From: a virus
Taxonomy: Duplodnaviria > Caudoviricetes
Virus record (IMG/VR): IMGVR_UViG_3300005326_000292
Coordinates: 1 to 24,644 of that record
Length of the DNA: 24,644 nt
Reading direction: 5' to 3' (one strand)
Shown: positions 1 to 24,644 of the stretch, piece by piece
How positions within the stretch are numbered: the stretch's first letter is position 1
Layout of the letters: each line of letters starts with the position of its first letter
The notes under the pieces: model-generated
What the model saw: the letters and a program-made list of their open reading frames with translations, nothing else
What the model was told of the DNA's origin: nothing
Database searches by the model: none
Position numbers and translations under genes: made by a program

Positions 1-113
1 ACAGGCGATCGTGCCAATGCAGCCACCACAGGCAATCGTGCCAATGCAGCCACCACAGGCGAAGGTGCCAATGCAGCCACCACAGGCTATTGTGCCAATG
101 CAGCCACCACAGG
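1..113 (+). repeat. 27-bp coding tandem repeat, 4 copies plus a partial copy (acaggcNNNNgtgccaatgcagccacc)
   Basis: Units at 1-27, 28-54, 55-81 and 82-108 differ only in two codons (DR, NR, EG, YC). Confidence 0.95.
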
Positions 114-321
114 GAGAAATACAATTGCGGCTGCTATCGGTATTAATTCTATGGCAAAAGCTTCTTTGGGTAATTGGATCGTTGTCGCTGAGTGGAAATG
201 GCTGAATGGTGAATGGACGCCGGTATGCGTAAAAGCCACTAAGGTGGATGGCACAACGATAAAGGCCGACACCTATTATAAACTCCAGGACGGGGAATTT
301 GTTGAAAGCAAGGAGGCATAG
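1..321 (+). CDS. 3' part of a phage repeat-containing protein (TGxxANAAT repeats; C-terminus VDGTTIKADTYYKLQDGEF), 5'-truncated by the window
   Basis: Frame +1 is open from base 1 to TAG 319-321 (TGDRANAATTGNRANAATT...). The C-terminal motif is one I recognise from a common phage repeat-protein family. The track's 11..205 ORF is the wrong frame. Confidence 0.8.
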   Translation, partial: TGDRANAATTGNRANAATTGEGANAATTGYCANAATTGRNTIAAAIGINSMAKASLGNWIVVAEWKWLNGEWTPVCVKATKVDGTTIKADTYYKLQDGEFVESKEA

Positions 322-323
322 CC

Positions 324-641
324 ATGGAAGAACTAACCAACAACATCATATTAGCTTTTGTCCTCTTGGTCATCCTGATCGCCTGCTGCATCATCGGCAG
401 TATCGTATATGAAGCGGCAGTAAAAGAGAGAAAGAAAAAGCTGGACGAATCCAGCAATAACAAATCCAAGGCAATTGTACCACAATCCAGTGGGCGCATC
501 AAGTGTTTATGCCAATGTAACAACAAAGATAGGCAGAACGGTCAGTATTGCAGGTATGACGTTGTTCACCATGACGAACTAGGCATGTGTGTGATGAAGT
601 CGCAGGATTGGTCATTACCGAGGATTGATGTGAGGGGATAG
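324..641 (+). CDS. Hypothetical phage protein with N-terminal transmembrane helix
   Basis: AGGAGG RBS upstream; hydrophobic stretch IILAFVLLVILIACCIIGSIV. Confidence 0.7.
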   Translation: MEELTNNIILAFVLLVILIACCIIGSIVYEAAVKERKKKLDESSNNKSKAIVPQSSGRIKCLCQCNNKDRQNGQYCRYDVVHHDELGMCVMKSQDWSLPRIDVRG

Positions 642-651
642 GGGGGAGAGT

Positions 652-798
652 ATGAGGTTCTTCTTACGCTACGACGGCAAATATGAAGATGTTGTTTTGA
701 TAGAAGGTGAAACATCGCAAATTTGTCTTGCGAAAGCATTGACAGAGCGAGACAAGCGTGGATGGGAACCGGAATATTGCGATATGAAAGAGGTTTAG
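652..798 (+). CDS. Small hypothetical protein (48 aa, MRFFLRYDGKYEDVVLIEG...)
   Basis: Manually translated; GGGGGGAGAG RBS, ATG 652, TAG 796-798; below the track's size cut-off. Confidence 0.6.
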   Translation: MRFFLRYDGKYEDVVLIEGETSQICLAKALTERDKRGWEPEYCDMKEV

Positions 799-988
799 TT
801 TTTCCCTTGCCGCCACCGGACAGAGCATATGCGAATCCGACGGCACTGTGGAATATGGGCGGCGGCTGAAAGTTTACCATACGGATGGGTCTGTTTGACC
901 ACTATAAACAACATTCGGTAGCCAATAAGTGAACGAGAAAATATAAACAATGGTTCTGCCGCCCAAAAATAAATAAAGGAGGGGTAAC

Positions 989-1165
989 GTGGTTAAAAAA
1001 ATTCCAAAGAACACGTATGAAGCATATCGCAAAGGGGATATAGTGGGCGAATACGTCATAATGACCGTAAAAGCAAGTAGTGTACAAAATGCGGTCAAAT
1101 TGATAAAGGAACAACTAAAAAAGTTATACGGCGATGAAAAGCATTTTAATATTCGGCAGAAATGA
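989..1165 (+). CDS. Small hypothetical protein (58 aa, MVKKIPKNTYEAYRKG...)
   Basis: Manually translated; AAGGAGGGG RBS, GTG start, TGA 1163-1165. Confidence 0.65.
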   Translation: MVKKIPKNTYEAYRKGDIVGEYVIMTVKASSVQNAVKLIKEQLKKLYGDEKHFNIRQK

Positions 1166-1263
1166 ACAGAGGGAGGCCACCCATGGGACGAGTACATGAA
1201 TACGATCCCGTAATACAAGCCAAGGTGACGGGGCGGGAGAATCCGGAGAAGGGGGAAAAGTAA
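1162..1263 (+). CDS. Possible 33-aa coupling mini-ORF (MNRGRPPMGRVHEYDP...)
   Basis: ATGA overlap with the upstream ORF and TAATG overlap with the downstream ORF; very short. Confidence 0.35.
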   Translation: MNRGRPPMGRVHEYDPVIQAKVTGRENPEKGEK

Positions 1264-1661
1264 TGTTTAATCAAGGCGATACAATTTACTACTTTGAAAT
1301 AAAAATAGACTTCCTGAAAAATAAGGCTTTAACGGCAGAATCAACCAACCACGTTATCGCATCCAACGATGAATTGTTTGTTATTGATGATAAGACATTT
1401 ACCCGGCTTCAGTATAAAGAGACAAAATATTCTTCATATGATCCGTTCAAAGTGGCAAAGGTGAGCAAATTCTATTTGAACCCGTATTTTGATGAAATCA
1501 GAGGACGCATATACACAGACAATAAGAGCCGCAGAATAGCCCATAATGCTATTAAAAAGGCATTGACTGATTATATGTATGAGAATTACGGGCGGTACTG
1601 CAAAGGCATTGATTTACTTGAAACACTGAAAGATGTTGATAACCCGGCACAGCCGGAGTAA
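1263..1661 (+). CDS. Hypothetical phage protein
   Basis: 132-aa ORF with G-rich RBS in operon context. Confidence 0.7.
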   Translation: MFNQGDTIYYFEIKIDFLKNKALTAESTNHVIASNDELFVIDDKTFTRLQYKETKYSSYDPFKVAKVSKFYLNPYFDEIRGRIYTDNKSRRIAHNAIKKALTDYMYENYGRYCKGIDLLETLKDVDNPAQPE

Positions 1662-1666
1662 GGGGA

Positions 1667-2326
1667 ATGAAGGGAATGGATGATTTAAAGAAGGTATCCA
1701 AGGGGCATGCGATTTATAAACTTTCAGACGGTAAGCGAGTACCGGGGACAACAACGGTATTGGGTGTACTGAATAAACCCGCACTGGTAGCATGGGCGAA
1801 CAAATTAGGACTTGAAGGTATAGACAGCAGCCGGTATGTGGATGAATCAGCAAAGATCGGTACACTGGCGCATTACCTTGTACAGTGTCATTTGACTAAG
1901 CAGGAACCGGATTTATCGCAGTATGGAAAGTTTGAGATCGACAAGGCTGAAAATGCGCTGATTTCATATTTCGAGTGGGAGAAGTCAAGGAAGATCGTAC
2001 CCATAGAAAATGAATTACCGCTTGTGTCGGAGGCATACGGATACGGCGGTACGATAGACTGCTATTGCTCTATTGATGGCGAAATATGGTTGCTTGATTT
2101 CAAGACCGGTAAGGCAATATATCCTGAAATGCTTATACAACTTGCGGCATATAGGCAATTGCTGAACGAAAATGGTTTTGAGGTACAAAAGGCAAAAATC
2201 CTGCGGATTGGCAGGGATGAAACAGAAGGATTTGAGGAACGCACCATAACGGATTTTACGCTTCAATGGGAGCTATTTAAGCATTGTCTGGAAATTTATA
2301 AGTTGCAAAAGCAGATCGGAGGTTAA
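1667..2326 (+). CDS. PD-(D/E)XK (RecB/Cas4-like) phage exonuclease
   Basis: VPGTTTVL N-terminal motif; E..L...YGGTID...LLDFKTG...QLAAY nuclease motifs; lies next to a Sak4-like gene. Confidence 0.85.
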   Translation: MKGMDDLKKVSKGHAIYKLSDGKRVPGTTTVLGVLNKPALVAWANKLGLEGIDSSRYVDESAKIGTLAHYLVQCHLTKQEPDLSQYGKFEIDKAENALISYFEWEKSRKIVPIENELPLVSEAYGYGGTIDCYCSIDGEIWLLDFKTGKAIYPEMLIQLAAYRQLLNENGFEVQKAKILRIGRDETEGFEERTITDFTLQWELFKHCLEIYKLQKQIGG

Positions 2327-2330
2327 ATAT

Positions 2331-2978
2331 ATGGCTATTCCCGTCTTGATAATTGGCAAAAGTGGTTCTGGCAAGAGCGCAAGTTTGCGAAATTGCCTGT
2401 CTGGATTTGGGCTTATAAAAGTACTAGATAAGCCCCTTCCATTTAAGGGGAAGATTCCCCATGGCGTAACGGATGATTATAACAAAGTAAAAACATGGCT
2501 GGCGGGAGCAAAGGAAAAATCTATCGTGATCGACGATGCCGGGTATCTGATTACTAACCATTTTATGAACAACCATTCATCGGCAGGCAAGGGAAATGGA
2601 GTGTTTAGTCTGTATAACGAAATAGGCGATAAGTTCTGGAACTTGGTACAGTTTGTTTCCTTACAACTTCCGGCAGACACCATTGTATACATCATCATGC
2701 ACGAGGATACAAACGATTTCGGGGATATCAAACCCAAGACCATAGGCAAGATGCTGGATGAAAAGGTATGTCTGGAAGGAATGTTTACCATCGTTCTGCG
2801 GTGTGTCAGTAGTGAAAACAAGCACTTATTTATTACCCAATCAGCAAACGGCGCAGTAAGCAAATCCCCAATCGGTATGTTTGATTCAATGGAAATCGAC
2901 AACGATTTGAAAATTGTTGACGAAAAGATCAGGGAGTATTTTGAACTTGATAAAACTGTAAAGGAGAAAGAAAAATGA
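2331..2978 (+). CDS. Sak4-like AAA ATPase (phage recombinase/nucleotide-binding protein)
   Basis: Walker A GKSGSGKS, Walker B IVIDD, conserved KTIGKMLDEK...EGMFTIVL and KSPIGMF. Confidence 0.85.
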   Translation: MAIPVLIIGKSGSGKSASLRNCLSGFGLIKVLDKPLPFKGKIPHGVTDDYNKVKTWLAGAKEKSIVIDDAGYLITNHFMNNHSSAGKGNGVFSLYNEIGDKFWNLVQFVSLQLPADTIVYIIMHEDTNDFGDIKPKTIGKMLDEKVCLEGMFTIVLRCVSSENKHLFITQSANGAVSKSPIGMFDSMEIDNDLKIVDEKIREYFELDKTVKEKEK

Positions 2979-3529
2979 AGAAGTATGCGGATTACGATAA
3001 GACCGAGGCATTCACAGGCGATTACGAACAGCTTGAACCAGGCGGTTATGTGTGCAAGATTCTGAAAGTTGTCTTGGAGGAAAAGGATTACGGTCACCTT
3101 CTCCGGATAGGATTTGACATTGCTGAAGGTGAACACAAGGACTTTTATAAGCGTCAGTTTGCCCGGAAGAAGGAAAGTAACGCTGATGCCAAGTGGCCGG
3201 GGATGTATTACCAAACTGTCAAGCAGGACGATTTACGCTTCTTTAAGGGGTTCATAGTGGCGATTGAAAACTCTAATCCCGGATTCAAGTGGGATTGGGA
3301 CGAGCAGAAACTTACTGGAAAACTTTTCGGCGGCGTATTTGGCGAGGAAGAATTTGAAATCAAGCAAGGTAAGAAAGCCGGGGAGATCGGCACTGTTGTA
3401 AAATGTCGCTACATACGCACTGTTGAACAGGTAAGGAATGGCGTTGACATCCCGGAAGTAAAGCGGCTGACATCGGTTACGAGTGCAGGGACATCGGCTG
3501 ATTTAAGCGAAGATTCCTTACCCTTCTAG
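2975..3529 (+). CDS. Phage ssDNA-binding protein-like (DUF669-type)
   Basis: LEPGGYVCKI N-terminus, acidic C-terminal tail ending EDSLPF; directly downstream of Sak4-like gene. Confidence 0.7.
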   Translation: MKKYADYDKTEAFTGDYEQLEPGGYVCKILKVVLEEKDYGHLLRIGFDIAEGEHKDFYKRQFARKKESNADAKWPGMYYQTVKQDDLRFFKGFIVAIENSNPGFKWDWDEQKLTGKLFGGVFGEEEFEIKQGKKAGEIGTVVKCRYIRTVEQVRNGVDIPEVKRLTSVTSAGTSADLSEDSLPF

Positions 3530-3531
3530 CC

Positions 3532-3885
3532 ATGCTAGTACAACCTATACCAAAGCCGAAGATAAAGCACAAAAGAGCGAAGAACAACAAGACACCAACG
3601 ATAAATGACATTTGCCGGTATTGCCACAGCGTTTTCGCCTCCACCCATGAGGTATTCGAAGGAACCGGCAGACGGCAACTGTCTATTGAGTACGAAATGC
3701 AGGTTAAGGTGTGTGACAGGTGCCACAAAGACATTATGTCTCACCCCTTGACCGGCAGGGATATGGCACTAAAGAAAGAGTATCAAGCGATATTTGAAGC
3801 ACAGCACGGACACGATCTGTACATGAAATGTTTTGTGGTTGATTACATAAGGGCTTGTGACAAGTTTAAACCGAAATTAAATTAA
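3532..3885 (+). CDS. Zn-binding HNH-like phage protein
   Basis: CRYC...THEVF.G..R...VCDRCH pattern. Confidence 0.6.
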   Translation: MLVQPIPKPKIKHKRAKNNKTPTINDICRYCHSVFASTHEVFEGTGRRQLSIEYEMQVKVCDRCHKDIMSHPLTGRDMALKKEYQAIFEAQHGHDLYMKCFVVDYIRACDKFKPKLN

Positions 3886-3955
3886 CGACAGCAGGGTAAG
3901 GACTGGATAGCCACAGTGGGGACGCATGAATAAAAGAATGCGAAGGAGTGAGGAT

Positions 3956-4120
3956 ATGAAAAAGGCGGTAAAACCAGAATTATTATACGGCAATTATGAC
4001 GCAGAACCTTTTGTATTTACACCTGTTATTTGCCCGAATTGCGGTAAGGATGTGCCGTATACAAATTATTGTTGTGAATGCGGGCAAAAGTTTATAGTTC
4101 CAATGAAATCAGATGATTAA
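3956..4120 (+). CDS. Small zinc-ribbon protein
   Basis: CPNCG...YCCECGQK; GAGG RBS before ATG 3956 (alternative start 3926). Confidence 0.65.
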   Translation: MKKAVKPELLYGNYDAEPFVFTPVICPNCGKDVPYTNYCCECGQKFIVPMKSDD

Positions 4121-4158
4121 TGCACATTATAAGCTTTACACGAAAGCGAGGGGATAAT

Positions 4159-4554
4159 GTGAGGGAATATAAATTCCGTGGTAAACGGAAAGACAATGGG
4201 GAATGGGTGGAAGGGTATTACCACTACGATGATACAGGGTACATTGGTGCACATTATATTACTACAATTAGCAACATGGATGTGTGTGAGGTAGACCCCG
4301 ACACAGTAGGTCAATATACCGGCCTAAAGGACAAAAACGGTGTGGAGATATATGAGGGGGATATAGTAACGGCCAATTGGTATGACTATTCAGAGCCAAG
4401 TCATACCGTCACGGGTGAAGTATTTTTCAATGAAGGGATGCTAACATATTGCATACTTGACGAAGAAAAGCAAGTCTCACATGAAATGAATTACCATGGG
4501 CATTATCACTGGGATATAGAGGTCATCGGCAACCGTTGGGAAAGCGAGGGGTAG
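4159..4554 (+). CDS. YopX family protein
   Basis: MREYKFRGKR...GQYTGLKDKNGVEIYEGDIV...EVIGN; GTG 4159 with RBS (track start is 4120). Confidence 0.9.
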   Translation: MREYKFRGKRKDNGEWVEGYYHYDDTGYIGAHYITTISNMDVCEVDPDTVGQYTGLKDKNGVEIYEGDIVTANWYDYSEPSHTVTGEVFFNEGMLTYCILDEEKQVSHEMNYHGHYHWDIEVIGNRWESEG

Positions 4555-4555
4555 T

Positions 4556-4954
4556 ATGAGGAAATTTAGGGTATGGTGCAAAGATAGAAACGAATGGGAA
4601 AGCCACAGTACTTGCTTGAGAAGCGACGGACAACTACTGCACCTTGATAACGGCAGGATAATGCCACTAGGGAAAGACAACCATGTAGTTGAATTTTACA
4701 CCGGCCTCCACGACAGCAAGCGCACAGCAGAATATCCAGAGGGGCAGCCTATCTATGAAGGGGATGTAGTAAGACGTACCTGTGATTTAGTCGGCGCGGA
4801 AGACGACGGATTCATTGGTATTGTGAAATATCAATGTGCAGCTTTTTATCTTGAAAGCCTTGATGGGAAAGACGGTAGATACCTATGGGATGATGTGCAG
4901 GAACTTGAGGTAATCTGCAACATACACGATAATCCGGAATTGATTGCGGGATAA
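4556..4954 (+). CDS. YopX family protein (second copy)
   Basis: KFRVW...YTGLHDSK...IYEGDVV...EVICNIHDNPEL. Confidence 0.9.
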   Translation: MRKFRVWCKDRNEWESHSTCLRSDGQLLHLDNGRIMPLGKDNHVVEFYTGLHDSKRTAEYPEGQPIYEGDVVRRTCDLVGAEDDGFIGIVKYQCAAFYLESLDGKDGRYLWDDVQELEVICNIHDNPELIAG

Positions 4955-4965
4955 GGGGTGATGGT

Positions 4966-5739
4966 GTGGCAGAGAGGCGCATGTTTGCAAAAACAATAAT
5001 AGATTCAGACGCATTCCTTGATATGCCAAGTTCAGCAAGGTTATTATACTACGACCTGGGTATGAGGGCAGATGATGATGGATTCTGCAACTCACCCAAA
5101 AAAATAATGCGCATATCCGGAGCGTCCGAGGATGATATAAAATTACTGATCGCAAAGAAATTTATTATTCCATTTGAATCCGGTATTATTGTCATAAAAC
5201 ACTGGAGAATCAATAACTTTATCGCCAAAGATAGGTACACGGAAACAAAATACAAAGAAGAAAAAGCAACACTGTCGCTTGATGAAAATAAAGCATATAC
5301 GTCAACAAAATGTATACATAGTGTCAACGGAATGGATACACAGGTTAGGTTAGGTAAGGTAAGTATAGGTAATAAAAGATTATTCGTTCAAGATTCTTTT
5401 GAACTTCGCCTTGCCGAACAACTAAAAAACTATATTCTCAAAAACAACCCCAACGCCAGAGTGCCATCCGACCTGCAAAAATGGGCGAGGGAATTTGATT
5501 TAATGATGCGCCTTGATAAACGTACTGCGGAACAAATAAATGCCGTAATGGAATTCAGTCAAAATGATTCATTCTGGATGTCAAATATATTAAGCGCAGG
5601 AAAATTACGTGAACAGTTTGATAAATTGTGGTTGCAAAAAAGCCGGAAGAACCAGCCGCAAAAATCTACTCATGAAAAAAACATGGACACTATGCAGGAA
5701 TGGCTTGCAGAAAGTGAGGCTGAAGATGCAAAGGATTGA
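4966..5739 (+). CDS. Phage replisome organizer / replication initiator
   Basis: MAERRMFAKTIIDSDAFLDMP...ADDDGF N-terminus; QVRLGK linker; DSFWMSNILSAGKLREQFDKL C-terminal domain. Confidence 0.88.
   Translation: MAERRMFAKTIIDSDAFLDMPSSARLLYYDLGMRADDDGFCNSPKKIMRISGASEDDIKLLIAKKFIIPFESGIIVIKHWRINNFIAKDRYTETKYKEEKATLSLDENKAYTSTKCIHSVNGMDTQVRLGKVSIGNKRLFVQDSFELRLAEQLKNYILKNNPNARVPSDLQKWAREFDLMMRLDKRTAEQINAVMEFSQNDSFWMSNILSAGKLREQFDKLWLQKSRKNQPQKSTHEKNMDTMQEWLAESEAEDAKD
5301..5372. repeat. Candidate replication-origin iterons inside the initiator gene
   Basis: gtcaacaaaatgtataca (5301-5318) and gtcaacggaatggataca (5323-5340) at 22-bp spacing, followed by aggtt/aggta pentamer repeats. Confidence 0.45.
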
Positions 5740-6247
5740 CTTCGGAAAGATCATGGCAGTACTGAACAGCAGTTACAAAACGCAGCCGCTTGCCAAGGAA
5801 ACATTGGAAATCTGGTATCGCTCATTGTCTGACATTGATTACACTCTGGCGCAGAAAGCCGTTGAAAAGATTCTCCTGACCTCCAAGTTTTATCCGACAA
5901 TTGCAGAAATCCGGGAAACGTGCCTGTCGCTGATCGAGGGGAAGAAGGTTACAGGGTTGGAAGCCTGGGGGATATTCAGAAAGTATATAAACTTATACAG
6001 CACCGCCGAGAATTATGAGAAGTTGAAGCAAGATCATCCTGACATATATGCCCTTGTCCATGCAGTAGGCGGTAGGGAATTGTTATCTGGTAATGCGGAT
6101 TTTGTAAGACCGGAATTTGAACGGATGTACAACGAACACCGGGACACGCTGAAAAAAGAAAAGATGCTGCCGGCCGGATTCACGCAGGACGTTGAAAAGT
6201 TAAGGGGTACAATATACCGGCAGATTGCAGCCGGGGATGAGGTATAG
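5726..6247 (+). CDS. Replicative helicase loader/inhibitor (SPP1 G39P-like)
   Basis: EIWYRSLSDIDY...SKFYPTIAEIRE...EAW motif; directly after the initiator; probable start ATG 5726. Confidence 0.8.
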   Translation: MQRIDFGKIMAVLNSSYKTQPLAKETLEIWYRSLSDIDYTLAQKAVEKILLTSKFYPTIAEIRETCLSLIEGKKVTGLEAWGIFRKYINLYSTAENYEKLKQDHPDIYALVHAVGGRELLSGNADFVRPEFERMYNEHRDTLKKEKMLPAGFTQDVEKLRGTIYRQIAAGDEV

Positions 6248-6914
6248 ACAAATGACGTTCATTGATTTTTTCGCAGGAATAGGCGGTTTTAGATTGGGTA
6301 TGGAAATGGCTGGACATAAATGTGTCGGTCATTGTGAGATAGATAAATTTGCGGATAAATCATACAGGGCAATGCACGATGTAGGGGGGGATGAATGGTA
6401 TGCAGATGACATTAGAAGAGTTGATGCCGGGGATATGCCCGAAGCAGACTGTTGGTGTGGAGGGTTTCCTTGCCAGGCTTTTTCCGTGGCTGGCAAACGG
6501 AGAGGATTTGAAGATATGCGAGGAACTCTTATCTTTGAAGTATTCCGGCTTGCGGAACAAAGAAAACCCAAGATTCTTTTCCTTGAAAACGTGGCGGGAC
6601 TCCTTAACCATGATGGAGGACGGACCTTCGGAACAATCCTTTGTGGACTTTGGGAACTTGGGTATGATGTCCAATGGCAGGTGCTTAATTCTAAAAACTT
6701 CGGAGTTCCTCAAAACAGGGAAAGGGTGTTCATTATCGGACATCATGGAGCAGGAAGTGGACGAGAAGTATTTCCTATCTATGGCACAAACGGCAAAGCT
6801 ATTAAGAAGCATCAATCAGACATCAGTGGAAAAGGATATTTTAGCCAACAAGACAGAGTTTACGAATCAGGGGGGGGTAATGGGGTGCATACCTTCAACA
6901 AGGACGGAGAATAA
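6237..6914 (+). CDS. dcm: C5 cytosine DNA methyltransferase, N-terminal catalytic part (motifs I-VIII)
   Basis: DFFAGIGG (I), GGFPCQAFS (IV), FLENV (VI), PQNRERVFIIG (VIII); frame ends shortly after a G8 run. Confidence 0.9.
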   Translation: MRYRQMTFIDFFAGIGGFRLGMEMAGHKCVGHCEIDKFADKSYRAMHDVGGDEWYADDIRRVDAGDMPEADCWCGGFPCQAFSVAGKRRGFEDMRGTLIFEVFRLAEQRKPKILFLENVAGLLNHDGGRTFGTILCGLWELGYDVQWQVLNSKNFGVPQNRERVFIIGHHGAGSGREVFPIYGTNGKAIKKHQSDISGKGYFSQQDRVYESGGGNGVHTFNKDGE

Positions 6915-7074
6915 AGTTAATGTTTTGATTAAAAGTCCACAAGCTTTGTCTGATGGGGGGGTGGGTATTTCTTACTGCATCGACAGCAATTACCAGAAGG
7001 GAATCAACACGTTCGACAAATGCAGGAGGACACACATTCTCGATAGTGGGGAAGGATGGAAGGATGAAGAATAA
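6391..7074 (+). CDS. Overlapping +1-frame ORF in the MTase gene (resembles alternative-frame beta polypeptides of C5 MTases)
   Basis: 227 codons open; GMMSNGRCLILKTSEF...CSLSDIMEQEVDEKYFLS resembles the M.EcoHK31I beta type from memory; distal part carries TRD-like CIDSNYQKG. Confidence 0.6.
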   Translation: MNGMQMTLEELMPGICPKQTVGVEGFLARLFPWLANGEDLKICEELLSLKYSGLRNKENPRFFSLKTWRDSLTMMEDGPSEQSFVDFGNLGMMSNGRCLILKTSEFLKTGKGCSLSDIMEQEVDEKYFLSMAQTAKLLRSINQTSVEKDILANKTEFTNQGGVMGCIPSTRTENKVNVLIKSPQALSDGGVGISYCIDSNYQKGINTFDKCRRTHILDSGEGWKDEE

Positions 7075-7687
7075 AGAATACGCAAGTTGCTTGACAGGCG
7101 GTGGGCATAGCGGGGGAAATCATTCGGACATGGATCTGATAGTGCAACCATACAAACCGAATAGTGAAGGAAATGTGCTATGTATTGATGCAAATTATTA
7201 CAAAGGAGTTTTGGCACATCAAGACAGAACGGGAGTTTTGGAAGTCAGGCCAATTCTAACACCTGACCGAGCAGAGAAGCGCCAGAACGGGCGAAGGGTG
7301 AAGGAACCGGGAGAGGAAATGTTTACCCTGACGGGGCAGGATCGGCATGGGGTAATAATTACAGAAGCCACTAAGAAAGGTTACAACATTGCATATGAGG
7401 GTGACAGCATCAATCTTGCTGTGCCAGGAAGCAAGACAAGACGTGGCAGAGTAGGGGGGGCAATGGCAAACACACTTGACACCTCTTGTAATCAAGGGAC
7501 CATACAGAATGCAAGAATCCGCCGGCTTACTCCGAAAGAATGTTTCAGGCTTCAAGGATTTCCTGATGAATATTTCAACAAGGCGGCAACAGTAAATTCA
7601 GACAGCCAACTATACAAGCAAGCCGGGAATTCCGTGACCGTCAATGTGATATATGAAATCGCAAAGAGATTGGAGGTATACCTATGA
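7064..7687 (+). CDS. dcm: C5 DNA methyltransferase, C-terminal part (TRD repeats, motifs IX-X)
   Basis: RRLTPKECFRLQGFPD (IX), QLYKQAGNSVTVNV (X), TRRGRVG; ATG 7064 overlaps the stop of the previous frame (frame open from 6953). Confidence 0.88.
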   Translation: MKNKEYASCLTGGGHSGGNHSDMDLIVQPYKPNSEGNVLCIDANYYKGVLAHQDRTGVLEVRPILTPDRAEKRQNGRRVKEPGEEMFTLTGQDRHGVIITEATKKGYNIAYEGDSINLAVPGSKTRRGRVGGAMANTLDTSCNQGTIQNARIRRLTPKECFRLQGFPDEYFNKAATVNSDSQLYKQAGNSVTVNVIYEIAKRLEVYL

Positions 7688-7866
7688 AGAAAATATATCC
7701 ACCAATTACACTCAAGATATACATATTCGCTTTAATCATATCCATTTGCTTATTTTTTATATGTCTGTCCTCTGCGAACACACATTCGCGGGTAAAATTT
7801 ACCTTCAAAAACAGGCGAGGCTACAGGGGCAATTTTGGACGAAATAGAGGTATCGCAAATAAATAA
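7684..7866 (+). CDS. Small hypothetical membrane protein
   Basis: GGAGG RBS, ATGA overlap, hydrophobic segment. Confidence 0.5.
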   Translation: MKKIYPPITLKIYIFALIISICLFFICLSSANTHSRVKFTFKNRRGYRGNFGRNRGIANK

Positions 7867-8041
7867 ACTCACCACGGATTTACAGCAGCGCATAGACAAA
7901 ATGGACGAGATTATACGGGAGTATGAGCGGATCAACCGGGAGAATGAGGCAAGGAAGGATGAATTGGCGGGATTCGATACTTGGCTGGAAGAAAAGTACA
8001 ACATGAGCGGACATAATGAACTGTACGAGAAAACACATTGA
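7835..8041 (+). CDS. Small coiled-coil hypothetical protein
   Basis: 68-aa charged helical ORF in operon context. Confidence 0.55.
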   Translation: MDEIEVSQINKLTTDLQQRIDKMDEIIREYERINRENEARKDELAGFDTWLEEKYNMSGHNELYEKTH

Positions 8042-8059
8042 GGGGGAGGGGGAAGGGGA

Positions 8060-8899
8060 ATGAAACTAAGCATGGAAATGGTTAGAGAGATAAAAGAAAC
8101 TGAATTTGATGATCCAACAATACAAAATTTATGCGAGGATTGGCTATCCCTCTATACCGAGAATGAGCAATTGAGAGCGCAGCCATTATACACACAGGAT
8201 TGCAGGATGCTACTGGATGGAGCTATACAAGGGCATGAGGCAGCTATAAGGGAGGTAGAGCAACTACGGCAGCGAGAGGCAGCTTATAGGGAGGCTTCCG
8301 CAAAGGCAATTGAAATGTTACAAGATATGGTTGACGTAGCCAATACATGTGGTTCGGCTTATTTGTACAAAAGAGATACAGAAAAAGTGACAAAATTGAT
8401 TGAAGCCCTCTCCGCTCCTGCGCCGGAGTATCACAACACGAAAGATGCGGGGAATTACAGATATTCTTGGAAATATACGGAAGAAGAAAGGCCGTGCGGA
8501 GAATATGGAAAATGTTACGACTGCGGAAGTCCTTATGGTACATTTCCAGACATGATTCTACCTAACGAGTTATGGGAGTTAATAAATCCGTCAACCAATA
8601 AAGGCTCAGGATTGCTTTGCCCGACTTGTATTGCCAACAGATTGGATTTCATAAATAAATGGTACGAAACAGGGATGTATATGCTGAAAAATAGCGATTT
8701 TCCATATCACAATCCAGAGGATGTAAAGGCATTGAAGATGGCAAGAAAAGCGTTAAAACAAGTTATGACACACATGGAGAGAGTCCATAAACTGATGGAT
8801 GAATACGTATTGTTGTACACACCACATATTAAGGTTGGGGAAGTTAAGGCGTGGGAAGATGCCATAGCTGCTATTGATGCATTGGGGGTGGAGGAATGA
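8060..8899 (+). CDS. Mosaic phage protein (coiled coil plus internal CxxC...CxxC module)
   Basis: Strong RBS; ENEQLR/EVEQLR heptads; CYDC...LLCPTC. Confidence 0.75.
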   Translation: MKLSMEMVREIKETEFDDPTIQNLCEDWLSLYTENEQLRAQPLYTQDCRMLLDGAIQGHEAAIREVEQLRQREAAYREASAKAIEMLQDMVDVANTCGSAYLYKRDTEKVTKLIEALSAPAPEYHNTKDAGNYRYSWKYTEEERPCGEYGKCYDCGSPYGTFPDMILPNELWELINPSTNKGSGLLCPTCIANRLDFINKWYETGMYMLKNSDFPYHNPEDVKALKMARKALKQVMTHMERVHKLMDEYVLLYTPHIKVGEVKAWEDAIAAIDALGVEE

Positions 8900-9201
8900 G
8901 CCTGATAAAACAAATATGCGAAACATGTAGGTATCACATCAATTCAAACGCCTCATGGCCTTGTGTAGAATGTTCTTCTCGTGATAAGTGGAAAGCTGCG
9001 GAGGATATCCGAGTAAGTACGAAGAAACTCATAAATTTGGAGGCTGAACTTGACCACCATAAGCGGGAGGCAGAAAAGATACCGAAGATGTGCAGAGATT
9101 GGGACAATTATAATTGCATATGTGAGATTGATAATAAGCTCAAAGAAAAATACTGCCCGCAAATCTGCCCGAAATATCGAGGGGAGAAGGTGGAGAAATG
9201 A
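8896..9201 (+). CDS. Cys-rich hypothetical phage protein
   Basis: CETCRY...PCVEC...KW; ATGA overlap. Confidence 0.65.
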   Translation: MSLIKQICETCRYHINSNASWPCVECSSRDKWKAAEDIRVSTKKLINLEAELDHHKREAEKIPKMCRDWDNYNCICEIDNKLKEKYCPQICPKYRGEKVEK

Positions 9202-9347
9202 AGATAAAGCTTGTATTAACACGGACAGAATACGATCCCGTTACCGCATGGACGGCGATTAAACTAATTGAGGTTGAAATCCCGCTTGACAAACAGGATG
9301 GATGGCAGGTTATAGGGGCGGAGTGGGAGAAGGTGAAACATGAATAA
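9198..9347 (+). CDS. Small hypothetical protein (49 aa, MKIKLVLTRTEYD...GWQVIGAEW)
   Basis: Manually translated; ATGA overlap and RBS; TAA 9345-9347. Confidence 0.6.
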   Translation: MKIKLVLTRTEYDPVTAWTAIKLIEVEIPLDKQDGWQVIGAEWEKVKHE

Positions 9348-9495
9348 GGTACCAAAGTGTAGGGGGTGTGAATTCTATAATTGCCTACATGGAAGAATAA
9401 CGTCCCGTATTTGCAAAAACGTATGGAAACCTATAACAATGCAAGAGGCAAAGACAAGCCCGAAGTGGTGCCCGAAAAGGAAGGTGGGCCCTTGA
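9340..9495 (+). CDS. Small Cys-rich protein (51 aa, MNKVPKCRGCEF...TSPKWCPKR)
   Basis: Manually translated; AAGGTG RBS; CxxC and PxWCP motifs common in phage mini-proteins. Confidence 0.6.
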   Translation: MNKVPKCRGCEFYNCLHGRITSRICKNVWKPITMQEAKTSPKWCPKRKVGP

Positions 9496-9893
9496 ACTGG
9501 ACAGAGCAGGAATACGAGGAATATCTAAACAGGACAGGCAAAGCAAAACCGCCGGAGCTGGAGAAGAAACCAAAGTACAGAAACAACCGGGTAAAAGTGG
9601 ACGGAATTCTTTTCGACAGCCAGTTAGAAGCAGATTATTACAGCGACTTAAAGTTGCAGCTTCACGCCGGAGTACTCGCGGGATTCTGCCGACAGCCTGT
9701 GTTCATCCTCCAGGAGGGATTGGGCGAGGTAAGGCCGATCACATACAGGGCAGACTTCATTGTGTTTCACCTTGATGGGACGTACGAGATCATTGATACA
9801 AAAGGATTTGAGACAGAGGAATTTCACCTAAAACAGAAAATGTTCTTTAAAAAGTTTCCGAGGCTGGAATTGAAGGTAGAGGGGTGCAAATAG
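9492..9893 (+). CDS. DUF1064 family protein (putative phage endonuclease)
   Basis: KYRNNRVKVDGILFDSQLEA...QPVFILQ...YRADF...DTKG; probable TTG start at 9492 overlapping the previous stop. Confidence 0.85.
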   Translation: MNWTEQEYEEYLNRTGKAKPPELEKKPKYRNNRVKVDGILFDSQLEADYYSDLKLQLHAGVLAGFCRQPVFILQEGLGEVRPITYRADFIVFHLDGTYEIIDTKGFETEEFHLKQKMFFKKFPRLELKVEGCK

Positions 9894-9900
9894 GGAAAGG

Positions 9901-10104
9901 ATGGGGGATATGGGCATATACGAGGAAAGAGAAAAAGAGCAAAAGGAATTTGAAGAAAAGTACGGACATCCAATGCATTATATACATATTCCATGCAAGG
10001 GATGTGGGCGTGTAAGGGTTGAATTATGGACATCTGAGAAAAAGATTTGTGAGAAATGCCACCTTAACCAAGACACGATGGAATATGAGCCAGTGCAGTA
10101 TTGA
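9901..10104 (+). CDS. Small Zn-binding hypothetical protein
   Basis: CKGCGRVRVE...ICEKC. Confidence 0.6.
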   Translation: MGDMGIYEEREKEQKEFEEKYGHPMHYIHIPCKGCGRVRVELWTSEKKICEKCHLNQDTMEYEPVQY

Positions 10105-10123
10105 GGCGCAGGAAGGGGGATGT

Positions 10124-10372
10124 ATGGAACAGTATGATATATTCGGTGGCGTATCAGAACCACCAGAGAAACCAAGGCCAAGCAAGAAGTTTAAAACCAT
10201 GCAGGAACAGTATGGAATATGGGATAGCGAGACATGCAAGACCTGCGGGCATTTGGTGTTTAACCGATACAATAAAGTTTACTATAAGTGCGAATTATGG
10301 CACCAAAGCAATTGCACATCAACGGATATAAGGCTGAAAGATAAGGCGTGTAAGAAGTGGATACCGGGCTGA
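10124..10372 (+). CDS. Cys-rich hypothetical phage protein
   Basis: MEQYDIFG...CKTCGH...YYKCEL...DIRLKDKAC; RBS before ATG 10124. Confidence 0.65.
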   Translation: MEQYDIFGGVSEPPEKPRPSKKFKTMQEQYGIWDSETCKTCGHLVFNRYNKVYYKCELWHQSNCTSTDIRLKDKACKKWIPG

Positions 10373-10401
10373 TCGAGAGCGGATGAAGGGGGAGTTGAGG
10401 G

Positions 10402-10647
10402 ATGCACAAGATAAAATATTGTAAGCTATGCGGATTACTGATAATAGGGCGAAGCTGCCGGAATGAGAAGTGCAAGAAGCACATAGAAGGGACGGAATCG
10501 GCTACGTTTAAGCAGACAGAATACATACAGGTTCTTGCGGAAAAACTGGGCGAGGAATACGACACAAGGGCAATGACCAAGAATGCGGCGGGTGAGCTGA
10601 TAGAGGAATTGCTGGAAAGGGTGGAAATTGGAGGGGATGACCAATGA
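10402..10647 (+). CDS. Hypothetical phage protein
   Basis: CKLCG...C...C followed by ATFKQTEYI...MTKNAAGELI. Confidence 0.65.
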   Translation: MHKIKYCKLCGLLIIGRSCRNEKCKKHIEGTESATFKQTEYIQVLAEKLGEEYDTRAMTKNAAGELIEELLERVEIGGDDQ

Positions 10648-10790
10648 CACAGCGCGGGGTTGATGTACTACGGCGATGGGTAAACCGGAATTGTCCTAGA
10701 CTAAACAGCAAGATACTATGGTGCAGCGAATGCACACTGTACATAAAAGGGTGTACGCATCCAAAAAGGATAAAGGGGGGAACAAGATGA
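10644..10790 (+). CDS. Small Cys-containing protein (48 aa, MTQRGVDVLRRW...CSEC...CTHP)
   Basis: Manually translated; ATGA overlaps at both ends, coupling it to maf. Confidence 0.55.
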   Translation: MTQRGVDVLRRWVNRNCPRLNSKILWCSECTLYIKGCTHPKRIKGGTR

Positions 10791-12583
10791 AGCATCAAGG
10801 TAATCCATACTATTCTGCGAATATGCAATCGTTACAACGTTACTATCCCTATGTGGCAAGGATAATACAAAAAGCGGACGATTTCCACGGCAAATACGAT
10901 GGAATGATCCTACAAGAGATCGATGATATATTTGATTCAATGAAATCATTGACCGCACAGCTTTCCGTATTCCTGGGATTTGGACTTGGAAATGAGGTTT
11001 TACGTTTCATGACGAAGCACGCCAAGAGAATCGATGGGGTATATATTTTAATCATCGAAAAGGATGTTTCGTTACTTAAAGCCGCCATGAAGTCACGAAA
11101 TCTAACAGAATTATTCCAGCACAAATATGTCCGGTTTATTGTGGGAGAACCAATCGAAAATTTGTTTTCCATCTTTCAGGCTTATTTGCAGCAGGAAAAC
11201 AAATATATGTTTTTGCGATCCGTGAAACCGATTTATGGCAAAGAAAGCGATGATTATTATGTTGAGGCATGGAGGACTTTCAAGGAAGCAGCGAAATACA
11301 CCATAATGAACTATGGAAACGACCCAAAAGATAGCTTGATCGGCGTTGAAAACATGTTGTCAAACGTCAACGTCATCATCAACAATCCTGGAATCAATTT
11401 ATTAAAGAATCAGTTTACCGGAAAACCTGCGGTGGTTGTTTCGACAGGCCCAAGCCTGGACAAGAACAAACATTTGCTTCATGGGCTGGAGGATAAGGCT
11501 GTGATTATCGCCGCAGATTCTGCGCTGAAGCCATTGCTGAAAATCGGTATCAAGCCCCACCTTGTAACCGCACTGGAGAGGGAAAAAGAGATTGTACAAT
11601 TGGTTGATGGACTCACCGCAGATGAAGTAAAAGACGTTTATTTAGCCGCGTGCCCGGTGGTTTATAACGAAGTCTACCAGGCATGGCCGGGTAAGAATAT
11701 TATCACTTACAGGAATTTTGACCACTTCAAATGGCTGAAAATCGACCGGGGGATACTGGACATCAAGTCGTCTGCTGGGAACATGGCGTTCAAAGTGGCG
11801 GAATATCTAGGGTGCAATCCAATTATTCTAATCGGTCAAGACCTTGCGTTGGCGGGCGAAAAGACAAACGCGGAAAACACCCCATTAGGAACCGAACAGG
11901 TCAGCTATTTACGGGAAATGCGGTACAAGGTCAAGGGGAACGTTGAAGATGAAGTCACCACCACCGCAAGCCTGAAACTATTCCTGAATTCATATATCGT
12001 AGACGTAGCGCAGTACAAGGGAAGGTGTATCAACTCCACGGAGGGCGGGGCATACATCGAAGGCACAAAGGTTATGCCGTTTGCCGAATCCATCATGAGG
12101 TTTATCAAAGAGCCGTTTAATCCACTGGAAAAAATCAAGTCCATCTTGGACACGTTCATCCCGGAAGAAAAAGCGGCGGAAAACGTATTATCCATTATCG
12201 ACAAGACCATTGATTCATTCAAAAAAATGTCTGACTTATGCAGCGAAGGGATGAAGATGTACGATGATCGCGCCGAGGAAATCAATCAATACGTCAAGGA
12301 ACCTGACTTTGAAAAGATGGAAAAAATCATGGCGCCGTTGCTGAAAATAAAAAATCAAGTCATTGGACTAGACCCCAGTAACTTCCAGCTTTTTTATGCA
12401 CATATAGCTCAAGCCTTTTATCTGAATCACGAACTGGAATTATGCAAGCAGTATGATCTACTGGAACCTGACACAGCTAGGGCGGAGATATTGAAACGGC
12501 AAAGAGAATGGTTTGAAATCATAGACGGCGTTGCAAAAGTATGCGTACAGGTATTGGAGAAAGGGAGGGAACAAATATGTTAA
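10787..12583 (+). CDS. maf: Motility-associated factor (Maf, DUF115/MAF_flag10) nonulosonate protein glycosyltransferase
   Basis: FLGFGLG N-terminal motif; PAVVVSTGPSLDKN; IIAADSAL...GIKPHLV; YLGCNPIILIGQDLA; INSTEGGAYIEGT; helical C-terminal region; about 598 aa from ATG 10787. Confidence 0.9.
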   Translation: MKHQGNPYYSANMQSLQRYYPYVARIIQKADDFHGKYDGMILQEIDDIFDSMKSLTAQLSVFLGFGLGNEVLRFMTKHAKRIDGVYILIIEKDVSLLKAAMKSRNLTELFQHKYVRFIVGEPIENLFSIFQAYLQQENKYMFLRSVKPIYGKESDDYYVEAWRTFKEAAKYTIMNYGNDPKDSLIGVENMLSNVNVIINNPGINLLKNQFTGKPAVVVSTGPSLDKNKHLLHGLEDKAVIIAADSALKPLLKIGIKPHLVTALEREKEIVQLVDGLTADEVKDVYLAACPVVYNEVYQAWPGKNIITYRNFDHFKWLKIDRGILDIKSSAGNMAFKVAEYLGCNPIILIGQDLALAGEKTNAENTPLGTEQVSYLREMRYKVKGNVEDEVTTTASLKLFLNSYIVDVAQYKGRCINSTEGGAYIEGTKVMPFAESIMRFIKEPFNPLEKIKSILDTFIPEEKAAENVLSIIDKTIDSFKKMSDLCSEGMKMYDDRAEEINQYVKEPDFEKMEKIMAPLLKIKNQVIGLDPSNFQLFYAHIAQAFYLNHELELCKQYDLLEPDTARAEILKRQREWFEIIDGVAKVCVQVLEKGREQIC

Positions 12584-13380
12584 AACTAGGTATTATCGGA
12601 ATTTCGGAAGGTAACGGACACCCATATTCATGGGCGGCAATATTCAACGGTTATAACCCAGATGCATATTGCCTATATCCAGAAATTGTTGAATATCTGA
12701 GCAAACACAAAGGTGAATGCATACAAGGCGCAATGGTGCGAGGGGTGTGGACACAAGATTTTGACGAAACACTTAAAATAGCTGAATTTGCAAAAATTAA
12801 TGGAGTATACGCCACGACATATATGTATGGCATGAAAGAACTGGATGCTATTCTTCTCGCCCGTGACGATGACACGCATTACGACCTTGCCAGGCCATTC
12901 CTTGAAGCTGGATTGCCCATATACATCGACAAGCCTTTAGCCTATGCGGTCAAGGAAGCAAAAACAATCTACGGCCTTGAACAGTATCCCGGACAAATCT
13001 TCACATGTTCTGCGTTACGATACGCAAGGGAATTCCAGATTGACCCCGCTATTATAAAAGATGTTGACCTGATCGAGGGGATAGTGCCGAAGGACTGGAA
13101 AAAGTATGCCGTTCACGTTATCGAACCCGCTTTGTTGATGCGGGGAAATCTTAAAATTCCCATGGTATTCCACGCCAACAGAGAGGGACCTATCAGAATT
13201 ATTCTACGCAGAGGAAATAAGGATGATATCACATTGACCTTTGAAGATAGTTTTTCATGCTTCAAAAGCGCATTACAGGAATTTGTTGACATAGTAAACA
13301 GGAAAGAAAACCCAATCAAAAGGGACTTTGTAATGGAGGTTGTAAGGATCATCGAAAACGGGGAGGGTAAACCGGTATGA
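12577..13380 (+). CDS. Gfo/Idh/MocA family oxidoreductase
   Basis: KLGIIG...NGHPYSW; DAILLARDD..H; GLPIYIDKPLA; CSALRYA; YAVH. Confidence 0.8.
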   Translation: MLKLGIIGISEGNGHPYSWAAIFNGYNPDAYCLYPEIVEYLSKHKGECIQGAMVRGVWTQDFDETLKIAEFAKINGVYATTYMYGMKELDAILLARDDDTHYDLARPFLEAGLPIYIDKPLAYAVKEAKTIYGLEQYPGQIFTCSALRYAREFQIDPAIIKDVDLIEGIVPKDWKKYAVHVIEPALLMRGNLKIPMVFHANREGPIRIILRRGNKDDITLTFEDSFSCFKSALQEFVDIVNRKENPIKRDFVMEVVRIIENGEGKPV

Positions 13381-14000
13381 ACATGTTATTGACAGGCGGC
13401 ACGGGACTGATAGGAAGCGTTATAAAAACGGAATTAGAAAGGCAAGGGCATGGAGTAATAAATCTGGCACGTGGGAAAATGGAGCTTTTTATTAAAGGCA
13501 AATTTGATGGACTAGGAAATGTTGACACCTTCATCCACTGCGCCCGTGATCGCAAATACCTTGAATCTGCCAGCCGCGAAAACTGGGTGGGAGAATATAT
13601 AGTTGACGTGGTTGCAGCCTATGAAATATCTATGATGCTGAATGAGTTATGCCCGTCACTCAAAAATATCATCTTGATTTCCAGCGCATACGGTATCCGT
13701 CCGGCGAATCCCAAGATCAGCAACAGTCCGATTCATTATGGCGTTGCAAAAGCAGCCCAAATTCATCTAGCAAAGGAATTGGCGGTCAGGCTTGCGCCGA
13801 AAGTGCGGGCGAACTGCATTTCGTATGGTGGCGTGGAATCGGACAGGAACACAGAGGAATTCAAGCAACAGTACAGCAAAAATGTCCCATTGGGCAGAAT
13901 GGCAACAACGAACGACCTGTTTCACGCAGTAGAGTATATTTTGAACAACGATTATATTACAGGACAGAATTTGGTTGTAGATGGCGGAATGACAATATAA
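13377..14000 (+). CDS. SDR family oxidoreductase (PtmA-like)
   Basis: TGGTGLIG; ISSAYG; YGVAK (YxxxK); VPLGRMA; YITGQNLVVDGG. Confidence 0.88.
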   Translation: MNMLLTGGTGLIGSVIKTELERQGHGVINLARGKMELFIKGKFDGLGNVDTFIHCARDRKYLESASRENWVGEYIVDVVAAYEISMMLNELCPSLKNIILISSAYGIRPANPKISNSPIHYGVAKAAQIHLAKELAVRLAPKVRANCISYGGVESDRNTEEFKQQYSKNVPLGRMATTNDLFHAVEYILNNDYITGQNLVVDGGMTI

Positions 14001-14012
14001 CGGAGGGATAAT

Positions 14013-14237
14013 ATGAAAAAATACAATGATAATCCTATCACATCAGACACAGTACAATATATTTGTTTGTGGCACAAAGAGGGCGAGAGCATTAATGAAA
14101 TAGCTGCAGCAATGTACAGGAAGGTTGAAGACGTACAGGAAATTCTACGCCGCGCCATGGCAACAGGGTATTGTGACGGGGTAAGCAAAATGTGCGCAGA
14201 CGGGTATCATGGGCTGAAAATGAAGAAGGGGGCGTGA
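14013..14237 (+). CDS. Small phage HTH-like protein
   Basis: GESINEIAAAMYRKVEDVQEIL; GGAGG RBS. Confidence 0.6.
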   Translation: MKKYNDNPITSDTVQYICLWHKEGESINEIAAAMYRKVEDVQEILRRAMATGYCDGVSKMCADGYHGLKMKKGA

Positions 14238-14390
14238 TTATTTTTGTTCGGATTGTTCAAGGAGTTTTCTCATAGTGGAAACAATAAGGCTATTCATGGA
14301 TCGGTCATCTTTTTTTGCCAATGCCATAATTTTTTCCTTCATCCCTTTGGGGAAATTCACAGTTACAGACTCAACATTGTCTGACTTCAT
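14238..14390 (-). CDS. Arc-family ribbon-helix-helix DNA-binding protein (50 aa)
   Basis: Manually translated: MKSDNVESVTVNFPKGMKEKIMALAKKDDRSMNSLIVSTMRKLLEQSEQK; beta-strand VTVNFP plus A...RSMNS.IV Arc signature; GAGGTG RBS; not in the ORF track. Confidence 0.82.
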   Translation of the reverse strand: MKSDNVESVTVNFPKGMKEKIMALAKKDDRSMNSLIVSTMRKLLEQSEQK

Positions 14391-14419
14391 GGCTACACCT
14401 CAAAAACAATAGTAAAAAC

Positions 14420-14472
14420 AGTATACCATAGTTAAAATATAATTTGCAAGAATTCATGAAAAATGATACAAT
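14420..14472. promoter_or_regulatory. Divergent sigmaA-type promoters sharing a palindromic -35 (TTGCAA, 14444-14449)
   Basis: + strand: TTGCAA-17 nt-TACAAT (14467-14472) with TGn extension; - strand: TTGCAA-18 nt-TATACT (14425-14420) with TGn extension; AT-rich gap. Confidence 0.65.
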
Positions 14473-14544
14473 AAGGCTATAAAAGTTATGGTACTTTACA
14501 TTGATAATTACGGCAATGTTAAATAAAAAGGGTGGGGTGATACA

Positions 14545-15375
14545 TTGCAATACAATGTTTTAATTGTAGGGGCAGGGGCAAAAGGGGCTTTATGTGATGC
14601 ACCAAATACGGAAAATTCCCATAAGTACATTTCATATGCACATGCGGTAAAAGATCATCCGGGATTCAATTTAGCAGGGTTTTACGACAACGACATTTCA
14701 AAAGCCGAAATTGCAACGCAAATATGGGGCGGAAATGTACATGATCAGATTCAAAATGATTATGACGTAATTATCATTGCGACACCGGATGCAACCCATT
14801 ATAATGTGCTGAAACTTCTTTGCGAAAGATATTTTGAATACCCGCGTCTTGTCATCTGCGAAAAGCCTATATGCACAGACTTACGCCAAGCCTATGAAAT
14901 TATAAACCTGTATGAGAAAAAAGGGATACCGATTTTATGCGACTATACAAGGAGATTTATACCGGAGTATAGGCAGATGAAGGCCGAAATTGATTTCGGG
15001 AAAGCGGGAAAGTTCCTGAAAGGTTATTGTTGCTTCAACAGGGGAGTTTATCACACAGCAAGTCACTTCATAGACCTGGCGCTATGGTTCAACGGAAACA
15101 TGGACAACATCATTATCCAAGAAGTCCCAACAGAATATAGATGGGTGTTTCAATGGGGGATGTTCTATGAGAATGAATTTTACTCTGAACACGCAGTAAA
15201 TTTTGTGAAGAATCCAAGAGTTGACACGGTGTATGACAGACACCTATATTTTGTCATGGAAAATGCCTGGAATTACCTTGAAGGCAAGGAACCGCTAATA
15301 TGTACCGGAATGGATGCGGTGAAAGCCTTGGAGGTATGCGATAGATTTACGGGGGAAAGGATGGAATGTGAATGA
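14545..15375 (+). CDS. Gfo/Idh/MocA family oxidoreductase
   Basis: VLIVGAGAKG; DVIIIATPDATH; VICEKP; YTRRF; HTASHFIDL; TTG start with RBS. Confidence 0.88.
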   Translation: MQYNVLIVGAGAKGALCDAPNTENSHKYISYAHAVKDHPGFNLAGFYDNDISKAEIATQIWGGNVHDQIQNDYDVIIIATPDATHYNVLKLLCERYFEYPRLVICEKPICTDLRQAYEIINLYEKKGIPILCDYTRRFIPEYRQMKAEIDFGKAGKFLKGYCCFNRGVYHTASHFIDLALWFNGNMDNIIIQEVPTEYRWVFQWGMFYENEFYSEHAVNFVKNPRVDTVYDRHLYFVMENAWNYLEGKEPLICTGMDAVKALEVCDRFTGERMECE

Positions 15376-16493
15376 GTATAGGCAAAGAGGAACGCGAAGC
15401 TGTACTGAGAGTAATGGATAGGGGGGTATTATCGGGTTACAGGGGTTCATGGGGCGATTGGTTCTATGGTGGCGAGGAAGTGCAGGCTTTAGAGAAGGAA
15501 TGGGCTTCATATTTTGGCGTTAAGCACGCTATCGCTTGCAATTCTGCAACATCTGGTTTGTGGATTGCGCTGGCGGCTACCGGGCTTACGTCACCTTATG
15601 ATTGGTCGCACAATCTTAATTCAGATGTAAATGGATGTGATGAAATTATAGTGACCCCATGGTCAATGACTTGTTCTGCGTCCATGCCGTTACATTTTGG
15701 TGCTGAACCGGTATTTGCAGATATAGAACCTGATTACTTTTGCCTTGACCCAAAGAGCGTAGAGGAACGCATTACGCGATACACAATGGCGATTCTGGTG
15801 GTTGATTTATTCGGGATGCCTTATGATGCAGATGCCATTAATGCCATTGCAGAAAAATACAGTAAAAAATATAAGCATAAAATCTATGTGATAGAGGACG
15901 CAGCGCAAGCGTGCGGGGCGACATACAAAGGAAAATATGCCGGAACACTTGGGGATATCGGTGTATACTCCTTGAACGTCCATAAGCACATCCAATCTGG
16001 CGAGGGCGGAATCGTTGTCACGGATAATGATGAACTGGCTTTCAAAATCCGTTTAAGCATGAACCACTCCGAAGCTGTAATCAATAGTATGCCGGAAGAT
16101 GAAAATGTATGGAGCAGTTGCCTTGAACTTGTCGGAATGAATATGCGCATGACGGAGCTTTCCGCCGCAATAGCTCGCGAACAACTGAAAAAGTTGTCCG
16201 GTATCCTTGCTGTATATCAAGAGAACGCCAAGAATTTCCTTATCAAAATCCGTCCTGGATGCACAAGTGCGTTTTATAAATACGCATGGGTACCCAAGAC
16301 ACATGATGATGAACAATATCTAGCGTATCTTATGATGAATGCGCAAGATAAATTCAACTTCAAGAAGCATTACATAGACCCGATTTATACAATGCCATTA
16401 TTTTCCAACTTAGGTTATGACCCGCACCTTTGCCCGACATGCGAAGAAGTCGAAAAGGATATCGTTCTGGCATGGTTCCGGGAGGTAGTATAA
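15372..16493 (+). CDS. DegT/DnrJ/EryC1/StrS PLP sugar aminotransferase (PseC/LegC role)
   Basis: CNSATSGL; PVFADI; VIEDAAQA; SLNVHKHIQSGEGG (catalytic Lys); GMNMRMTELSAA. Confidence 0.93.
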   Translation: MSIGKEEREAVLRVMDRGVLSGYRGSWGDWFYGGEEVQALEKEWASYFGVKHAIACNSATSGLWIALAATGLTSPYDWSHNLNSDVNGCDEIIVTPWSMTCSASMPLHFGAEPVFADIEPDYFCLDPKSVEERITRYTMAILVVDLFGMPYDADAINAIAEKYSKKYKHKIYVIEDAAQACGATYKGKYAGTLGDIGVYSLNVHKHIQSGEGGIVVTDNDELAFKIRLSMNHSEAVINSMPEDENVWSSCLELVGMNMRMTELSAAIAREQLKKLSGILAVYQENAKNFLIKIRPGCTSAFYKYAWVPKTHDDEQYLAYLMMNAQDKFNFKKHYIDPIYTMPLFSNLGYDPHLCPTCEEVEKDIVLAWFREVV

Positions 16494-17128
16494 TGAATCC
16501 ATTCCTCTCCAGTGAACGCCTACACCTATACCAACTCACCCCGGACGATGCCGAAAGGTATTATACGCGCCTGAACGATCAGACTACAACAAAATGGATG
16601 CAGCAGGGCATATACCCTATGACGCTTGAAAGATGCAGGGAATACATACAAAACGTCAATGGCTTGCATTTGGCAATAGTCAGAAAAGGGGAAGAAAAAG
16701 AATCGGTAAAACAAGGAATTACAAAAATGACCGACACTTTAAAATCTATTTTTTCAATGCCAGATGACGTTCAAGACATAATCGAAGAATCAAAAAAGTA
16801 TTGTGATTGTCATATCGGAAACATTACATTATCCAACATCCACGGCACTTTCCGAACGGCTGAAATATCTATAATCCTATGGGACGAAAGGGGTAAGGGC
16901 TACGGCACGGAAGCAATTAAAACACTTGTCAGCCACGCATTCAACCGCATGAACCTAAACCGCATACAGGCCGGGGCAGTAGTAGACAACATAGGCTGCA
17001 TCAAAGCATTTGAGAAAGCAGGATTTACAAGGGAGGGGGTATTACGGGAAGCGTATTACTGTGAGGGGAGTTATAGGGATACGGTGATTATGGGAATTTT
17101 GAAAAGGGAATGGGGTGCTGTGAAATAA
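16493..17128 (+). CDS. GNAT (RimJ/RimL-type) N-acetyltransferase with an internal insertion of about 40 aa
   Basis: HIGNITL; RGKGYGTEA; NLNRIQAG; FEKAGFTREGVLRE; TAATG coupling at 16491-16495. Confidence 0.88.
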   Translation: MNPFLSSERLHLYQLTPDDAERYYTRLNDQTTTKWMQQGIYPMTLERCREYIQNVNGLHLAIVRKGEEKESVKQGITKMTDTLKSIFSMPDDVQDIIEESKKYCDCHIGNITLSNIHGTFRTAEISIILWDERGKGYGTEAIKTLVSHAFNRMNLNRIQAGAVVDNIGCIKAFEKAGFTREGVLREAYYCEGSYRDTVIMGILKREWGAVK

Positions 17129-18414
17129 ACGGATTCTTGGAATATTCAATCACTCAAATACAAAAAGATATGGCAGACGGGAAGGTCAGTGAAAAGGACG
17201 TTGCCCAAATCTGCATTGACAGAGTAATTGAAATGGAACCATCCTGTCAGGCATGGGAATGCTTTGGCCTGAAAGATCAATGTCAACCCGGTCCGCTTCA
17301 TGGAATCCCCATCGGCGTAAAGGACATATTCAATACCGCAGACTTTCCCACGCAAATGGGAAGCCCGATATGGAAGGACTTCACGCCGGGGAACGATGCA
17401 AGGGCTGTGTATAACCTGAAAAGCAACGGGGCCATTGTACCGGGGAAAACAGTTACGGCGGAATTTGCCGTACATGCATTGGGGAAAACATTGAATCCGC
17501 ATGACCACAAAAGAAACCCAGGCACATCTTCCAGCGGTTCCGCTGTTGCCGTAGCAACCGGCATGGTTCCTGCGGCCATAGGCACACAAACGGCAGGCTC
17601 AATTGTTCGTCCGGCATCTTACTGTGGCGTGTATGGGTGTAAGCCATCATTCGGGCTGATACCGCGCACAGGGATGTTGAAAACCTGTGACACATTGGAC
17701 ACCGTGGGATTCTTTGTAAGCCATGCGTGCGATCTGAGAGTAATGCTTGACGCGCTGCGGGTGCATGGCAGGAATTATCCGGTGAGTCATGAGGCATTAA
17801 TGAACAGTAAAAGACAGACAGGTCCACAAAACAGACCATGGAAAGTTGCATTTGTACAAACAAATACATGGAATTACACCGAAGCATATTCAAAAAATGC
17901 ATTGCTTGGTTTTGCTCAATTGCTATATGATCACACAGTTCAATTACCTAAAATCATATCCGGCGCCCATGATATTCATGCCACTATTTATAACAAAAGC
18001 CTGTCGCATTATTTCCGGGAAGAATACAAAAGAAAAGAGCTTGTTTCGCCTATAATGAATGAGATCATCGAAAACGGAAACAGAATCACATATCAACAAT
18101 ATCTTGACGCATTACAGGCACAGGTTGAGATTCAGCAGGTTATGGATAGGTTTTTCAATGACTACGACATTATAATCTTACTTAGCACAGCCGGAGTTGC
18201 ACCATTGAGGGATGAACCCGAAAAGCCCGACCCTGCGTTGATATGGACATTGGCACATTTGCCAGTTATATCCGTACCGGCGTTTACACATGAAGGATTG
18301 CCGTTTGGGATTCAGGTTGTGGCACGGAAATATAACGATTATCTGTTATTCAGATTTATCGACCATTTGATTGAATCTGGATTGATACCAGAAGGGGTGA
18401 ATCCAAGATCGTGA
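17110..18414 (+). CDS. Amidase-signature family enzyme (GatA-like)
   Basis: GPLHGIPIGVKD (Lys); PGTSSSGSA; GTQTAGSIVRPASYCGVYG (Ser-Ser-Lys triad motifs); GLPFGIQVV. Confidence 0.9.
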   Translation: MGCCEINGFLEYSITQIQKDMADGKVSEKDVAQICIDRVIEMEPSCQAWECFGLKDQCQPGPLHGIPIGVKDIFNTADFPTQMGSPIWKDFTPGNDARAVYNLKSNGAIVPGKTVTAEFAVHALGKTLNPHDHKRNPGTSSSGSAVAVATGMVPAAIGTQTAGSIVRPASYCGVYGCKPSFGLIPRTGMLKTCDTLDTVGFFVSHACDLRVMLDALRVHGRNYPVSHEALMNSKRQTGPQNRPWKVAFVQTNTWNYTEAYSKNALLGFAQLLYDHTVQLPKIISGAHDIHATIYNKSLSHYFREEYKRKELVSPIMNEIIENGNRITYQQYLDALQAQVEIQQVMDRFFNDYDIIILLSTAGVAPLRDEPEKPDPALIWTLAHLPVISVPAFTHEGLPFGIQVVARKYNDYLLFRFIDHLIESGLIPEGVNPRS

Positions 18415-18683
18415 GCAGATTAATATTAACAGCTCATATGGTGTTTGAATATAAGGGTAAACAATATGAGGCTGATGATATATGGAATCACGAATGGATA
18501 AATGAAGAATACATAGAAGTAATGGAATTCTTTTGGACGGAAGGAGGAGGAGATTGCGATTGTAATAGATCATTATCCATAAAAAAGAACTATCCTGAAT
18601 TTCTAGAATTAGATTGTGGAGATGAAATAAACTTAGTTTCCATAGATATCAAATCAAAACCGTGGGGTGGTAAAAATGTTTAA
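18411..18683 (+). CDS. Acidic hypothetical phage protein
   Basis: WTEGGGDCDCNRS motif; GTGA overlap; no sugar-enzyme features. Confidence 0.65.
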   Translation: MSRLILTAHMVFEYKGKQYEADDIWNHEWINEEYIEVMEFFWTEGGGDCDCNRSLSIKKNYPEFLELDCGDEINLVSIDIKSKPWGGKNV

Positions 18684-19818
18684 AAACCTTCAATATTGCA
18701 CACGCTGTATAATGCCGTCCAGCCGCGAAGGGATACAATTTGACGAAATGGGGCAATGCCAGGCTTGTGTGTCGGCAGAGCAGAAAATACATATCGACTG
18801 GACAAAACGCCGCGAGGCACTTGACCGGATAGTTACCGAAGCCAAGTTAAAGGCGGGTGATAATTACGACTGCATTCTTCCTATAAGCGGGGGTAAGGAT
18901 TCTACATGGCAGATGCATATTCTTGCAAAGGAATTGGGTATGAAACCGCTTTGTGTTACCCACAATCATAATTGGTATTCCAAGACCGGATGGAAAAACC
19001 TTCAAAAGATGTTGGAAGTGTTTAACCTTGACCATGTAATGTTTACCCCTTCCAGAAGCCTTGTCAACCGGTGCGCCAAGAGATCGGTTGAAACCATCGG
19101 GGACGCCTGCTGGCATTGTCATATGGGGGTATCGGCCTTTACGTTAAAAATGGCAGTAGCCTATAAAATTCCTTTAATCGTATGGGGAGAATCCACCGCC
19201 GAGCATGGACGGGCGACATATGGTCAACCGGATAAATTTGACAGGGACTATTTTTTAAGAGTATCAGCCAAGTACACCCCAGAACAATTTGCCTGTGATT
19301 ACATTACATTGCGCGACCTGTTCCCTTATCAATCACCGTCCATTGAGGAATGTGAAGGACTTCATGGGATCCATTTAGGCGACTATATTTTTTGGGATGC
19401 CGAGAGACAGACGGAATTCATCAAAAAGGAATATGGATGGAAAGGGCTTGAAATCGAGGGAGCGTATAAGGATTACAAAAGCGCGGAATGTGCCATGGCA
19501 GGAATACATGACTTCTTGTGTTATCTGAAACGCGGATATTCCAGAGCGACAGTTCAAGCGTCAGATGACATCAGGGCGGGGTTGATGACTAGGGAAGAAG
19601 GATTCAAAATTGCCGAAAAGTACGAACGGATTTTTCCTGGCTCAATGAAGTATTTCCTTGAAATCACTGGGTTGACCATAGAGGAAATGTCGGACAGCAT
19701 TGAAAAGTTTAGGCCGGATGTCTTGAAGGGCGTAAGCCTGCCGGTGGACAAGGAATGGCGATGTATTCCGGAGGCTGGCAAGCCATATGTACAAAGGCTA
19801 ATAAATGGTGAGGAATAA
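18676..19818 (+). CDS. N-acetyl sugar amidotransferase (PseA/WbuX family)
   Basis: YCTRC.MP...CQAC; YDCILPISGGKDS PP-loop; CWHCH; WGE; DIRAGLMTREEG. Confidence 0.9.
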   Translation: MFKNLQYCTRCIMPSSREGIQFDEMGQCQACVSAEQKIHIDWTKRREALDRIVTEAKLKAGDNYDCILPISGGKDSTWQMHILAKELGMKPLCVTHNHNWYSKTGWKNLQKMLEVFNLDHVMFTPSRSLVNRCAKRSVETIGDACWHCHMGVSAFTLKMAVAYKIPLIVWGESTAEHGRATYGQPDKFDRDYFLRVSAKYTPEQFACDYITLRDLFPYQSPSIEECEGLHGIHLGDYIFWDAERQTEFIKKEYGWKGLEIEGAYKDYKSAECAMAGIHDFLCYLKRGYSRATVQASDDIRAGLMTREEGFKIAEKYERIFPGSMKYFLEITGLTIEEMSDSIEKFRPDVLKGVSLPVDKEWRCIPEAGKPYVQRLINGEE

Positions 19819-19835
19819 ACAAAGGAGGTAGTGGA

Positions 19836-20981
19836 ATGGTCAGAGTGGCAGCCGTAATCCCAGCTCGCGGTGGATCAAAACGTATACCGCATAAAAATAT
19901 CGTTGAATTCTGCAAAAAACCTATGATTTGTTGGACTATCGAAGCTGCGCGGGATTCGGGCATATTTGATGATATATGGATTTCCACGGATGACGAAATG
20001 ATAAAACAAGTCTGTAAACAATATGAATCGAACAAAATCCATATTATCAACCGTGAGACATGCAACGATGACCATTCCACCGTAAGTCAGGCGACCATTG
20101 CAACGTTAAAGCAGCTTGAAAAGATGGGGCATACATACGATACGGTTGTACAGCTCATGGCAAACTGCCCGAACAGAGGATGGGCGGATACACGGAATTC
20201 TTATGACAACTTCGTGGAGATAGGAAGTAAATTTCAGCTATCCTGTTTTATGTTTGGTTTTATGAATCCATGGTGGGCGGTAAAGATTAGCGAGAGGCCG
20301 GAACCGTTATTCCCGGAAGCGTTAAAGACACGCAGCCAAGACCTGCCAAAACTGTACTGCCCGACAGGGGCGATATGGATTGCGGACGTAAAGGCATTAT
20401 ACGAAGCTGGGACATTCTACGGGCCAAATTATAAAATGCACCCAATTCCATGGGAATCCGCTGTTGACATTGACGATATGGAAGATTTGAAATTCGGCGA
20501 GACAGTCAAACGGATGATGACGGAGGAAAAGAAGCAGGAAAACCACAAGATCATGCTAAAACGTACCATGGACATACTGAATTCTTACGACAAGCTGCAA
20601 AAGAAGGTGGAGCAGGACAAAGCGGACATTGATGACATGAAACAGGAGAAGTTTGACAAAACGACCTTCCATTTATCCCGCCGCCCGGAAGGCCCGCAAC
20701 TGGATGATGAAGTCAGACATTTACAGAAAATACGCAACCGTGAGCGCGGGATGCTGCGGACACAAAGGCTATTGGAACGTATAGGCAAGGCCATGGATGG
20801 CATGGGCGAGGATACGGAAGGGATACTGAAACTGAAATACATCGATAACATGAGCATAGACGAAATAGCGGAAAAACTGAATTGCAGCAGGCGGACAATT
20901 GAGCGCAAGCACATGAAACTATTGAAGAAAATGAAGGTATTGTTATATGGCGCGGATGCGCTGGAAGGGGGAGAAACGTGA
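19836..20981 (+). CDS. Fusion: acylneuraminate cytidylyltransferase (NeuA/PseF, aa 1 to about 226) plus RinA/ArpU-like phage transcriptional activator (sigma70 region 4-type HTH)
   Basis: IPARGGSKRIPHKN, KPMI.WTI, STDD, RSQDLP, SAVDIDDMED; then coiled coil and ILKLKYIDNMSIDEIAEKLNCSRRTIERK...LLYGADAL. Confidence 0.85.
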   Translation: MVRVAAVIPARGGSKRIPHKNIVEFCKKPMICWTIEAARDSGIFDDIWISTDDEMIKQVCKQYESNKIHIINRETCNDDHSTVSQATIATLKQLEKMGHTYDTVVQLMANCPNRGWADTRNSYDNFVEIGSKFQLSCFMFGFMNPWWAVKISERPEPLFPEALKTRSQDLPKLYCPTGAIWIADVKALYEAGTFYGPNYKMHPIPWESAVDIDDMEDLKFGETVKRMMTEEKKQENHKIMLKRTMDILNSYDKLQKKVEQDKADIDDMKQEKFDKTTFHLSRRPEGPQLDDEVRHLQKIRNRERGMLRTQRLLERIGKAMDGMGEDTEGILKLKYIDNMSIDEIAEKLNCSRRTIERKHMKLLKKMKVLLYGADALEGGET

Positions 20982-21598
20982 AATTAAAAGTATTATCCGA
21001 ACAAGACTGCGAGCAGGTAAGACTATGGCGTAACGAGTGTTTGGAATCCTTGCGGACACCGTTTCCGCTGACAAAGGAGCAGCAGGCAGAATTCTACCAT
21101 AACACCGTATGCAATAGGGCGGCACGGGCAAGGTATTGGGGGATACACATGGACCCATATGAAAAATGTCCGGACGGTGAATTAATAGGCATGTGCGGCA
21201 TAGAAAACATCGAGCAGGAGAACCGCCGGGGTGAAATCAGCATCATAATGGACCCTCAATGCCGTGGAGAAGGGCATGGCACACAAGCAGTTGAGCTATT
21301 GCTAGAACAGGGATTCATGTATCTGAATCTTGAAAACATATGGGGAGAAGTATACGAAAACAACCCTGCGATTGAGTTTTGGAAAAAGATTATAAAAAAA
21401 TACTCACCGGATTACGAACCGATATGGCTGGATTGCATGAAGTATTACAACGGGCAATATTGGGACGGTTTATGGTTTAACGTCGAAAAAATTGATTATC
21501 TAAAAGCAACAAAACCAACAATGGGGGCGTGTGCAGATACAGTTATATTTGATGAATGCTGTGGGGAGGAAAAGAATGAGCATATTTGGATTATTTAA
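20978..21598 (+). CDS. GNAT N-acetyltransferase (PseH-like)
   Basis: DCEQVRLWRN; LIGMCGI; RGEGHG; LNLENIWGEVYENN.AI.FW. Confidence 0.82.
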   Translation: MKLKVLSEQDCEQVRLWRNECLESLRTPFPLTKEQQAEFYHNTVCNRAARARYWGIHMDPYEKCPDGELIGMCGIENIEQENRRGEISIIMDPQCRGEGHGTQAVELLLEQGFMYLNLENIWGEVYENNPAIEFWKKIIKKYSPDYEPIWLDCMKYYNGQYWDGLWFNVEKIDYLKATKPTMGACADTVIFDECCGEEKNEHIWII

Positions 21599-21884
21599 AC
21601 TACAAAAGATTAATTTTGACATTGACGGATGCTACTTGAAAAACTATGGCCTTGGATGCTGGCCTATGCGGATTCCCCCAAGAACAGGCGAAAGATGGCC
21701 TGAAAAGTTGGCGCATATATTTAAAAGCGTTGACGAGTACATGATTGTGGACGCAAGAAGAAGGGAAGGAGAAAGATACCCGATGTATGCTGAGCCAATA
21801 TTGGCGCGGAGCTATTCAAGGCGTGGCATAATCAAGAAAATAGCGGAACTGGAACAGCGAGGGTGGGAGATAAGAGCATTGTGA
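21576..21884 (+). CDS. Hypothetical protein
   Basis: GGGGAGGA RBS before ATG 21576; no recognised motif. Confidence 0.6.
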   Translation: MSIFGLFKLQKINFDIDGCYLKNYGLGCWPMRIPPRTGERWPEKLAHIFKSVDEYMIVDARRREGERYPMYAEPILARSYSRRGIIKKIAELEQRGWEIRAL

Positions 21885-21897
21885 GGGAGGAAATCAT

Positions 21898-22548
21898 ATG
21901 AGCCGAATAATCATCGACATGGGCAGCGGCAACACTTGTCGCAATGACTTTACAATAGTCAAGCGCATGATAGACGAACTAAAAGCCGTGGATACAGGAA
22001 AGCATGAGATCATCATAAAATGGCAAATTTTTGAGAAAGCAGGGCAGAATATCGTCCTTCTTCCTGAAACATTCGACTATGCTTATGAATATGCGGCGAA
22101 ATTGGGTTACAAGACCACGGCGAGCGTGTTTGACCTGAACAGCCTGAAATTCCTGCTAGAATATGACATTCCTTTCGTGAAAATTGCCAATAGACGGGAT
22201 TTGGATTGGTTGATTGGTGAGGTGCTGAGGAAGATACCTATTTGTATCAGCATTGGAGAGCATGAGCCATCTATAAAATATTTTTACACAGATGGCTTTG
22301 CTTTTCCACTTCAAGGAGATATGAAAATGCATTGCATTTCAAACTATCCCGCGAGATATGATGATTACATAAAGGCATTTACGCCGGATCAGCTACATAC
22401 TGGCATAAGTGATCATACAACATGCTTCTCACTATTCAGGAAGTTTGAACCTGAATTAGTCGAATGGCATTACCGCCTTAATGATTCAACCGGACTTGAT
22501 GCAGGACCATTTGCACGTACACCCAAGCAATTGCGGGAGGTATTATGA
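21898..22548 (+). CDS. neuB: NeuB/PseI family nonulosonate synthase, minimal form (216 aa, no C-terminal SAF domain)
   Basis: KWQIF, ASVFD..S, FVKIA, HCISNYPA, GISDHT, VEWHY, G.D. Confidence 0.75.
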   Translation: MSRIIIDMGSGNTCRNDFTIVKRMIDELKAVDTGKHEIIIKWQIFEKAGQNIVLLPETFDYAYEYAAKLGYKTTASVFDLNSLKFLLEYDIPFVKIANRRDLDWLIGEVLRKIPICISIGEHEPSIKYFYTDGFAFPLQGDMKMHCISNYPARYDDYIKAFTPDQLHTGISDHTTCFSLFRKFEPELVEWHYRLNDSTGLDAGPFARTPKQLREVL

Positions 22549-22754
22549 TCCAAAGATATGATATCTACACGCCCGTTATTAACGATATTAAGCCTGATGA
22601 AAACGGAGAATGGGTAAGGTGGGAAGATATAAAGCACCTGATGCCGATTCACGAAGCATTGATGAAGTGTGTCGATAAAACGGCGGAAAGAATAATAAAA
22701 GGAACGACAAATATAAAACCAATAGGGATTATGAAAGATATAAGCAACAGATAA
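22545..22754 (+). CDS. Small hypothetical phage protein
   Basis: IQRYD...PDENGEWVRWED motif typical of phage mini-ORFs; ATGA overlap. Confidence 0.65.
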   Translation: MIQRYDIYTPVINDIKPDENGEWVRWEDIKHLMPIHEALMKCVDKTAERIIKGTTNIKPIGIMKDISNR

Positions 22755-22766
22755 AGGGGGCCAACT

Positions 22767-23738
22767 ATGGAACTAGGGAGCATATGTCCATATACACAGG
22801 AATGCATAAGATTTGTCAATACGGGATGCGACGGGATACATCATCAAGGATGTCCGGATAAGCCGGTGAAGGACAAGGAAGTAAACATCCTGGAAAATAA
22901 GACTATCCTTATTACAGGTATGACGGGAAGTTTTGGGACTGCTTTCTCGAAGTACATATTGAGTAAGAAGCCCCAAAAGATCATATGTTTTTCCCGTGAT
23001 TGGCTGAAGCAAAAGAATTTGCGGGATGAAATGGGCGATCCGTCAAATGTGCGGTGGTTTATCGGGGACATAAGGGACAAGGATAGACTCATCCGGGCAA
23101 TGAAAGATGTGGACTATGTGGTCCATGCTGCTGCGATAAAAGACCTATCAAGTTGCGAGTACAACCCAAGTGAATGCATGCTGACAAATGTAATTGGGAC
23201 ACAGAACGTCATAGATGCATGCATAGAACGCAGGGTAAAGAAATCTATTCTAATCTCAACAGACAAATGTGTATCACCTATAAACGCATATGGAACAAGT
23301 AAAGCTATGGCGGAGAAACTATGGATACAAGGGAATAAATATGCAGCCAGCGAAAGTATGGCGTTTTCCGTATGCAGATATGGAAATGTCATAGGTTCTG
23401 CCGGTTCGGTTTTACCTGTATGGAAAAAACTGATCGAGAATGGTGCAAAAGAACTGCCGGTCACAGACGAACGATGCACAAGATTCTGGTTCCCGATGCA
23501 GGATGCAATTGACTTAGTTCTAGATAGTCTGGAAAATATGAAGGGCGGGGAGATTTACATACCGCACATACCGTCTATCAGGATCATTGACCTGGCGACA
23601 GCTTTTGGACTACCGTATAAGGTTGTTGGTATTCGCCCGGGGGAGAAGCTGCACGAAGAACTTGACCAAGGGTATTCATCGGATAAGAATGAATTCCTGA
23701 CCGTGGAGCAGATCAGGGAAACGATAAATATGGCGTAA
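22767..23738 (+). CDS. pseB: UDP-GlcNAc 4,6-dehydratase (PseB/FlaA1-like) with a 40-aa Cys-rich N-terminal extension
   Basis: TILITGMTGSFG; FSRD.LKQ; HAAAIK..CEYNP; STDK..PINAYGTSK; RYGNVIGS.GSV; TRFW; GIRPGEKLHEE. Confidence 0.9.
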   Translation: MELGSICPYTQECIRFVNTGCDGIHHQGCPDKPVKDKEVNILENKTILITGMTGSFGTAFSKYILSKKPQKIICFSRDWLKQKNLRDEMGDPSNVRWFIGDIRDKDRLIRAMKDVDYVVHAAAIKDLSSCEYNPSECMLTNVIGTQNVIDACIERRVKKSILISTDKCVSPINAYGTSKAMAEKLWIQGNKYAASESMAFSVCRYGNVIGSAGSVLPVWKKLIENGAKELPVTDERCTRFWFPMQDAIDLVLDSLENMKGGEIYIPHIPSIRIIDLATAFGLPYKVVGIRPGEKLHEELDQGYSSDKNEFLTVEQIRETINMA

Positions 23739-23871
23739 TGCTGTATAAGTAAAATGTTTTGCTGGAAAACACTAATAAAACCATGGAATATTGCTAGATT
23801 TAATATTAGGTTGCGCCTTATGGCGAGGGTATACGCTGTATTATATTGGGGCGGGAATCGCAGCGTAAGAA
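23739..23871 (+). promoter_or_regulatory. AT-rich intergenic region; candidate late promoter/activator site
   Basis: Lies just before the HNH/packaging genes; short inverted repeats (tgtttt-gctgg-aaaaca; cgcc-ttat-ggcg) and a TATTAT -10-like hexamer. Confidence 0.4.
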
Positions 23872-24276
23872 ATGGAGAAAAGAATGTCACCCATGCGTCC
23901 AAAACATCAATGTCGATATCCAAACTGTTTTGAGTTAACAGACAAGACTTATTGCCAGGAACATGAACAGGCAGTAAAAAGGAAGTGGCAGAGGGACAAA
24001 GACAGACACAGAGGAACGGCAACCGAAAGAGGATATGGGCCTGAATGGAGAAAATATAGAGAGAACTATATCAGAGAACACCCTCTATGTGTGGAATGCC
24101 TGAAGGAAAGAATATACACTCCAGCAGAGCAAGTTGACCATATCAAGCCGGTGAATGGACCGGACGATCCGTTGTTCTGGGAACCGACGAATCATCAGGG
24201 ATTATGCGGAAGACACCATAGGATTAAGACCGCTAAAGAGGACGGAGGATTTGGGAATGATAAAAATAATCTTTAA
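23872..24276 (+). CDS. Terminase-associated HNH endonuclease (HK97 gp74-like)
   Basis: CRYPNC...YC.EH; RGYG..W; HPLCVEC; VDHIKP; FW...NHQGLC..HH..KT; true start may be 23884 or 23893. Confidence 0.92.
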   Translation: MEKRMSPMRPKHQCRYPNCFELTDKTYCQEHEQAVKRKWQRDKDRHRGTATERGYGPEWRKYRENYIREHPLCVECLKERIYTPAEQVDHIKPVNGPDDPLFWEPTNHQGLCGRHHRIKTAKEDGGFGNDKNNL

Positions 24277-24513
24277 ACACGATGGATTTGAGATAACGGG
24301 CCATGCCGGGTACGCAAGAGCAGGACAGGATATTGTTTGTGCCGCCGTATCAGCAATAGGATATACGGTCATAGGAGTATTGGAAAAGATGGCAAGCGGA
24401 AAGTATGAGGTATCGACAGCAAGAATGATTTGCAATGTGAGAGACATGAGCGAAACAGCAAGGGACAGATAGTGCAGGACTATGGGAAATGGGTGAAGAT
24501 TATGCAGGAATGA
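24257..24513 (+). pseudogene. prp: Prp (DUF464) ribosomal-processing cysteine protease homolog, apparently frameshifted
   Basis: GHAGYA..GQDIVCAAVSA catalytic His/Cys motif; ORF stops at 24472 (71 aa); Prp-like tail QIVQDYGKWVKI continues in another frame to TGA 24513. Confidence 0.7.
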
Positions 24514-24599
24514 TAATTGACACTTGCAGAACGAGAATGAAGAAAACTTCCATAGATTAACATATGAGCAATGGGAATAAGTGGGAACCAGCAAAGCCA

Positions 24600-24644
24600 C
24601 ATAGGTAGGGGCATCGAAATCCTTCAGACAAAAAGCCTAGAGAC
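24600..24644 (+). other. Candidate cos-proximal packaging sequence
   Basis: ggtaggggcatcgaaatcc...agac resembles the G-rich/AAATC/GACC sequence I recall between HNH and terS in cos phages; truncated by the window end. Confidence 0.4.

Follow-up and report, generated by a model that had tools for sequence, protein, structure and literature searches.

A CMP-nonulosonate synthetase and an activator-like domain of the Ltr type are encoded as one polypeptide of 381 amino acids (aa) by an uncultured phage whose DNA is available as IMG/VR record IMGVR_UViG_3300005326_000292 (Caudoviricetes); 24,644 nt of this record, referred to as the window, were read from the DNA alone. The fusion is real, old, and conserved. 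With a probability of about 0.6, we read its product as a single protein with two jobs, a NeuA enzyme and probably the sole Ltr-type late activator of the phage, with the two halves working side by side and neither controlling the other.

Domain architecture of the fused gene

The fused gene (positions 19836..20981, + strand) was assigned from profile matches and an AlphaFold2 (AF2) model. Its 381 codons form a single uninterrupted frame in the ORF list of the window, and the in-frame join without a stop reported in the preliminary description is thereby confirmed. The gene is preceded by a strong ribosome-binding site (RBS; AAGGAGGT, 19822..19829, + strand) with a Shine–Dalgarno (SD) pairing energy of −12.2 kcal/mol at the neuA start. 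No comparable site is present near the junction, where the strongest pairing at internal in-frame starts amounts to −3.3 kcal/mol. The ATGATG at 20514 is indeed present and devoid of an RBS, as initially noted. It is part of the junction (aa 215-249, 20478..20582, + strand), for which AF2 predicted one continuous helix.

The N-terminal half (aa 1-226, 19836..20513, + strand) was assigned to the NeuA/PseF-type cytidylyltransferases by profiles, motifs, and Foldseek comparisons. Residues 6-223 matched the PseF profile TIGR03584 with an E-value of 5e-45 and 154 bits, which is below the equivalog cut-off of 205.7 bits, and the match to PF02348 (NeuA-like) scored above cut-off. The motifs PARGGSKR..KN, STD, RSQD, and DIDD..D, which we take to be CTP-, metal-, and sugar-binding, are intact in the window and read identically in fused, separate, and chromosomal homologues. 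The best Foldseek matches gave target TM values of 0.83-0.86, with the CMP-Pse5Ac7Ac synthetase from Aeromonas (PDB 9ftc) as the top solved structure. Profile coverage, motifs, and fold agree with the original view that the NeuA/PseF domain is complete.

The C-terminal domain (aa 227-381, 20514..20981, + strand) is basic, with a pI of 9.06 (whole fusion: 7.6). Profiles and AF2 assigned it as an Ltr-superfamily activator-like domain composed of a helical hairpin and a sigma region-4 helix-turn-helix (HTH), and structure prediction thus bore out the initial domain call. Residues 224-374 matched the transcriptional regulator family phrog_36 (E-value 3e-17), the activator family phrog_248 was matched as well, and Sigma70_r4_2 (PF08281) was found above cut-off at aa 314-366; the HTH helices lie at aa 328-375 in the AF2 model of the fusion. 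This model reached a pLDDT of 92 and a pTM of 0.81, with just 10 of the 72 alignment rows being fused sequences. From the assignment to a RinA/ArpU type made in the preliminary description, the late-activator-like character held, with matches of the sigma70_r4/DUF1492 kind, and the specific family names did not: neither RinA (TIGR01636) nor ArpU (TIGR01637) matched in the window, and both stayed below cut-off in relatives. Among 123 members of the activator family, 89 matched sigma70_r4, 45 DUF1492, and 27 RinA (E-values up to 0.01). Structural neighbours of the activator domain were sigma70_r4, DUF1492, and activator proteins in BFVD, and DUF722/RinA in the Atlas. Taken by its profiles, the domain appears to be Ltr-superfamily-like and not RinA or ArpU proper.

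A search with the activator-family profile found no second such activator in the window, as had been stated before. In all five long virus records, the activator was the only strong family match and was located beside neuA, and the RinA/ArpU-like matches in these records, all below cut-off, fell exclusively on this neuA-adjacent protein. The late-activator-like identity is further supported by more distant loci without a sugar cluster: in 10 of the 11 examined (out of 21), terS and/or terL follow within 4 kb downstream of the stand-alone activator. In the window, the activator is located upstream of an HNH gene, the cos-like end and, as judged from relatives, terS-terL, with ~2.9 kb and three sugar genes between activator and HNH. 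The protein is likely the switch for virion assembly and the only Ltr-type late activator of the phage.

Recurrence, origin, and selection of the fusion

A Logan contig covers positions 19277-24644 including the junction with zero differences to the window; it stems from a run that may be the window's own source and represents an assembled contig, not raw reads. A second run had no coverage at the junction. Independent evidence comes from relatives: the same fusion is present in at least six other protein clusters with identities to the window ranging from 83% down to 38%. A word-index search yielded P0002 (83%), P0003 (61%, 12 members), P0004 (55%), and the N-terminally cut P0011, and a full HMMER scan added the fused P0197 (39%) and P0207 (38%) from within its 150 top-scoring matches out of 1517; the other two proteins longer than 300 aa among these 150 were HTH-repeat proteins. 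The fusion therefore recurs in related phages, which refutes an assembly artefact or the loss of a stop in one genome. Such an artefact, or a stop codon lost recently from one genome only, has virtually no chance left. The possible origin of the sole junction-spanning contig from the source sample would be in its favor, but fused clusters at 38-83% identity, the synonymous sites of which are saturated, speak against it, as does a junction that is short of ~20 codons relative to the nearest separate relatives. With the C-terminal domain as sole query, no match was obtained in viral contigs. A GenBank phage set (50,697 records) contained no match to the fusion as a whole, none to Maf, and just four weak matches to the activator HTH.

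Among the 18 non-duplicate loci holding both neuA and the activator, the two are fused in 6 (window counted) and separate in 12. In each of the latter, the activator start is placed no more than 29 nt ahead of the neuA stop and no more than 2 nt past it, and in 11/11 loci tested its SD sequence lies within the last codons of neuA (−6.9 to −10.3 kcal/mol). In the six fused loci, pairing at internal starts near the junction is no better than −3.3 kcal/mol, compared with −10 to −12 kcal/mol at the neuA start. Relative to the closest free activators, the fused forms lack the neuA stop, the activator RBS, and the first ~20 activator residues. A single frameshift at an ATGA overlap was ruled out for the window lineage, because it would not account for the loss of these ~20 codons together with the RBS; a small change is possible as the fusion event in other lineages, since free activators with a short N terminus exist. 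The earlier idea that the fusion locks the cluster into the phage genome found no support, because the 12 unfused loci keep the cluster as well.

In the AlphaFold models, the first helix of the free activator is 40 residues long, and the helix at aa 215-249 of the fusion (35 residues, pLDDT about 90-97) opens inside the last helix of NeuA; by this prediction, the terminal NeuA helix substitutes for the first half of the helix with which the free activator begins. The N-terminal stretch of the activator is dispensable, as free activators without it exist (P0171, P0172, P0183, P0186, P0187, L024, and L025), and these forms also weaken the notion that NeuA replaces a dimerization helix. Free relatives are mostly 140-200 aa long, and in locus L016 the activator is located downstream of an unrelated ORF. 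The linkers of the fused forms vary in sequence and have lengths of 30, 32, 33, 34, 37, and 40 aa, five of which keep the helical phase within 60 degrees (a weak and not independent agreement). In 18/18 loci, neuA and the activator follow each other without an intervening ORF, while about 43/70 of the remaining cluster junctions are longer than 130 nt; the loci are related by descent, hence these counts carry no p-value. The constant adjacency is explicable without protein contact, because the RBS of the activator is buried in the coding end of neuA.

A first tree placed all fusions in one clade (99/92). A single origin was contradicted once P0197, P0207, and P0183 were added, and at least two origins are then needed. 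On a tree calculated without the junction columns, the fused clade of the window (98/95) includes one free short activator, P0183, and P0197 and P0207 fall into a different clade on both the activator and the NeuA tree. Forcing all fusions together was mildly rejected (AU p = 0.041 and 0.039). Since the rejection is only mild and P0197 and P0207 are long branches, at least two fusion events are likely, not proven. Reversion to a free activator, or further fusion origins, are possible because P0183 nests in the fused clade. The trees of the two domains are broadly congruent. Being partial or almost identical to other rows, loci L021, L026, and L052 were left out of one enlarged tree, and L014, L050, and duplicate loci were left out of all trees.

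Both halves are under purifying selection near the level of unfused pairs. In four fused pairs with a dS of 0.63-1.2, dN/dS ranged from 0.020 to 0.059 in NeuA and from 0.027 to 0.165 in the activator; unfused pairs gave 0.039-0.095 for NeuA (6/7 estimable) and 0.050-0.095 for the activator (4/7 estimable). These low values suggest that both halves are likely still working. Between the window and L007, dN was 0.07 for NeuA, 0.18 for the activator, 0.19 for gnat2, and 0.27-0.34 for wbuX, neuB, and pseB. No fusion-specific NeuA residue was detected: each residue that is invariant in the 10 fused rows also occurs in at least 34% of 62 separate homologues. The term tolerated fusion, offered in the preliminary description, is even an understatement for a join that is fixed, recurrent, and under purifying selection.

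Two further observations concern junctions in this lineage. In the window and L007, 18 conserved codons run without a synonymous change at 20475-20549 (aa 214-238), the longest such run of the gene; it is not repeated in four other fused pairs and may represent a recombination tract or a cis element. A second neighbour fusion is present at 22767-22890, where a small Cys-rich ORF continues in frame into pseB, also in L007. This ORF is separate in L002 (11694-11870) and L003 (10535-10726), and the former RBS and start of pseB have decayed in the window and L007. With a second neighbour pair fused, the lineage of the window appears fusion-prone.

Sugar cluster, phage family, and candidate late promoter

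Related loci have the gene order maf-(oxidoreductases)-degT-gnat-(amidase)-wbuX-neuA-activator-gnat-neuB-pseB-HNH in common. The window cluster opens with a Maf/PseD-like putative nonulosonate glycosyltransferase (10790..12583 with the start chosen, + strand; the ORF opens at 10718) that matched PF01973 and, below cut-off, NF050051. Upstream of the fusion (12541..19818, + strand), profiles identified two Gfo/Idh/MocA proteins, an SDR, a DegT aminotransferase, a GNAT, an amidase, and a WbuX/PseA-like amidotransferase, with small ORFs inserted. Downstream (20978..23738, + strand), they identified a GNAT overlapping the fusion stop (20978-21598), a short NeuB (21898-22548), and PseB (22767-23738). 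A whole nonulosonate pathway with a Maf/PseD-like transferase is arranged around the late-activator gene, by the HNH gene and the cos-like end (10718-23738 in the window; loci L001-L028 and L050-L052), and this arrangement is possibly a bigger finding than the fusion. The glycan may be destined for a virion protein or for host flagellin. The NeuB has 216 aa and matches just the catalytic part of PseI/NeuB, with relatives being of similar length. An Arc-like ribbon-helix-helix gene on the minus strand (14238-14544) is located beside a 132-nt AT-rich gap, in which a promoter-like site (14444-14472) faces the downstream sugar genes; it may provide the sugar cluster, fusion included, with a second promoter.

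The HNH endonuclease (23872..24276, + strand) is of the cos-packaging type (phrog_144, E-value 3e-36) and is followed by a small ORF with a match to a peptidase family (24263-24472; phrog_4478, E-value 9e-13). The window ends at 24597..24644 (+ strand), 370 nt past the HNH gene, with a cos-adjacent G-rich motif that is common to the ends of nine related loci (seven or eight distinct contig ends) and likely marks the right end of the virion chromosome. A gene for the terminase large subunit is present at the opposite contig end in 3/5 long relatives, and terS begins at base 43-44 in two. Because the motif is common to contig ends and terminase genes are found at the opposite end, we infer a linear genome with cos-type ends. 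An integrase was found in the records of 3/5 long relatives. The phage family of the window, cos-type and often integrase-bearing, is apparently undescribed.

Other parts of these genomes deserve mention. A C5 methyltransferase is split over two frames, 6225-6914 and 6953-7687, and overlapped by an ORF of 227 aa (6391-7074). Two G8 runs (6870-6877 and 6955-6962) flank the break and suggest slippage, phase variation, or an error in a homopolymer. In relative G003, the terminase large subunit (L058:499-3144) has 881 aa and was matched in two stretches, suggesting an intein or another insertion. L050, L051, and L052 sit in genome bins labelled Paceibacterota or Patescibacteria, and a Bipolaricaulis label occurs as well; these contigs are likely mis-binned phage, because L051 matches the viral record G002 in both length and range. 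P0174 and the taxa of the Atlas matches hint at a possible Clostridia-like Bacillota host.

The gap between pseB and HNH (23739..23871, + strand) is a candidate late promoter. Its first ~50 nt resemble those of the closest fused relative, L007, and are without clear repeats in either. In the unfused L002 (12709-12790) and L003 (11562-11640), short repeats with a spacing of about 11-13 bp, then TTGACA, are found directly past the pseB stop, and these sites are the best candidate for an Ltr binding site in the family. Such an arrangement would be expected where an Ltr site closes the middle cluster. No clear direct-repeat array was found in the window gap, no repeats were found after the activator's own stop in the window, and between pseB and HNH, a stretch of at least 40 nt outside reading frames is missing in 6 of 10 loci. 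Scans for promoter and terminator consensus sequences gave no excess over shuffled controls (29 versus 36.3 and 12 versus 12.1).

Proposed function of the fused protein and comparison with known systems

The following scheme would account for a protein with two independent jobs. Separate but touching genes, with the activator RBS in the last codons of neuA, would be the ancestral-type state. The fusion would have been made at least twice, by an in-frame deletion between the sequences for two similar helices, the last of NeuA and the first of the activator, and one predicted continuous helix would link the halves. It could have become fixed because a bulky N-terminal partner leaves the C-terminal HTH unhindered. 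CMP-sialic acid synthetases are homodimers; the fusion would accordingly be expected to be dimeric, presenting two HTHs suited to Ltr-type direct repeats. The NeuA half would make the CMP-sugar for the Maf transferase of the phage, and the activator half would turn on HNH-terS-terL as well as the genes for structural proteins. The outcome would be a fixed 1:1 co-expression of sugar-donor supply and late switch, which unfused phages likely reach by translational coupling. Independence of the halves is likely, judging from the unfused majority, the short free activators, the lack of fusion-specific residues, the variable linkers, and a GST-tagged RinA that bound its promoter specifically (available text of PMC3152322). 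Constant adjacency argues against it, as do congruent trees and recurrence, which are typical of functionally linked partners, and the pTM of 0.81, which suggests a defined inter-domain geometry.

An alternative is a metabolite-gated late switch, in which NeuA would pass the CTP/CMP-nonulosonate state via the continuous helix to the activator. We regard such gating, one of two options raised in the preliminary description, as unlikely. The same holds for its family-wide form, with NeuA as an allosteric partner that acts in trans when separate and covalently after the fusions, and for its consequence that late genes and assembly start only when CMP-nonulosonate is at hand for decorating virion or host surface in a Maf-dependent manner. 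Gating is conceivable because neuA and activator are never split by inserts, in contrast to the other junctions of the cluster, and because the linker looks rigid, being predicted as one helix with its phase kept in most linker lengths. The likely repeated origin of the fusion fits as well, and so does the slow divergence of NeuA and activator between the window and L007, although gnat2 resembles the activator in this respect. However, the majority of relatives are unfused, the activator of L016 follows an unrelated ORF, distant family members operate without any sugar cluster, no residues are specific to the fusion, and the buried RBS also accounts for the adjacency. In addition, Ltr proteins are reported, in the accessible part of PMC3753634, to require no other phage protein. 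If gating were true, a phage late-gene switch would be wired to a sugar-nucleotide enzyme.

A somewhat smaller likelihood is given to a C-terminal domain that regulates but is not the late switch, controlling the sugar cluster or another promoter, which would explain its position. In line with this, three sugar genes separate it from HNH and it does not directly precede terS, repeats are absent past its stop and form no clear array in the window gap, most of the loci compared lack a free gap before HNH, and its scores stay under the RinA/ArpU cut-offs. On the other hand, it is the only strong family match in the five long records and the sole target of their RinA/ArpU-like matches, nearly all examined distant relatives precede terminase genes, and L002 and L003 carry the repeats and TTGACA past pseB and before HNH. 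It is improbable that a free activator, arising from an internal start (ATG at 20514, 20517, or 20553) or by cleavage, is formed as a second product next to the full-length fusion and works alone as in relatives. In-frame Met codons near the junction in 6/6 fused loci and the synonymous-free run shared with L007 are consistent with it, but the internal starts have no SD sequence, Met positions vary between lineages, the run is absent from the other fused pairs, and the junction is predicted as a well-ordered helix, not a loop. A single protein with two independent jobs therefore remains our preferred reading.

What is new is likely the pairing of two known domain types, conserved and recurrent. 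Neither this fusion nor a phage Maf cluster was found in print in a literature survey for which most papers were represented by the openings of their abstracts. By this finding, an Ltr-type activator can have an entire enzyme attached, and phages with and without the fusion provide natural pairs for testing whether a late programme is tied to a metabolite. With the Maf and nonulosonate genes of the family forming a complete pathway around the gene for the late activator, it becomes testable whether virions or proteins of the host surface are decorated with sugar in the lytic phase. Phage-borne nonulosonate or glycosyltransferase genes have precedents in the Lake Biwa virus LBVG_26, which carries neuA, neuB, and neuC according to the parts seen of 10.1101/655167, and in mycobacteriophages with virion glycosylation, reported as cited in the portion at hand of PMC11256854. 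In contrast to these, the window cluster has a Maf-type transferase, is family-wide, and is built around a late-activator gene.

The Ltr superfamily comprises RinA, ArpU, LtrA/sigma70_r4, LtrB/DUF1492, and LtrC, which are described in the accessible sections of PMC3753634 and PMC3152322 as small (about 130 aa), stand-alone proteins encoded directly upstream of the terS promoter. Like these, the window domain is basic, helical, and present in a single copy with a C-terminal sigma region-4-like HTH, and its gene appears to close the middle region ahead of HNH/terS/terL, although three sugar genes intervene. Unlike them, it is carried by a 381-aa fusion without an internal RBS, has an N-terminal enzyme of 226 aa, and is located inside a sugar cluster without repeats past its own stop. 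With NeuA/PseF/LegF enzymes such as that of Aeromonas (9ftb/9ftc), the N-terminal half shares fold, motifs, and a context of dehydratase, aminotransferase, GNATs, NeuB, and Maf; it differs in being phage-encoded and fused to a DNA-binding domain. Other C-terminal NeuA fusion partners, such as the esterase of E. coli K1 and the HAD domain of vertebrates, are enzymes, not regulators. Enzyme and DNA-binding domain are combined in one chain in NadR (HTH plus NMN adenylyltransferase), BirA, and PutA, where the ligand state is coupled to repression of the own pathway. In the window protein, by comparison, the HTH is C-terminal and belongs to a putative activator.
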